Shown: positions 1 through 64,000 of the stretch, one piece after another
Layout: the number at the start of each line of letters is the position of its first letter
Position numbering within the stretch: the first letter of the stretch is position 1
DNA from: Candidatus Binatia bacterium
GTDB taxonomy: Bacteria > Desulfobacterota > Binatia > Bin18
DNA length: 64,000 bases
Direction: 5' to 3'
Assembly (NCBI GenBank): GCA_963664395.2
Contig: OY761159.2
Coordinates: 832,001 to 896,000, forward strand
Program-made: the position numbers and the translations under genes
The notes under the pieces: model-generated
The model's database searches: none
What the model was told of the DNA's origin: nothing
Seen by the model: only the letters and a program-made list of their open reading frames with translations

Positions 1-240
1 GCTCCGCGCTTGGCTGCGGCGCCGCGGCTGCCACGGTCATCCCTAACAACCCGCCCCGCAAGCGCAAACATCCCTTTGACAAAATCGCTTATCGGACCCG
101 GAATGTCATCGAACGCACTTTCTGCCGCCTTAAGGACTGGCGCCGCGTCGCCACCCGCTACGATAAACTCGCCCACAACTACCTTGCCTCTGTCGCGCTC
201 GCCGCCCTCGTCATCTATTGGTTATGAGTCCTGACCCTAG
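1..240 (+). mobile_element. 3' end of IS5-family element (transposase C-terminus, terminal IR, CTAG target); truncated by the window edge
   Basis: Encodes ...YRTRNVIERTFCRLKDWRRVATRYDKLA...IYWL* (stop 225-227). Ends TTATGAGTCCTGACCC-TAG. Reverse complement of 19977-20216. Confidence 0.92.
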
Positions 241-331
241 CGCATTGACCGCCTTTCGCTAGCTCCCCTGGTGTTACAGCAAACCGCCACTGACCGTATT
301 CCCGCTGTCAGCCACGGGCAAGATAATGGTA

Positions 332-1186
332 CTACCACGACAAACACCGCCGTACGGCACGGGGAATTTCCTCTAGCTCGCGTACCCGAACGACGGTTCC
401 CCGACCGACTTGCGCCATGCGGGTGCACAGCGCTGGATCACCGCCAGGAAGCTCAATAACGTGTAAACAAGTGAATTGTCGGGCAAGGGAGAGAGGGTCG
501 GGGCCAGTGTTCAGCCAGCCATCAGTGACCAGAATACCAATGTGGTTATGGACCTGTGTTCTGGTAAGCTCTTCCAGTCCTGTTTCTAGCCCGCAGGCCA
601 CATCAGTACATCCTTCTGATTGCATGCCCAAGATTTCCTGGATGATTTCCTCTTGAACCATCCGCGTACCAACTGCCCGGATCACATACCCCTCATCCGA
701 AAAAGCAACCGCCCCCCATTCATCTTCAGGCAGAAGATTCAGCAACAATGTGGCTGTCACCAGCGCTGCCGATACGGCTTTGGAGCCACGCATTGAGCGG
801 CTCTTGTCCAGCATCACCATATAAGCCCGACGGCGAAGGGTGCGTTCCTTGACTACCAGATCTGCATAATTTGCCGGTCCTGAGTGGTGTAAGGCGAATG
901 GCGAGGAGAGCATCCGATCCAAAGAGGCCTCAAGGTCAAGTTCATCGGAGTGAAATCGATACTGAGCAGATTCAAACTTCCCATCGCGGCGGAACCTCCT
1001 GGGGACTGACACACGCGCCATTTTTAAAAGGAGGCGGACTATACGGTCCAGGTGTTGCTCCCGGGTCTCTGCATCGAGATTATCCCAGGTCAGGGTGAAC
1101 AGTTTTTCATAGGAGTGATGATGTGAAAGACGATCGAGGACAAGACGATGCCGGCCCATGATCTGCGCAACGCGGGTGGGGGCCAC
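332..1186 (-). CDS. von Willebrand factor A domain protein; frame is open upstream to 1447, probably expressed as a frameshift fusion with the MoxR ATPase
   Basis: MIDAS motif DKSRS...GCTD...VTDG. The GTG at 1186 has no clear RBS. Confidence 0.88.
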   Translation of the reverse strand: MAPTRVAQIMGRHRLVLDRLSHHHSYEKLFTLTWDNLDAETREQHLDRIVRLLLKMARVSVPRRFRRDGKFESAQYRFHSDELDLEASLDRMLSSPFALHHSGPANYADLVVKERTLRRRAYMVMLDKSRSMRGSKAVSAALVTATLLLNLLPEDEWGAVAFSDEGYVIRAVGTRMVQEEIIQEILGMQSEGCTDVACGLETGLEELTRTQVHNHIGILVTDGWLNTGPDPLSLARQFTCLHVIELPGGDPALCTRMAQVGRGTVVRVRELEEIPRAVRRCLSW

Positions 1187-1401
1187 CTCAGCCAGGGAAA
1201 CGACGTCATCAAGCGCACCCTGGCTGAGCAGCTCGTCCGCCTCACGATCAAGCGGGGCATCGAGGTAGTGGTGGTGATCCTCGGGAGTGCCCGGATGATG
1301 GGCAAGCAGCCTGTGCTCGCTCTCGCTCAGAATGCGTCGGGGGGCCGGCCGCTGGGCTACCCCCTCCTCGACTTCATCTTCCAGATGTAACGGTCCCGGA
1401 G

Positions 1402-2337
1402 CTATGAGGCCGATTGAGCTGTAGGCTTTTTTTTTAACTCGTTGGGGTCACCTAATTCCCAAAACTCACCATCCGGAGTATGCCATTCTTCGGCCAGACT
1501 CTGCCATATCTCCTGAATAATTTCCTCTGGCGTGCGGCTTGTGGTTTCATTCAGCCAAATTTTGTCCCGGAGCGCCATTAATGCAGAAGAGAAAACCAGG
1601 TGGGTGCGTTCCGTCCCTGCTCCGTCCTGAGAGTCGAGCAGCTGGCAGGCAATAAGAACCAGATCAATGGCTCCTCGAACCGACGCACCCAGCCGAATAT
1701 CCTTGTGGGCTCTTGTGCGTCGGGTCATTTCCATTGCCGTCGCCACCAGGCCCAGGTTACCCTGGTCTGTGTGCCGTTTGACAATATCGACCTCTTCGTC
1801 TCGGTTCTGATAGTCCATCCGGATCGAGCAGAAACGATCTCTGAGCGCCCGGCTCACCCTGGCTGTACCCGCATCGTCATAGGGGTTTAACGCGGCAACC
1901 ACACGGAACTCGGGTTTCGCCACCACACAGCCAAGATAGGGGAGGGTCAGCTCACGCTCTGAGGTGGCAGTAATAAAGGCATTGGTGGTATCGTCCGGCA
2001 GCCGGTTAAATTCCTCCACATACAGAATCGCCCCTTCTTGCATGGCCTGCGTCAGAGGACCATACTCAAAATGTTCCGGCTTATATCCTTTTGACAGCAC
2101 TTGGGCAGGGTCGAAGTGACCGAGCAGCTTTGTCGAGGTCAAATCGCTATTCCCCGTCACCTGGATAAAAGGGATACCCATTTCCTGCACGACGCTTTTG
2201 AGGATGGTCGATTTTGAGGTACCAGGGGGGCCCTCAAGCATCACATGCCGCCCGCCTAACAAAGCCGCCACAATCATCCGCGTTTCGTGACGCCGGCCAA
2301 CGAAGTGATCTACCACACGAGAGTAAAGTTCTTGCAT
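1402..2337 (-). CDS. MoxR-family AAA+ ATPase
   Basis: Walker A-like GPPGTSKS, Walker B YVEEFNR, sensor ALNP, arginine finger ALRDRF, C-terminal GASVRGA. Confidence 0.92.
   Translation of the reverse strand: MQELYSRVVDHFVGRRHETRMIVAALLGGRHVMLEGPPGTSKSTILKSVVQEMGIPFIQVTGNSDLTSTKLLGHFDPAQVLSKGYKPEHFEYGPLTQAMQEGAILYVEEFNRLPDDTTNAFITATSERELTLPYLGCVVAKPEFRVVAALNPYDDAGTARVSRALRDRFCSIRMDYQNRDEEVDIVKRHTDQGNLGLVATAMEMTRRTRAHKDIRLGASVRGAIDLVLIACQLLDSQDGAGTERTHLVFSSALMALRDKIWLNETTSRTPEEIIQEIWQSLAEEWHTPDGEFWELGDPNELKKKPTAQSAS
1426..1453 (-). other. Candidate -1 programmed frameshift / slippage signal
   Basis: Minus strand AGGTGA-ccccaacgag-TTA AAA AAA AAG: A9 run (1435-1427) with in-frame A AAA AAG heptamer and an SD-like AGGTGA ~12-15 nt upstream. 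Confidence 0.65.
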
Positions 2338-2462
2338 AACTCAGTCCAAATCACTGTGACACGCGTTCGGCCACTGGCGGTCAGTTGTTGGAGTCTTACT
2401 CCTCACTCATTGTTACGCGAGTTTGAAGCGAGTCCCCAGCTGCTGACCGCTGACCGCCTGCC

Positions 2463-3503
2463 TTATGCATTCGCCGGAGCACTATCACCGCGCGTGGGCA
2501 CGCCGACTAAGCGCCTGTACTCATCTCCGGTCGCGACCTCACGGCCCATGAGCTCGGCAATCGACTTGAACATGCGGAAATGATCGGCATTTGATTGGAT
2601 GAGGGCGTCCTGGTGAGGGTGTCGCCAGACAGTGTCTTCCATGCCAACCCGGACGTGAAGGCCTAAGATCATGGCTTGGATAGCCAGGTAGCTCGACGCC
2701 CGGCCAGCAGCACAGACAACAATTTCCGAGTCGCGGTCAATGTCATAGATCAGGTCAGTCAGGTGCATGATACCCCTGACCATCTGTCTGGGATTGTTCA
2801 TGGGACTGCCCCCGGGCAGCGTTGGGAGAATGATCCAAAAGTAAGGCTTTTCCAGTAAGCCGGTCTTAATCAAATAACGGTCCGCATTGTCCACATCGCC
2901 ATCAGAATATACTGCTATCTGCGGCTTGACGCCGAGCTCCTGACACAGCCGAGTTTTTTCTATGATGACATGTGGGGGTTTAGCAAAGAGGGTGTCTCCA
3001 CAGAAGGAAGCGGTTGTGTTAATGGGAGTGACCTCCAGCAAGCGGTCGCTCAGCACCGAGACCATGTTATCCCACTCTCCGTCCAGAAACGGCACCATGC
3101 AACCGTCATACACCGGGTCTGGAAACTCTTTGCGAACAGGGTCAATCACGCGATGGAAGAGTTCTGAGTCGAGGACGTTATAGCCTTCCTTATCACGCAC
3201 ATGCACATGGACGGTGGTGGCCCCGGCCTCAGCGCACTCCCGGGCCGAAGTAAGGATCTCATCCGGAGTGACGGGTAAGTTGGGGTTGTTTCGCTTGCTA
3301 TAAAAGGCGCCGTTAACCGTCTGTGAGATGACGACTTTATCCGGAATTTTCCACTTGGGCTGAACCTCAATATCCCCGTACTTAGAGGTAAAGGGATCAA
3401 CGACTTCTGGGAGCCCGTAGGGGTTCCAGATGGCTTTAAATTCTCCCTTCTTTTTCCACTCCTCAATATATTCCCAGTTGACTTTATCTTTCCTTTTGGC
3501 CAT
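2463..3503 (-). CDS. Beta-keto acid cleavage enzyme (BKACE / 3-keto-5-aminohexanoate cleavage family)
   Basis: NPNLPVTPDEI, GATTVHVHVR (HxH metal motif), HVRVGMED; strong RBS GGAGAGG. Confidence 0.9.
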   Translation of the reverse strand: MAKRKDKVNWEYIEEWKKKGEFKAIWNPYGLPEVVDPFTSKYGDIEVQPKWKIPDKVVISQTVNGAFYSKRNNPNLPVTPDEILTSARECAEAGATTVHVHVRDKEGYNVLDSELFHRVIDPVRKEFPDPVYDGCMVPFLDGEWDNMVSVLSDRLLEVTPINTTASFCGDTLFAKPPHVIIEKTRLCQELGVKPQIAVYSDGDVDNADRYLIKTGLLEKPYFWIILPTLPGGSPMNNPRQMVRGIMHLTDLIYDIDRDSEIVVCAAGRASSYLAIQAMILGLHVRVGMEDTVWRHPHQDALIQSNADHFRMFKSIAELMGREVATGDEYRRLVGVPTRGDSAPANA

Positions 3504-3613
3504 AGTTCACCTCTCCTTAGTTATGCTTGTCCCATTTCGCCCTCTCTCCCTCTAGTTCTGTTCCATTATACCTACTGTGTCAAGAGTTAAATGGTATCGT
3601 ATCAGCTCGTTGC

Positions 3614-4418
3614 CTAGGGCGTGTTCACACTATATCGGTTATAGTTGGGGGATGGAGCTTACCCAACAGCAGTATGAGCACCTCAAGGACTTGCTCCCGC
3701 GTCAGCGCGGGAACGTCAAGGGAGACAATCGGCGAGTGTTGGCAGCGATTCTGTACGTGGTAGAGCAGGGCGGTAAGTGGCGGGGCCTGCCGGAGCAGGG
3801 CGGTAAGTGGCATACGATCTATACGCGCATGAATCGCTGGGCGAAGAAGGGCGTGCTGGACCGGATAGTCGTGGCTTTACAGCAGCCGCAGCTCATCTGC
3901 GTGCGGGTCGAAGTGGTCTCGCTGGATAGTCCCGTCGTGCCAGTGCATCCGGACGGGCCGGGCGCGCGAAAAAAACCGGGCCGCAAGCCATCGGGAAGTC
4001 TCGCGGCGGCTGGACGACCAAGATTCATCTGGTTGCCGCGGATGCTGGCACCGCCGTGAGCTTTTCGTTGTCGCCGGGCCAAGCTGGCGATGCGCCTGAG
4101 GGCCGAAAGTTGCTGGCCGAGACTCCGTTGGAGGCCGAGTACGTGGTGATGGACCGGGCCTATGAGGGCGAGGCGACCCGGCAATGCGTGCGCGATTTAG
4201 GGGCGACTCCGGTCGTGCCGCCGAAGAGCAATCGCAGGGTACCGTGGCCGTACGACCGAGCAAAGTATAAGAAACGCAATGAAGTGGAGCGGCTCTTTCG
4301 CAGACTGAAGGGCTTCCGCCGCATCTTTTCTCGGTTCGACAAGCTCGATGTGGTGTTCGCCTTCTTCATCCACTTCGCACTCATCATTGAGGCGCTCAGA
4401 AGTGTGAACACGCCCTAG
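3614..4418 (+). mobile_element. IS5-family insertion sequence; two-ORF transposase (3652-4059 and downstream ORF to 4418) joined at an A8 slippery site near 3969-3976
   Basis: Perfect terminal IRs GGGCGTGTTCACACT / AGTGTGAACACGCCC flanked by CTAG. Motifs WRGLP..W.TIYTR..RW, VMDRAY, YKKRNEVERLFRRLK. Confidence 0.93.
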
Positions 4419-4597
4419 ATGTTCGGCCCCGAGCATCCAGTCTTTGTGGGAAGTATTGACACGATCGACGGGGTTGGCGCTGGACGGGCCATAGGTTATA
4501 GTTTTTATTTCTCGATGCATCTGGGCCGCTATATAACTTGCGCCAGTAGGGCTAAAGCGTAGCCAACGGCATGAGTCTCACCGATAAGGAGGACGTC

Positions 4598-5113
4598 ATG
4601 AAGCACGTAGCTCAGTTTGTCGTAGTTGTGTTGCTCTGTTTCACTTTTTCTTTCGATATTGAAGCTCAACAGCAGAAGGTAGAACCAAGTGGATCTCATA
4701 CCGTCTCTGGGGCACTCACTGGGCCGGAGGGCCCCATCGCAGACGCAGAAGTCTTTTTCACGTTTTACAAGGATGCGGAATGCGTGAGATTTGCAAAAAA
4801 TGAAATGCAACTGAATTCAACTGAAAAAGGACAATACGCAGAATGTGCCCAGGATCTGTCGCCTCTCAAATCGGACGAAGAAGGTCGGTTTACGTTCTCC
4901 CCAAACAAGACTGGTTGGTATCGGTTTATGATCAGATGGGGGCAAAGCTCCCTGCCGGAATATAAGGACCCATTCATGGGTGACTTTTTTATAGAACACT
5001 ATCTGTATCAGAACAAATATATGGTGATGTCGATAAGCGACTTTTTTATCTTTTCGGGGGACAAAGATCTTATTTGGGACTTCAACTGGCAGACCCAGAA
5101 ACCTCAGCGATGA
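4598..5113 (+). CDS. Secreted hypothetical protein, possibly carboxypeptidase-regulatory/transthyretin-like beta fold
   Basis: RBS AGGAGG before ATG 4598; signal peptide; VSGALTGPEGPIADAEV...SDEEGRFTF pattern. Confidence 0.6.
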   Translation: MKHVAQFVVVVLLCFTFSFDIEAQQQKVEPSGSHTVSGALTGPEGPIADAEVFFTFYKDAECVRFAKNEMQLNSTEKGQYAECAQDLSPLKSDEEGRFTFSPNKTGWYRFMIRWGQSSLPEYKDPFMGDFFIEHYLYQNKYMVMSISDFFIFSGDKDLIWDFNWQTQKPQR

Positions 5114-5155
5114 TGGAAGATAGGGAAATTGTAAAAAGAAAAACAGGAAAGCGCC

Positions 5156-5452
5156 GTGAAACTTCTGCTTCTTTGTCTCGTCCTGATTGGGCTGACTGGT
5201 TGTCGGACGCCATACCACGAAGCGACTCGAGCAAAGATGCGATCAGTGTTGGGGTCGACGTTTGCCGCGAAAGAAGCCAAAGTCCAACTCGATGAGCTCC
5301 AGTTACGACATGCGCAAGGGCTGATTACCGCAGAGGAGTATGAGCAAAAAAAAGCCGAAATTCTGCACAGTGTCAACCAGTCAAGCCCGACTTGGACCGA
5401 GAGACCCCGAAAGAGACCCAACCCGCCAGTGGACGACCTACGTCACCCCTGA
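5156..5452 (+). CDS. Small lipoprotein with SHOCT-like domain
   Basis: Lipobox LTGC; LDEL...GLITAEEYEQKKAEIL. Confidence 0.75.
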   Translation: MKLLLLCLVLIGLTGCRTPYHEATRAKMRSVLGSTFAAKEAKVQLDELQLRHAQGLITAEEYEQKKAEILHSVNQSSPTWTERPRKRPNPPVDDLRHP

Positions 5453-5926
5453 TAGGGCGATTTCCCTTACTGTCTCGGGGTCCGTGCTCTCTCCCAGATT
5501 CGGCCCGTGTCGGCGAGAAAAGAAAACGCCTCAGCGTGGGTTCATGGTCAGATAGGTAGTTGCTGATAAAAGACTTCCTTTCATCGTGACTGGTTTGAGC
5601 AGATACCATGCACACAGCCACACCCCAGCAGACTACAAGAGCCAGCAGCCTATAAAGTTTTTTACTCGTAGGGAGCAGCGTCATCCGGCTCATTGCTTGG
5701 GGTGTGGGACGGCTGTGAGAATATCATTTCTGGTTGATAGTTATCCATTAAGGGGCCAGGATGGGGGGATATGAATAAGGCACTCCCTGTGATTACCGAA
5801 AGCCGGCAGCAGCTCCAAAGGCGGCTGAGAGCGGAGCCCGAGGCCCAAAGGCGACTGCGCTTGGGATAACGGCGTTACTCGGCGACTCGAAGTCTTCACA
5901 TGTACACCTGCTTGAGCACGTTGACC

Positions 5927-8344
5927 TCAGGCACCGGCAGGTTGTGGAGCCGCTACTCCCGCTGTGGCCTCCGCCGCGATCCGCTTGCCTAAAGTAACCA
6001 CAAAACGCGGCTTTATGAGCCGTACCAAAGCCGGAATGAAGATCAACGATCCAATAACGTGGAAAACCAGAACGGTACCAAGGAGGAAGGCCATCTCGGC
6101 CTGAAACTTCATGGGAAAGAGAATCCACAGCACAACACTCCCAATCAACGTGAACCCGGTAAAGAAGACTGCCCGCCCAGTCGTCGCGAGCGCCCGTCGG
6201 TTGGCCTCGTCAAAATCCTCGCACTTGCCATACTCCTCCACAATGCGGCTGAGCACGTAGTAGGCATAGTCGATGCCGATCCCAATCCCCACCGCCGCCA
6301 CGGGGAGAGAGTTAATATTCATATCGATGCCAGAGAAGTACATGATCGTCTCGATGATCGGCTGGGCAACAATAGGCGGCTGCATCACAATGAGTGCGCC
6401 GATAATCGACCGATACGTCAGAAGGCTGAGGGCGAAGATAGCGACAAGGATCAGCATGAGGTTGGTCTTATAAGAGGCTGCTATCTCCTCGTTCATTGCC
6501 GCCAGGACGCCGATCAGGCCGCCTGCCAGGCGAAAGTCGACCTTCTCCTGGGGGTTGGCGTCAATAAAATCCTTTGCGGAAGACAAGGCGTGTTTGGCCA
6601 TTCTGTTGGAATAGTCCTGGTAGTAGAGGGTCACAATGGCATTCTGATAGTCATGGCTATAGAGCCGTCCCACCTCATTGGACGCCATGAAGGTTGTGAC
6701 AACGAAAAACGTCGAGCCGATGTCCGAGCGGTTCAGGGGGAGCACCTCCCAGTTCGGATCGCCCTCATGAAACATACGGAACACCCGCTTGAGGAGTGAC
6801 GTAGAACTGTCCGAGCCGGTCGCTCCGCCTTCTTGCTCCATGTGCCACTGGAACTCTTCCATCGCCCGCAATACGTCCTTATTCTTGATCGCTTCCTTGA
6901 CCTTCCCCTCTACCACCACCATCATCTGACTGGCGCCCAAGAAATTGTCGTTAACCTTGCGCGAAGCCACGTTGTACGGATGGTCCGGGTACATCAGCGC
7001 ATCCTCAATCGAAACGGTACTCACCTGCAGCTGCCGGGAGAAATAAATTCCCAGCGTCAGTAACAGCACCATCACAGTCACGCTCACGTAACGCCTCCCG
7101 GAATCCTGGCTCATCCACACCATGAAGCGAGTCACGCTCATATAAAAGCGATCGCTAAGATAGCTGCCGGCCTTAGGATCTTGGCGGGGCGGCGGAATAT
7201 AGGAGAGCAGAACCGGGTGCAGGGTGATCACACTGACCACAATGGTAACGATCCAAAAGCTCGCCACAAAGGCGATGTTTTGAATAACGGGGATCCGGGC
7301 CACCGCCAGCGTGAAAATGGCCAGGGCGTCTGAAGCGATGGACACCATGGCCGGGTCAAACAGGCTCACGTAAGAGGCAATAATGGCCTGGTCTTTATTG
7401 CCCAAGCGGGCATATTCTTCATGATAGCGCTCCATGGACTGCACCGAGTGCGAGAGCGCTCGGGCCGTAATCAGCACGAATACCACCATCACCAGCGGAT
7501 CGAGCTTAAAGCCAGCCACACCCGCAAAGCCAATCGCCCACAGCGCGCTCAAGAGCCCAGAAAAGAGGGGCACCAGGACGCCTATCAGCGTGTGGAAATA
7601 CGTGTACAAAAGCACGCACATGACGACGACAGTGACGCTAATAACGAGCAGGAGGTGAGGGCGATAGTGGTGCACCCAGGTATACAGCATGGGATAGCCG
7701 GTGATGTGAAGACGGGTATTGTCGTCCTCGTATGTCTCTCGCAGTTCATTGGTCCGCGCCCAGAGATAATCGAAATTCGTGCCCTCTTCCCACAGCCCGG
7801 CTGTGATGAGGACTGCCTTGTCGTCCATGGACACAAGCGATCCCCGCATGCCGCTGGACGTGTAGACCTTCTCGCGGAGGAATTGCAAATCCTCTTCCGA
7901 ATCGGGCAACTCCATGACAATGGGCAGGGTGGAAATGCCGCCAGCAGTGACGGTGATGTTCTTGACACTCGGGTGTGTCAGTGACGAGACCTGAAAAGGA
8001 TTGACGCCTTTGGTATCCATGATGGCTCGGGTAATGCCGTCGATTTTCTTGACCGTTTCGATCGTATAGATATCCCCTTCCTTCACCTCTAGAACGATCA
8101 TCATCACGTTGGCTGTGCCGAACATGTGGCGATACTCTTGATACAGCTGAATATAGGGATGGTTGGGGGGATAGAGCTCGAAAAAGTCCGTGTGGATGCG
8201 AGTATACTTGACCGCCAGATACCCGAACAGCGTAGTGCTCAGCAGGATGAATACGAGTGTCCCGATCCGGTGACGAAGGAGAAAATAGAGGTATTGTTGC
8301 GTCAGGTAGCGGCGGTCAAATTTTGCCCACACAGTCGAGAGCAT
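5927..8344 (-). CDS. RND/MMPL-family transporter
   Basis: 805 aa, two repeats of TM + periplasmic loop + 5 TM; GIGIGIDY motif; follows YCF48/DUF1329/DUF1302. Confidence 0.9.
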   Translation of the reverse strand: MLSTVWAKFDRRYLTQQYLYFLLRHRIGTLVFILLSTTLFGYLAVKYTRIHTDFFELYPPNHPYIQLYQEYRHMFGTANVMMIVLEVKEGDIYTIETVKKIDGITRAIMDTKGVNPFQVSSLTHPSVKNITVTAGGISTLPIVMELPDSEEDLQFLREKVYTSSGMRGSLVSMDDKAVLITAGLWEEGTNFDYLWARTNELRETYEDDNTRLHITGYPMLYTWVHHYRPHLLLVISVTVVVMCVLLYTYFHTLIGVLVPLFSGLLSALWAIGFAGVAGFKLDPLVMVVFVLITARALSHSVQSMERYHEEYARLGNKDQAIIASYVSLFDPAMVSIASDALAIFTLAVARIPVIQNIAFVASFWIVTIVVSVITLHPVLLSYIPPPRQDPKAGSYLSDRFYMSVTRFMVWMSQDSGRRYVSVTVMVLLLTLGIYFSRQLQVSTVSIEDALMYPDHPYNVASRKVNDNFLGASQMMVVVEGKVKEAIKNKDVLRAMEEFQWHMEQEGGATGSDSSTSLLKRVFRMFHEGDPNWEVLPLNRSDIGSTFFVVTTFMASNEVGRLYSHDYQNAIVTLYYQDYSNRMAKHALSSAKDFIDANPQEKVDFRLAGGLIGVLAAMNEEIAASYKTNLMLILVAIFALSLLTYRSIIGALIVMQPPIVAQPIIETIMYFSGIDMNINSLPVAAVGIGIGIDYAYYVLSRIVEEYGKCEDFDEANRRALATTGRAVFFTGFTLIGSVVLWILFPMKFQAEMAFLLGTVLVFHVIGSLIFIPALVRLIKPRFVVTLGKRIAAEATAGVAAPQPAGA

Positions 8345-8356
8345 GCTTCCTCCCTC

Positions 8357-9697
8357 TTAACGTTCGTCAGGCCTCCGGATCCAAACGCCCTCATCCGGCG
8401 AGCTGCCACTGACAAGGAAAAGCCCATAGGCACCAACCAGAAAAGAGTGATTTCCAGGGACCACGGATAGCCGTCTTATCCAGGACAGGCGGTACTCCGG
8501 ATCCAGCTCTACCTGTTCCCATCCCATTCCGCCATCCGTAGAGACCAACACGGTGCCTCGATCTCCCACAATCCATCCCCGGTCTCCTATAACATGCACC
8601 CCATACAGGGCTCGCTGAACATCGATGGGTTGAAACTCCCACTGGCGCCCCCCATCCTGGGTATACGCAATGGTCCCATCCTGACCGACCGCCCAGCCTC
8701 GGAGCGGAGAAACAAAGCAAAGACCGTACACGCTGGGCGAGGGAACCTCAACACCAAACGCCTCGAGTTCTTCTGCGCTGAACTCTGCGTCTACGGTTTC
8801 CTGTTCATGCATGGGATGGCGAGGAAGTACCGCCCTCTCCCAGGTCTTGCCTGCATCTTGGGTGCGCAGCACCAACCCGTGCTCTCCGCCGATCCAGCCA
8901 TGCGCCTGGTCGAGAAAAAAGACGGCGTTCAGCACCGTGTCTTCCCGGACCCGCACGTCTCTCACACCACTCTGGCGGATCTCCGCGATGAGCAAATCGT
9001 CCAGCAGTTGTCCCGCCCTGGCTACGATCTCCCCAGTCCTAGGATCAACCACATCCTGCAGGGCCACCGCCTGGATGACCCGTCCCCGTTCCTCCAGCCG
9101 CAGTGACAACGACCGATCAACCCAATGCCTTCCCCCGTCTTGGGTGAAAAGGATAGCGCCCAAATGCCCAACCACCCAGCCCGTATTCCGGTCGATAAAT
9201 GCGACGTCGAAGAGTGGCAGGTTGCCAAGATGCGACGTCACGACCCCTTTCTTCAATCGGGGCCCGATTGTCTCAGTGGCGGTAGAGAGGTCTGCTCGCG
9301 CTTCAAAGCCACTCTGTTGCTGTTTCCAGGTTGATCCGCCGTCTTGGGTGTGGAGGATCACGCCTCCTTCCCCAACCACCCAGCCGTGCGTGCTATCGGC
9401 AAAATTGACCGCGGTCAATAAGGTGCTGACTCCGCTCTGCTGCGCTTCCCAACCCTTTCCCCTGTCAGTGGTATGGAAAATGCCCCCTAGACGACCGACT
9501 GCCCAGCCCTCGTCTTTATCGAGAAAGAACACCCCGTGCAGATTAAGCGCTGGAAGGCGGGCCAGTTGCTCTTGAGCCGTGGCTGGGGAGAGCAGCAATC
9601 CCTCGCTCCCGCCGAAGAGGAAAAAAAATGCAATAAAAACTAAGAGTATTGACTTTCTTTGACGAGACAAAGCAGTACCTCTCCCAAAGGTCACCAC
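8357..9697 (-). CDS. YCF48-like (BNR/Asp-box) beta-propeller protein
   Basis: Repeated GW.VG..G.I..T.DGG..W blades; N-terminal signal/TM. Confidence 0.9.
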   Translation of the reverse strand: MVTFGRGTALSRQRKSILLVFIAFFFLFGGSEGLLLSPATAQEQLARLPALNLHGVFFLDKDEGWAVGRLGGIFHTTDRGKGWEAQQSGVSTLLTAVNFADSTHGWVVGEGGVILHTQDGGSTWKQQQSGFEARADLSTATETIGPRLKKGVVTSHLGNLPLFDVAFIDRNTGWVVGHLGAILFTQDGGRHWVDRSLSLRLEERGRVIQAVALQDVVDPRTGEIVARAGQLLDDLLIAEIRQSGVRDVRVREDTVLNAVFFLDQAHGWIGGEHGLVLRTQDAGKTWERAVLPRHPMHEQETVDAEFSAEELEAFGVEVPSPSVYGLCFVSPLRGWAVGQDGTIAYTQDGGRQWEFQPIDVQRALYGVHVIGDRGWIVGDRGTVLVSTDGGMGWEQVELDPEYRLSWIRRLSVVPGNHSFLVGAYGLFLVSGSSPDEGVWIRRPDER

Positions 9698-9733
9698 AAC
9701 GGACTCCTTATGGATTGCAGCAAAAGGGAGTAT

Positions 9734-9760
9734 GTAGGAGCGAGATCACCTCGCCCCTAC
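9734..9760. repeat. REP-like palindrome (GTAGG.GCG...CGCCCCTAC family)
   Basis: GTAGGAGCGAGATCACCTCGCCCCTAC; related copies at 19858, 50823, 60725. Confidence 0.7.
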
Positions 9761-9769
9761 AGCACCGTC

Positions 9770-11281
9770 CTATCTCCCAAGCTCCAGAAATCTCGCTAGG
9801 TCAAACTGTTGAGCGGGAACGAGGCCGACTGGAACGTAGTGCGTGTCCAGGTGTTGGCCCTTGCCTGCGGCCAGGCCGCCGTCGGCCATAATCACCGTCC
9901 CTCGATTAACCTTGTCATCAACAGCAATGGCTGCCCGGGCGTCACTACAGACGTTCAGCACCCCCTCCCGCATGAAGCGGGTGTATTCGATCCACAGCAG
10001 GATCGTCCGCCAGTACTCACCAGCCCGGTTGTACGCCTGCTTCCAGCCCGGGATAAACAGGTGCGGCTCAAACTCATAGATTTGCTTCCCGTAGTTGTAA
10101 TAGGGGTCCTTCGGAGTGGCCTCGAGAACGTACATGGGGACAGGAACCCACAGCATGTTCACCGTCCACCACGCTGCATATTTTTTTGAATCATCCTGAT
10201 AGCCAAAATGCAGGTCCTGGTACGGCGGCATAAAGGAACCGGGGACTTTTTTGTACGTATAGTGCGTCGACGGCAGGCCCTGATTGGTAATACGGGCCAC
10301 ATAGTCGTCGGGCGCTTGGCCTACCTTGCGAGACACGGGCAGCAGCGACGTTTTGACACCCAAAAACTTCCAATCCATCATCTCGACCTTGCCGGCGTAA
10401 ATGGGCTCAGCATCGTCTAAGGCGAACTCGGTGCCCAATATCCCTTCAGAACGGTTTGCAGCTGTGAGCCGCCGCATCCGTCGGACAGCCGGGGAGTATA
10501 TCCACACGCTGTCGTTCTTTGTGGGGTCGGCCCAGCGCCAGCTGAGCTGGGCCACGCCAAAGACGTCGGACGGGGCCAGGAAGTAGAAGATTTCCTGAAA
10601 AATGACCGGCCGTTTGATCTGAATGGGTGCGCGGCGAAACTCGATGAGTTGCCGGATCACATGCAGGTCCAAAAGACGCTCATAACCGCCGTCGCGCGGA
10701 CCGGTAAACAGCTTGGCCCCAGGGTCATCGACCTCGTTACACGTTGAGTTGGCTGAAGCCTGGGCATTCCAGATGATCTTGGCCGCTATCTTGCTATTTT
10801 CCTCTGTGAAGTCGAGCTCAGGATACGGGTAGCCCAGAGGCATGGGAAAAGGCCGCTCCCCAGAGGCATCGACGATGCCATTAATATCATCTATGCGGTA
10901 CTTGCCGATGTTATTTTTGGTGGACTCGAAGAACGTCGGGTCCCAAATCCTATTCATGAGGTCGGGCGGATCGAACTGCCCGATCGTAAAGATGTAATCG
11001 CCGTTCTTGGTCCGCTGGTACACCGACTCGGGCACCAGATCCTTAATCAGGTCGGCGTTCTCCGCGGTGATCTGTAGGCCCGGGCTCAGGCTGTGCTTTT
11101 CCATCATCTCCGCCTGGTTCGGTAGCCTCGGCGCATCCGTTGTGCCCCAGCCGAACTCATACGAGGGTGGACAACAGCTGCCCTTTTCATGTTGAACGGC
11201 ATACTCCTCGGCACTGGCCCAGCCGAACAGCAGACTGCTCAGCAGAGCACCTCTCAAGCAATGTTGCATCCATGCGTACAT
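9770..11281 (-). CDS. DUF1329 family periplasmic protein
   Basis: ITAENAD..KDL.PE, WIYSPAVRRMRR, LEATPKDPYYNYGK; signal peptide; RBS AGGAG before ATG 11281. Confidence 0.88.
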   Translation of the reverse strand: MYAWMQHCLRGALLSSLLFGWASAEEYAVQHEKGSCCPPSYEFGWGTTDAPRLPNQAEMMEKHSLSPGLQITAENADLIKDLVPESVYQRTKNGDYIFTIGQFDPPDLMNRIWDPTFFESTKNNIGKYRIDDINGIVDASGERPFPMPLGYPYPELDFTEENSKIAAKIIWNAQASANSTCNEVDDPGAKLFTGPRDGGYERLLDLHVIRQLIEFRRAPIQIKRPVIFQEIFYFLAPSDVFGVAQLSWRWADPTKNDSVWIYSPAVRRMRRLTAANRSEGILGTEFALDDAEPIYAGKVEMMDWKFLGVKTSLLPVSRKVGQAPDDYVARITNQGLPSTHYTYKKVPGSFMPPYQDLHFGYQDDSKKYAAWWTVNMLWVPVPMYVLEATPKDPYYNYGKQIYEFEPHLFIPGWKQAYNRAGEYWRTILLWIEYTRFMREGVLNVCSDARAAIAVDDKVNRGTVIMADGGLAAGKGQHLDTHYVPVGLVPAQQFDLARFLELGR

Positions 11282-11320
11282 ACAATTCTCCTTTCTCAAT
11301 CAGATCAGATTTCAATCAGA

Positions 11321-12961
11321 TCAGAAGAGTAAATAGTCAATCCGAAAGGCGATATTATCCCAGTCCTTTGTCAGGCCAACACCGGTGGGACCGTCAAAAC
11401 GCCCTTCGATATAATTATATTCTATGCGGAAACGCCACGGGTCATTGATAAAGGTGAGCTGAGGCTGTATGAGCCACGACCCGCTCCAGTCGTAGATCAC
11501 GACGAACTGGGGCATCACCTGAGCCAAACCAAAGAAGAATGAGGCATTATACAGCGTATTGGCTATGAAGGTGCTATAATGAGCGTTTCTGTACAGGTTA
11601 GCGAAGCGATTTTTGTTTCCCCCATTATGCTTGCTCAGAGAAAGCGGAATTCTGAGCCCGCTCACGCTTCCCTGGATGCTGCGGTGGAAGTGTTGCGCCG
11701 AAAGAAAGAAGGTGTTGGCAGGATTCAGAGACCGGAACCACTGGGTATGGTCAAGGCCGAACGCCCATTGGATCACGTCCCGCTTGGGGATCCGATCTCC
11801 CACGGCGAGGTTCTCGTTCTCCTTGAAGAATGCCCGGCCAAAAGAGCCCGCTATTTCCGCACGAAAGACGCTGTAGGTGAGGTTCTTTAAGATGGGCACC
11901 TGAAACTGGGAAACAGGGGCAGAGGCCGTAGCACCGACAAGCTGGTAGTTATTGTTATTCTTGATTTTGAGGACCAGGTCTTCTCGATTACTCGTCTCTT
12001 CGAGATTGATTGTCGTCCCAATGTCCTCGGCATTATAGGTTGTGAGCCAATTCAGGGTAACGGTGGTATCTCCTATGGTTGACAGCAACCGTACCCCTGC
12101 CCGGCTGTCTCCCAGGTTTCTGTCTGGACGAGGATTCTGGGTACCGATGAAGTCACAGCCGGCCCTATCGGCACACGCGTCAAGAGACGCATTAAACGTC
12201 GGCGCGATGGTTGTATTGAGGGCTCCAGGCGTGACATCCCATGGCTGGCCCCCGACCCCTTCTAGGGGGTTGCGGTTATCGGGCGCAATGAAAGCTTGGA
12301 GGGTGAGGTTGTAGATGTTCCAGTCGGGAAATTCCGCTAACCCCAGCGAGAATCGGACCATAGTGAGTGGCCGGCGTCGCTCGTCCAGGGGAAGCAGAAA
12401 TCCGCCAAAGCCATTATCGAGGGGGTTAATCTGGTCGATCACGCGAAAGATGTCGGTTTCTCCCCAGGAAAGGTTTTGTCGCCCGGCCCGAATGTTGAAC
12501 CGGCCGCCGAGGTGCGACGTCTCCCCGTATAATTCGAAAATCTGAAAGCGGCTTGCGTTCTGCAGATCATAAGGTCTGAGATTGCGGTAACCGGCTGGTC
12601 CGTAATCGTAGACAGCGTCGTATTCAAAGCGAGGATTGAACAAGAACCGCGCCTCATGGATACTGAGCGCTTCCTGAATGAGGCTGCCGCCCGGGACACG
12701 GTCGAACCACGGAGTCACCGTAACCCGGATCGTGGGATCTAAGAAGAAGCGGTGCTGGAACATATTCCCGGCTGATGCTTTCGTGTTGGCTCCCCGCGAG
12801 TCGTTGAGACGCATCCTATATTGGGTATAAAACGTCGACGTGAAAATCATCGTTTGGGCATCGTCAAGATAGAGCGCACTCGCAGGCCGGACACCGAGGA
12901 AACCTACGACAAGCCACCCCACAAGACCGAGCAACGCATACCATTTTCTCCCTCTACGCAT
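11321..12961 (-). CDS. DUF1302 family outer-membrane beta-barrel
   Basis: Signal peptide, IRAGRQNLSWGETD, D..NPLD, C-terminal DNIAFRIDYLLF; RBS GGAGG before ATG 12961. Confidence 0.85.
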   Translation of the reverse strand: MRRGRKWYALLGLVGWLVVGFLGVRPASALYLDDAQTMIFTSTFYTQYRMRLNDSRGANTKASAGNMFQHRFFLDPTIRVTVTPWFDRVPGGSLIQEALSIHEARFLFNPRFEYDAVYDYGPAGYRNLRPYDLQNASRFQIFELYGETSHLGGRFNIRAGRQNLSWGETDIFRVIDQINPLDNGFGGFLLPLDERRRPLTMVRFSLGLAEFPDWNIYNLTLQAFIAPDNRNPLEGVGGQPWDVTPGALNTTIAPTFNASLDACADRAGCDFIGTQNPRPDRNLGDSRAGVRLLSTIGDTTVTLNWLTTYNAEDIGTTINLEETSNREDLVLKIKNNNNYQLVGATASAPVSQFQVPILKNLTYSVFRAEIAGSFGRAFFKENENLAVGDRIPKRDVIQWAFGLDHTQWFRSLNPANTFFLSAQHFHRSIQGSVSGLRIPLSLSKHNGGNKNRFANLYRNAHYSTFIANTLYNASFFFGLAQVMPQFVVIYDWSGSWLIQPQLTFINDPWRFRIEYNYIEGRFDGPTGVGLTKDWDNIAFRIDYLLF

Positions 12962-12992
12962 TTTTCTCCCTCCTTCCTGAGAAATCCTTCGA

Positions 12993-14756
12993 TTAACTAG
13001 GCTGACCGTGACGCAGCAGTTTGCCTGGAGTGGCCCCAGTACACTTCCCATCCTCAAAGATCGTCTGCCCGTTGACCAAGATGTGCCGATACCCCTCAGC
13101 CCGCTGGACCCGCCGCCACTCGCCAGCCGGCAGATCGTAGACAACCTCGTCGGGTAAGGCCTCCAGCTTGTCCAGATCGTAGATGATAATATCGGCCGCC
13201 AACCCCTCACGTAGCGTGCCCCGATCCTTAAAACCTCCTGCCCAGGCCATCAGCCCGCTCAAGCGAAAATGGGCCTCCTCCAGGGAGAGGAGTCCTCCAT
13301 CCCGCGCCATCCAGGCCAGCACCTCCGTGGGGTAGATGCCCGCAGTGAGGAATTTGACGTGCGCGCCCCCATCCGACAGCCCAGTCAGAATATAGGGCGA
13401 ATTCATCATCTGCCGGTAGTTCTCCACCTCGGCGCCGACCGCTGGTCCGGTCCATTCCGTCCTCAGATTATCGGCCACCGACAGATCCAGCATGGCATCA
13501 ATAATGTGTTTGTTCTCCTGCTCGGCAATCTGCCCGACCGATAACCCCTCATACTGTGCCTTGAGATCTTCCTGACGCACTTTTCTGGCGATGTACCGAG
13601 GAAGGTCCCCAAAGATAAAATCGCTGGCTTTGGTACTCGTCTCGTATTCCTCCCGCATCGCCTGGCGGATTTTGGGGTCAGACATCTTAGCCTTTTTCTC
13701 CTCCAGGGTGCCCACGGTGGCTGCCCGCCAGGCCGGACTATCGTCAAACAGGTTCCAGTCCTCCAACGTCATCCGCGCCGGCATGCGTGCCGTCAAACCA
13801 TGTCCGAGCACCTGAATCCCCCTGGCATTGAACTCGGTGATCTGCTGCAGCTGTGCCTGTTGGACTTCAAGCAGACGGTCATTGACCACGACGGAAGCGA
13901 ATACCACCGGCCGGCCACTCAGCTCAGCCAGCTGCGCACAGAAGTCGAGGTCGCGCGATGTTCCAAACTTGCCACCACCCTCTTCCGCCGCAGCGGTGGC
14001 GTGCATCAGCTCGATGAAGCCGCCTTCAGTCCTCTCCCCTAACGCCCGCGCCATCGTCAAATAGAACTCATCGGGCAGGAGATCCGTAATCATCGGGGTG
14101 CCATCATAATCCCGCTGGAACGAGCCTCTGCCCTCAGGGCTTTCGGGAATCAGGCGTTGGGTTGACCAGCCCACGGCGCCCGCATCCATCGCGCCATGGA
14201 AGTGCTGCAAAATCTCTCCCATCTCCTGCTCGTTTGGAAAGCGCTCCTTCGCCTCGTCAAACCCGCCCATCACATAGGCCACGGCTGGCCCAATCGGAAA
14301 CATATGCGAGATGTTGATCCCCAGCGGCAGGCGCTCCAGACGATCCATGTATTGCGGGAAGGTCTCCCAGTCGACCTTCATAGATGCCCGCATCGACTCC
14401 ACGGGGATCGCCTCGTTGCGTGCCAAGGACAGCATAGCCCGCTCCACATCCTTGGCACGCACCGGGGCAAACCCAAATCCACAGTTGCCGATAGTCACCG
14501 AGGTCACGCCATGCCAGCTGCCCATGGTACAGTAGGGATCCCAGTGCACCTGGGCATCATAGTGGGTATGTAGGTCAATGACGCCTGGGGCCACAATGAG
14601 TCCCGTGGCATCGATCACCTGGGCCGCGTCACTGGTCTTCAGCCGACCGGTTTTGGCGACCTTGCCGTTCTTGATGCCGAGGTCGGCGCGGTAACGCGGT
14701 ACCCGGGTTCCATCGATTATGGTGCCGCCTTTGATCAGCGTATCGAACTCTGTCAT
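12993..14756 (-). CDS. Amidohydrolase, N-acyl-D-amino-acid deacylase family
   Basis: IKGGTIIDGT, APGVIDLHTHYD, GNCGFG, SDGGAH, GLAADI. Confidence 0.92.
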   Translation of the reverse strand: MTEFDTLIKGGTIIDGTRVPRYRADLGIKNGKVAKTGRLKTSDAAQVIDATGLIVAPGVIDLHTHYDAQVHWDPYCTMGSWHGVTSVTIGNCGFGFAPVRAKDVERAMLSLARNEAIPVESMRASMKVDWETFPQYMDRLERLPLGINISHMFPIGPAVAYVMGGFDEAKERFPNEQEMGEILQHFHGAMDAGAVGWSTQRLIPESPEGRGSFQRDYDGTPMITDLLPDEFYLTMARALGERTEGGFIELMHATAAAEEGGGKFGTSRDLDFCAQLAELSGRPVVFASVVVNDRLLEVQQAQLQQITEFNARGIQVLGHGLTARMPARMTLEDWNLFDDSPAWRAATVGTLEEKKAKMSDPKIRQAMREEYETSTKASDFIFGDLPRYIARKVRQEDLKAQYEGLSVGQIAEQENKHIIDAMLDLSVADNLRTEWTGPAVGAEVENYRQMMNSPYILTGLSDGGAHVKFLTAGIYPTEVLAWMARDGGLLSLEEAHFRLSGLMAWAGGFKDRGTLREGLAADIIIYDLDKLEALPDEVVYDLPAGEWRRVQRAEGYRHILVNGQTIFEDGKCTGATPGKLLRHGQPS

Positions 14757-14807
14757 AAGCCCCTCCTGTTGGTTACAGAGTTAACTGATTACCCTATCTT
14801 AATAGTA

Positions 14808-14837
14808 CCTGAGTAAAAAATTGAACGTTCACTCAGG
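14808..14837. promoter_or_regulatory. Possible operator upstream of the amidohydrolase operon
   Basis: Palindrome TGAACGTTCA (14822-14831) and inverted pair CCTGAGT...ACTCAGG, 50-80 nt upstream of the start codon. Confidence 0.35.
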
Positions 14838-15077
14838 TGATCTCCTTGACTTTGCCATAAACGAACTATCTATGTCAACACTGAGTCCGCCAGAGCGCAT
14901 TGCGCTCGTCGTGGCGAGAGGAACAAAAAAGTAGCGTGCGCTGTGCGCACGACAAATTCCGCAAATTGCGTTGCGATTCCAAGGGTTTACAGTTTATTGG
15001 GAGTAAATCCGAAAATTTTGTTCATGAGCAGCGGGAACGTAGCGGAAGCGAAGAATCTCATACCAAGGCTGCTCTCT

Positions 15078-15608
15078 TTAGCTCCTTGCCGCGAAAAACA
15101 GCTTGCGCACCTCCCAGCGGATCACCGATCCCACTAGGACAACCCGTGGACCATCGTCCACCTGGGCATACACACTGGTACGGCCTGGATTGTGACTACC
15201 AAGTGCCAGGGTACGTGAGTTCCCCTCCTCAGAGAGGAGTGAGATACTGGTGGCTGGACGATCGAGGCCATACTCCGGAAGCCTTGCTAATCCATCCGCA
15301 ACTTCCCCGATTTCCATAAGCCCCTCAAGGCTTTGTAGAAAATCTGTCATCCCTCCCGTACGGAGTTCCTGCATCTCGGGCTCTACTTTCCACCCCTCTG
15401 GCGTGCGTTGGCAAACAAGACTCTCTCCCTCGTACACAACTTCTACTCTCACCACCTCCCGCGGGTTAAACTTCAGCACCCGGCGCTGGCGGGCCTCTTG
15501 TCTGGCAGCCTCGTTAGTCCCAAGAGTGGTGAGATAGGTATAGCTCCCAAGGACCAGCACTCCTGCCGCAAGCAGGATAACACGACGCGCTTCGGCCGAA
15601 AGCGTCAT
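15078..15608 (-). CDS. DUF4340 family protein
   Basis: N-terminal TM, LPEYGLDRP, LALGSHNP...YA; ATGA overlap with the upstream GldG-like stop. Confidence 0.8.
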   Translation of the reverse strand: MTLSAEARRVILLAAGVLVLGSYTYLTTLGTNEAARQEARQRRVLKFNPREVVRVEVVYEGESLVCQRTPEGWKVEPEMQELRTGGMTDFLQSLEGLMEIGEVADGLARLPEYGLDRPATSISLLSEEGNSRTLALGSHNPGRTSVYAQVDDGPRVVLVGSVIRWEVRKLFFAARS

Positions 15609-17008
15609 CCCCACCGCCTCCGATACAAGAACACACTCGTTCCCACCACAAAGATCAGACCAGGCTCTAGGACAACCATGATCCAAAAGAACATCCGCGC
15701 CTGGGCCTGCGTAATATACAGGCTCTGCACTGCGGTCCGCCCTGCGGCGGGCACATCCTCTGCGCGCCCAGTCGCCACCAGTTCCTCCCTGCCTACAAGC
15801 CACCCCACCGTAGTCATAAAAAAATCCATGTTGCCCGGTATCCGAGCATAGAAGTTCGTCACAAAGTCCGAATCTCCTAAAACAACCACTTTCCCCTCTC
15901 CCTCCTCCGCGCCACCAACTGTAGCCACGGCCGCCACGGGCACCGGTCCGCGTGTATCTTCTCCAGCCCGATACTGGAGATCCCCCTGCCTTATCCGCTC
16001 CCGACTGCGCTGGGTCCAGCTGTCCGGGCTGGAAAAGGCAAAGGCTTGAGCCTTTCCCCCCTGTACCTCTACCGGCCGCACCAGCGGCATCAGTACTGGC
16101 CCCTTAAGTTCTCTGGGGAACACCTCTTCGACAGAGTTGGGAATAACCGGCATCAACGGATCTCCCCCAGTCAGCCGGGCTTGCGTGTCCACCACTACGC
16201 CATCCTCTAACACAAAACCAAAACGGGCCAGATGCTGGCAGAGTTCTGGTACTGTGTACGGGTCGATCATAAAAATTGCTCTTCCGCCAGAAGTAAGATA
16301 GGCCGAGAAGGGTTCTAATTCATCAGGCAAGAATTCCTCTCGAGGACCGCCCACCACTACTAAGTGAGCATCCGCGGGTATCTGCGCGTTTCGGTAGAGC
16401 GACAGAGGGAGGACTCGGTAGTTCTCTGTTTCCAGCATCATTTTTAGCAACCCAAACCCCGTCCGCCCCTGTCGGTCCCTGAGGCTTCTCTCCCCATGCC
16501 CAGACACAAAGTAGACGGTTTTGACCGGCTGGCTTAAGCGCAAAAGAGCATTCAGAACCTCCGGCTGAGCAGTGTTAGAGAGAATGATCCGGTCCCCTTT
16601 GGTCTCCACAACCGCCTCCCCATAGTGGGAGACTTCATACTCCTGCGCCAGTCCCGGCGTCCGATCGAGATCAAACAGCCGGTAGCTGAAAAGAGGATTC
16701 TCTTGAGCCATCAGACTCAAAAGGTCGTCATGCTTGTCCCGCTCCCCCCGCTGGTAGAAGACCGTGATCCGCATCTCTCGGTCCAGGGCCTGCACCACCT
16801 TTTGCATCAGGGGCGAGAGACTGTATTCCTTGGTCGGGGTGAGGTCAAAGCGCAGGTTTGTACGCTCCGAAAGGGTAATTAACAAAACGGCAATAACAAG
16901 GATGAGAACGATTTCCACCCCAAGAAGGCAGGAACGCCTGACAGACTCACGGCCAAGCCCCTCGGAAAGATAGGCCAAGCCCCTCGGGTATACTCTTAGC
17001 ATAGTCAT
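15605..17008 (-). CDS. GldG-like ABC-type auxiliary component
   Basis: RFDLT..K.YSLS, VYFVSGHGE, VVVLGDSDF, C-terminal TM. Confidence 0.88.
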   Translation of the reverse strand: MTMLRVYPRGLAYLSEGLGRESVRRSCLLGVEIVLILVIAVLLITLSERTNLRFDLTPTKEYSLSPLMQKVVQALDREMRITVFYQRGERDKHDDLLSLMAQENPLFSYRLFDLDRTPGLAQEYEVSHYGEAVVETKGDRIILSNTAQPEVLNALLRLSQPVKTVYFVSGHGERSLRDRQGRTGFGLLKMMLETENYRVLPLSLYRNAQIPADAHLVVVGGPREEFLPDELEPFSAYLTSGGRAIFMIDPYTVPELCQHLARFGFVLEDGVVVDTQARLTGGDPLMPVIPNSVEEVFPRELKGPVLMPLVRPVEVQGGKAQAFAFSSPDSWTQRSRERIRQGDLQYRAGEDTRGPVPVAAVATVGGAEEGEGKVVVLGDSDFVTNFYARIPGNMDFFMTTVGWLVGREELVATGRAEDVPAAGRTAVQSLYITQAQARMFFWIMVVLEPGLIFVVGTSVFLYRRRWG

Positions 17009-17047
17009 CCTTAATAGCAGGTGTTTGAGTAGACCCAGCTCAACGAC

Positions 17048-17791
17048 TCACCGCATCCCCCTCCACTTCCGTGACTCAAGCGACTGCACGGTGAAATAGA
17101 GAAACACCAGCGTCATCATCACAAAGAACGTCATGTCATTGGTGTTGATCACGCCTTTGGAAAAATCCTCAAAACGGTCAAACAACGACAGGCGGCTCAC
17201 GACCGCAATCAGCTCGGGTCCGAACGCCTCCTCGTTCCAGTTGACAAACCAGAGCAAAACCAGCACACCATAGGTGGAAAAGGCGCTCACCACCTGGTTT
17301 TCTGTCAGTGAAGAGAGAAAGGTCCCACAGGCAATAAACGCCGCGCTCAAAAGCAGCACTCCCAGATATCCCACCAGTGGCGGCCCCCAGGCAAGCGGAT
17401 AGACTGAGGCCAGTAGTAGCGGATAGACGAGGGTGCAGGCAACCATTATCCCAAAGATAAAAAAGCAACTAAGAAATTTTCCAAGGATGATAGAGGAGTC
17501 CCTGAGCGGATAGGTCCCCAGCAGCTCGATGGTCCCCAGCTTCTTTTCCTCAGCAAAAAGCCGCATAGTTAGCAGCGGAATAATGAGCAGAGTCACAAAG
17601 CGTAAGTCCAGGAAATAAAACTGCCAAAGCGTCGAGGTAGTACTCGAAAAGGTGCCAAAGAGGTCAGAAAAGATCAGGTCAGTATAAAAAAAATACCCGG
17701 ACAGCACAAGAAATGCCGCCGTGAGGGCATACGCGAGAAAGGACCCAAAGTAGACAAGGAGCTCCTTTTTGAAAACACACCACCACTTCAT
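17048..17791 (-). CDS. GldF-like ABC-2 permease
   Basis: KKEL..YF.S, PLLTMRLFAEEKKLGTIELL.T.P, SSLTENQVV. Confidence 0.9.
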   Translation of the reverse strand: MKWWCVFKKELLVYFGSFLAYALTAAFLVLSGYFFYTDLIFSDLFGTFSSTTSTLWQFYFLDLRFVTLLIIPLLTMRLFAEEKKLGTIELLGTYPLRDSSIILGKFLSCFFIFGIMVACTLVYPLLLASVYPLAWGPPLVGYLGVLLLSAAFIACGTFLSSLTENQVVSAFSTYGVLVLLWFVNWNEEAFGPELIAVVSRLSLFDRFEDFSKGVINTNDMTFFVMMTLVFLYFTVQSLESRKWRGMR

Positions 17792-17835
17792 GCCAACTCC
17801 TCCCATCGACTAGAAATTGGCCGCCTTGTCCAACT

Positions 17836-18810
17836 TCACTCTGCTCGGCCTCCGTCTGATTCATGGATTAGTTTCAGATACAGGTCCTCCAGCGTGGGCT
17901 CCAAACGGCGCATCTCGATCAGTCCCCAGCCGTGTTGCAGAACCGTCCGACTCACCTCCCGACCGATTTCCGCCCCATCATATTCCAGGACCAACGACGC
18001 CGTTTTTCGTTCTTCTTGGTCTCTGCCTCCTATCCTCTGACTTTCATCTTTCTCCACCCGTATCACGCCTGGCAGCTGGGAGAACATATTCATCGCCTCA
18101 TCCCTTGGCCCATCAACTTCCACCCGTATCCGGCGGGTACTCTCGAGCTGGGCCTGTAATGCATCCAGCGGCTCTGACGCCAGAATCCGACCGCGGTTGA
18201 TGAGGATGACACGGTCACACACCGTGCTCACCTCAGGCAAGATATGGGTGGATAGGATAACGGTTCGCTCTTCTCCCAGCTCCCGGATCAGATGACGGAT
18301 CTCGACGACTTGCTCTGGGTCCAAACCGATCGTGGGCTCGTCTAAAATCAAGACCTCAGGCTCGTGGATCAGCGTCTGGGCGATACCCACCCGCTGGCGA
18401 AAGCCCTTGGAAAGATGGCCGATAATGCGGTTTTGCACGTCTTGTAAACCACAGTTCTCAATAACCCGCTCAACTTCTTTTGTCCGTCGCCCTCGTGGGA
18501 CATCCTTGGCTTCAGCCGCAAAACGGAGAAAGGCCCGCACCGATAGGTCCAGATAGACCGACGCCTTTTCTGGGAAATACCCAAGCATCCGTCTCACCTC
18601 AAGTGAATGAGAAATGACATCATACCCTCCGACCCTGACTTTTCCAGACATGGGTGGAAAGAAGCAAGCCAGAATGCGCATCACCGTGCTCTTACCAGCG
18701 CCATTCGGGCCAAGAAAACCGACCACCTCACCCCGGGCCACCTGAAAAGAAGCCTGATCAACAGCAAGAACAGACCCGAAACGCTTGCTGACGTTATCAA
18801 CCTCAATCAT
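17836..18810 (-). CDS. GldA-like ABC transporter ATP-binding protein
   Basis: GPNGAGKST, LSKGFRQRVG, LILDEPTIGLDP, STHIL. Confidence 0.93.
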   Translation of the reverse strand: MIEVDNVSKRFGSVLAVDQASFQVARGEVVGFLGPNGAGKSTVMRILACFFPPMSGKVRVGGYDVISHSLEVRRMLGYFPEKASVYLDLSVRAFLRFAAEAKDVPRGRRTKEVERVIENCGLQDVQNRIIGHLSKGFRQRVGIAQTLIHEPEVLILDEPTIGLDPEQVVEIRHLIRELGEERTVILSTHILPEVSTVCDRVILINRGRILASEPLDALQAQLESTRRIRVEVDGPRDEAMNMFSQLPGVIRVEKDESQRIGGRDQEERKTASLVLEYDGAEIGREVSRTVLQHGWGLIEMRRLEPTLEDLYLKLIHESDGGRAE

Positions 18811-18947
18811 AATTCCCCTATGATGCAGCGCTAACATGCCTAATACAAGAGAGGGAGGCTTCTCTTCCTTACTCCAGGCAGAAAATGAGGGTACGTCACC
18901 CGCGTCATACTCCGTGATAGGGAAAGCGGACGGTTCACTCTATGGAC

Positions 18948-19376
18948 TTACGGCTTCTTCAGATCGTAGGGTAAGCTGTAGGAGTTGTACGCTGCTGGCA
19001 ACTCCAAAGAACGGGCGGCCTGCTGTTGCAACCGCGACAGGTATCCCTTTAACGCCGGTCCGCACTGGGAATCTTGAAGGCAATTCAGATAGATCTGAGG
19101 ATGTTCGGTCATGGTTTTTTGCCAGACCAGTACAAGCTCCTCAGATTCTGACGCAGGAATCACACTTGCCGACGAAGCCGGCGCAGGAGCAGAAGAACGC
19201 GGCCGGGCTACCTGGGCTGGCGTCGATTGGCTCTTGGTTCGTCCTCTGCCGAACGCTCTGCCAATCGTTGCATCGACGAACTCCTGTTGTTGTAGAGGCG
19301 AACAGCCGCCAAGGAGGGTGAGCAGATAAAGACCACTGAGAGAAACAATCGTCCATGCTCTGAATTGTGCTTCCAT
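18948..19376 (-). CDS. Hypothetical lipoprotein
   Basis: Lipobox LGGC; RBS AGGA; Pro/Ala/Ser-rich linker. Confidence 0.6.
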   Translation of the reverse strand: MEAQFRAWTIVSLSGLYLLTLLGGCSPLQQQEFVDATIGRAFGRGRTKSQSTPAQVARPRSSAPAPASSASVIPASESEELVLVWQKTMTEHPQIYLNCLQDSQCGPALKGYLSRLQQQAARSLELPAAYNSYSLPYDLKKP

Positions 19377-19544
19377 CTTTCTTTCCTATATCAGGGAAAT
19401 GCAATAAGTATCCGAACACCCAAGCATCCATAATAAGCACGATATTGAGTCCAACCACAATAACATTGACACAGAAACTCACCTGAGAGTGTAGTTCTAC
19501 AGTTGACTGAAAGCACCGAGGAATAAGAAGGGCACCTCGTGGCG

Positions 19545-19775
19545 ATGGCCCAGACCGAAAAACCAACTCCCAGCCTCCCTATGAATGGAGCTGCATATTT
19601 GGAAAGCCTGCGGAAGGGTTGGGAGGCGATCGGTAGCGAGTTTGGTGGGTGTCACGAATTGTCCGAACGGAACTACGCCAGCCCTCTAGAAAGTATAAAG
19701 GTTGAGACCTATCTCTCGGCCCAGGTCTCTGGAGACCAGGACTATCTCGCCCAGATGGTAGTAAGGTTGTCTTAG
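19545..19775 (+). pseudogene. Remnant of 4-hydroxyphenylacetate 3-monooxygenase (HpaB-family), internally deleted
   Basis: N-terminal PMNGAAYLESLR joined directly to C-terminal WEAIGSEFGGCHELSERNYA. Confidence 0.75.
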
Positions 19776-19857
19776 CGACTCCGATTTGAACGGTTGGACA
19801 AAGCCAACGTTGCTGTCACCGATGTGGCGAAATGGGGGGGAATGGGCAGAAGAGACA

Positions 19858-19883
19858 TAGGGACGGGATCACCTCGCCCCTAC
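19858..19883. repeat. REP-like palindrome
   Basis: TAGGGACGGGATCACCTCGCCCCTAC; shares GATCACCTCGCCCCTACAG with the copy at 9744. Confidence 0.65.
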
Positions 19884-19976
19884 AGGCTACTTTTTCATCG
19901 ATTCTTCAAATGACTTGACTTGTTTCTTAGCCACCCGGTCACGCAATCTCAACAGAACGAGCCGCATCCTCAGCCG

Positions 19977-20715
19977 CTAGGGTCAGGACTCATAACCAAT
20001 AGATGACGAGGGCGGCGAGCGCGACAGAGGCAAGGTAGTTGTGGGCGAGTTTATCGTAGCGGGTGGCGACGCGGCGCCAGTCCTTAAGGCGGCAGAAAGT
20101 GCGTTCGATGACATTCCGGGTCCGATAAGCGATTTTGTCAAAGGGATGTTTGCGCTTGCGGGGCGGGTTGTTAGGGATGACCGTGGCAGCCGCGGCGCCG
20201 CAGCCAAGCGCGGAGCGCATCGCTGTCGTAGGCGGCCGGCTTCATCGACCGCGGCATGGATTTTCGTGGTCCGCCCCCCACGGGACCGCCCAATCGCCTG
20301 CTGCTGCGCCCCCCTTTTCCGCCCGCCGCCGACCGATGCGCCTTGACCGGAGTCGCATCCAGCATCAGCGTCCCGGGCGGGCCGCTGGCCTCCGCAAGCT
20401 CCGTGAACACTTGCTCCCAGACCCCCTTCCGCGCCCAGCGGACGAACCGGTTGTACAGGGTCTTGGACGGCCCATAGACACGCGGCGCATCGCGCCACCG
20501 ACAGCCGCTCTGCAACATCTGGACGATCCCCGAGATCACCCGCCGGTCGTCCACCCGCGGCACCCCGCGCGTGTCCGGCGGCAACAGCGGCTGGAGCCGG
20601 GCGAATTGCGCTTCGGAAAGCCAGAACTGATTGCTCATCGCCTCTTCCCTCCACGGCGGAGAGAGAATCATAACTCCCTGGCCAAGAAAATCCCGTTTAT
20701 GAGTCCTGACCCTAG
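19977..20715 (-). mobile_element. IS5-family element, defective (internal deletion and frameshift); transposase start ATG 20638
   Basis: Perfect IRs GGGTCAGGACTCATAA / TTATGAGTCCTGACCC with CTAG at both ends. GCRWRDAP..YGPSKTLYNRF, MLDAT, GRSRGGRTTKIHA jumps directly to YDSD. Confidence 0.92.
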
Positions 20716-21733
20716 GGCGTGTACTCATGGTGGTGTAGCGAGGCGATAGCCAGCGTGGCGGATGTAGTTGGTACATTCGGCGGGAGAGAAGGCTTGGAGG
20801 GTGTGGCCAATCGCGGTCCACAAGTGGGCGACCGTGCGCGGCGGGGCGGCGCGCAGGCAGGCTTTGAGCTTGGCAAAGACTTGCTCGATGGGATTGAAGT
20901 CCGGGCTGTAGGGGGGCAGATAGAGCAGACGCGCCCCGACGGCCTCGATCGCGTGCCGCACGCCCGCGACTTTAGGACAGGCGAGATTGTCCATGACGAC
21001 GCAGTCGCCGGAGTGCAAGGTGGGCGCCAGGACCTGTTCGACATAGGCGACAAAGCAGGGGCCATCGACCGGCCCATCCAAGACCGCCGGGGCGGTGAGG
21101 TGCTGGGCGCGCAGGGCGGCAATGAGGGTGGTCGGTTTCCAGTGGCCGTGGGGGACTTTGGCGCCGAGGCGCGTCCCGCGCCGACTCCGGCCATAGCGCC
21201 GGGTCAGATTCGTCCGCAGGGCCGTCTCGTCCAGGAAGACCAAGCCGTGCCCATCGAGGTGGGCCGCTTGGGCGCGCCAGCGCTGGCGGGCCGCCACGAC
21301 ATCAGGGCGGTCTTGTTCCGCGGCGTGCAGGACTTTTTTTACGGGCAGGCCTAGGCGGCGCACGGCGCGCCACACCGTGGGGACTGACCGGCACGCCCAG
21401 GGCCGCGCGGAGTTCGGCGAGGGTCGCGTCGGGCTGCGCCTCGATCACCGTTGCGAGGTGCTGGAGATACGGCTGGAGGAGCGGCGCGCGATACTGCGTC
21501 CGCTGCTTGGGCGCCACCTGCCCGGTCGCTCGGTAGCGGTGCAGGAGCCGGCGAACCCAGGCGGGACTCACTCGATACTTGCGGGCCACCTCAGCCGTGC
21601 GCAGCCCCGCCACCCGATCGTCTACCACGCGCTCCCGGAGATCCAGCGAATACGCTTGCATACGCCCCCCTTGTCGCTCGCAGCGTACCACGCCCTCCTC
21701 CTATACCCTACACGACAGTGTAAAACGCTCTAG
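20713..21733 (-). mobile_element. IS630-family element; transposase split (HTH ORF from 21661, DDE ORF 21375-20725)
   Basis: [44 protein letters not shown]; imperfect IRs CTAGGGCGT / ACGCTCTAG. Confidence 0.9.
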
Positions 21734-21781
21734 CCGAGCGCTTTCTGCCGCCGCTTGTGCCTGAGCGACTGCCGCCTGGGC

Positions 21782-22135
21782 CTACTCGGGCTCGACGGGC
21801 TGCATTGGAATCAGCCGGGGCGCTGCTTCGGTCAGCACCGGAGCAGGCATCTCCCGTAGCTGTTCATTAAAATCAAAGGCTGGTCGCTGGTCATGACCAA
21901 ACACGGACCTGAGCACAGGCTGCGCCATTAGCCCGTGTAACGGCCGTGCGATGAGCCACTCGAGCGCGTAGCCGACCGCGTGGACCGGGTAGGCGGCAAT
22001 GCGGAGCGGGTGCGTGTCTTCATAGTCGTCATACTCGTCATCGGCGACTGCGAGAGGAGCCGCGATAAACAGAGCGACGAGAGCGGCGACCACGTGTTTC
22101 TTCCACAGCATGAGAGGTTTCCTCCTCTTTCTCAT
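21782..22135 (-). CDS. Hypothetical secreted protein
   Basis: Signal peptide; HPLRIAAYPVHAVG.ALEWLI.RP core. Confidence 0.65.
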   Translation of the reverse strand: MRKRRKPLMLWKKHVVAALVALFIAAPLAVADDEYDDYEDTHPLRIAAYPVHAVGYALEWLIARPLHGLMAQPVLRSVFGHDQRPAFDFNEQLREMPAPVLTEAAPRLIPMQPVEPE

Positions 22136-22351
22136 TGCTTCTTCCGTATTTTTTTCGTTCTTTCCACCCTACTCCTCCGGGATTGAGCGCTCAACCTCTT
22201 GGCGCGTCGCGCGTCGCGCAGCAGGACGACGATACTTCTTCTCGTCCTCCTGACGGCGTGCTGGGGGCGGGAGTTCTTTTCGCACCCGGCGCAGCGCGTC
22301 AAGCGTAGACACGGAAGTGGGTTTCTTTTTCTTTTGGGCCAACGAATGCTC

Positions 22352-23335
22352 CTAGAACTCTTTCTTCCTCACTATCCGAGCTGCATCCTTTGCAAAATAC
22401 GTCAGAATAAGGTCTGCCCCAGCTCGCTTGATACTGGTCAAAGCTTCAAGCATGACCCGCTCTTCATCCAGCCAGCCGTTCAGAGCTGCGGCTTTGAGCA
22501 TAGCGTATTCACCACTCACGTTATAGGCAGCGAGCGGGTAGTCGAAGTGCTCTTTGACTCGGCGGATCACATCTAAATACGGCAACGCGGGTTTGACCAT
22601 CACAATGTCCGCCCCTTCTTCAATATCAAGGGCCACTTCCCGGAGGGCTTCATCTCCATTGGCCGGGTCCATCTGATAGGACCGCCGGTCACCAAACTGA
22701 GGCGTGGACTCCGCCGCCTCACGAAAAGGGCCGTAGAAGCCGGACGCAAATTTAGCCGAATAGGCCATAATCGGAATATGCGGAAAGCCTTCCTGGTCGA
22801 GCGCGTGGCGAATCGCGCCAACCCGACCGTCCATCATGTCAGACGGTGCCAGCAGGTCCGCTCCGGCCCGCGCGTGCGAGAGCGACTCTTTCACCAGGAG
22901 CTCAAGTGTTGCGTCGTTATCGACATCCTGGCCTTTGATAACACCACAATGCCCATGGTCGGTGTACTCGCACAAGCAGACATCTGTGAGCAGCGTCAGT
23001 CCGGGCACTTCTTCTTTGAGTGCCCGCAAGGCGCGTTGGATGATGCCGTCATCGTTATAGGCATCAGATCCAACCGCGTCTTTTTCATCCGGGATACCAA
23101 ATAAGATCACACCGGGAATCCCAAGGTCTCGAATCTGCTTACACTCTTCTACCGCCCGATCAACCGAGAGTTGTGCAATGCCGGGCATCGACCCAATCGG
23201 GTTTTCCACCCTCGCACCGGGCACGATGAACAACGGCATAATCAGGTCATCGACCCGCAGATGCGTTTCTCTCACCATCCGACGGAAGGTCTCATTGCGT
23301 CGAAGGCGGCGTGGCCTGTGAATGGGAAAAGACAT
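22352..23335 (-). CDS. hemB: Porphobilinogen synthase
   Basis: [46 protein letters not shown]. Confidence 0.98.
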
Positions 23336-23363
23336 GGCGTGAGACTCCAATCAGCTTAATAAC

Positions 23364-24908
23364 TTAAGGTGTCGTTCTATCATTCTCTTGATGAAAATAT
23401 TCAACGATGGCCTCGGCAAAGGCCGGAATCGTATAGGAATACGGCTGGACCGCCACAGTCAAGCCGTATTCCTGGGCAGTCGCGGCAGTGATCGGTCCAA
23501 TACACCCAACGTGGGTATCACCGAGTGCGGCGGCAATATCTTCTCCAGAGAAGCAATCCATAAAGTTCCGGACTGTGCTGGAACTGGTAAAAGTCAGCAG
23601 ATCGACCTGCCCGGCGCCCAGCATATCACGTAGCAGCTCGTCTCGATTCCGGGGCCAGCGGGGTCGGATTGTACGATAGGTTGCGATCTCGTCAACTTGG
23701 GCGCCGTGCGCGCGCAGTTCTTGGGGTAAAATGGCACGCGCCTCGGCCGCACGGGGCAATAAGATGCGCTGCGCCTTTTCTGCTTTGAGCATCTCTATGA
23801 GCGCTTCCGCTTTATATTCTTGCGGCATGGCATCAACCCGAAGAGAGCGGGCCTGTATCGAACGTGCGGTTTCCGGCCCAATAGCCGCAATCCGAATATC
23901 TCCCAGGCTGCGGATGTCCAGTTGCCGCGCGTGTAGGCGATCAAAGAAATAGCGTACGCCGTTCACACTCGTAAAGATGAGCCAGTCGTAGCTTGCCAAG
24001 GCATCCAGTGCGGCATCCAGTGCGGTAGAGGAATCCATCGGAACCGTTTCGATCAGAGGGAAACGAAAGACCTCCGCCCCGTGCTGTTCAAGCATGTCGG
24101 CAAAACGGCTCGCCTGCGTCCGAGGACGGGTAATCACAATGCGTTTCCCAAAGAGCGGTTTTGATTCAAACCATTGCAGGCGTTCGCGGAGTCGGACGAC
24201 GTCGCCAACGACAATCACCGCGGGGGGTTCAAAGCCTCGCTCGGCTGCCCGGTCGGTAATGCTCCCAACCGTTCCGGTGAGCACTTCCTGGTCAGCCTTC
24301 GTCCCCCACCGGATCAGCGCAATCGGGGTCCCGGCCGGCAGGCCAAAATCCATGAGGCGTTGCATATTGTTGCGCAGTTGCCGTGTGCCCATCAGGAAGA
24401 CCAGGGTTCCGCCCACTCCAGCCAAGGTTGCCCAATTCAGGTGGGGCGCGGTTTCCCACACCTCTTTATGCCCGGAAACAATCGCAACCGCAGAGGCATG
24501 ATCGCGGTGGGTCAAAGGAATGCCGGCATAGGCAGGGACAGCAATGGCCGACGTGACACCGGGAACAATTTCAAACGGAATATTGGCGGCCACCAGTTCC
24601 TCCGCTTCTTCACCGCCTCTGCCAAATAGAACAGGATCACCACCCTTGAGCCGGGTGACGACGTTGCCGTGTGAGGCATGCTCACACATGAGTTCGTTAA
24701 TGGTCTTCTGCGGAACAGCCCGGCCCCCACCCTGTTTCCCGGCATAGATCAACGTTGCGTCAGGCTGGACATAATCAAGCAGACGGACATCGACCAGATA
24801 GTCGTAGATCACGACATCAGCCTCTTCAAGGCAGCGTTTGCCTTTGAGGGTCAGCAGTCCGGGATCACCCGGCCCCGCTCCAACCAAATACACTTTCCCA
24901 GTCGGCAT
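23364..24908 (-). CDS. cobA: Fused uroporphyrinogen-III C-methyltransferase / uroporphyrinogen-III synthase (CobA-HemD)
   Basis: [26 protein letters not shown]; C-half IVITRP, FTSVNGV, FTSSSTV, IGPITA. Confidence 0.96.
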
Positions 24909-24980
24909 ACTACGTACAAGCCCTTCAGTCTTCCTGAATGAGTAAACGTGCCAACATGTGCATGTCTGTTGAGGGCACGT

Positions 24981-25904
24981 TTACTCATTCTCCAACCGAG
25001 CTAATATCTCTTGCCCGCCTTGGGCCAACAAACGCTCAGCAAGCCTGACCCCGAGCTGCGCGGCAGTTTCGGGTGGACCGTATTCGTGCCCACGCAGCAC
25101 GATTTGCCCGTTGGGACTGGCAATCAGTGCCGAAAGCGTGACGTCCTCCGCTCGAACAGTGGCCTTTGCCGCGAGTGGCGTTCGACAACTGCCGCCCATC
25201 CGACATAAGAATGCTCGCTCAGCCGTGACTGCCAGCGCGGTTTCAACATGATGGAGTGGCTGGAGAAATTCTTCAATAGCGGCTTCGGCGCGCGTTTCAA
25301 TGCCGAGCGCCCCCTGTCCGATAGCCGGCAAAAAGATGTGCTCATCCAGGATATGGCTCTGCGCAGGCATGAGACCAAGTCGCTTTAAGCCAGCGGCGGC
25401 CAGAATCGTCGCATCAACCCTCCCCTCGCGCTGTTTGCGCAAACGTGTCTCCACATTGCCGCGCAGCATTTCGACGCGCAGACCGGGCCGAAGATGGAGC
25501 ACTAAGGCCTGACGGCGCAGGCTACTCGTCCCAACTCGGGTGCCCTCAGGCAGCTCATCCAGCGTTTCCCCATTGTCCGTGATCAGGACATCCCGCGGAT
25601 CTTCCCGCTGCGGAATAACACTCAGTGTGAGTCCCGGGGGCAATGCGGCCGGCATATCTTTGACCGAGTGGACCGCCAGATCAACTCGTCCTGCCAGGAG
25701 CGCCTCTTCAATTTCCTTCACAAACAGTCCTTTGCCTCCAATACGGGACAAAGAGATATGTTGGAGCGTATCACCGGACGTTTTGATTGGAACCAGCGCA
25801 ACACTGAGGGCCGGCCAATGCTGTTCCAAGCGGTCTTTCACCCACTGCGCCTGCCACAGCGCAAGGGGGCTGCTTCTCGTTCCGATGCGGATGATTGTGT
25901 GCAT
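24981..25904 (-). CDS. hemC: Hydroxymethylbilane synthase
   Basis: IGTRSSPLALWQA, GKGLFVKE, AVHSVKD, GTSSLRR, GGSC cofactor Cys. Confidence 0.98.
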   Translation of the reverse strand: MHTIIRIGTRSSPLALWQAQWVKDRLEQHWPALSVALVPIKTSGDTLQHISLSRIGGKGLFVKEIEEALLAGRVDLAVHSVKDMPAALPPGLTLSVIPQREDPRDVLITDNGETLDELPEGTRVGTSSLRRQALVLHLRPGLRVEMLRGNVETRLRKQREGRVDATILAAAGLKRLGLMPAQSHILDEHIFLPAIGQGALGIETRAEAAIEEFLQPLHHVETALAVTAERAFLCRMGGSCRTPLAAKATVRAEDVTLSALIASPNGQIVLRGHEYGPPETAAQLGVRLAERLLAQGGQEILARLENE

Positions 25905-25922
25905 AGCCTGCGAGTGGGCTGC

Positions 25923-27245
25923 CTATTCTTCGTTGGTATCAAGACCGAATATTTGACGGATGACGTGAGGAGAAGCGGCCTCGTGGGCGTCTGCATCTTC
26001 ACGCTTGACGCTGTTGCGGTGACGCTGTTTGAGATACGCGAGTGGCGGGTGGAGGAGCTTGTTCGTCAGGGAGCGGGTGAGGGCTTCAATCGATTCTTTT
26101 GCCTGCGGTGAGAGATCGGCAAGGCTGGCCAGCGTCTTCTCGACTTCACGCGAGCGGATCAGCTCGGCCTGTTCTCGGAGCGCCACAATCGTGGGAGTCA
26201 CTTCTTGGTTGACAAACCAGCGCCAAAAACTTTCCACTTCTTCGGCCACAATGGCTTCGGCTTTGACGGCCTCAACTTGGCGCTCGCCTTTATGATCTTC
26301 AACCACCTGCTCCAGATCATCAATGTCATACAAAAAGACATTATCAAGATTGTTCAGACGCGGATCGAAGTTGCGCGGCACGCCCAGGTCGATCAGAAAC
26401 ATGGGGCTGCGTTTGCGCTCTTCTAGCGCCTCTTCGACCATGCCGGAATGCAGCACATAGTGTGGGCTGCCGGCAGAACCTATCACCACGTCGGTGAGGT
26501 GGAGATGTTTATCCAGTTGATCAAACGGCACGACTGTTCCATTGCAGGTCCGGGCGAGTTCAACCGCGCGGCGAAAGGTGCGATTGGTCACCATGATGGT
26601 GCCGATCCCTCGTCCGCGCAGATGACGAACGGCTTGTTCGCCCATCTCGCCCACACCAATGACCATGGCAGTCTTGTCTTCCAGATGGTCGAAAATCGTA
26701 CAGGCCAGATCAACCGCCGCAGAGCTCACCGACACCGCTTTGGCCGCAATGCTGGTCTCGGTTCGCACCCGCTTGGCAACCGAGAACGACTTGTGGAAAC
26801 AGCGGTGCAACACCGTTCCCAAGGTACCGAGCGCGGAAGACGCGTTATAGGCGTCTTTCACCTGACCCAAGATCTGGGGCTCACCGACCACCAGAGAATC
26901 GAGACTCGAGGCAACCCGAAACAGATGGCTGACCGCATCCTGATTGATATGGGTGTAGAGGTAGGGCGCAAAGCGGGGCAGCGCCACGCGCTGTTCTTCG
27001 GCTAAAAACGCACGAATCTTCTCATTCGCCGCATCCAGATTTGGGGTATGGGCGACCACCTCAACGCGGTTACACGTTGAGAGAATAGCGCCCTCCCGGA
27101 TGGTCTCGGTATCCACCAGCCGAGGTAAAGACGCATCCAAAGCACCATCGTTGAAAGCTAGCTGCTCCCGGAGTTCGACCGGCGTGGCATGGTGGTTGAG
27201 ACCAACCACCATGAGAGAGGAGGCCGGCTGGACAAGACTAGCCAA
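25923..27245 (-). CDS. hemA: Glutamyl-tRNA reductase
   Basis: VGLNH, LSTCNRVE, SLDSLVVGEPQILGQVK, IDLGVPRN; probable TTG start after GGAGG. Confidence 0.97.
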   Translation of the reverse strand: MASLVQPASSLMVVGLNHHATPVELREQLAFNDGALDASLPRLVDTETIREGAILSTCNRVEVVAHTPNLDAANEKIRAFLAEEQRVALPRFAPYLYTHINQDAVSHLFRVASSLDSLVVGEPQILGQVKDAYNASSALGTLGTVLHRCFHKSFSVAKRVRTETSIAAKAVSVSSAAVDLACTIFDHLEDKTAMVIGVGEMGEQAVRHLRGRGIGTIMVTNRTFRRAVELARTCNGTVVPFDQLDKHLHLTDVVIGSAGSPHYVLHSGMVEEALEERKRSPMFLIDLGVPRNFDPRLNNLDNVFLYDIDDLEQVVEDHKGERQVEAVKAEAIVAEEVESFWRWFVNQEVTPTIVALREQAELIRSREVEKTLASLADLSPQAKESIEALTRSLTNKLLHPPLAYLKQRHRNSVKREDADAHEAASPHVIRQIFGLDTNEE

Positions 27246-28053
27246 ATTGACCTCCGTGTCGTCCGGGAAAAAACTGGACCCCCACAAATGAAACCACGAG
27301 CACAGCAAAACACACAATCGTCAGCGTTGCCGCCCGCCGGCCACGCCAGCCGACACTCCGGTAGTGGAGCAGCAACGCGTAGAGAATCCAGGTCAGTACG
27401 GACAGGATGAGCCGCGGCTCCCAGATCCAGAAGTGTCCCCAGGCATACTCGGCCCAGACCGCACCGCTTAACAGCCCGAGGGTCAAGAGGAGAAAACCCC
27501 AGGCCAGGGAGCGGTAGTTCAAATGATCCAGGGTTTCCAGCGAGGGCAAACGGCGGAGAAATGAAGAGGCTTTTTTCTGTTTGAGGTACTTTTCCTGGAC
27601 CAGGTAGACCAGACTGGCACTACAGGCGACGACAAAGACGGCATACCCAAGAAAGGCAGCAGTGACATGAATGGGCAGCCAGGCGCTTTGCAGCGTCGGC
27701 GGCAGCGCCCGCGCCTGGGCGTAAAAGACGTACACGCCCAGGGTCAGGATAAACCCGATGGGACTCACAATAGCGCCGAGAATGGAAACCGGCAGCCGCC
27801 ACTGGACCAGTAGCCCGATGCCCGCCGTGAGACAGGCAAAAAAGGAGAGGGCTTCATGCACCTCTGTGACCGCAAAATAGCCGACCGTGAGCGACCGGAC
27901 CGCAATAGCACCGGCATGGCACAGGCAGGCGGCCAGCAAGCAACTCGGGGCTATCGTCCGCACGACGGGCCGAGCGGAAAGCAGCCCGACAACAAAGCTC
28001 GCCGTGCTGAGCAGATAAAGCAGCAGTGTCAGTGTCAGCAGCCAGACTTCCAT
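27238..28053 (-). CDS. ccsA: Cytochrome c biogenesis CcsA/HemX-like membrane protein
   Basis: WLPIHV, RLPSLETLD, SGAVWA...WG..W.WEP (WWD-like domain). Confidence 0.9.
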   Translation of the reverse strand: MEVWLLTLTLLLYLLSTASFVVGLLSARPVVRTIAPSCLLAACLCHAGAIAVRSLTVGYFAVTEVHEALSFFACLTAGIGLLVQWRLPVSILGAIVSPIGFILTLGVYVFYAQARALPPTLQSAWLPIHVTAAFLGYAVFVVACSASLVYLVQEKYLKQKKASSFLRRLPSLETLDHLNYRSLAWGFLLLTLGLLSGAVWAEYAWGHFWIWEPRLILSVLTWILYALLLHYRSVGWRGRRAATLTIVCFAVLVVSFVGVQFFPGRHGGQFG

Positions 28054-28061
28054 ACGGTCAC

Positions 28062-28724
28062 TCACCACGAAAAGGCGAGACGCTCCAGGGTATATGCCTC
28101 CCCCAGCGTCTGCTGTAAAAGCGTGTTTAATTTATCGGTTTGGCGGTCTCGAAGATAGTCCAGCAGGGGGGATTCGACTAGACTCGTAAATATGCGCTGG
28201 CGGTCTTTCGCGCTGCGCTGTTCGTGTATCAGGCGTTCACGAATCCGGCGCAACAGCCGGAGCGCCAACGCATATTCCGGCCCGAATTGTTCAGCCAGGT
28301 CTTGCCGAATCTTTTTTGCCAGAGCAGGACTTGCCCCATTGGTGGAAACCGCAATTGTCAGGTCGCCCTGTTGTAGCACTGCCGGTACAATAAACGAGCA
28401 TAAGGCGGGCTGATCGACGATATTACACAAGATATTGGCCTGTTGGGCATCCGCGGCAATCTGCCGCTGCAAGACTGGATTATCCGTGGCCGCGATCACC
28501 AGCGCAACAGTGTCAAGGTCTCCCCGTTGATAGGAGCGTTGCCGAACCGTCAGCCGACCGGCGGCTTCAAGGTCGGATAGAGCAGCTGTCAGCTCAGGGC
28601 TGATAAGCGTCACCTCCCCGCCGGCCGCCAGCACCGCCTCCACCTTACGCTCGGCAATCGTCCCCCCGCCAACGACCAGACAGTGCATCTTGTCCAAATC
28701 GAGAAAAACAGGGTAATAGCCCAC
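28062..28724 (-). CDS. Precorrin-2 dehydrogenase / sirohydrochlorin ferrochelatase (SirC / CysG N-terminal)
   Basis: YYPVFLDL, VVGGGTIAERK, NIVDQP..CSFIVP, STNGASPALA. Confidence 0.93.
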   Translation of the reverse strand: MGYYPVFLDLDKMHCLVVGGGTIAERKVEAVLAAGGEVTLISPELTAALSDLEAAGRLTVRQRSYQRGDLDTVALVIAATDNPVLQRQIAADAQQANILCNIVDQPALCSFIVPAVLQQGDLTIAVSTNGASPALAKKIRQDLAEQFGPEYALALRLLRRIRERLIHEQRSAKDRQRIFTSLVESPLLDYLRDRQTDKLNTLLQQTLGEAYTLERLAFSW

Positions 28725-28934
28725 ACGGCCCTCCCTTTCGTACGCGGCTCACATCGTAGCATCCTGGTGAGGAGTGGGGAAATCGGAGTACCGGCGGCGA
28801 ACTTGACGGGTAAGAAACGTTTCTACAGACGCTCGCTCCACTCGATCGGATTGACAAAACTTTCTAGGCTATGACGGTTACACTGGATACAAATGTTTAT
28901 TCTGAAGCGGTCATCAGGACGGCAGTACCGCTCT

Positions 28935-30713
28935 TCAGCCGGTTGGAATGCGCAACACTTGGCCGATTTGCAGGCGTTTGACGTTCTTCACGCCATTCAG
29001 ACGCTTGAGGACTGACACCTTTGTGCCGTAGCGCCGGGCGATGCTGCCGAGCGTTTGTCCCTGGCGGACTGTGTGTTTGACGTACTGTGCTTTGGCTTTG
29101 CTACGCGAGTTTTGTGAGTTTTCCGAGACGCTCAGTTTTTTGCCAACCGGTATCAACGAGGCGTTTGTTATGCCGTTGAGCTGTTGGAGCGAAGCGATAG
29201 TCGTCTTGTAGCGTCGAGCGATCCTGTCCAGCGATTCTCCCGGACGAACGGTATGCGTTACTTCCCGCGAGGCATCTTGCGCCAGGTGTACGGGCCGGAC
29301 CACCCGCTGCCGGCCCTTCCCCTTCAGAGGGACGCGCAGACGTTGGCCGACGCGGATGAAATGTGCGCTTCTGAGTCCGTTCAGGCGTTGCAGGGTCCGA
29401 ACGCTCGTCCCATAGCGCTGCGCAATGCCGCCTAGCGTCTGCCCGCGCCGGACCCTATGAAAATCAAAGGCAGCGACCTGTTGGTCAGCCTTGGCATTGG
29501 GTTTGAGTGCGGCGTAACGCCGGGTAAAGTCTTTCCGCGCGCCGGCCGGGATACGCAAACGGTGGCCGCGTGGGACGTGGAGTTTCCCGTTCCGAATCAG
29601 TCGTCTAAAGGACGGGTTGAGCGCCAATAGCCGCTCAGTACTGGTGTTGGCAGCCCTGGCCAGATTTTCGAGCGAGACAAAATGCTGGAGATCGACCTCA
29701 TCATACCGGAGGAGGGGGTCGTGTTTGAAGGGACCGAAGTATTTAGCGCTGTTTTTCTCAACCTCAACGGCCGCCAGCAACTCGACATAAAAATTCCGCG
29801 AGGCAAACCCGAACGTCCGGCTTTTGTAGCGGCGGATAATGGTGGCAATATCGCGCGTGCCGACTTTCCGAACGGCGCGTGCCATCCCGGCCGGACCATG
29901 GTTATAGGCCGTGACCGCCAGCGGCCAGGTTTGCAGCTTGGCATAATTTGACTTGAGCAAGTCGGCGGCCGCCCGAGTGGCAATGAGGGGGTCAAGGCGC
30001 TCGTCAACCACATGGTTAATGGTCAGAAACAAGCGCCCAGTCGCGGGCATGAATTGCCAGATGCCGGCCGCACCGACTTTTGAATAGGCCTCAATATTGA
30101 AAGAAGACTCGATCAGCGGCAGGCGGGTCAGGACAACCGGGAGTCCTTTTTGACGGAATATCTTTTCCATCCTGGGCAGATAGCGGCCAGACAGGCGCAG
30201 GCTCTCTTGAAAGCGCTCCCGTATCCCGGACTGTGCCCGCAGTCGCCCTTTGGCCGCGGCCTTGCGGAACTTGTGGCGTTCTTTGACATCTCTGAAGAGG
30301 GAGCGGATTTTTCTCTCACGGCTACTCAGCGTCCGCCCTTTGGCGCCGTGTTTATGGAGTTTACGCAGGGCGGCCCGGATTTTTTTGAGTTCCTGCTTGG
30401 TCCGCTTGGCTTTCAGCCTACGGGCCTTGGCCTCGCCATGCTTGTCTAAGAGCGGCCGAAAATCGAGGACGGCATACACCTTGTCCAAATGGACCGCGTC
30501 GTGAATGACGACCTGGTATTCCGAGTAGGTGCCGAAAATCCTGGTCCAGAACTCGACCTGGGGTCGGAGGGCTTGTGGATAGGGAAGCGGAGAAGACGCT
30601 GAGCTCGCCTGCTTATCAACCGTCCCAAGCGCAGACCCGGCCCCGACTCCGACGAACACAACGACGCACAGGAGCACTGCGCGCCATCTCGAACATTTTG
30701 CCTGCATCACCAC
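28935..30713 (-). CDS. MltD-like lytic transglycosylase with three LysM domains
   Basis: LPLIESSF, AAGIWQFMP.TG, TAYNHG; three H.VR.G.TL..IA.RY LysM repeats. Confidence 0.92.
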   Translation of the reverse strand: MVMQAKCSRWRAVLLCVVVFVGVGAGSALGTVDKQASSASSPLPYPQALRPQVEFWTRIFGTYSEYQVVIHDAVHLDKVYAVLDFRPLLDKHGEAKARRLKAKRTKQELKKIRAALRKLHKHGAKGRTLSSRERKIRSLFRDVKERHKFRKAAAKGRLRAQSGIRERFQESLRLSGRYLPRMEKIFRQKGLPVVLTRLPLIESSFNIEAYSKVGAAGIWQFMPATGRLFLTINHVVDERLDPLIATRAAADLLKSNYAKLQTWPLAVTAYNHGPAGMARAVRKVGTRDIATIIRRYKSRTFGFASRNFYVELLAAVEVEKNSAKYFGPFKHDPLLRYDEVDLQHFVSLENLARAANTSTERLLALNPSFRRLIRNGKLHVPRGHRLRIPAGARKDFTRRYAALKPNAKADQQVAAFDFHRVRRGQTLGGIAQRYGTSVRTLQRLNGLRSAHFIRVGQRLRVPLKGKGRQRVVRPVHLAQDASREVTHTVRPGESLDRIARRYKTTIASLQQLNGITNASLIPVGKKLSVSENSQNSRSKAKAQYVKHTVRQGQTLGSIARRYGTKVSVLKRLNGVKNVKRLQIGQVLRIPTG

Positions 30714-30896
30714 CCTCTCTTGCTATAACACCGACCGGCTCTTATGCAGATCTGCGCTTTTTTCCATATATAGTAAATGAGTTTCCCAACTAGCAAACAC
30801 ACGCGTTCAGTTCAACGTACCCCCGGACAGATTCCGCTTCTCCCGCCTTCTTTCCGGGGTGAAAGTCGGCTATGAAAAGGGAAAATAGGAGGCGAT

Positions 30897-31943
30897 ATGC
30901 GCATCTCACTCTTTCATTTGCCCAGCTTTTTTCCGGAATTTCACGCCAGCGATGAGCAATTCTACCTTGACATGCTCAGCGAGACCGATCAGGCCGAGGC
31001 CCTCGGCTTTCACTCCGTCTGGTTTGCGGAGCACCATTTTTATCATTACGGCGGCCATCTGCCCTCCGTTCCCGTGATTGGGGCCGCGGTTGCCCAACGC
31101 ACGAAGAATATCCGTATTGGCTCCGGGATTGCCCTCCTGCCCCTCCAGGACCCGATTCGGCTGGCAGAAGAGTATGCCATGCTCGACTGCTTATCGGGCG
31201 GACGCTTGGAGTTCGGGATTGGACGGGGATTCCAAAAAGGCGAGTACGACGCCTTTGAGCGCGATATGGGTGACAGCCGGGCGCTGTTTGAAGAAGCTCA
31301 CGACATCATTATGAAGGCCTGGACCGAAAAACGCGTCTCCCACGACGGCAAATTCCGCACGGTGCGTAATCTCCAGGTCATTCCGCAACCCATCCAGAAA
31401 CCGCCGCCCGTCTATGTTGCCTGTATTTTTACGCGGGAATCGTTCGAATGGACCGGCAAGATGGGCTATCATCTGATGGTCGTCCCCTATGCCCAGCCCA
31501 ATCCGGAAGCCCTGGTGGGCCGCATCCAACTCTTCAGTCAGACCCGGCAGGCGCATGGCTACACTGACGCGCCGGAAGTCCTCGGTGTGTACCATTTTTA
31601 TTGCGGCGAGACCGCACAAAAGGCAAAAGAAGAGCCACGCGAGGCCATGCTGCGCTATCTGAACGCCGTAGTAGCTTCCAACTCGGAAGACGCCTATTCC
31701 GATCAGTATAAGTCGTACAAGGGTCTCAAGGACGCCTTCAAAACCTTCGACTATGAAGGATATATGTACCCGCACAAAGTCATATTTGGTGATCCGGACC
31801 AGTGTGTCGAGCGCATTCAGGAAATCCAGGCCATGGGGATCACAAACGTGAGTTTGCTGGCGAATTTTGGCGGGTTAGAGCATGGCAAAATTATGGACTC
31901 GCTCGATCGGTTTGGGAAAGAGGTATTGCCAAGAGTATCGTAA
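30897..31943 (+). CDS. Luciferase-like (LLM class) flavin-dependent monooxygenase
   Basis: GFHSVWFAEHHF, PIRLAEEYAMLD.LSGGRLEFGIGRG, GDPDQC. Confidence 0.92.
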   Translation: MRISLFHLPSFFPEFHASDEQFYLDMLSETDQAEALGFHSVWFAEHHFYHYGGHLPSVPVIGAAVAQRTKNIRIGSGIALLPLQDPIRLAEEYAMLDCLSGGRLEFGIGRGFQKGEYDAFERDMGDSRALFEEAHDIIMKAWTEKRVSHDGKFRTVRNLQVIPQPIQKPPPVYVACIFTRESFEWTGKMGYHLMVVPYAQPNPEALVGRIQLFSQTRQAHGYTDAPEVLGVYHFYCGETAQKAKEEPREAMLRYLNAVVASNSEDAYSDQYKSYKGLKDAFKTFDYEGYMYPHKVIFGDPDQCVERIQEIQAMGITNVSLLANFGGLEHGKIMDSLDRFGKEVLPRVS

Positions 31944-31949
31944 CCGGAG

Positions 31950-32954
31950 TCACGCCTCACGCTCAAATGGCCTATACGGAATACCTAGCCCGAGACTCAG
32001 CATCAGGCGGATACGTACTTTGCGCGGGGAGAGGTAGTTTTCGAGAATAATACCTGCATCGAGAAGTTCGTTATACGCGCCGGGATAATACTCGACTGCT
32101 GCCGTCGGCCCACTAGGGGTACTGGAGCAACACACGACGGGTAGCCCATGGGCGAGACGACGGAGCTGATCCAGAGCCGTTGGTGGGATGCTACCAGCGC
32201 CCATGCTCGCGACTATAAGACCGTCTATGGGACAGTCCGCCCGTTCGCTTACTATCTTGAGGAGTGCAGCATCATCGCCAACACCAAGAGTGAGGATGGG
32301 AATTGAGTATGGTATGGCTTGGGGAAGACGGCCCAGGCGATTCCAGCGTGTCGGATTCCAGCCTAACTCAACCTGCTCAATCTGCTCAATCTGCTGCTCG
32401 TTCACGCGCCCAGACGGGGCGCCGCGCCGCGCCGTAAAAGCGTCCAAGGCGACGGTGTCGCTTTTATACACGCTCCAGGCCTCAAAGATGTCCCCGTGCA
32501 TAGTGACAAGCGTCCCGTATTCAGACAAAAGGTACGAGGCGATCCGCAAAGCGTTCTCCAAGTTTTGTCCCCCGTCATAGTCCGCCGCCCAACTTGGCCG
32601 CATGGCCCCTGTAAAGACAACAGGAACAGTTCCTGAGAGCATTTCATCGATACCGTACGCCACATCTTCCAGGGCATCGGTCCCATGCGTCACAACAATA
32701 CCCTCAATGCCCGCCTTGGCTGCCTGCTCAATCGTTCGCGTAAGATTGAGCACCTCAGCACCCGAGGAGATCACACCATCAGGATAGGGCAGGTCAAGGC
32801 AGCGGACGTGCCCCGTATCGATTGCAGTCCGGGCCAATACATCGGCAGCCGACAGCGCGGGACGCTGCTCTCCGGTCTGAGCGTCGCGCGCTTGGCTAAT
32901 AGTCCCGCCGGTGGCGATGAGGAGCAGCTCTCTCCGGTCTCCTGCGTTCGGCAT
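31950..32954 (-). CDS. Asparaginase/glutaminase family protein
   Basis: ATGGTI, THGTD, PVVFTGAMR, catalytic Lys in VYKSDT. Confidence 0.88.
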   Translation of the reverse strand: MPNAGDRRELLLIATGGTISQARDAQTGEQRPALSAADVLARTAIDTGHVRCLDLPYPDGVISSGAEVLNLTRTIEQAAKAGIEGIVVTHGTDALEDVAYGIDEMLSGTVPVVFTGAMRPSWAADYDGGQNLENALRIASYLLSEYGTLVTMHGDIFEAWSVYKSDTVALDAFTARRGAPSGRVNEQQIEQIEQVELGWNPTRWNRLGRLPQAIPYSIPILTLGVGDDAALLKIVSERADCPIDGLIVASMGAGSIPPTALDQLRRLAHGLPVVCCSSTPSGPTAAVEYYPGAYNELLDAGIILENYLSPRKVRIRLMLSLGLGIPYRPFEREA

Positions 32955-32963
32955 GCAGTCCGA

Positions 32964-33950
32964 TTAGCCCGTATAGCGAAAAAGACTCAGGAGAAAGAGG
33001 TTGTCGGGATCAGTCCATTGGGATTGGAATTGGAAGCCGTGACCGGTCAGTTGGTCTTTGACTTCCTGCGCATCGAACTTTCTGGATATCTCGGTGTGGA
33101 TGGTCTCGCCAGCTCGGAATGATATGTTCAGGTCTAAGGCCGCGATGGTCACTTTCTGGGCGACTTCGCTCTTCAGGTGCATCTCAATTTGATGCAGCTC
33201 CTGATTATAAAATGCCAGATGAGAAAACTGAGCGAGATTGAAATCCGCTTGGAACTCGCGGTTGATATGGCGCAGGATGTTCAGATTGAAGTCGGCCGTG
33301 ACTCCAGCCGCGTCATTATACGCGGCTTCTAAAATCTCAACAGACTTCCGTAAGTCGAGCCCTAATAAAAATTGATCGCCGGGATGGAGGGAGACCGCGA
33401 GATGCCGAAACAGTTCAGCCTGTTCCATCAGACTGAAATTACCCAGATTACTGCCCAAAAAGAGGACGAGGCGGGGCCGCGTATTGGGCAGGGCGGTGAG
33501 TCCGTACAGATAGTCGGTGGCCAACGCCTCAATCGACATCGTGGGGTAGTCAGAGAGCAGGCTCCGCGCGGTCTCTTCGAGCATCGAAGCGCTAATATCA
33601 ATCGGTACATAGTGCAGCAGTTGGTCTTGGCGTTGATATTCATCAAACAGGAGACGACTTTTCGCCGAACTTCCACTTCCCAACTCGACCAGCAAAGCGC
33701 CAGACGTCTGTTTCACAATATCCGCCGCATTCGTCCGCAGAATCTGCGCCTCGGTCCGGGTGAGATAATATTCCGGTTGCTGACAGATATCCTCAAACAA
33801 CTGTGAACCGTGCGCGTCATAAAAATACTTTGGGGGTAATGTTTTCTGGCTTTGCTGCAAGCCAAAGGCAACGTCCGCACGAAACTGCGAACGCACCTTG
33901 CCCGGTGTAGAAATCTGTAGACGGTTAGTCTCTTGTAGTATTGTTGACAT
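32964..33950 (-). CDS. egtD: L-histidine N-alpha-methyltransferase
   Basis: KTLPPKYFYD..GS.LF..I...PEYYLTRTE, ELGSGS, AYNDAAGVTA.FN.N, IHTEISRKF. Confidence 0.95.
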   Translation of the reverse strand: MSTILQETNRLQISTPGKVRSQFRADVAFGLQQSQKTLPPKYFYDAHGSQLFEDICQQPEYYLTRTEAQILRTNAADIVKQTSGALLVELGSGSSAKSRLLFDEYQRQDQLLHYVPIDISASMLEETARSLLSDYPTMSIEALATDYLYGLTALPNTRPRLVLFLGSNLGNFSLMEQAELFRHLAVSLHPGDQFLLGLDLRKSVEILEAAYNDAAGVTADFNLNILRHINREFQADFNLAQFSHLAFYNQELHQIEMHLKSEVAQKVTIAALDLNISFRAGETIHTEISRKFDAQEVKDQLTGHGFQFQSQWTDPDNLFLLSLFRYTG

Positions 33951-33968
33951 AAAAACAACCCACTTCTC

Positions 33969-35192
33969 TCAGTCAGTCCAACCCATACCTGTGCGCTGCG
34001 ACTTTACACATCGAAAGCCGGCAAAAACGGCTCGCATGTCGGGATGATACCAATTCCGAAACGTTGGCCGTAATACATGGCGCCGCGTTGCCCACGACCC
34101 TCCGCGCAAGACTCGGTGCTGTTGATCAAAGTACGGAACGGAATAGCCTGCATACGGAAAAGCCTGAAAACCCGGATAGGGGTGAAACCAGGTCTGTGTC
34201 CACTCCCAGACCCCTCCGAGCATACCGAGACGTGCGTCTTGCTGTTCGGAATCCCACCGCGCGGCTCTTTCCCATTCGGCTTCGGTCGGCAGCCGTTTAC
34301 CGACGAAGCGGGCATACGCATCGGCCTCATACCAGCTCACGCACATCACCGGCCGTGCCGAGTCTAACGCCAGGACGCCGGTGGGGCCGATCTCCAGCCA
34401 GTGCCCCTGCTCGTGGGTACTCCCAGAGCGCCAGTACAATGGATGTGCAATACGGTTTTCCTCGCACCAGCGCCACCCCCTCCGACTCCACCAGGCAGGG
34501 TTCCGATACCCTCCACAATCCATGAATTCCAGAAAATCGGCGTTTGTGACGGGCGTTTGATCAATCCAAAATTCCTCAAGCCGGACGCGCTGTGCCGGCC
34601 GTTCATTGTCCAGCGTGCGCGCGCGGTCGTCACTGCCCAGCCTGCCGGCTCCAGGGGGGATACGGACCATTGGTGTGGGCTGCGCAGGAGGGCGATACAC
34701 CGCCGGGGAAGAGGCCGGTGCTGCGTCTCCCGCATCGAATCGCCGAGCGGCAATCACATTGAGAATCAGGAGGATGGTCTCAGCGTGTTGTTCTTCGTGT
34801 TGGAGCAACATGTTCAGGATGCCACCTTCACCCAGCAAAGGATGGCTGTCCGGCCAATCGCCCTGCTCCAGAAAGGCAAACACTCGTTCGCGGACTGCAT
34901 CGAGATACGCAAAGATCACATGTGCGGCAGGTATATTGACACGGTTCTCTTTCGGATTCTCAAGCGGAGAGAAAAACACGTCATACTCGGGCGACAGTGA
35001 CACGGCATGCTGACACTGCTGCAGAATCCAAAACCCTTCGGTCACCCCAATATGGCCGAGGTGCCAGCCAATCGGGCTGAACTCGGCATGGACCTGGCGA
35101 CAGAAATCTTCTGGCTCGATAGCTGCGAACAGCGACTTCGTATAGGTGCGAGCCTCGACCATCCGGTGTTGGAAGTCAGCAATATCGATCAT
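33969..35192 (-). CDS. egtB: Sulfoxide synthase (DinB + FGE-sulfatase domains)
   Basis: SPIGWHLGH, QHEEQHAE iron ligands, RLPTEAEWE, VLRGGSWAT, RPTFRNWY. Confidence 0.93.
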   Translation of the reverse strand: MIDIADFQHRMVEARTYTKSLFAAIEPEDFCRQVHAEFSPIGWHLGHIGVTEGFWILQQCQHAVSLSPEYDVFFSPLENPKENRVNIPAAHVIFAYLDAVRERVFAFLEQGDWPDSHPLLGEGGILNMLLQHEEQHAETILLILNVIAARRFDAGDAAPASSPAVYRPPAQPTPMVRIPPGAGRLGSDDRARTLDNERPAQRVRLEEFWIDQTPVTNADFLEFMDCGGYRNPAWWSRRGWRWCEENRIAHPLYWRSGSTHEQGHWLEIGPTGVLALDSARPVMCVSWYEADAYARFVGKRLPTEAEWERAARWDSEQQDARLGMLGGVWEWTQTWFHPYPGFQAFPYAGYSVPYFDQQHRVLRGGSWATRRHVLRPTFRNWYHPDMRAVFAGFRCVKSQRTGMGWTD

Positions 35193-35245
35193 GCTGCCTC
35201 AAAGAGTAAACGTGCCAACAGCTTTGTATGATGTGGAGGGCACGT

Positions 35246-36058
35246 TTACTCTTTCTGGTCGTTGAGGTCAACGAGGTGAATATCCGTAGCGTTACTACAG
35301 GTAACCATATGACTCTCCGGGACAGGCTGCCAAGCTGGATCAGAGGAGAGCTTTTCCGAAGCAATGACCACCGCCTCGGAGAAATCCGGCCCGTTGCGTA
35401 TATAATACAGCGACGGAGCCGGCGAGGTGGTAGCGAAGCGGAGAGCGACAATATGCACACCGTCCGACAGCACAATGTTCAGCGCCATATGTATCGCCTG
35501 GCCACGCGTCCAGGCCAGCAACTGCGCAACAGTTTGCCGAATGGCTGTCGCATATGCCTGGGGCGTATGCCCTTGGCCGTGCAGAAAGTTCAGGAGAAGG
35601 GCAAAGATGTGCTCAGAGTCGGTTGCGCCCTGAATGAGTCGATAATACTCATCCCGTAAGGCAGCCCGCATCGTGCGCAGCAAGCCATCGCGGGACTTTT
35701 CAATAAAGCCATTATGCATGAACGCCAGACGGCCGTAGGAGAACGGCTGGCAGTTGCTCTGATCAAGTCCGAAACCGGGCGTAGCGCTCCGAACATTGGC
35801 TAAAATGCAATCCGAAGCAATATGGCGACTCAGGCTGGGCAGATTTCGATCATTCCAAATAGGGATAATGTTCGTGTATATACACGGCGCGGGTTCAAGC
35901 GCGCGGTTATACCACCCGACCCCAAAACCATCCACATTCACCGTCCCGGCAGTCATCTCTTTGGGCTGATAACTTTGCTCTATCAGGGAATGCTCGGGTG
36001 CACTGATGACCTGCGCGAGCGAGACCGGCTTTCCACGATACACAACAAAACGGCACAT
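35246..36058 (-). CDS. egtC: EgtC-type Ntn amidohydrolase (class II glutamine amidotransferase fold)
   Basis: N-terminal MCR, HSLIEQSY, N.DGFGVGWY, VRSAT, FMHNG, GATDSE, IASE. Confidence 0.92.
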   Translation of the reverse strand: MCRFVVYRGKPVSLAQVISAPEHSLIEQSYQPKEMTAGTVNVDGFGVGWYNRALEPAPCIYTNIIPIWNDRNLPSLSRHIASDCILANVRSATPGFGLDQSNCQPFSYGRLAFMHNGFIEKSRDGLLRTMRAALRDEYYRLIQGATDSEHIFALLLNFLHGQGHTPQAYATAIRQTVAQLLAWTRGQAIHMALNIVLSDGVHIVALRFATTSPAPSLYYIRNGPDFSEAVVIASEKLSSDPAWQPVPESHMVTCSNATDIHLVDLNDQKE

Positions 36059-36089
36059 ACCCTTGGCCCAGACTCTTCAGTGCACGCGC

Positions 36090-37307
36090 TTACCACGGCG
36101 AATGGGCCGGCTGTTTGAGCAGCCGGCGGCGTAACGCCTCGGCTTCAGCATGAATCGCTTCATAACTTGGGCCGAACAGATCGATTTGGGCCAGCACCAC
36201 CCCAAACTCGCTCACCGGGCGAATTTCCTGCCCCGGCTCGACATAGACCGTCAGCTCGCCCACTTCCTGGGCGCGCCTGAAATCAAACAGATTCTCGGCC
36301 ACATCCTCACCAAAAGTGATGAAATTAAACTGTCCGCCCACGACAGCGGTTGGCCGCGGCGGGGGCGGGGGCGACTGCCCGCCGGCCAGCCTCAGTCCGG
36401 CTTCGTATATACACGCTCCGAGACAGCGACGATACAGATTATAAAAACAGGTGGCCGCCCGTCCGTTGACCTCCGTCAGGGTGACCGCGTCGTCATGGCA
36501 CCAGAACTCAATATTGAAGAAGCCGTTGTCCAGCCCGATATTCCCGACCGCTTCCATGGCCTGCCGAGCCAGCAGTTCTTGCATATGGGCCGGGTGCCGG
36601 GACGGCAGCGAAAAATTGTCAATAATCCGGGTGCCCGGATAGGTATTGGTATCAGTAATGGCCCAGAGCGCGGGCTGCGTATTGGCGACCCAGCCTTCGA
36701 CCGTCACCTGCGGCCCATCAACAAAGTCTTCAACCAGCATGATATCTCGGGTCGCAAGGGGGAATTTCACACAGTCGATATACCGCTCGAAAAATGGAAA
36801 GTAGAGCGGTGACCACGCGGGATATTCTCGTCGGGCAATAGCCAGCGCGCGCTGGAGGTCATCGGCCGAGTCGAGCTTAAAACCGAGAATCCCGAGATTC
36901 AGCCAGGGCGGTTTAAGATAACACGGGTAGCGCGTTATCGCGGGATGCTCGTCAGCAATATCGATAAGATCGATCGCGTCACACCGAACCGGATGGGGTT
37001 CATACTGACGACCGTAGTATTTGTGGAGGCAAAGAAAGACGGACTCCACACTCGGTCCCGGAAAACCAAACTCCTCACACAGGACCGCAGCCACAATATC
37101 GGCCACGTCTCGGGAGTAGAAGACGGCATCAATGTGGTGAGCCTTGACATACTCTCGGCACTGGTCGGTGTAAGCAAGCAAATCCAATTCCGGGGAGGGC
37201 GTACGCGGATTCAGCGGCGCGTCAAGCAGATGGAAGGTGTGCTCGGACATACCGGCCAAGGCGTTGCGGTCCCGTTGCGACGGGCACGGAATCAGAACGT
37301 CCACCAC
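36090..37307 (-). CDS. ATP-grasp ligase of unknown specificity, upstream gene of the egt cluster
   Basis: HKYY.R, YPCYLKP, MLVEDFVDG.QVTVEG, FFNIEF, EVNGR. Confidence 0.85.
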   Translation of the reverse strand: MVDVLIPCPSQRDRNALAGMSEHTFHLLDAPLNPRTPSPELDLLAYTDQCREYVKAHHIDAVFYSRDVADIVAAVLCEEFGFPGPSVESVFLCLHKYYGRQYEPHPVRCDAIDLIDIADEHPAITRYPCYLKPPWLNLGILGFKLDSADDLQRALAIARREYPAWSPLYFPFFERYIDCVKFPLATRDIMLVEDFVDGPQVTVEGWVANTQPALWAITDTNTYPGTRIIDNFSLPSRHPAHMQELLARQAMEAVGNIGLDNGFFNIEFWCHDDAVTLTEVNGRAATCFYNLYRRCLGACIYEAGLRLAGGQSPPPPPRPTAVVGGQFNFITFGEDVAENLFDFRRAQEVGELTVYVEPGQEIRPVSEFGVVLAQIDLFGPSYEAIHAEAEALRRRLLKQPAHSPW

Positions 37308-37369
37308 TCCCCCTTCTTTATTCTACTGGACCATCCGCATATGTACTGGCAGGAAACGTCATGGCGGAA

Positions 37370-37822
37370 TCAGGCAGCCTGTTTCTGTTCCTCAAGAACG
37401 GCCTTAAAGTCGGCGGTACGCAGCGTCGCAGCCACGCTCATATCGCCGTTCAGGACATCGAACAGAGCGTCACTGTCGCCGCGCACGCTGTAGTGCACGA
37501 CCGCCCCGGCGACGCCACCGCCTTCGAGATGCGCGTCCCCGGCAGGGCTGGAGGTATATTTTCCAACCGGGCGCACATCTTTCACCGCGCTCCCATCGGC
37601 TTCGTAGATAATATGCTCGCCATCCACGACCAAGGTATTGGTCAGGGCCAGATGACGATGCAGAAATATCTTCTCGTTGGGCGCGAATTTAACCATCAAG
37701 TCCACGATATTGTTTTCTTCATCCACGTCGAGCAGGGTGACCTCGAGGTGTTCAAAGTCGCCCAGGGCCTGCCACCGGATATTGCGATCATCAAAGCGGC
37801 GGGTAGAAGGTGTGGCTGCCAT
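37370..37822 (-). CDS. Cupin-like protein
   Basis: LHRH.....LVVDGEH...GDAHLEGG metal-binding cupin pattern. Confidence 0.7.
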   Translation of the reverse strand: MAATPSTRRFDDRNIRWQALGDFEHLEVTLLDVDEENNIVDLMVKFAPNEKIFLHRHLALTNTLVVDGEHIIYEADGSAVKDVRPVGKYTSSPAGDAHLEGGGVAGAVVHYSVRGDSDALFDVLNGDMSVAATLRTADFKAVLEEQKQAA

Positions 37823-37902
37823 ACATCGTCTCCTCTATATATTGCGGTATTGCTCAAGGCGGCGAGCATAGCAAGCGTTCCGGTGACGGACAAGGAGTCA
37901 GC

Positions 37903-38337
37903 ATGCAACGCATTGAGGGCGGATGCCACTGCGGGACGATCCGGTACGAATTTTTGTGGCCGCTTGATGCCGCGGAGATTCCGGTTCGGGCGTGCAGTTG
38001 CAGCTTCTGCATGAAGCATCGAGGCACCTACACCTCGCATCCCCAAGCGGAACTCAACGCAACGATCACAGATACCGCCCGCGTTCCCACCTATCGTTTT
38101 GGACATGAGACGGCCGACTTCTACGTCTGCTCCCGCTGCGGGGTGCTCACCTTTGCGGTGAGCCGGATTGCCGAGCGTGATTATGCCGTGGTCAACGTCC
38201 ATACGTTCGAGCGTATCGACCCGGCCAATTTCACCAGCCGCGTGACCGATTTTGACGGGGAGACCCCAGAGGGCCGCCTTGCCCGGCGCCAGCGGACATG
38301 GACGCCCACGGTCCGGATTACCTTCAAAGACGGATAG
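37903..38337 (+). CDS. GFA / CENP-V family zinc protein
   Basis: GGCHCG, CSCSFC, CSRCG; RBS AGGAG. Confidence 0.9.
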   Translation: MQRIEGGCHCGTIRYEFLWPLDAAEIPVRACSCSFCMKHRGTYTSHPQAELNATITDTARVPTYRFGHETADFYVCSRCGVLTFAVSRIAERDYAVVNVHTFERIDPANFTSRVTDFDGETPEGRLARRQRTWTPTVRITFKDG

Positions 38338-38385
38338 GGGAAGGATTCGCCTTGCCTCCCTTTTTCGCAGGCGTACAGAGCGCCC

Positions 38386-41300
38386 TCATTCCACATCGGT
38401 AATGATAAAGTTCTGGCTGTTCTGCTGCCACTCCAGTCCGACTGTCTCCCCCAGGCGCGGGAAGTCTTGCACTACACACTCCCCCTCGGCTCCCCGTAGA
38501 AACTCCGGCCCCAAGGTCGTCACCCGTACCGTGGCTCGACCCAACTCCACTCCATCCACGAAGGCCACCACCGCATGTTCCCCATCACCCAACAGATTCC
38601 AGTTGAACAGCAACCCAAAGCCGTTGTCCGTGTCCCCACAGGCAGCCAGCGTGTCCGTCCGCTCCGTGCCATACGCCGCCGCCTGTCGCCCACCGATTCC
38701 GATCGCTATCTCCACCCGGTTCGCCTCGCACACCCAACCCGAGATCAGCCCAATGCCGCTCTGAAACGAGTTCGGCCCCGGATTCTCCAGATAGCCCGTC
38801 AGCCCACTGCCCGCCGGAGTAGCGGGCGTGGCCGGCGCGTCGCCACCCGCAATCACAAAATTCTGACTCGTCTGCTGCCACACCAGCGTCACGCTCTCGC
38901 CCCGCCTCGGGAAGTCCTCGACCTCACAGGTCCCCCCTACGCCCCGCACGAATTCCTCTCCCAGCGTCGTCACCGTCACCCGCGCCCGGCCTAACTCCAC
39001 CCCATCGACCAGGGCCGTGACGGTATGCTCCCCATCCCCCAGCAGATTCCAGTTGAACAACAGGCCAAACCCGTTGTTCGTATCCCCACACACCCCCTCC
39101 GTATCCAGCCGCGCCGTCCCATACGCCGCCCCCTGCCGCATCACCTCTCCCCGCTTGGTCTCTATCTCAATCTCGACCTCCGCCGCCGTACAGGTCCAGC
39201 CCGACAGCACCCCAACGCCACTCTGAGACGATACCGGTCCGGGGTTTTCCAAATAGCCCGCCAGCAGGCGCGTCTCCAGGCTATATGCCCCGGTCCTTCC
39301 TCTCGTGCCCTCTACTGCTACCACAACCGGCCCAGCCTCCACCCGAGTACTCAGCCGGAAGTTCCGCCGCTCACCACCGCTATCCGTGCGCACCAGTTCT
39401 ACGCCATCCTGCCAGGCTGTCCCGACGGTATCGGTGGAGCCGGTGGTCTCAACCACCAACACCCCGGCTTGCGGCAGGCTGAACTGGAAATAGTCGCTAT
39501 CGTCCGTGATATTGATCTGCCCGGCGGTAGACGACGTCCAGGGCACGCGGCTGTCCAGCCGGACCCGGGTCGCTTGGGCGGCGGTGTTGCCATGCAGGTC
39601 CCGGCTGACACTGCCGCCACTCCCTCCTCGAGGCGGGGGTGGCGGGGGTGGCGGGGGTGGTGGGGGCGGGGGCGACATGTTGTCCAGCATATAGGACTGG
39701 TAGTTGGTGCCCGAGGGCAGCGTGGCATCAAGCGCGTTTCCGTCGGCGTCCTCAATGTTCTGGTTCGCGGCGAAGGCGAGCGAGACCTGCCCGTTAGCGG
39801 TGGCAAGATTTCCGCCGCTGACCGTTACCCGCCAGGTCGTAGCGCTGCCTGACACCGAGGTCACGTCCGTGCTCGTGCCGCTCACGACAAAGTCGGCCTC
39901 GTCCACCTCCCCCACCGCCTTGCTGAACACGACCTGCCAGGTCAGGCTATCCGCGTTGGTGACCACAGCACGCGGCGTACGGCGGCTGATGGAGACCACC
40001 GCTGCTACTTCGCTCTGTTCTCTGATGAAGAGAAGTGCCGAGCTGAACGCGCCCCAGTTGCCACTGGCATCCTTGGCGCGCACAAAGATGAGGTGCCGGC
40101 CGGGACTCCAGCCGGTCGTATCGATTGAGGCCGTGGCGTCTTCTTCCGTCTCGTCGAAAACACCGTCCTCCGGCGTCAGGGCTACCGCCGAGGGATTCTC
40201 CCCCCACGGCGGCACATCCACGTAGTATTCCCCGGCGGCAATGTTTTGTTCCGGCTCAACGCCGTTCTCTTCGCTGTAGCGTCCGTCGTTGAGCGTCGCG
40301 GACAACGTGACCTGCGTGCCCGGCAGGACGCCCGGCGCTACTGACCCGGCACTGACGTCCACGTCAACGGCATCGGGACCTGCGGGGGTCAGGTAGGGCG
40401 TCCGCGCCACCTTGAGCGCATAGCGCAGGGACTGGATGTTTTGGGAGAGGATCGTCTCCTCGAAAAAGTCGCAATCCTGAAAAAAATGCTCGGTGCCCAA
40501 CTCGAAGGTATAAGACGCGATTCCAAGTTCTCCGTAGCTGTAGGCATCCGTCGTACCGGACGCTGGATAGAGACCGATCGCCTGCTGCGGCGTATATCCG
40601 TTGAAAAACGCCAGCTTGCGTCCGAGCGTCTGGAGCTGCGTCCCGTTGGGCGCCGCCGTGTTCGTGTAGCCCCACGGCCACAGCATGAGTCGGCCGTGGC
40701 TGTGGATGTCCAGGAAAACGCCGCTGGTGTCGGCCGGCGCTGCGGCATCGTCCTCGGCTCCCCGCGCGTCGGGAAACAGGCCCTGCATATAGGCCGTGAT
40801 GGCTTGCGTCTCCGGCTCCGAGGCCGCAGCGGAGCCGCGAAAGGTATTGGAGCACGCCTGGTCGCTGGAGCCGGGCAATCCCCATTTGAAATCGAAGTTA
40901 CGGTTGAGATCGACGCCAGGCCACGTATCGGGACAGTGGGTCGTATTGTGATTCTTACGCCAAGACAGGCCCTCCTCCGCCCGTTTGCGCCCATCCGGAT
41001 TGGCGTGCAGCATCAGGTGGACTTCATGCTGGTCCAGCAGCCAAGTGGCGTCGGCGTCGATGCCATAGCTATCAACCAACTCTTCGGCAAAGCGAGTGGT
41101 CAGTTCGGCCGTGGCGTATTCGCGCGCGTGGAGCGCACTGGTGATGAGCACCTTTGGCTTCGTCCCCGAGACGTTCGAGTTGGTCAGTTTCAGCACCATC
41201 AAATCGTAGCCGCCCGTGTCGGCCGTCTTCTGCCACGACTGCCCGACCGCAGTCCAGGTGGCCAGCTCGGGGAAGGCGTCGACGATCGCCTGGGCGCTCG

Positions 41301-41805
41301 CGTAAGTCTCTTCGACGGTGCGGTAACACGAGAAGTCGGGAATGGTCCCGGCCGAGTCCTGCTTCGGGGTCTGTTGCGGAGTCTGCCTGGGGGTCTGTCT
41401 CGGGACGGCGGACGGGCGGGCCGGATAGGGAAACGTCTCGTCCGCAACGACCCGCAGGCCGGCGCGGCGTAAGACTGCGAGGTCAGCCTCCGAGGCCAGC
41501 ACGACCACGTAGCCCTTTTCATACTCGGACTCCAGGGCCTCCATCGAGATGACGATCTTCCGGGCAATGGCAGGATCGTCGAAGTATACGCGGACCACGC
41601 CGGGTTCAGCAGGTTCAGCAGGTTCAGCGGGTTCAGCGGGTTCAGCGGGTTCAGCCGACTCGTCCGCGCTGCTCCCGGCTCGCAGATTGGGGTCCGAAAA
41701 TTCGACTTCCTGGGTCCACGCGACAGCCGCGAGGAGCGCCAGACCCAATAAGAGCACGCTGCATGCTTGCAGCCACAGCCGTGCAGCCTTCCCCCTGCGA
41801 CTCAT
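38386..41805 (-). CDS. Secreted multidomain M14 zinc carboxypeptidase with Ig-like/PPC-like domains and two C-terminal repeats
   Basis: Signal peptide, HARE, NPDG, WRKN, GVDLNRNF, DIHSHG, YTFE; (PAE)n and poly-Pro linkers; two GYLENPG...SGW.C repeats. Confidence 0.9.
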   Translation of the reverse strand: MSRRGKAARLWLQACSVLLLGLALLAAVAWTQEVEFSDPNLRAGSSADESAEPAEPAEPAEPAEPAEPGVVRVYFDDPAIARKIVISMEALESEYEKGYVVVLASEADLAVLRRAGLRVVADETFPYPARPSAVPRQTPRQTPQQTPKQDSAGTIPDFSCYRTVEETYASAQAIVDAFPELATWTAVGQSWQKTADTGGYDLMVLKLTNSNVSGTKPKVLITSALHAREYATAELTTRFAEELVDSYGIDADATWLLDQHEVHLMLHANPDGRKRAEEGLSWRKNHNTTHCPDTWPGVDLNRNFDFKWGLPGSSDQACSNTFRGSAAASEPETQAITAYMQGLFPDARGAEDDAAAPADTSGVFLDIHSHGRLMLWPWGYTNTAAPNGTQLQTLGRKLAFFNGYTPQQAIGLYPASGTTDAYSYGELGIASYTFELGTEHFFQDCDFFEETILSQNIQSLRYALKVARTPYLTPAGPDAVDVDVSAGSVAPGVLPGTQVTLSATLNDGRYSEENGVEPEQNIAAGEYYVDVPPWGENPSAVALTPEDGVFDETEEDATASIDTTGWSPGRHLIFVRAKDASGNWGAFSSALLFIREQSEVAAVVSISRRTPRAVVTNADSLTWQVVFSKAVGEVDEADFVVSGTSTDVTSVSGSATTWRVTVSGGNLATANGQVSLAFAANQNIEDADGNALDATLPSGTNYQSYMLDNMSPPPPPPPPPPPPPPRGGSGGSVSRDLHGNTAAQATRVRLDSRVPWTSSTAGQINITDDSDYFQFSLPQAGVLVVETTGSTDTVGTAWQDGVELVRTDSGGERRNFRLSTRVEAGPVVVAVEGTRGRTGAYSLETRLLAGYLENPGPVSSQSGVGVLSGWTCTAAEVEIEIETKRGEVMRQGAAYGTARLDTEGVCGDTNNGFGLLFNWNLLGDGEHTVTALVDGVELGRARVTVTTLGEEFVRGVGGTCEVEDFPRRGESVTLVWQQTSQNFVIAGGDAPATPATPAGSGLTGYLENPGPNSFQSGIGLISGWVCEANRVEIAIGIGGRQAAAYGTERTDTLAACGDTDNGFGLLFNWNLLGDGEHAVVAFVDGVELGRATVRVTTLGPEFLRGAEGECVVQDFPRLGETVGLEWQQNSQNFIITDVE

Positions 41806-41990
41806 GACGACCTCCGGCTGGGAGGATATCTCAAGGCCCAACAGGCGCAAGTCGGGCGTCCGCCGACACGGCCACCTGAGATGCATACCCCCTGACGGGT
41901 CCGGGCTCCCTACCCCTCCGCCCACCGCGAGTTGACACAGCCGCTCTCACACCCCACACTGCCGGATACCCCACTGTGAAGGAGGACTCC

Positions 41991-42569
41991 ATGCTGCTCT
42001 ATCTCGACACCAAACGCGCGCCCAATCCGCGCAAGGTCCGCATCTATCTGGCCGAAAAAAACCTGGACATTCCGATCAAGGAAATCGACCTGTACGCCGG
42101 CGAGCAGAAGACGCCGGAGTTTCTGGCCAAGAATCCGTTTGCCGGTGTGCCCATCTTGGAGCTCGATGACGGCACGGTCCTGATCGAAACGCTGCCGATT
42201 ATGGAGTATCTGGAGGAACTCTATCCCGACCCGCCCCTGATCGGCACCGACCCCGTTAGCCGGGCGCTGGTGCGCTCCTGGGAACGGCGCTGTGAGATCG
42301 GGGTGTATTTGACGGCGTCGCGCATGGTGCTGTCCAAGGGCGACGTGTCCGATCAGGCGCGCCGAATCCTGATGCATCGCCTCCCGCTGGTCAACGCCGG
42401 CCTGGAAGGCAAGGACTGGCTGACCGGGAATTTATCGATTGCCGACATCATGTTGTTTATCGGCTTGGAGACCGCGCATCATGGCGGAACATTTCACCTT
42501 GATCCGGCCTGGAATAATCTGTCCCGCTGGTATGAAGCCATGAAGGCGCGGCCGAGTGCGTCGGTATAA
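41991..42569 (+). CDS. Glutathione S-transferase family protein
   Basis: APNPRKVRIYLAEK, NP...VP.LELDDG, SIADI; RBS AGGAGG. Confidence 0.92.
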   Translation: MLLYLDTKRAPNPRKVRIYLAEKNLDIPIKEIDLYAGEQKTPEFLAKNPFAGVPILELDDGTVLIETLPIMEYLEELYPDPPLIGTDPVSRALVRSWERRCEIGVYLTASRMVLSKGDVSDQARRILMHRLPLVNAGLEGKDWLTGNLSIADIMLFIGLETAHHGGTFHLDPAWNNLSRWYEAMKARPSASV

Positions 42570-42624
42570 AGTCTCCCACAAGACGTGTGGTAGCCCGCCA
42601 GACTCACTGTAGCCGCCGGGGTGG

Positions 42625-43920
42625 GTGCCTTTTGGCATCGCACGTAAGAGGGGACGTATAAGGAGACCGCAACCCATCGCCTCCCTCTCCCCTTCATTCC
42701 GGCAAGCACTTCAACCCTTCCGGCGTGAAGGGGTTCGGCGTTCTGCGCTGTTCTTCGCCGCGCTCTATTTTGTTCAGGGCACAATCGATCTCTCAACCGG
42801 TCTGCCCTATCAACCGATTCAATATCTGCTCAAAGAAGACCTGCACCTGAGTGCCGGTCAGGCCGGCTTTGTGTGGGCCATGATAGGCCTGGGTTGGACC
42901 ATCAAACCGGTCTACGGCCTCTTGTCCGACTTCCTGCCCTTGGGCGGCTCGCGGCGCAAGGGCTATCTCGTGTTGATGAGCGCGTTAGGTCTGGGAAGCT
43001 GGCTTGCGCTGGCCGTTGCGCCGACGGCGTATGCAACGGTCCTTGGGCTGCTCATGGCGTGTTCGTTTACCTTGGCCTTTGCCGACGTCATGACCGATGC
43101 GCTCATGGTGGAGACCGGGCGTCCCCTCGGTCTCACCGGGAGTTTTCAGTCGATTCAATGGGCGGCCATGGGCTTGGCCTTGACCCTCGCCCATCTCGGT
43201 GGCGGCTATCTCTCGGAATATTCGACTCCACACACCGCTTTTCTCGTGTGTGGGTTCTTTCCGCTCGTCACCCTGCTGGCAACCCTCTTGTTTGTACGGG
43301 AAGTGCCGCAGCCACTGGGACAAGCGCAGTTGCGAGAGACTGCGCGCGCGCTCAGAACAGCCGCCCGGTCGCGCACGGTCTGGATCGTGGCCGGCTTTCT
43401 GTTTGTGTGGAATTTCAGCCCACTGTTCGGCACACCGCTCTTGTATTACGAGCGCGATATTCTCCAATTTTCAAAAATCTACATCGGCACCCTGGGCGCG
43501 CTGACCAACGCGGCCGGCATGCTGGGCGCGGTCATCTTCTTTTTCTTTTTTCGGAACGTCTCCCTCCGCCGCCTCCTCTTTATCGCGGTGACGCTCGGCG
43601 TTGTGTCAACGCTCAGTTTCCTGGGCCTAACCGGACCTCGCTCCGGGATTGTCATTTTTCTCGGCTACGGCCTGATTTCGCAGATTACGCATCTGGCTGT
43701 ACTCGACCTTGCGGCCCGCTCCTGCCCGGCACGCGTTGAGGGCACGGTATTCGCCCTCCTGATGTCCGCCCTGAACATCGGGCGAAGCGGGTCTCAGGCG
43801 CTGGGCGGCTGGCTCTACGATCAAACCGGCTTTATCCCCTTGGTCTGCATCAGTGCCGCGTTCACCGCCTTGTGCTGGTTGATGATTTCTTTGCTGCGTT
43901 CTGAGGAACCGTCCTCGTAG
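42625..43920 (+). CDS. MFS transporter, BT1 folate/biopterin-like (start uncertain)
   Basis: YFVQG, WTIKPVYGLLSD, DVMTDALMVE, CP..VEGTVFALLM. Confidence 0.85.
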   Translation: MPFGIARKRGRIRRPQPIASLSPSFRQALQPFRREGVRRSALFFAALYFVQGTIDLSTGLPYQPIQYLLKEDLHLSAGQAGFVWAMIGLGWTIKPVYGLLSDFLPLGGSRRKGYLVLMSALGLGSWLALAVAPTAYATVLGLLMACSFTLAFADVMTDALMVETGRPLGLTGSFQSIQWAAMGLALTLAHLGGGYLSEYSTPHTAFLVCGFFPLVTLLATLLFVREVPQPLGQAQLRETARALRTAARSRTVWIVAGFLFVWNFSPLFGTPLLYYERDILQFSKIYIGTLGALTNAAGMLGAVIFFFFFRNVSLRRLLFIAVTLGVVSTLSFLGLTGPRSGIVIFLGYGLISQITHLAVLDLAARSCPARVEGTVFALLMSALNIGRSGSQALGGWLYDQTGFIPLVCISAAFTALCWLMISLLRSEEPSS

Positions 43921-44037
43921 GGGCAGTAGGTCCTTGCCGCTTCGTCACAACCTGGATAAACATGCAACGTTCCGTGTTTTCGTCCTGCTCCGCAGTCCGC
44001 AACGGCTGAGCAGGCTACGTTAGCCAGATACATGGAA

Positions 44038-44892
44038 ATGAAAAATAATACTCCCACCTTTGACCAGCTCATGAATCCTTTGCTCGAATCCTTGCGACAG
44101 CTGGGTGGTTCGGGCTCGATCGATGAGATTTATGAGAAGGTTGTACAGATCGAGACAATTCCAGACGAAGTTCTCAATCAACTTCACAATCCTGAAAAAA
44201 GCAACCGAACCGAGGTCGAGTATCGGCTTGCCTGGGCAAGAACTTATCTCAAGAAATACGGATACATCGAAAATTCGAGCCGTGGCGTATGGGCATTAAC
44301 AAACAAAGCGAAAGACACTCCCGAAGTAGACCCACAAGAAGTAGTTAAATTTGCTCGGGAGGACTACGGAAAAAATGCGACCAAGAAACCTAAGAGGAAA
44401 GAAAGAGAATTAGACCTTCTTGAAGAAGAAGAATGGATAGAAAAGCTTCATCATATTCTGACCAAGGAAATTTCGCCTGATCAATTTGAACGACTCACAC
44501 AGAGGCTACTGAGAGAGTCGGGCTTCGTTCAGGTCGAAGTTACGGGGAGAACTGGTGATGGCGGCATCGATGGAAAAGGCATTGCCCGCTTGCATGGATT
44601 CATGAGCTTCCATGTGATTTTTCAATGCAAGAAATATCAGGGGTCAGTTTCTGCTGGAGATATACGAGATTTTCGCGGGGCGATGGTAGGGCGTGCCGAT
44701 AAGGGCTTATTCATCACAACCGGGACGTTCACTCCAGCAGCAGTAAAGGAAGCCACGAGAGATGGAGCACCACCCATTGACTTAGTTGATGGAGAGCAGC
44801 TTGCTCTCAAACTGAAGGAAGTTGGACTTGGGATTAGAACCGAGATGGTCGAGAAGGTTACGACAGATGCCAGCTGGTTCAAGAATCTATGA
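44038..44892 (+). CDS. mrr: Mrr-family type IV restriction endonuclease
   Basis: PTFDQLM.P.L, YRLAWARTYLK..G.IEN..RGVW, FE..., DGGID, QCKKY, IDLVDG. Confidence 0.93.
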   Translation: MKNNTPTFDQLMNPLLESLRQLGGSGSIDEIYEKVVQIETIPDEVLNQLHNPEKSNRTEVEYRLAWARTYLKKYGYIENSSRGVWALTNKAKDTPEVDPQEVVKFAREDYGKNATKKPKRKERELDLLEEEEWIEKLHHILTKEISPDQFERLTQRLLRESGFVQVEVTGRTGDGGIDGKGIARLHGFMSFHVIFQCKKYQGSVSAGDIRDFRGAMVGRADKGLFITTGTFTPAAVKEATRDGAPPIDLVDGEQLALKLKEVGLGIRTEMVEKVTTDASWFKNL

Positions 44893-45018
44893 GGCATAAC
44901 AAATAGCAAAGTCGCAGAGATGAGCTCTTTCTGGTCTAACTCAACGAGAGGTAAGTCCCTGGTTTGACCAAGGGGACTGCCAATGTTTGACATCCGGATT
45001 TCGTAACTTGCATCCCCC

Positions 45019-46554
45019 CTACAAAGCAGGTGGGCGCGGGGCGTCGAAGATTTCACGCTGGAATGCATCTGCCGCACGTAACACCGTCGCATCATCGCCC
45101 TTGCGTCCGACCAGCATCATGCCGATCGGCAGGCCGTTCGACATGCCGCAGGGCACGTTCATGGCTGGATGGCCGGTTGCGTCAAACGGGGAGGTGTTAA
45201 CCAAGTGTTCAAACGCCAGCTGCACACACTCTTCCCGACTCACATCCGCGGGTGGAATCTTGGGTGCCATGAACGGTAGCGTAGGCATGACTAAGAGATC
45301 GCACTCCTCTAAAGCGGCATCGTAGGCCGCAGATAAAGAACGGGCCAAATTTTGGGCTTTGGCATAATAGCGTCCGTGGTAGCGCTCCTGCATATACTGG
45401 CCGGCCAACATAGTCAGCTTGACGTTCTCTGATAAATCGTCTGGTTTAGTCAGGAGACCGCGGGCCATGGCATCAAGCAAACTTGTAGTATAGTGGCCTT
45501 TCCAGTTCGTGCCCATGCCGTTGCCCTGCATCATCAGTACGGTTGCACCCTCTTGAAATATGGCAAAGAGGATGTGTCGGCCGTGACGGTGCCATGGTAT
45601 GGAAACGGTTTCGACACGAGCGCCGAGTTTCTCAAACGCATGGGCGGATTGTTCTACACTCTCATCCACATCCGCCTCAGACACGTCCTCCCAGCCAAAA
45701 CCCTCCGGGACAATCCCGAGGCGCAGACCATCGATTTTTCCGGACAGGGCTTGCGTATACGCTTTGCCTTGCAGAGCGGCCTGCTGACGCGGGTCGAGAC
45801 CGTCCGGCCCAGCAATTACTTCTAGCAACAAGGCCACGTCAGCCACTGTCCGTGCCATGGGTCCGGCATGGTCTATGGTGAGTTCGATGGGAGCAATTCC
45901 GGTGTAGGGAACCAATCCATAGGTTGGTTTAATGCCATAAATCCCACACCAGCAACTCGGCATCCGAATCGAGCCGCCCTGATCGCCGCCAATCGCCATA
46001 TCGACTTTGCTCGCCGCAACAAGCGCCGCACTGCCGCTTGAGGAGCCACCGGCCATCCGACTCGGATCGTGTGGATTTTGCACTGGTCCTGTATCGCTGG
46101 TGTGGCTTCCCCCTGACCAACAGAAATGCTCACACACCGCCTTTCCGAGAATGGTACCGCCCGCATCCAGGATACGCGTGACAACGGTTGCATCGATCTC
46201 CGGGGTGTAGCCCTCTAACACACTGCTACCATTCATCATCGGTACCCCCGCCACGCAGACGTTGTCCTTAATCGCCAGCGTTTTTCCTATGAGCGGCCCT
46301 GACGGCGCGCCCGTTATTTCGGTTCGCCAATACCAGGCGTTGTATGGATTCTCTTCCGGTTGCGGGCGAAGGCCAGGCGTTCGCGGATACTTCACCGGCA
46401 GGGTTGGTTCGGTCAGTTTGTCAAGGTGCGCGTACGATTCAACAATTCCACGCATCAGTCCCTGAAACGATTTAATGTCGTTTCCGTCCAAGCTCAGTCC
46501 AAATCCGTCAGCAATATCGGCAATCTCATCCAGCGTCGGTAATTGTACTGGCAT
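45019..46554 (-). CDS. Amidase signature family protein
   Basis: AIKDN, GGSSSGS, GGDQGGSIRMP. Confidence 0.95.
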   Translation of the reverse strand: MPVQLPTLDEIADIADGFGLSLDGNDIKSFQGLMRGIVESYAHLDKLTEPTLPVKYPRTPGLRPQPEENPYNAWYWRTEITGAPSGPLIGKTLAIKDNVCVAGVPMMNGSSVLEGYTPEIDATVVTRILDAGGTILGKAVCEHFCWSGGSHTSDTGPVQNPHDPSRMAGGSSSGSAALVAASKVDMAIGGDQGGSIRMPSCWCGIYGIKPTYGLVPYTGIAPIELTIDHAGPMARTVADVALLLEVIAGPDGLDPRQQAALQGKAYTQALSGKIDGLRLGIVPEGFGWEDVSEADVDESVEQSAHAFEKLGARVETVSIPWHRHGRHILFAIFQEGATVLMMQGNGMGTNWKGHYTTSLLDAMARGLLTKPDDLSENVKLTMLAGQYMQERYHGRYYAKAQNLARSLSAAYDAALEECDLLVMPTLPFMAPKIPPADVSREECVQLAFEHLVNTSPFDATGHPAMNVPCGMSNGLPIGMMLVGRKGDDATVLRAADAFQREIFDAPRPPAL

Positions 46555-46672
46555 ACGTCCTCCTTATTCATTATTCATTGGTGAGATAGCGCAGTGCCTT
46601 TCCCTTGCCAAGCCCAGCGAAACCACATAAGACGAGGCGCACTATAAAAAGAGACATAACAGGAGGCCGAGC

Positions 46673-46942
46673 ATGGAACGTTTGGACAATAAAGTTGCCA
46701 TCATCACCGGAGGCGCGGGTGGCATCGGTCTCCAGGCCGGCAGGCTGTTTGCCCAGGAAGAAGGCTTTCAGCCCAACGATCCGGGCCAGGCCAAGGAAAT
46801 GATGTCGGCCATGGTTCCCCTCCAACGCTACGCCGAGCCTGTAGAGGTCGCCAGGATCATGCTCTTTCTGGCCAGCGAAGAAAGCTCCTACTGCAGCGGT
46901 GGCGTGTATATGGTTGATGGCGGGATGACGGCGAGGACGTAA
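46673..46942 (+). pseudogene. SDR oxidoreductase with in-frame internal deletion
   Basis: TGGAGGIG N-terminus joined to PLQRYAEP...LFLAS...VDGG C-terminus; no YxxxK; only 89 aa. Confidence 0.8.
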
Positions 46943-46969
46943 AGCCAGCGGCTGCGATAACATGTCCCA

Positions 46970-48022
46970 ATGGTCAAAGCAGGAAAACGACGGGCGGCGG
47001 CGGACCAACTTCATTTATTCTTACCGGCCCCTTCTTCTGAAGCTCCGGACGGACAGACGAAACAGATCAATCCCGCGCCCCTCCTCTCAGGATTAGAGTC
47101 GCTGGCCGAACGCCTTCCCGCTACGATTCGGCTCGGAACCTCTTCCTGGTCTTTCCCTGGTTGGGAAGGTTTAATTTATGACCGCCCAGCCCCACAGACA
47201 AAACTGGCGCGCGAAGGTTTGACGGTGTACTCCCGGCATCCGCTCTTGCGGACCGTCGGCGTTGACCGGACGTATTATCGACCAATGACGGCGGCACAAT
47301 TTGCTGCCTACGCAGTGCAAGTGCCGGAGCCCTTCCGCTTTCTGGTCAAGGCGCATGAGTATTGCACGCTGGCCGGCTTTGGCGCTCATCCTCGGTATGG
47401 CACTCGGCGTGGGCAGCCCAACAGCCTTTTTCTTGATCCACACTACGCGACCCAAGAAGTGGTTGGACCGTTCATGGCCGGGCTCAAAGACAAAGCCGGC
47501 CCACTGCTGTTCCAATTCTCTCCCCAAGACTTTGCCGGCCTCGGTGGTCCGGGCCATTTTGTCGAGCGGCTGTACCAGTTTTTGGATAGGCTTCCGCGCG
47601 GCCCGCTCTACGCGGTCGAGATTCGCAACACGGAACTCTTTACGCCTGAATATGTCGATGCATTGTCGGCGGTAGGCGCGTGTCATTGCATTAATGGTCA
47701 TCCCAGTATGCCGGCCGTCCACGCCCAAGCCGCACTGATTCAACCGGAACGGAATCAGGCGGTTGTCATCCGCTGGATGCAGGCCCGCCATCTGAGCTAT
47801 CAAGCGGCAAAACAAAAATATGCACCGTTTAATCAGATTGTCGATGCGGACCCTACGGCACGTAAGGCCATTGCCGAGCTGTGTCTCAACGGAAGCGGTC
47901 GACGGCAGCCGGCCTACGTGATTGTGAACAACAAAGCAGAGGGCTCCGCGCCGCTGTCTATTTTTCAATTGGCAGAACAGATTGTAGAAACGGTGTCTGG
48001 CACGAGTGGTACGCTCAGCTGA
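46970..48022 (+). CDS. DUF72 family protein
   Basis: RLGTSSWSFPGW, VD.TYY, FLVKA, GPLLFQF, YAVEIR, NNKAEGSAP. Confidence 0.9.
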   Translation: MVKAGKRRAAADQLHLFLPAPSSEAPDGQTKQINPAPLLSGLESLAERLPATIRLGTSSWSFPGWEGLIYDRPAPQTKLAREGLTVYSRHPLLRTVGVDRTYYRPMTAAQFAAYAVQVPEPFRFLVKAHEYCTLAGFGAHPRYGTRRGQPNSLFLDPHYATQEVVGPFMAGLKDKAGPLLFQFSPQDFAGLGGPGHFVERLYQFLDRLPRGPLYAVEIRNTELFTPEYVDALSAVGACHCINGHPSMPAVHAQAALIQPERNQAVVIRWMQARHLSYQAAKQKYAPFNQIVDADPTARKAIAELCLNGSGRRQPAYVIVNNKAEGSAPLSIFQLAEQIVETVSGTSGTLS

Positions 48023-48644
48023 GCAGCGCGGACCCGCCATCCCATATTAGGAGAAGACCAAACAGGAGGAGCGAGACTCCGCTCAATCGGAGTGCCATCC
48101 GATAGCCACGCCCTTGCAAACGCGCCCGCCCACCGTGGACAAGCACGGCAATCAAGACCTTCGACCCGACCAGACAGCCATAGAAGCCAAGCAGAAAGGC
48201 ACCAATGGGAAACCACATGTTGTCGCGCGCGTTGTCCGTCACGAGCGGCCCCCCAACAGTCAGCCAAAAGATGTACGGATGGGGATTCAGCAGGTTGACC
48301 AGCAAACCTTTGCGGAAGCTCAGCAACCGGCTCCCCGCCCCTCCTTCCTCCGCCATCCTCATCGGCGCCGGCGTCCGCAGGGTCTCTCCCCCGAGGAAGC
48401 ACACATAGCCGCCCCCAATGAGACTGAGGACCGAAAAACTCGTAGGCGGGAGTTGAGTCAACACCATGAGCACGAGGCCGACGACCAGCACGTCAGCAAC
48501 CGGCGGAGCCAGGGCCACAGTCGCCCCGCTCTTCCAGCCGTTGCGCAAGCTCTCATGTATCACCAGACTGGACAGCGGGCCGGGCGTTATGCCGGCCCCG
48601 AGTCCGAGACTGATAGCAAAGAGAAAGGTTTGCCAGGTCGTCAT
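48015..48644 (-). CDS. LysE-family translocator
   Basis: TPGP, GLLVNLLNPHP..FW; hydrophobic. Confidence 0.88.
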   Translation of the reverse strand: MTTWQTFLFAISLGLGAGITPGPLSSLVIHESLRNGWKSGATVALAPPVADVLVVGLVLMVLTQLPPTSFSVLSLIGGGYVCFLGGETLRTPAPMRMAEEGGAGSRLLSFRKGLLVNLLNPHPYIFWLTVGGPLVTDNARDNMWFPIGAFLLGFYGCLVGSKVLIAVLVHGGRARLQGRGYRMALRLSGVSLLLFGLLLIWDGGSALLS

Positions 48645-48738
48645 GCGACTACGCCGTCCTCCCCCCGTGCTGTTTTTTCACTGAAGCCGCCATGATAGAT
48701 ACGCCCACACAAGAAGAGGAAGAAGAGGAGGGCGCTGT

Positions 48739-49332
48739 ATGGCCGAGAGTCACATCCCGTCGCAATCTACCCATTTGCCCGGTCCGCATGACCAGCACCA
48801 GCACGATCATCAACACGGTCCACATTTTCGATTCTGCCCGAAGTGTGGCGGTGCGTTAAGTCGCCAGCTGCTCAAGCCGAACGAACCCAAACGCCTGGTG
48901 TGCGGGAGCTGTTCTTTCATTTTCTATGACGACCCCAAAGTAGCGGCCTGTACCATTCCCGTCATACAGGGCAAGATTCTCCTGGTACAGCGTGGGATCG
49001 AGCCGGGCTATGGCAAGTGGGTCTTTCCAGGCGGCTTCCTGGATCGAGGCGAGCGCGTAGAAGACGCTGCCATTCGCGAGACCTGGGAAGAGACCGGTCT
49101 CAAGGTGGAAGTTGGTCATCTGCTCAACGCCTACTCCTACCCTGGCTATCCGGTCGTTGTGCTGGTATATCCGGCAACAGTGCTCGCCGGCGAGCCCCAA
49201 GCCCTGGATGAAACGCTCGCAGTCAAGCTTTTTGCTCCGGCGGATATCCCCTGGTCGGAGCTGGCGTTTCCCAGCACTACAGACGCACTGACCGAGTATA
49301 TCTCATTTTTTGATAGGTCACGCCCGGCATAA
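48739..49332 (+). CDS. NUDIX hydrolase with N-terminal zinc ribbon
   Basis: FCPKCG...CGSC; Nudix box GG...GE....AAIRETWEETG. Confidence 0.92.
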   Translation: MAESHIPSQSTHLPGPHDQHQHDHQHGPHFRFCPKCGGALSRQLLKPNEPKRLVCGSCSFIFYDDPKVAACTIPVIQGKILLVQRGIEPGYGKWVFPGGFLDRGERVEDAAIRETWEETGLKVEVGHLLNAYSYPGYPVVVLVYPATVLAGEPQALDETLAVKLFAPADIPWSELAFPSTTDALTEYISFFDRSRPA

Positions 49333-49399
49333 ATCCACCCCAACTTCTTTTAGTGTTGCTTTTCTGTTAGGGTATCGCAAATCTTTCAGGAGGAAATGA

Positions 49400-49771
49400 A
49401 TGCCAGACGAAAAATTATCAGCGGAGGAGGAACTTAAAAAAGCGACCTGGGGCTATATCGGAGTGGGCGTGTTATGGCTCTCCCTCATCGTATCGGGCAT
49501 GGCGCTTGAGCGATTGGACCTGACCAGCGACATTCTCACCGGTATCCTGCCGGGTGCCGTCAGCACCCTCCGGGTCGATAACGCCGCGCTCGACGGACAG
49601 GTACGCGTACTCAAGGATGCCAACCAACGCTTAGACGGCTTGATCGGCCGTGAGCGGGCAACAGTCGAGGCACTTGAGTATTGTCAGGCCGAAAACAGAG
49701 AGATTAACGCCGAGATTAAGGACCTTAAAGCCAGTGCTGCAGCTCCGGCAGATGGAGAGAGTGCAAGCTAA
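49400..49771 (+). CDS. Hypothetical membrane protein with coiled coil
   Basis: RBS AGGAGG; one TM segment followed by heptad-rich region. Confidence 0.65.
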   Translation: MPDEKLSAEEELKKATWGYIGVGVLWLSLIVSGMALERLDLTSDILTGILPGAVSTLRVDNAALDGQVRVLKDANQRLDGLIGRERATVEALEYCQAENREINAEIKDLKASAAAPADGESAS

Positions 49772-49832
49772 CCGGCTCAATACTGATGGGAGTTTCCTGC
49801 TCCTCTTCCTTTGACTCGACCAAGCCAATATG

Positions 49833-49859
49833 GGGGCGTCTTATCAGACGCCCCTTTTT
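49833..49859 (+). terminator. Rho-independent terminator
   Basis: GGGGCGTC-ttatca-GACGCCCC-TTTTT. Confidence 0.8.
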
Positions 49860-49877
49860 CTTCTTTGCTCAGCCCCG

Positions 49878-49954
49878 GATGTCACCGGATGTCACCAGAT
49901 GTCACCGGATGTCACCAGATGTCACCGGATGTCACCAGATGTCACCAGATATCA
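49878..49954. repeat. 10-bp tandem repeat GATGTCACCR x7 plus partial
   Basis: Direct reading; last base G,A,G,A,G,A,A. Confidence 0.95.
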
Positions 49955-49964
49955 TGCAGCCTGA

Positions 49965-50777
49965 CTACTGCCAGGCGTGTTGGCGCTGGATAAATTCCGT
50001 CACCACATCAACGGTTGTCCGGGCTAACTCGATATTAAACAAATGGCTGGCATTCGACAGGATGGTCAGGTCAGCGTTGGGAATACGCTGAGCCAGGGTG
50101 ACCGAATTTTCCGGCGGAACCAGGCCATCTTCCTTACCCGTCACAACCAGGGTCGGCGCCGCAATATTGGGGAGACGCGCATAGGTATCGTGCCCCTGAA
50201 TCGCTGCCATTTGGCTGATCATGCCGTGCTTGGGCGTCGGATGCCGGCTGGAGAGCTGGTTGAGTTCGAGCAGGGTGTTCATATGCTTTTGTATGAACCA
50301 CGGCGTTACCGCAACTTTGGTCATGGCTAACGCGGCCTGTTCAACGTCGAAGTCGGCAATATTGTTCAGCATGTTCAGCACTTCAGGATCTTGTGACAGC
50401 AGCGTCTTTTCCCCACCGCAGTTGGTGCAGCCCAAGATCAAATTTTTGACCCGGCCGGGATGACGCAGCGCAAACTCCTGGGCAATCATGCCGCCCATTG
50501 AGATGCCGAAAACGTTCGCCTGGTCAATCCCGAGATGATCCAGCACGCCGGCGGTATCATCCGCAAACAGCGGCATGGAATACGGCGCATCCGGCTTATC
50601 GCTCTGGCCCACGCCACGGTTGTCAAATGTGATCGTCCTGAACGCCTTGGCAAAGCCGTCAACATTCCAGTGCCAGCCGACCGAGCTTATGGTGAAACCC
50701 ATGATGAGGAGCAGTGGCTCGCCTTGCCCCTGTTCTTCGTAGTACAGCTTGACTCCATTTGATTCGATATGCGGCAT
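49965..50777 (-). CDS. Alpha/beta hydrolase
   Basis: FDNRGVG.S, GISMGG nucleophile elbow, Asp in GKEDG, His in ASHL. Confidence 0.93.
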   Translation of the reverse strand: MPHIESNGVKLYYEEQGQGEPLLLIMGFTISSVGWHWNVDGFAKAFRTITFDNRGVGQSDKPDAPYSMPLFADDTAGVLDHLGIDQANVFGISMGGMIAQEFALRHPGRVKNLILGCTNCGGEKTLLSQDPEVLNMLNNIADFDVEQAALAMTKVAVTPWFIQKHMNTLLELNQLSSRHPTPKHGMISQMAAIQGHDTYARLPNIAAPTLVVTGKEDGLVPPENSVTLAQRIPNADLTILSNASHLFNIELARTTVDVVTEFIQRQHAWQ

Positions 50778-50822
50778 GGATGATTTCTCCTTCTCTCTCT
50801 TTTCGGTTGTGCAGCAAACAAA

Positions 50823-50849
50823 AGGGCAACCACATGGGGTTGCCCCTAC
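50823..50849. repeat. REP-like palindrome
   Basis: GGGCAACC-acatgg-GGTTGCCC-CTAC. Confidence 0.6.
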
Positions 50850-50880
50850 CTATGTCTCAACGAACTGTCCGAAGTTGAGG

Positions 50881-51153
50881 TTAATCGATATACGGGCTGA
50901 AATTCCGCATAGCGAGCAAGAGGGCTTCAAGGTCAGCGTATTCGCTCAGTTCGATATACAGAAAATCATACTGACTGCGGACTTCGTCCGGGTCTTGTTC
51001 ATCCTGAGGAACGCTGAAAAGCGCCTCAAATTCCTTGATCATACCTTGCGATTGCAGCTTGGTCTCAATCGGAATTTCATCGTTGACGGCGATCAGCAGT
51101 TTGGTCTGCTTAATCAGCCGCAGGATCATCTCCTCATCGCTACGCTCTGGCAT
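50881..51153 (-). CDS. Hypothetical protein
   Basis: 90 aa acidic ORF with RBS GGAG, 16 nt downstream of the TPR gene. Confidence 0.65.
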   Translation of the reverse strand: MPERSDEEMILRLIKQTKLLIAVNDEIPIETKLQSQGMIKEFEALFSVPQDEQDPDEVRSQYDFLYIELSEYADLEALLLAMRNFSPYID

Positions 51154-51169
51154 GCAATCTCCGACCGCT

Positions 51170-51526
51170 CTATTTGTTCTCTTCTTGCTCCGATTTCTGT
51201 TCTTGCAATTGTCGTTTCCAGTCGAGCATCCGCGCCTTGGCCGCCACAGCCTCGGCCTCCGGAACCATATCTTTCTGCTGGTACAGGCGGGATAATATCG
51301 TGTAGCTCATCTCGTCGTCCGGGCTCAGCTCGGTCAACTTTTTTGCCATTTCAATGGCTTCATCGAGCTGTTCATTATCCGCATACGCATGGGCGAGGTC
51401 ATGCACGGCTTCGACATGGTTCGGGTCAATCTCCAGAATAGCCTTATAGGTGGTAATGGCTTGACCGGTCTCTCCGTCACACAGGAAATCGTAGGCTTCA
51501 TCGTACAGTGCTTCGATGGATGGCAT
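51170..51526 (-). CDS. Tetratricopeptide repeat protein
   Basis: A...Y...LEIDPN, LA.AY, A......ELSPDD. Confidence 0.85.
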   Translation of the reverse strand: MPSIEALYDEAYDFLCDGETGQAITTYKAILEIDPNHVEAVHDLAHAYADNEQLDEAIEMAKKLTELSPDDEMSYTILSRLYQQKDMVPEAEAVAAKARMLDWKRQLQEQKSEQEENK

Positions 51527-51634
51527 GGCCGTTCTCCTTGGGTGCAGACAACCTAGCGGATTTCCGTAACAGCTCCAACCCCGTATCGCCCTCTCGTTGA
51601 CAGGGTTTTAGCGAGTTCCTATGCTCTTTTTCCT

Positions 51635-52720
51635 GTGAATACCCCAAGAAACCCAATAGACGCACGAGTCCTGGATTTTATCACCGCTCCCGACGGGAAG
51701 GACTTTGGAACCCTGGCCCTGGCAGTCTTCGCGTATCAATTTGAGAATAACCTCCCGTACCGGCGTTTCTGCCTGGCCAGAGACAAGACACCCGAGACCG
51801 TCCGGACGTGGAAAGATATTCCGGCCGTCCCTACGGTCGCCTTCAAAGAGCTTGATCTTACCTGCGGTCCGCCGGAAAAGATTTTTTTGACCAGTGGCAC
51901 CACGCGGGGACAGGAAAAGCGCGGGCGGCACCTTGTCCCGGACCTTCAGTTGTACCACGCCTCAGCTCTGGCCCACTTCTCGCAATGCCTGCTGCCCGAA
52001 AAGCGTCCCCTGCGTGTCTTGAGTTTGATTCCGGGTCCTGAGACACAGCCGAACTCATCGCTGACACAAATGGCTGCATGGGTCATGCGAGACTTGGGGA
52101 GCGCTGACAGTCGCTATTTTATTGATGCGGACGGTATTCACCTCGAAGCGTTTGCCGAAGCAGCCACGCATGCCCAAGCGACGAGTGAGCCGGTATGCGT
52201 CCTGGCGATTACGTCCGCCTTAGTCGCCTTTTTTGATTGGTGCGGCGTGAATAAAAAAACCTTTGCCTTCCCATCCAGTAGCCGCATTATGGATACGGGC
52301 GGCAATAAGGGCAAAGGCCGCTCGCTCTCTCGCAACGGCTATCTGCAATCGTGTTGGAAATATCTCAAGGTCGCCGGCTATTACTGTGTGAATGAATACG
52401 GCATGACCGAGATGGCCTCGCAGTTTTACGACCACGTCTTGTACAACCGCTTTCGGAAGAGCAATGAACCTCGGTATAAAATCGGGCCGGCCTGGACGCG
52501 CACGCTGGTCGTCCATCCCGAAACCCTGGAAGAAGTGCCGCCGGGCGAACACGGTATTTTACGTCACTTTGACCTGGCCAACTGCGGCTCGGTCATGGCG
52601 ATTCAGACCGATGATGTGGGCTATTTGACCGGCGAGGGCTTTGAAATTATTGGCCGGACGCCAGGCTCGGAAGCCCGTGGCTGCGCGCTGGTCCTGGACG
52701 AATTTTTGTCGGCGCAGTGA
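51635..52720 (+). CDS. LuxE-like acyl-protein synthetase
   Basis: IPAVPT.AFK, FLTSGTT, MDTGG.KG, NEYGMTE, IQTDD.G, C-terminal EARGC. Confidence 0.88.
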   Translation: MNTPRNPIDARVLDFITAPDGKDFGTLALAVFAYQFENNLPYRRFCLARDKTPETVRTWKDIPAVPTVAFKELDLTCGPPEKIFLTSGTTRGQEKRGRHLVPDLQLYHASALAHFSQCLLPEKRPLRVLSLIPGPETQPNSSLTQMAAWVMRDLGSADSRYFIDADGIHLEAFAEAATHAQATSEPVCVLAITSALVAFFDWCGVNKKTFAFPSSSRIMDTGGNKGKGRSLSRNGYLQSCWKYLKVAGYYCVNEYGMTEMASQFYDHVLYNRFRKSNEPRYKIGPAWTRTLVVHPETLEEVPPGEHGILRHFDLANCGSVMAIQTDDVGYLTGEGFEIIGRTPGSEARGCALVLDEFLSAQ

Positions 52721-54033
52721 CGGGTATAGGCATGCCGTCACCTTCCCCGACCGACCTGAGGGCAAGGCTGGATGCCCTGCTCGCCAACCGTATCCAATAC
52801 CTCGCCTCCAGAACGGCCCGAGACATCTTGGATTGCGTAGACCAGGCCGTTCAACGCTGGCTTGACCCCGACTCCCCAGAACGCCAGGAGGCCGAAGCCC
52901 GTCTCCCGGAAACGACCGGCCTCTCTGCGGCCATGATCCGGTACGTACTACCCCTCATTTTCCAGGAATATCGAGCGGACAAGATAGAAGCGCTCTGCGT
53001 TGATGAGTTGGGTTCTCTTGAAGTCCTTGACCATTTTGCCCCATACGTCTCAGGACAAAAGCGCGCCTACGGCCCACCGCTGATTACGCACGTCTTCGCC
53101 GGCAACGTGCCTGGAGCAGGACTCGACAGCGTCCTCTTCTCTCTGCTTGTGAAATCCGCCGCATTAGTCAAAGCTTCATCCGCGGAGCCACTATTGCCTG
53201 TCCTGTTCGCACGTTCAATTCAAGAAATCGATCCTGTCCTTGGCTCGTGTCTAAGCGTCGTCTCTTGGCCTGGGGGGAAAGCGGACCTGGAAGATATTGC
53301 TTGTGGACGCGCGGACATTGTTGTTGCGTCCGGCTCGGATGCGAGCCTGGCGGCAATCCGGGAACGAACGCGCGGGCAGTTCATCGGCTATGGACACAAG
53401 GTGAGTTTCAGTCTGGTGACCAAAGAGAGTCTGGCTGACGCGGAAGAGACTGCTCACAAAGCGGCTTATGACGTGGCGTTATACGATCAGCAGGGCTGTC
53501 TGTCGCCCCAGCTTATCTATATTGAGGAAGGCGGTGCCGTCACCCCAAAAGAGTTCGCAGCTCTTCTCGCCACGGGCCTGGCCAATTGGCAAACCGAGTT
53601 GCCGCGCGGGCCGGTCCCGCCGGAAGTCAGCACCGCCATCCGAAAAGTGAGAGACGAAGCCGAATGGCAGGCTCTGGCCGGTAAAGATATTGCCCTGCAC
53701 GCGAGCCCAAACGGAACGGACTGGACGGTGGTGTACGATGCCGACCCAACCTTTATCCAATCGCCCTTATACCGGACGATTCGGGTGAAGCCATTACGGA
53801 ACATTGCACAGCTCAGTGGGATTCTTGATACGTGGCGACCCTATCTCGAAGCGGCTGGAGTGGTAGCAGATTCCGCGCGGATGGCGACTCTTGCAGATAC
53901 ATTAGGAGCGTTGGGTGTCAGTCGCGTATGTCAGATCGGGACCATGCAGCGTCCGCCGTTGAGTTGGCGTCATGGTGGACGCCCGAGGATTGGGGATTTG
54001 GTGCGGTGGGTTGGAGTTGAGGGAGGAATATAG
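52717..54033 (+). CDS. LuxC-like acyl-CoA/acyl-protein reductase
   Basis: HVFAGNVP, VK.SS, SGSD, YGHKVS, YDQQGCLSP catalytic Cys, GTMQ.P...W.H.G; GTGA overlap with luxE-like stop. Confidence 0.88.
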   Translation: MTGIGMPSPSPTDLRARLDALLANRIQYLASRTARDILDCVDQAVQRWLDPDSPERQEAEARLPETTGLSAAMIRYVLPLIFQEYRADKIEALCVDELGSLEVLDHFAPYVSGQKRAYGPPLITHVFAGNVPGAGLDSVLFSLLVKSAALVKASSAEPLLPVLFARSIQEIDPVLGSCLSVVSWPGGKADLEDIACGRADIVVASGSDASLAAIRERTRGQFIGYGHKVSFSLVTKESLADAEETAHKAAYDVALYDQQGCLSPQLIYIEEGGAVTPKEFAALLATGLANWQTELPRGPVPPEVSTAIRKVRDEAEWQALAGKDIALHASPNGTDWTVVYDADPTFIQSPLYRTIRVKPLRNIAQLSGILDTWRPYLEAAGVVADSARMATLADTLGALGVSRVCQIGTMQRPPLSWRHGGRPRIGDLVRWVGVEGGI

Positions 54034-54078
54034 AGATGGGGGGCTTCTTATGCTTCTCTGTAGGAACAGAAAGCGAGG

Positions 54079-54957
54079 TTGTTGATGAGAAAGACAGATG
54101 GACGATGCGGATGTGGTGCTCTAAAAGCGAAGATCGATGGTAGGACATTGAGAGACGCATTGAAGCGAACAGAGGTAGATAACAACTTTGGGAAATTCTC
54201 TGATACAGAATGGGTCGATGTTTGTCCGAAATGCAACGCCGACACTCTTTACCGTAAATTCCCATTCCTATGTCACGATGGAGTTATGCGTACTACAGAG
54301 AATTTGGACCCCAACACCAATCTTTATAAATCCAATGACCTGAGTTTTGCTGGCTTCACGTTTTCAAAGTTAGCACTTTACAGCTCAATCGAGCTACTTC
54401 GATGCGAAAACCATTCGCAAGAAGACAGCCTATGGACAGAAAATGTTGAGAAATTGGGCAAGGCCCTTGCAGGAAATCTCGATGCCGACTCTTCTTTCAA
54501 GTTTAGTCATGCTGTTTGCAATTGGGGAGGAGGTCAAAGAGTTTGGGGAAATCTCAAAAAAAATAAGCAACTAGCAAAGAAATTGCGCTCATGGTTCCAG
54601 GAGGCCAACAAAACAGATGACGCTGGGAAGGCAATTTTACCCGGCACAGCAATAAAGGGCCTTGGCGTTTCCTTCGCAAGTAAGCATCTCAGGATGCTTA
54701 ACCCTGAAAAGTTTGCTGTGTTGGATGACGTTCTCAGTCAGGGATTGGGTTTTGCACTAAATATCAAGGGGTATAAGTTCTTTATGAAAATGCTCCGCGA
54801 ATTTCAAAGCAAACACAGTCCCAAGAAATATAATGTTGCAACTCTAGAATCAGGAATTTTTCGGCTTGTCCGCCAACAAGTTCGTACACGCCAATCCAAA
54901 GACATCAGTGGATACCCAATAAATAAAGGGACGTTGCATCTTTTTGATCCTGACTAA
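54079..54957 (+). CDS. Hypothetical protein with OGG-like helix-hairpin-helix glycosylase region (start uncertain)
   Basis: VCNWGG, IKGLGVSFASKHLRMLNP..FAVLD; visibly AT-richer than flanks. Confidence 0.6.
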   Translation: MLMRKTDGRCGCGALKAKIDGRTLRDALKRTEVDNNFGKFSDTEWVDVCPKCNADTLYRKFPFLCHDGVMRTTENLDPNTNLYKSNDLSFAGFTFSKLALYSSIELLRCENHSQEDSLWTENVEKLGKALAGNLDADSSFKFSHAVCNWGGGQRVWGNLKKNKQLAKKLRSWFQEANKTDDAGKAILPGTAIKGLGVSFASKHLRMLNPEKFAVLDDVLSQGLGFALNIKGYKFFMKMLREFQSKHSPKKYNVATLESGIFRLVRQQVRTRQSKDISGYPINKGTLHLFDPD

Positions 54958-55083
54958 GGGAAAGGCCCTCACCCTTCTTGTGTCGCCACCCTGTCTACTT
55001 AGAACGCCGCGCCGCATCAAATGCGAGGTAGACAAACAGTGAGGGAACGGCGATTAAGAGAAATGCAGCAACGTATTCCATAG

Positions 55084-55311
55084 CTAGAGTTCCCTCAAAT
55101 CTTTGATCCAGCTGTCTATCCGAAGATGAAGTCCAACAATTCCAGCACTCACTCCGGTTATAGCCACGAGGTCCATGGTCAAAAGGCTTGTTGAGGCTTG
55201 CCCATAGTTCCCGATAAACCAGCCAATTAAACTAATATCGGTGACAACCATGATACCGAGCCAAAGTTTGAGGTAGGCAATTTGCTCTTTGGCTACCTCA
55301 AGTTCCGACAT
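55084..55311 (-). CDS. Small two-TM hypothetical protein
   Basis: KEQIAYLKLWLGIMVV...; two hydrophobic segments; RBS GAGG. Confidence 0.6.
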   Translation of the reverse strand: MSELEVAKEQIAYLKLWLGIMVVTDISLIGWFIGNYGQASTSLLTMDLVAITGVSAGIVGLHLRIDSWIKDLREL

Positions 55312-55417
55312 CTTCTCTAGTCCTCTCAACCGATATCTCGATGGTACAGCAATGATTAAGTGAGAATCAACACACTGGTGGACAAGGAGGTATTGTTGAG
55401 ATTATTGGAGAGTCACA

Positions 55418-55624
55418 ATGATACAAAACGATCAGGAATTACAAACTACTCGGGAGCGGATCGTACGTCTTGAAGATCAGGTCGCCCGTTTACGTCAAGT
55501 CGAAACGAATCCGGCGAACCACCATGCCTCGGCGTCCGGCTTTTTGGCCGAAATCGACCGCATGCAATTAGAAGTGCGGGAATATTTATCCTTGCACCCA
55601 GCGGAAATAGTCGTGACGGGGTGA
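55418..55624 (+). CDS. Small helical hypothetical protein
   Basis: RBS GGAG; MIQNDQEL...FLAEIDRMQLEVREYL. Confidence 0.6.
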   Translation: MIQNDQELQTTRERIVRLEDQVARLRQVETNPANHHASASGFLAEIDRMQLEVREYLSLHPAEIVVTG

Positions 55625-55710
55625 ATTGGAAGCTCAGACGACAGGGAAGGAGCAGAAAATCCCCTCTCGGGAGGGGATCAGAGACAAAACACCTCATGAC
55701 ATTCGCTCAC

Positions 55711-56802
55711 CTACACCGGCGGTATCCAGCCTAAATCCTGGTAGCGCTTAATCAAGTTCCGCAACATATCTTCCGTATCCATACACTCGTGGAAACCGGC
55801 CTGTCTGATTTTAATCGTACTGACAATTATTGGCGGTGGAGCCTCTGACGCGCCGTAGGCAAAAGACAGGTCAGTCAGTTCAAACGATCCGCCTACAAAG
55901 TCCAGCATGTTTCGCGGAGCCTTGAGCTGATATTTATCGACAATCGCGGCCCATTCGGCATCGCGCTTGGGCATTTCTTCTGTCAGACACATCGGCTCAG
56001 GCGGACCGACTTCCATGCCCAGGGCATCCGCAATGGCCGGCCAGACATTTTGCCACACAAACACATCGCCATTGGTGCTGTTAAACGTCTCGTTGCGCGC
56101 GTTCGGGCTGGTGGCGGCCCAGGCTAAGGAGCGCGCCAGCAGGCCGGCATCCACCGCTTCAAACACGTAGGCCGAGCCGCCGGGGAACGAGAGCGGCAGA
56201 CCGGCTTCTTTACGCAGCGCCGCGTAAACACACAGGGCGGGCAAAACATTGAGGTTGCCCTTCAGCGCTTCACCAAAAATGAGCTGAGGTCGGAAGATTG
56301 ACCAGGACCAGTCTTTTCCCTGCTGCTGATCGCGTAGATAGTCTTCTTGCAGGAAATAGAAATTTTCATGCTGATGGCGCGGCCAACGCTCACGGGCCGG
56401 AGCAGGAAAGGGTTCGATATGCACGCCGTAGGCTTTGGTGCCTTGCAACAGCGACACATGTTGGATATTTTTCGCCGCACCCTTGAGCGGTTCAAACAGA
56501 TTCTCCAGCATCCTCAGATTCGTTTCCATCTGGTCCCGCTCACGCCAGCCCTGCACCACACCGGGTTTTTCATACAGCGCGGTATAGACCACATGGGTCA
56601 CATCGTGCATGTGGCTGAAGACTTCGGTACAACGAGCCTGGTCTTGCAGATCAACGGATATGAGCGTGGCGCCCTCAAGGCCGTCAGGAATACGGCGTGA
56701 CACACCGGCCACATCCCAATCGTCCAGGCTGGCAAAATGGCGCACAGCCGCAAACCCAACCAGTCCGGATGCACCGGCAACTAAGACTTTCTTCTTGGCC
56801 AT
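55711..56802 (-). CDS. SDR oxidoreductase, PRISE (progesterone 5-beta-reductase-like) type
   Basis: GASGLVG, THVVYTA, LLQGTKAYG, NFYFLQED, IFRPQ, STIKIRQAGF. Confidence 0.88.
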   Translation of the reverse strand: MAKKKVLVAGASGLVGFAAVRHFASLDDWDVAGVSRRIPDGLEGATLISVDLQDQARCTEVFSHMHDVTHVVYTALYEKPGVVQGWRERDQMETNLRMLENLFEPLKGAAKNIQHVSLLQGTKAYGVHIEPFPAPARERWPRHQHENFYFLQEDYLRDQQQGKDWSWSIFRPQLIFGEALKGNLNVLPALCVYAALRKEAGLPLSFPGGSAYVFEAVDAGLLARSLAWAATSPNARNETFNSTNGDVFVWQNVWPAIADALGMEVGPPEPMCLTEEMPKRDAEWAAIVDKYQLKAPRNMLDFVGGSFELTDLSFAYGASEAPPPIIVSTIKIRQAGFHECMDTEDMLRNLIKRYQDLGWIPPV

Positions 56803-56915
56803 ACTTCCCTCCTTGTGTGTACCTGAGCTGTACCTGGCGCACGCTACCAATTTCGCTGTCAGGGTCAAGAGGACATTTATTGCTGAGCCGACCTCCCTCA
56901 CGTATGCTGCCGGCT

Positions 56916-58112
56916 ATGGCTTCTCTTCGTGACGATTTTCTGCGCTACGTGAGTCAAACCTCTCCTGAACCCATGGGTCTGGAAGTCGCACGCTCGCACG
57001 GCTGTGTTGTGGTGGACACCAGCGGCAAGGAATATCTCGACCTGCTGTCCGGCATTGGCGTGACCGGCATCGGCCATACCCATCCGGCCGTAGTGCAGGC
57101 CGTTCAGACCCAGGCTGAGCGTTATCTGCACGCCATGGTCTACGGTGAGTACATTCAGAAGCCACAGGTTGATCTGGCGCGGCGACTGGCCGAACTGGCC
57201 CCCGGCGAGCTGTCGGTTACATACTTCACAAATAGTGGCACGGAGGCAGTCGAGGGCGCGCTCAAGACCGCCCGGAAATATACCGGGCGGTCCGGCTTTG
57301 TCAGTTTTGTCGGCAGCTTTCACGGTGACACGTTTGGGTCCGTGTCAGTCGGGGGCAATCCAGTCTATCGAGACCCCTTTGAACCCCTGCTGCCGACCAC
57401 GACGTTTCTTCCGTTTAATGATCGCACGGCCTTGCACAAAATCGACGAGACAGCCGCAGCAGTCATTATCGAACCAATCCAGGGCGAAGGGGGCGTCCGT
57501 ATTCCGGACGACAATTATGTACCGGCAGTACGCCAACGCTGCTCCGAGGTCGGCGCCTTGCTTATTTTTGATGAAGTGATTACCGGCTTCGGTCGGACCG
57601 GTAAATTGTTTGCCAGCGAGCATTGGCAGGTCACCCCGGACATCCTGGTCGTTGCCAAAGCCCTGGGCGGCGGTATGCCCCTCGGGGCGTTTATCAGTAC
57701 GCCCCAGATCATGGCAACGTTGTCACACGATCCAGCCCTCGCTCATGTCACAACTTTTGGCGGCCATCCGGTATGCTGCGCTGCGGGCCTGGCCTCACTC
57801 GACGTTATTCTTCAAGAAAACCTGGTACAGCGGGCACAGGAAAAAGGGGCGGAGTTCTGTCGCAGGCTTGAAACGTTGGTCGAGACGGGCAGGTGTACTG
57901 CCGTGCGGGGACGCGGCTTACTGATTGGAATAGACTTCACCACACCGCAGATAACGCGGCAGTTTGTTCAGGGCTGCTTTGCCCAGGGGCTTATCTTGGG
58001 CTGGACTCTGCATGAAGACACGGTTGTCCGCCTGGCCCCACCGCTGGTAATTTCTTCGGAAGAGATTGATCGAGCGGTGTCGATTATGCGGCGGGTGCTG
58101 GAGCGTTTATAG
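56916..58112 (+). CDS. Class III PLP aminotransferase (ArgD-like)
   Basis: NSGTEAVEGA, FHG.T, EPIQGEGG, FDEVITGFGRTG, AKALGGG.P, TTFGG. Confidence 0.93.
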   Translation: MASLRDDFLRYVSQTSPEPMGLEVARSHGCVVVDTSGKEYLDLLSGIGVTGIGHTHPAVVQAVQTQAERYLHAMVYGEYIQKPQVDLARRLAELAPGELSVTYFTNSGTEAVEGALKTARKYTGRSGFVSFVGSFHGDTFGSVSVGGNPVYRDPFEPLLPTTTFLPFNDRTALHKIDETAAAVIIEPIQGEGGVRIPDDNYVPAVRQRCSEVGALLIFDEVITGFGRTGKLFASEHWQVTPDILVVAKALGGGMPLGAFISTPQIMATLSHDPALAHVTTFGGHPVCCAAGLASLDVILQENLVQRAQEKGAEFCRRLETLVETGRCTAVRGRGLLIGIDFTTPQITRQFVQGCFAQGLILGWTLHEDTVVRLAPPLVISSEEIDRAVSIMRRVLERL

Positions 58113-58115
58113 GAG

Positions 58116-58556
58116 CTACGATTCGATTTTTCCCCAGGCGTGCACCTTGGTTGGCGAGATGCGGACCATGGCATTATTGGCAAAGGTGAGGGCCATCGCT
58201 CGATACTGCGGATAGCGTTCGCGCAGCAGAGCCAGCATCCGGTCGTATTCGGCTTCATCAGTAACCAGAGCAGTGGTGCCGGTAATCAAGACATAGGCAA
58301 GCTGGGTCCAGTCGTCGTCATAGTCATCAATAACGAGGGCCGCCTGAGGATTTTCCAACATATTGCGAATACGTTTAATGGGTTTTCCGGTCTGGCGCTT
58401 GGGCTTTTGGTCAACCACAAAATAGATGTGCTCACCATTAAAGGCATAGCAAAATGGAATCACATGCGGCTGGCCATTGACATCAGCGGTCGCCAAGCGG
58501 GCAACAATGTGGTCATTGATGAAGCGCTGAACCGGCTCTGAAATAGCGATAGGCAT
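58116..58556 (-). CDS. PPOX-class (putative F420-dependent) oxidoreductase, Rv0121-like
   Basis: VARLAT, PHVIP..A, VDQKPK, RIRN...NP, DDYDDDW..L, YPQY. Confidence 0.85.
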   Translation of the reverse strand: MPIAISEPVQRFINDHIVARLATADVNGQPHVIPFCYAFNGEHIYFVVDQKPKRQTGKPIKRIRNMLENPQAALVIDDYDDDWTQLAYVLITGTTALVTDEAEYDRMLALLRERYPQYRAMALTFANNAMVRISPTKVHAWGKIES

Positions 58557-58565
58557 ACGGCTGTG

Positions 58566-59633
58566 TCACTGTCCTGCCGGTGTAAGCTCAGGTGCAAGCG
58601 GTTCGTCTTGCTCAGCTTGCCTGGCAGCCTGAAGAGGTTCTCCACAAAAAGACGCCTGCGCCTCGCGGTACATCTCCTCGGCCCGACCGGCATAGCGCGG
58701 AGAAAAGTGGAAGACCCGTAACTCCCGTACTTGGGCTGAGCGACCGAGCAGTCCGGCCTGTTTTGTGGTGAGATGGTAACGCTTGGTGGCTTGATCCTCG
58801 TCTTCATCCAGAAATGGAGATTCGCAGAAAAAGACATCTGCGCTCTGGGCCAGGGTCGCGATGCGTTCCGCATTCTCCGGGCTGAAGAGCGTGTCCACAA
58901 CGTAGGCAAATTTCTGTCCGGGCGTTTCTTTTACCAGCGATTCCCGCGCCTGGTGCAGGCTGAAATCCCGTGAGCGGTCTTGTCCGTTTTCTTTCCACCG
59001 GGCAGTGACTACACAGCTATCCGGCTCTCCCCGGCGCAGGGCGCTTTTGAGTTCGGACAGCCACGGACCAGGGGGTATGCCAATACGCGCTAAGTGTACC
59101 GTATCCACATTCAGATGACTCTTCTCTTCCAGCGCAAACGCCATGGAGTAGATGCGATGGTCAAGATGGGTCGCTCGAATACAAAATGCCGGCTCATCCA
59201 ACACGACACCGTGAAACGGCTGCGCAGACAGCGGCTCGCGAGTAAAACCAGTTGAAGCATGGAATACTGCGCGCTGCATCGACTCAGGCGAGACCTCCGC
59301 CACCTCTAATGAGAAACCATAGCCATCAACCAGATTCCAGGTATAGCCGCGGAGTTTGCCCTCAACACAGTCCAGGATGCCGGGCGGCCCATAGAGCCAT
59401 AGTTTCTTGTCCCGACCCAGAAACAAACGCAGCAGTCGATCGAACCCAATGAAATGGTCCATGTGACAGTGCGAGACAAACACATGGCTAACCCGTAAAA
59501 GCTCTCCAGCCGGGAAGGCATCGTTCTGGCCGAGGTCGAACAACAAAGCCCGACCTTCCCAGCGCAGATGTATATACAGCCCAGGGTCACCAAACGGCCC
59601 GTTTATCAGACGGGGGACAAAGGCGGGATTCAT
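58566..59633 (-). CDS. RNase Z-like metallo-beta-lactamase
   Basis: NGPFGDP, LLFDLG, SHCHMDH, LDH, YVVDT, HLT, FHFSPRY. Confidence 0.85.
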   Translation of the reverse strand: MNPAFVPRLINGPFGDPGLYIHLRWEGRALLFDLGQNDAFPAGELLRVSHVFVSHCHMDHFIGFDRLLRLFLGRDKKLWLYGPPGILDCVEGKLRGYTWNLVDGYGFSLEVAEVSPESMQRAVFHASTGFTREPLSAQPFHGVVLDEPAFCIRATHLDHRIYSMAFALEEKSHLNVDTVHLARIGIPPGPWLSELKSALRRGEPDSCVVTARWKENGQDRSRDFSLHQARESLVKETPGQKFAYVVDTLFSPENAERIATLAQSADVFFCESPFLDEDEDQATKRYHLTTKQAGLLGRSAQVRELRVFHFSPRYAGRAEEMYREAQASFCGEPLQAARQAEQDEPLAPELTPAGQ

Positions 59634-59690
59634 AGAGTACAGCAGCCGTTCAAACCGTGAGCGATATTATCCGTTGTGTTCCCCCACTTT

Positions 59691-59734
59691 GCAAGCCAGG
59701 AGCAAGCCAGAAGCAAGCCAAGAGCAAGCCAGAA
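59691..59734. repeat. 11-bp tandem repeat GCAAGCCARRA x4 in a divergent intergenic region
   Basis: Direct reading. Confidence 0.85.
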
Positions 59735-59880
59735 TGGCCAAACACATCCGTCACAGCACGCAAATGAGGCCCTCAATCAGGGTCCAAGTCGGGGTTCAAG
59801 TAGGGTTATTGACAGCCGCAGGGCTGGTCGCTACCCCTACTGAACCGGCAATAGAGGATGTGCAAAGGGAGTGACCACCA

Positions 59881-60714
59881 ATGGCGACGATCATCACCGA
59901 GGACTGTATTAACTGCGCGGCGTGCGAACCGGAGTGTCCGAATACGGCGATCTATCAGGGGGGCGTGGAGTGGGAGTTTAACGGCGCGCAGCACCCGGCG
60001 ATTGATGAGGACATTTTCTATATCGTGCCGGACAAGTGTACCGAATGTGTGGGATTTTTCGATCAGGAGGCATGTGCGGCGGTGTGTCCGGTAGACTGCT
60101 GCCTGCCCAACCCGGACATTGTGGAGACCGAAGAAGCGTTACTGGTGCGGGCCAAGGCGTTGCATCCCGAGCAAACGTTTGGCGCGGATTTCCCGTCGCG
60201 CTTCAAAGGGGACGGGGGAGACGCTGCTCCGGTCGCCGCCGAGGCGCCGGCGGCTGAAGCTGCCTCGGCTCCACAACCTGCTCCGGTCGCCGCGCCAACG
60301 CCGGTCGCCGCGCCTGCCTCGGTTGCAGACGTTGTCTCACTATCCATTCCGAGCGTAGACGAGTGGCAGGTGCCGATTAATTGTCAGCGCTGCGACGGAG
60401 AATTCAGTGCGCCTTTTCGGCATTTTCGGATCGGCGTTGTCTTCTACTGTACTCATTGTGGCGGCTCGCTCGTGGTCAACTCATCCATGTTTAAGGAGGT
60501 CGCCACTGCCCTGGATACCTTCCATGCGCAGTGGGCGGGCGACTTCGACGCCTTTCAAGACAAACGTCAGCGCGAACTTGAAGAATTTGAGGAGAGGAAA
60601 CGAGTGGACCTTGAGAATTTTTCGGGAAAGCTCAGACGGGTCGTTGCCGGGGCAAAACCAGCCGGAGGCCCCCACCGTCGTCTGTCGATGTTTGGCTTTC
60701 AGCGGGTCGGCTAA
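59881..60714 (+). CDS. YfhL-type 2[4Fe-4S] ferredoxin with Ala/Pro linker and C-terminal CxxC...CxxC domain
   Basis: CINCAACEPECP, CTECVG.....CAAVCPVDCC; CQRC...CTHC. Confidence 0.88.
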   Translation: MATIITEDCINCAACEPECPNTAIYQGGVEWEFNGAQHPAIDEDIFYIVPDKCTECVGFFDQEACAAVCPVDCCLPNPDIVETEEALLVRAKALHPEQTFGADFPSRFKGDGGDAAPVAAEAPAAEAASAPQPAPVAAPTPVAAPASVADVVSLSIPSVDEWQVPINCQRCDGEFSAPFRHFRIGVVFYCTHCGGSLVVNSSMFKEVATALDTFHAQWAGDFDAFQDKRQRELEEFEERKRVDLENFSGKLRRVVAGAKPAGGPHRRLSMFGFQRVG

Positions 60715-60718
60715 AACA

Positions 60719-60753
60719 CGAACAGTAGGGGCACGGCACGCCCCTACTGTTCG
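60719..60753. terminator. Perfect 14-bp hairpin between convergent genes (REP-like core)
   Basis: CGAACAGTAGGGGC-acggcac-GCCCCTACTGTTCG. Confidence 0.7.
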
Positions 60754-61586
60754 TATTTTTTCCCAATCTCCATTGCTTCCGGTACACCGAGCAGATCGGT
60801 CAACTCCTCAAACGACTCCCAGCCTGCATCCTGAGCGATGCTGCCCGTTGTTTTGAGTTCCCGCATGGCATCCCGCATGCGGATGTACGCCGCCATCAGT
60901 GTTGCGGAATAAATCGTCAGCTTAAAACCGAATTTTGCGAGCTCCTGAACAGGCAGCAGTTGCCCGTTGTACAGGAGAGGCAGATCGCCGAGCTCCTGGA
61001 CGTAGCGCTCGATATCGTCGTGCGTTTTGATCCCGTCTACAAAGATGAGATCGGCGCCGGCCTCCCGGTACGCCCTGGCACGCTGGATGACATCTTCCCA
61101 GCCATTGACCGCCAAAGCATCAGTCCGGGCGATAATCACGAAATCTTCACTGCGGCGGGCATCGCACGCCGCTTGGACTTTCGGGACCATGTCTGCCAGG
61201 GGGATGACTTGCTTCCCGGACAAAAATCCACACCGTTTAGGCCACACCTGATCTTCCATGTGCAGCGCAGCAGCTCCCGCAGCTTCATATTCGCGTACGG
61301 TCCGGTACACGTTCACTGGGTTGCCATAGCCCGTGTCCGCATCGCACACCAGCGGAATATCAATGGCGTTCGCAATAAAGCGAACATTTTCGACCATCTC
61401 AGCCATGGTCAGCAGCCCCACATCCGGGAACCCGCGTGAGGCTGCCGTCCCGAATCCAGTCATATACACGGTCTGGAACCCGGCGGCTTGGGCGATCTTG
61501 GCCTGAAACGCGTCAAAGATGAATGGTGCAACGACCATCTCAGAACTGTTGAGCAGAGCGCGAAGACGGGCTGCAGTACTCGGCAT
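60744..61586 (-). CDS. Isocitrate lyase / PEP mutase family enzyme (PrpB-like)
   Basis: PDVGLLT, DADTGYG, EDQ..PKRCG, IIARTDA, AGADLIF. Confidence 0.92.
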   Translation of the reverse strand: MPSTAARLRALLNSSEMVVAPFIFDAFQAKIAQAAGFQTVYMTGFGTAASRGFPDVGLLTMAEMVENVRFIANAIDIPLVCDADTGYGNPVNVYRTVREYEAAGAAALHMEDQVWPKRCGFLSGKQVIPLADMVPKVQAACDARRSEDFVIIARTDALAVNGWEDVIQRARAYREAGADLIFVDGIKTHDDIERYVQELGDLPLLYNGQLLPVQELAKFGFKLTIYSATLMAAYIRMRDAMRELKTTGSIAQDAGWESFEELTDLLGVPEAMEIGKKYEQ

Positions 61587-61639
61587 GGCTTCCTCCTTGG
61601 GCATGCGGTTTTTCAGGGCGGCGGGTGAGTCGGTGCCCC

Positions 61640-62224
61640 CTACCACTCGGTCCGCGCCGGCGGTAAGGCCCCACTCGGACTTGGCGCATCAAAGAACCCC
61701 TCACCAGCCTGCTCACCGCGTCGCAGATACCGCTTGAGGAGCCGCTCGGAACGCTTGAGGAGTTCGTGCTTGCCCCGAAAGACTTGTTCACTCACCCATT
61801 CGTTCCGTATCCAACAGTCGAACGAAGCCTCCTCAATAAAATTGAATTCCATCAGGATACCAAGTTCCTGGGTATCGGCCACGATGGCGCGGAGCGAGAG
61901 ACCCGAGTCCACAATGGCGCCGCGTACATTCGGCGGGAGTGGCAGGGCTCGCTTGATCTTATCAATCTCCCGTTGAGAAGACTTTTTTTCAAGCAAGGCC
62001 ACATAGCCCCATTCACCGGGGGCGGGGTCAGCCTCAGCTAAGAGTTTCGCATTCAGGTCGGTCAAATTCTTTTCAGCCTGGACTTGGTCGTAATCCTCGA
62101 CTGTCTTAAAAAACGACGCCCCGGCCGGGGCCGGCCCTTCAGTCTGCTTCGCCCGCTCACGGCTTTTGTGCTCCTCCACCCACCACTCATTCTCCTTTGG
62201 AGCCTTTTTATTTCTCTCCGCCAT
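61640..62224 (-). CDS. Hypothetical protein
   Basis: 194 aa ORF with RBS AAGGA, co-oriented with neighbours. Confidence 0.65.
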   Translation of the reverse strand: MAERNKKAPKENEWWVEEHKSRERAKQTEGPAPAGASFFKTVEDYDQVQAEKNLTDLNAKLLAEADPAPGEWGYVALLEKKSSQREIDKIKRALPLPPNVRGAIVDSGLSLRAIVADTQELGILMEFNFIEEASFDCWIRNEWVSEQVFRGKHELLKRSERLLKRYLRRGEQAGEGFFDAPSPSGALPPARTEW

Positions 62225-62260
62225 AAGAGTCCTTCTTTCCGAAGAAATCGGCTGTGACCG

Positions 62261-62893
62261 TTATTGGGCCGGTAGCAGATACGAAAAGCCGGCCGTAAAG
62301 CTATGCGTATTCAACCCCCGGTTTTCATCGTACAGGCTCGCATTCGAGGCATGCCGAAAACGATACCCAAAGTTAACGGCCAGATTGTCGTCAAGAAAAT
62401 ACGTTGCGCCGCCGCCCACCATCTCGGCAAAAGTCATTCCGCCACCAAAATCATAGCCCTGAAAATCATGATACATGACCCCCAGGCCACCCTCGATATA
62501 GGGGTAGAGCGGGACGCCAAGATCGACAAGATCAAAGTGATAGGTCAACACCGGCAGCATCAGTCCGACTTCAAAAGAGCCTTTGCGGCGCTCAAGCGCT
62601 CCTCCCTGTGACTTTTGCGTCACAAGAGAGCCAAAGGGCTCGGTTGCAATTTCGAGCGAACCTTTTGGCAGAAACCATTTTGAACCCTTAAAAGCAGTAT
62701 AGCCAATGCGTAAATGCACGGGGACCTTTTCGATTTTCTGGGACCCGGAGTCCGCGCTAATCGTGTAGCCGGACTGCATTCCAAATGACCACGTACCTTT
62801 ATTCGGTAAATCGTTCGCCCATACGGATGAACTCACCAGCCCCAGCAGCCCACCCACCACGGCCATGACCCGCTTCGCCTGTTTTATCGTCAT
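62261..62893 (-). CDS. Acyloxyacyl hydrolase / PagL-like outer-membrane beta-barrel
   Basis: Signal peptide, PYIEGG.G, YRFRHASNA, N.GLN. Confidence 0.82.
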   Translation of the reverse strand: MTIKQAKRVMAVVGGLLGLVSSSVWANDLPNKGTWSFGMQSGYTISADSGSQKIEKVPVHLRIGYTAFKGSKWFLPKGSLEIATEPFGSLVTQKSQGGALERRKGSFEVGLMLPVLTYHFDLVDLGVPLYPYIEGGLGVMYHDFQGYDFGGGMTFAEMVGGGATYFLDDNLAVNFGYRFRHASNASLYDENRGLNTHSFTAGFSYLLPAQ

Positions 62894-62951
62894 ACTTTCA
62901 TCCCCTTTTTGCATCCCCTTTTTGCATCCCCTACTTGCACTGTGGCACGCC

Positions 62952-63428
62952 CTATCCTCCTGTGCACTCCCCCGAGACCTGCAAGCCTGTTTCAACAAAG
63001 TCCTTGCGTGTGTCGTCCCAGCCAAACGCCTTTATGGTTCTCACCTCACGCGCATGGATCGAGATAACCAGATACGATGTCTCCGGATAGGATGGTTCAT
63101 CACCGAACATAGCTTGGGTCTTATCTTCAGCGGAAAAATAGGCGTCATGGTTGGGATGAGAATGGTAGAAGGCGGTCAGCTCGACCCGCCCCTCATCAAC
63201 AGCCTTGACAACAGCAAAAAGCTCTTTGGGCTCCATGAAATACGCAATTGAGGCATCCCGAGGATAGGTATGCGGGTCCTTCTCATGCATGGCATTCTGG
63301 ACATTGGTAATACGGTGGACTTCCTCACGCCCGTCAACGGTCACAATTGCCCCGCAACACTCATCCGGAAATATCTCCCGGGCATGCTGACTAATGGCTG
63401 CTTGAGTCTCAGGCTTGAGTTGCAACAC
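62952..63428 (-). CDS. M67 / JAMM-family metallopeptidase (Mec-like)
   Basis: PDECCG, YHSHP...AYFS..D. Confidence 0.9.
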   Translation of the reverse strand: MLQLKPETQAAISQHAREIFPDECCGAIVTVDGREEVHRITNVQNAMHEKDPHTYPRDASIAYFMEPKELFAVVKAVDEGRVELTAFYHSHPNHDAYFSAEDKTQAMFGDEPSYPETSYLVISIHAREVRTIKAFGWDDTRKDFVETGLQVSGECTGG

Positions 63429-63544
63429 CCTTCCGTTTCCCTTTCCTCGTAAAACCAACTTTTGGATTATGGCGGGCTAGTTGAGAAAAGTCAAAATGGC
63501 TGACTGCTATGCCCCAGAGCAGATCACGATGCTGTGTAGCCGCC

Positions 63545-63620
63545 CGTCGTTCCTGCGAAAGCAGGAATCCAGGTCCCCGACTCCCCGGCCTCTGGATGCC
63601 GGATCACGTCCGGCATGACG
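63545..63620. repeat. Compound palindromic intergenic element
   Basis: TTCCTGCGAAAGCAGGAA and TGCCGGATCACGTCCGGCA hairpins, inner TCCAG/CTGGA pairing, outer CGTC/GACG. Confidence 0.75.
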
Positions 63621-64000
63621 AGCGCGTACTGGCACGGCTACAGACTAGCGTGAAATGCCCTAGCCCGTTCCCTATGGAGTCGTATCCCATACTTTGATCT
63701 CGCACTTTGATCTCGTGGCTCGCTCAATGTCGTTGCTCTTTCTTCTTACGCAGCTATAGTGACGCGAATTCCGGGAAGGAGCTGAGTAGATCGATGCTAA
63801 TAAAAAAAGAGAGTGGGAGATGACTGAACAGAAAGCTGGGTATTCTCTTATTGAAGATCCCCCCCCCAACAAGGAAGTGGTGGAGACTGGGGAGGAAGAA
63901 AAGCCCGTAAAAAAATGTTGAAAATTTTATGAGCATTATGATAAGCAAGAGACAAATAGGAAGTAGCAGATTTTAAGAGGGAAGGGATACGATGGGTGAG

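What the first reader, a model, noticed from the sequence alone, without database searches (positions are those of the whole stretch)
332..2337. Candidate programmed -1 frameshift making both a MoxR AAA+ ATPase and a MoxR-vWA fusion from one gene
Seen: MoxR ends GAG TTA AAA AAA AAG CCT...TAG, with an A9 run at 1435-1427 containing in-frame A AAA AAG, nine codons before the stop at 1404-1402. The -1 frame has a TGA at 1450-1448, just upstream of the run, and then no stop until the vWA stop at 332. It has no ATG/GTG/TTG for ~80 codons after the run, and the first GTG (1186) lacks a clear RBS. The hidden linker reads KAYSSIGLIAPGPLHLEDEVEEGVAQRPAPRRILSESEHRLLAHHPGTPEDHHHYLDAPLDREADELLSQGALDDVVSLAEV. 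An SD-like AGGTGA lies ~12-15 nt upstream of the shift site. Known: A AAA AAG with an upstream SD is the dnaX/IS-type -1 signal, A9 runs also cause transcriptional slippage, and frameshifted chlD chelatase genes yield both AAA and AAA-vWA subunits. Inference: this locus gives a 311 aa ATPase and a ~668 aa fusion, which would set how many subunits of the hexamer carry the vWA adaptor. I know of no description of this for a MoxR system. I see no convincing 3' stimulatory hairpin.
Basis: partly seen in the sequence, partly recalled or inferred. Interest (0 to 1): 0.9.

Follow-up and report, generated by a model that had tools for sequence, protein, structure and literature searches.

The report
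Slippery poly-A splits a MoxR-vWA gene
A run of nine A's sits where an ATPase gene and its adaptor domain fall out of frame, and relatives from many independent assemblies keep both the run and the frame break, so the cell most likely makes a short ATPase and a long ATPase-adaptor fusion from one gene by programmed slippage.

Summary
A 311-aa MoxR-type (Pfam AAA_5) ORF at 2337..1402 on the minus strand ends nine codons after an A9 run (1435-1427). The -1 frame opens at a TGA four codons before the run and runs to 332, encoding a conserved linker and a vWA/MIDAS domain.

It is not an assembly error. Contigs from an independent DNA run and an RNA run also show A9. Of 9 distinct related loci, 7 have the vWA part in the -1 frame, 1 in +1 and 1 in frame. 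All 9 keep a poly-A of 8-10. AAA, linker and vWA are all under purifying selection (dN/dS 0.05-0.27), also between split loci with saturated dS.

GC-rich relatives that otherwise use AAG for Lys still keep AAA AAA AAA at the junction. Gene callers give the vWA part non-conserved starts. 102 of 120 AAA-only homologues listed end just after KK(K).

I read this as programmed poly-A slippage, by RNA polymerase and/or the ribosome, giving both products. The mechanism is not resolved: no stimulator is conserved, and one RNA contig shows A11.

The closest precedent is the frameshifted chlD chelatase gene. This family is distinct: its AAA domain is CbbQ/NorQ/midasin-like, and a BKACE enzyme gene lies directly upstream. 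It is a new member of a known kind.

The parts
1402..2337 (-). AAA+ ORF (MoxR class, Pfam AAA_5), 311 aa by standard decoding. Walker A GPPGTSKST lies at 2206-2232.
   Evidence: NCBIfam's best hit is GvpN at 86.6 bits, below its cut-off. The closest solved chains are midasin AAA modules, CbbQ and NorQ.
1427..1435 (-). A9 slippery run. It contains A_AAA_AAA and, with G1426, A_AAA_AAG in the 0-frame phase.
   Evidence: Eight A columns are invariant in 9 loci although the flanking upstream sequence varies and has indels. Run lengths are 8, 9 or 10 in relatives.
1448..1450 (-). TGA that closes the -1 (vWA) frame four codons upstream of the run. Entry into that frame must therefore occur between 1447 and 1427.
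1402..1404 (-). 0-frame TAG that ends the short product seven codons after KKK. In the vWA frame it is made by an ATA/CTA/TTA codon plus the G of the next codon.
   Evidence: In L022 it is the only CTA of 80 Leu codons, and in L025 the only TTA of 67.
332..1426 (-). Linker plus vWA in the -1 frame: 364 codons after KKK, plus the stop. The fusion would be 304 + 364 = 668 aa.
   Evidence: dN/dS is 0.05-0.26 except WIN-G006 (0.42 on 5 + 4 changes). The model has pLDDT 82.6 with a helical bundle and a vWA fold.
1247..1300 (-). Conserved His-rich linker motif HHPGTPEDHHHYLDAPLD (residues 50-67 of the 371-codon frame).
   Evidence: Invariant in alignment A2 and mostly kept in the 39-sequence A4 consensus. 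pLDDT is below 50 for residues 50-61, which suggests disorder.
794..808 (-). MIDAS motif DxSxS (D214, S216, S218) of the vWA domain.
   Evidence: Invariant columns in A4. The motif name is recalled knowledge.
1448..1453 (-). SD-like AGGTGA, 12 nt before the run and 15 nt before A_AAA_AAG. Probably not a conserved stimulator.
   Evidence: It is present only in the four close relatives and not in L022, L025, L028, L029 or L030.
2463..3503 (-). BKACE-family (beta-keto acid cleavage enzyme) gene, 125 nt upstream on the same strand. It is the conserved neighbour.
   Evidence: Pfam BKACE at 175.6 bits. It lies directly upstream in every related locus that reaches that far, at 76-97% identity.

Best explanation
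This is one gene for a MoxR-type AAA+ ATPase fused through a linker to a vWA/MIDAS adaptor domain. It is deliberately kept out of frame at a poly-A tract. Standard decoding stops seven codons after the run and gives the 311-aa ATPase. A fraction of expression events slips by one base in the run and gives a 668-aa ATPase-linker-vWA fusion. The slip is either RNA polymerase adding one A to the transcript, or the ribosome moving -1 on A_AAA_AAA/G. I put programmed recoding of either kind at about 0.8. Within that I lean slightly to transcriptional slippage as the main contributor (about 55:45) and cannot resolve it. By inference, the mixture yields AAA+ hexamers in which only some subunits carry the vWA arm, resembling the solved NorQ6-NorD1 arrangement. 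More speculatively, the likely client is the BKACE-family enzyme encoded directly upstream. Shown here: the anatomy, its conservation, purifying selection on all parts, and selection on the nucleotide run itself. Inferred: both protein products, their ratio, the level at which slippage occurs, and the client.
For: (1) A9 is real. Contigs of X1 (possibly the source) and X10 (another study, DNA?) cross the site with no gaps, as does an RNA-library contig of X8.

(2) There are 9 distinct loci: G000; G006 (L003/L026); G021 (L004/L027); G015 (L005); L022 with L023; L025; G282 (L028/L031); G052 (L029/L032); G395 (L030). By tblastn frames, 7 are -1, 1 is +1 and 1 is in frame. Runs are A9G in five loci, A10 through a G-to-A change with unchanged total length in two, A8G in one, and A10G in the in-frame one. 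The assemblies come from different collections and studies.

(3) dN/dS is 0.05-0.27 for AAA, linker and vWA, apart from 0.42 for WIN-G006 on few changes. This holds between split loci with dS 0.6-1.0 or saturated, for example L025-L028 at 0.05 and 0.11.

(4) The run is selected as nucleotides. Outside it, L022 uses 0 AAA against 12 AAG and L029 uses 1 against 9, yet both have AAA AAA AAA at the junction. The run is an invariant island in a variable, indel-rich stretch.

(5) The downstream part has no conserved start. Of 33 close vWA proteins (E <= 1e-60), 32 are stand-alone calls that begin at many different linker positions. Five carry KKK in an upstream extension of the -1 frame. Third-position changes in the first codons after the run fit the vWA frame.

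(6) A stop in the short-product frame is kept shortly after the run by rare codons.

(7) In-frame fusions are common in the wider family. 432 proteins of 546-2000 aa passed E <= 0.001, and the Pfam domains precomputed for the 120 listed nearly all include AAA_5 together with vWA families.

(8) 102 of the 120 AAA-only homologues listed have KK within their last 25 residues.

(9) One RNA-library contig (X17, same sample as DNA run X10 with A9) has two extra bases in the run, and contigs break at k-mer distance from it.

(10) There is precedent. Passages of Antonov 2013 (PMC3711429) report -1 frameshifting of 10-63% at poly-A runs of 7-11 in 'magnesium chelatase' genes. The abstract of PMC9227772 says chlD frameshifting yields two subunits from one gene.

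(11) The assembly is not riddled with homopolymer breaks: 52 runs of 8 or more sit in intact long ORFs against 5 at junctions.
Against: No protein product or raw-read RNA heterogeneity was seen. All runs laid were contigs, which drop minor variants. The deepest RNA contig (X8) shows plain A9. The A11 contig (X17, depth 5.65) is not the productive +1 form, could be an RT, PCR or assembly artefact, and RNA libraries can hold DNA.

No stimulatory element is conserved. The SD-like motif is clade-specific. Downstream folds are no better than shuffles, with z from -0.8 to +0.7. The consensus fold is weak at -6.6 kcal/mol.

G015 has A8, the wrong frame for a -1 event, and its BKACE gene carries a 2-nt insertion. 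G395's BKACE gene has a 1-nt insertion. Some loci may therefore be decaying or poorly assembled.

The operon is patchy. It was found in 7 of 401 genomes of the class at E <= 1e-40, G000 included, and in 3 of 27 other genomes of the genus. In the window it is flanked by IS elements.

The 9 loci represent only about four or five deep lineages, so counts overstate independence. 18 of the 120 AAA-only homologues lack the KK tail. For the wider KK-tailed set I have no DNA, so separate genes with a Lys-rich tail are not excluded there.
Confidence: 0.78

Rival explanations
1. The shift is purely ribosomal, a dnaX-type -1 frameshift on A_AAA_AAG stimulated by the upstream SD-like AGGTGA. This is a sub-case of the best explanation.
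For: The heptamer is in the correct phase. The direction is -1 in 7 of 8 out-of-frame loci. Passages of PMC3711429 take a conserved direction as pointing to ribosomal frameshifting. AGGTGA lies 12-15 nt upstream.
Against: The SD-like motif is absent from 5 of 9 loci. No downstream hairpin is significant. tRNA-Lys(CUU) is present; from recalled knowledge this lowers shiftiness at AAG. Two lineages changed AAG to AAA, lengthening the run. Runs of 9-10 A are long enough for RNA polymerase slippage according to passages of PMC5009743. An A11 RNA contig exists.
Confidence: 0.3
2. This is a contingency (phase-variable) locus, or a tolerated frameshift. The DNA run length changes by replication slippage and switches the fusion on and off, and any read-through of the off state is adventitious rather than selected.
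For: Run length differs among relatives (8, 9, 10). A close pair differs in state: L022 is in frame and L029 is split, at dS 0.3-0.4. The operon is accessory and flanked by IS elements. Passages of PMC3711429 note that poly-A is also slippery for DNA polymerase.
Against: 8 of 9 loci, and 32 of 33 close protein clusters, are in the off state. That is hard to square with strong purifying selection on the vWA part over saturated dS. Two G-to-A changes lengthen the run while keeping the -1 relation. A stop shortly after the run is maintained by rare codons. The two DNA contigs laid show only A9, which is weak evidence because they are contigs.
Confidence: 0.1
3. There are two separate genes, and the vWA protein is initiated independently at a non-canonical start or by reinitiation after the TAG.
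For: Public annotations call two genes (names). ATC, ATA and CTG codons occur in the -1 frame near the TAG.
Against: No ATG, GTG or TTG occurs for 80 codons in the window. The candidate near-cognate codons are not conserved. Conservation and synonymous-type substitutions in the vWA frame begin directly after the run. Called starts differ among relatives. Fused in-frame orthologues align through the junction with KKK at the same place.
Confidence: 0.05
4. It is a homopolymer assembly error in a plain fused gene whose true run is A10.
For: Homopolymers are the usual residual error. The in-frame relative has A10G. The genome has no A/T run longer than 9.
Against: A9 appears in contigs of an independent DNA run and of an RNA run. 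The same -1 relation is found in 7 loci from different collections and assemblies. Gene callers in many sources produce split proteins.
Confidence: 0.02
5. It is a decaying pseudogene inherited in a broken state.
For: G015 and G395 show indels in the neighbouring BKACE gene, and G015 has A8. Distribution is patchy.
Against: dN/dS is 0.05-0.27 on all three parts across deep divergence between split loci, apart from 0.42 for WIN-G006 on few changes. No further stops or indels occur in the vWA frame of any of the 9 loci.
Confidence: 0.03

Closest known systems
Frameshifted chlD ('magnesium chelatase' cluster; Mg/Co chelatase subunit D)
   Same: It has an AAA+ module, a linker and a vWA module in one gene, broken by a -1 frame change at a poly-A run at the end of the AAA+ part. 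Fused in-frame orthologues exist. The short product is the AAA+ subunit and the long product is the AAA+-vWA subunit. Sources: passages of PMC3711429, passages of PMC5009743, abstract of PMC9227772.
   Different: The family differs. The natural fusion P0001 scores 62 bits against TIGR02442 (cut-off 779) and 28.5 against TIGR02031 BchD-ChlD (cut-off 499). The AAA domain is AAA_5/GvpN/CbbQ/NorQ-like rather than ChlI-like. The conserved neighbour is a BKACE enzyme, not a chelatase H/CobN subunit. I did not see the supplements of these papers, so I cannot exclude that some member sits in their cluster lists.
Thermus thermophilus dnaX (transcriptional slippage on a run of nine A/T)
   Same: A 9-nt run yields a mixed mRNA population and two products that share an N-terminus, with stops close by in the other frames (passages of PMC5009743; PMC3711429).
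   Different: There the long product is in the zero frame and slippage gives the short one. Here 8 of 9 loci need the slip to make the long one, and only L022 has the Thermus-like arrangement.
E. coli dnaX -1 ribosomal frameshift (A_AAA_AAG, upstream SD, downstream hairpin)
   Same: The same heptamer in the same phase (passage of PMC3711429).
   Different: No SD or hairpin is conserved. tRNA-Lys(CUU) is present. The shift gives the longer product, not the shorter.
NorQ/NorD and CbbQ/CbbO (MoxR CGN-type AAA+ hexamer with a vWA adaptor)
   Same: These are among the closest solved relatives of the AAA part: CbbQ at 3.7e-15 and NorQ at 3.4e-14. NorD chains give the longest Foldseek alignments among the top hits for the vWA part (243-267 columns). 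In the NorQD entries, 24 NorQ chains in 4 entries plus NorD as chain G suggest six ATPase subunits to one adaptor.
   Different: There the ATPase and adaptor are separate genes. Here they are one recoded gene, so the adaptor is covalently tethered.
Midasin/Rea1
   Same: Its AAA modules are the best solved-structure sequence match (3e-33). It also joins AAA_5 modules to a C-terminal MIDAS domain, and its MIDAS domains are among the Foldseek hits (ranks 44 and 46).
   Different: It is eukaryotic, has six AAA modules in one roughly 4,900-residue chain, and has no recoding.

Membership tests
Programmed poly-A slippage / frameshift (recoding) genes | Slippery run conserved at nucleotide level at the frame junction among orthologues | tested here: met
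   Poly-A of 8-10 in 9 of 9 loci. AAA codons are kept in genomes that otherwise use AAG.
Programmed poly-A slippage / frameshift (recoding) genes | Both ORF parts under purifying selection in lineages that carry the frame break | tested here: met
   dN/dS 0.05-0.27, apart from 0.42 for WIN-G006 on few changes, including split-split pairs.
Programmed poly-A slippage / frameshift (recoding) genes | Downstream ORF lacks its own conserved start, and in-frame fused orthologues exist | tested here: met
Programmed poly-A slippage / frameshift (recoding) genes | Both products, or heterogeneous mRNA, observed | tested here: inconclusive
   Only contigs were available. There is one A11 RNA contig (X17) and one A9 RNA contig (X8). 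No proteomics was done.
chlD/bchD (Mg or Co chelatase subunit D) | Scores above the NCBIfam equivalog cut-offs TIGR02031 / TIGR02442 | tested here: not met
   P0001 scores 28.5 against a cut-off of 499.55 and 62.4 against 779.45. The window's AAA scores 23.6 and 27.
chlD/bchD (Mg or Co chelatase subunit D) | AAA+ - linker - vWA(MIDAS) architecture | tested here: met
chlD/bchD (Mg or Co chelatase subunit D) | Genomic association with a chelatase H/CobN subunit | tested here: not met
   The conserved neighbour is BKACE. Only the loci were examined, not the whole genomes.
MoxR-class AAA+ (AAA_5; CbbQ/GvpN/NorQ-like) | Pfam AAA_5 above the gathering score, Walker A present, and a partner vWA with MIDAS | tested here: met
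   AAA_5 scores 88.5 against a cut-off of 22. GPPGTSKST is present. DxSxS, T and D are invariant. GvpN itself scores 86.6 against 266.8, so it is not GvpN.
dnaX-type stimulated -1 ribosomal frameshift signal | X_XXY_YYZ heptamer in phase | tested here: met
   A_AAA_AAG at 1432-1426.
dnaX-type stimulated -1 ribosomal frameshift signal | Conserved upstream SD-like element and downstream hairpin | tested here: not met
Phase-variable contingency locus | Run-length mixture in the DNA of one population; on and off states both common | tested here: inconclusive
   Two DNA contigs both show A9, but contigs hide minor variants. 8 of 9 loci are off, which argues against this reading.

The most novel reading that the evidence does not exclude
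A widespread recoding-dependent 'mini-midasin' may exist in Binatia and several other bacterial lineages. In this reading, a MoxR-type ATPase gene doses its own covalently tethered MIDAS arm through poly-A slippage. Hexamers then carry about one vWA adaptor, with a His-rich linker. The machine would mature or reactivate the metal-dependent BKACE-family enzyme encoded directly upstream. Slippage efficiency, tuned by run length (A9 versus A10), would set the stoichiometry.
Probability: 0.3. Interest if true: 0.75.

Novelty: new member of a known kind. Interest (0 to 1): 0.62.

Why it matters
MoxR ATPases work with vWA adaptors, and how the ATPase-to-adaptor ratio is set is poorly understood. A conserved slippery site that makes both the free ATPase and an ATPase-adaptor fusion from one gene would be a built-in ratio control, as proposed for chlD, in a second and separate AAA+ lineage. 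It would add a well-supported recoding case from an uncultured phylum.

It also affects annotation. Dozens of public entries call these loci two genes, and the vWA protein is given arbitrary, truncated starts. Finally, the conserved BKACE neighbour gives a testable client for a MoxR-vWA chaperone.

Tried and rejected
Complex prediction of the BKACE protein (alignment A5) with linker+vWA (alignment A4) returned 'no answer' (score 0.00). It says nothing either way.

tblastn of the vWA frame against plasmids found no match.

Rfam, at E <= 1 over window 1-4600, gave no match. The promoter and terminator scan gave nothing above shuffles.

Folds of the 97 nt after the run in 6 loci were no better than shuffles. 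RNAalifold on the 9-locus alignment gave a weak consensus of -6.6 kcal/mol that pairs across the run, and I do not accept it as a stimulator.

The search for more loci in the family of G395 found only the two already known, 2 of 165 genomes.

My ORF clustering of neighbours was confounded by spurious high-GC ORFs, so I replaced it with tblastn.

My regular-expression anchor for the junction in fused homologues failed in 73 of 120 proteins. Of the 47 anchored, 6 had KKK, 12 had KK and 29 had neither. I draw no conclusion from this beyond 'most in-frame fusions lack the run'.

The aragorn tRNA-Pyl call was checked. PylS (TIGR02367) was not found in the genome and the cloverleaf is poor, so I treat it as a probable false positive.

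The depth difference between RNA contigs up- and downstream of 1165 in X8 is not interpretable, by the tool's own warning.

Supplementary tables of PMC3711429 and PMC9227772 could not be read. They may list clusters that include this family. The MBE 2020 chlD paper was not in the library. I know it only from recall and from citations in the listing.

Literature searches that found no description of this case: 'MoxR'+'frameshift'+'von Willebrand' returned 6 papers, none relevant by title or abstract. 'BKACE'+'MoxR' returned 0. 'transcriptional slippage'+'AAA+'+'VWA' returned 0. A term search in bioRxiv 10.1101/2025.10.02.679949 returned 0 occurrences.
Full report
OBSERVATION. On the minus strand an ATG at 2337 opens a 311-aa ORF. 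It reads ...GAG TTA AAA AAA AAG CCT... and stops at the TAG at 1404-1402. The A9 run is at 1435-1427, with A_AAA_AAG in phase at 1432-1426. The -1 frame has a TGA at 1450-1448 and is then open for 371 codons to the stop at 334-332. Its first ATG/GTG/TTG is the GTG at 1186. Pfam finds AAA_5 (88.5 bits) and AAA_3 in the first ORF and VWA_2, VWA and VWA_CoxE in the second.

IS THE FRAME BREAK REAL? The window lies in a 5.04-Mb, 14-contig genome. That genome has 9 A/T runs of length 9 and none longer. Of 204 homopolymers of 8 or more, 52 sit inside intact long ORFs and 5, this one included, sit at junctions of two ORFs of at least 150 aa. The assembly is therefore not riddled with homopolymer breaks.

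Logan contigs of four public runs were laid on 1100-1800. X1 may be the source. X10 is another study and is labelled 'DNA?'. The RNA library X8 is the third. All three cross the run with no gap, so they show A9. An RNA-library contig of X17, from the same sample as X10, has two extra bases in the run (A11, depth 5.65), and the X17 contigs break at 1449-1470, about a k-mer away from the run. These are contigs, not reads. They show that A9 is reproducible in DNA. They only hint at RNA heterogeneity.

RELATIVES. In-frame AAA-vWA fusions are abundant. 432 proteins of 546-2000 aa passed E <= 0.001, and the 120 listed are mostly 580-680 aa with AAA_5 and vWA Pfam families. The closest is P0001 (643 aa, 69% identity). 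It aligns with the window's AAA ORF up to KKK and with the -1 frame from KKK onwards, including a strongly conserved linker, HHPGTPEDHHHYLDAPLD.

I obtained DNA for 9 distinct loci:
- G000, the window.
- Three genomes of the same genus: G006, G021 and G015.
- Three further genomes of the class: G282, G052 and G395.
- Two metagenome lineages: L022 with L023, and L025.

The junctions read as follows:
- A9G in G000, G006, L025, G052 and G395.
- A10 through a G-to-A substitution, with unchanged total length, in G021 and G282.
- A8G in G015.
- A10G in L022/L023.

By tblastn frames, 7 loci have the vWA part in -1, G015 has it in +1, and L022/L023 is in frame. The record titles that the tool gave for four of these loci name Candidatus Binatia, Binataceae and a 'Deltaproteobacteria' MAG.

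SELECTION. Pairwise Nei-Gojobori dN/dS is 0.06-0.27 for the AAA part, 0.05-0.21 for the 80-codon linker and 0.11-0.26 for the rest. The one exception is WIN-G006, at 0.42 on only 5 + 4 changes. The low values include pairs of split loci with dS 0.6-1.0 or saturated. The linker and vWA part have therefore been translated for a long time in lineages that carry the break.

The run itself is selected as nucleotides. Outside it, L022 (68% GC) uses 0 AAA and 12 AAG, and L029 (71% GC) uses 1 and 9. Both still have AAA AAA AAA at the junction. In the 9-locus DNA alignment the eight A columns are invariant, while the sequence just upstream is variable and has indels. The codons directly after the run vary at third positions of the vWA frame.

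A stop in the short-product frame seven codons after KKK is built from ATA, CTA or TTA plus G. In L022 this is the only CTA of 80 Leu codons, and in L025 the only TTA of 67. L030 has CTG there but an earlier TGA.

NO INDEPENDENT START. Among 33 close vWA proteins (E <= 1e-60), 32 are stand-alone gene calls of 208-384 aa and one is the fused P0001. Their N-termini fall at many different linker positions. Five extend upstream in the -1 frame and show KKK at the homologous place.

On the AAA side, 142 proteins of 171-545 aa passed E <= 1e-90. Of the 120 listed, 102 have KK within the last 25 residues, typically KKK followed by 0-9 residues. The other 18 (tails ...NLGL/NLGF and similar) do not. 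For this wider set I have no DNA, so the extent of the site beyond the 9 loci is suggested, not shown.

MECHANISM. A frame change within 1447-1427 is needed to translate the conserved linker, and the only feature there is the run. For a dnaX-type ribosomal signal the heptamer is in phase. However:
- The SD-like AGGTGA is found only in the four close relatives.
- No downstream structure stands out (z from -0.8 to +0.7; weak consensus).
- The genome has both tRNA-Lys(UUU) and tRNA-Lys(CUU).

Runs of nine or more A/T are efficient RNA-polymerase slippage sites, and Thermus dnaX uses one (passages of PMC5009743). Poly-A cassettes from 'magnesium chelatase' genes gave 10, 40 and 63% frameshifting for 7, 9 and 11 A's in E. 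coli (passages of PMC3711429).

Several observations fit slippage that yields both products in either arrangement, and they lean towards the transcriptional level:
- Two independent G-to-A changes lengthen the run.
- The in-frame A10 relative would give the short form by the same slippage, ending at the conserved stop.
- There is an A11 RNA contig.

The mostly conserved -1 direction is what PMC3711429 uses as a sign of ribosomal frameshifting. It is also expected if single-A insertion is the commonest transcript error. I cannot separate the two mechanisms. G015's A8 is weak evidence because its BKACE gene carries a 2-nt insertion. G395's BKACE gene has a 1-nt insertion.

WHAT THE PROTEINS ARE. 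The AAA part is closest to midasin AAA modules (E 3e-33), CbbQ, NorQ and CobS among solved structures, and to GvpN among NCBIfam models, below its cut-off. It is not ChlD. The natural fusion P0001 scores 62 bits against a cut-off of 779 for TIGR02442, and 28.5 against 499 for TIGR02031.

The linker+vWA model (39-row alignment, pLDDT 82.6) has about 36 residues of low confidence, a low-confidence His-rich segment (50-61), a helical bundle and a vWA fold. Foldseek finds generic VWA domains. The longest alignments among the top hits are to NorD in NorQD complexes, with Rea1/MDN1 MIDAS domains lower down. The MIDAS residues are invariant in 39 sequences.

NorQD entries hold six NorQ chains per entry and NorD as chain G. 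This suggests that such hexamers take about one adaptor. That is the basis for the inferred role of the recoding: dosing the tethered adaptor.

CONTEXT. A BKACE-family gene (Pfam 175.6 bits) lies 125 nt upstream on the same strand. It is directly upstream in every related locus that reaches that far, at 76-97% identity, which is more conserved than the ATPase or vWA parts. I propose it as the client; this is inference only, and the complex prediction gave no answer.

The operon is accessory. It was found in 7 of 401 genomes of the class at E <= 1e-40, G000 included, and in 3 of 27 other genomes of the genus. In the window it is flanked by IS5-family elements.

COMPARISON AND NOVELTY. The nearest precedent is the frameshifted chlD chelatase gene. 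It has the same architecture, the same kind of site and the same logic of two subunits from one gene. This family is a different AAA+ lineage with a different partner, and my searches found no description of it. The supplements of the chlD and GeneTack papers could not be read. I therefore file it as a new member of a known kind.

VERDICT. I put programmed poly-A recoding at about 0.8 and leave the mechanism open, with a slight lean to transcriptional slippage. Direct evidence for the two products is still missing.

Noticed in passing
window 3577-4418 (+), run at 3969-3975: An IS5-family transposase (DUF4096, then DDE_Tnp_1) is split into two overlapping ORFs. CGA AAA AAA C (A7) lies where the -1 frame continues the conserved transposase sequence. 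This is the usual poly-A recoding site of this IS group, and a second slippery site within 3 kb of the finding.
   Followed up: partly
window 3-227 (+): This is the C-terminal end of another IS5-family DDE transposase. The BKACE/MoxR-vWA operon is thus bracketed by IS copies, which fits its patchy distribution in the genus.
   Followed up: partly
L005:~130-150 and L030:~160-185: The conserved BKACE gene carries a 2-nt insertion with local scrambling in G015 and a 1-nt insertion in G395, neither in a homopolymer. These are either decay of the operon in those genomes or assembly errors.
   Followed up: partly
G000:C1:2432751-2432760, C1:4737802-4737810, C1:3031886-3031974, C1:524818-524867 (outside the window): Four other homopolymers (G9, A8, A8, G8) sit at junctions of two ORFs of at least 150 aa in different frames. 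Two join large ORFs (480+392 aa and 396+885 aa) and could be further recoding, phase-variation or error sites.
   Followed up: no
G000:C1:1053530-1053622 (outside the window): aragorn calls a tRNA-Pyl(CUA) with a poor cloverleaf. PylS (TIGR02367) was not found in the genome, so this is probably a false positive. A tRNA-SeC is also called at C1:2573201-2573296.
   Followed up: partly
window 1165-1800 and beyond (RNA run X8): A single 2372-nt contig of an RNA library starts at 1165 and runs upstream through the linker, the AAA ORF and, by its length, into the BKACE gene. This is compatible with co-transcription, but a contig does not prove one transcript.
   Followed up: no
window 1247-1300 (-): The linker holds a conserved His-rich motif (HH..DHHH) in a segment predicted to be disordered. 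It lies next to a gene for an enzyme family that I recall as metal-dependent, which hints at a metal-handling role.
   Followed up: no
proteins P0310-P0322, P0327-P0330, P0358: A sub-clade of AAA-only homologues (65-70% identical to the window's ATPase) ends about 20 residues earlier with ...NLGL/NLGF and has no Lys run. Its relation to a vWA partner is unknown.
   Followed up: no
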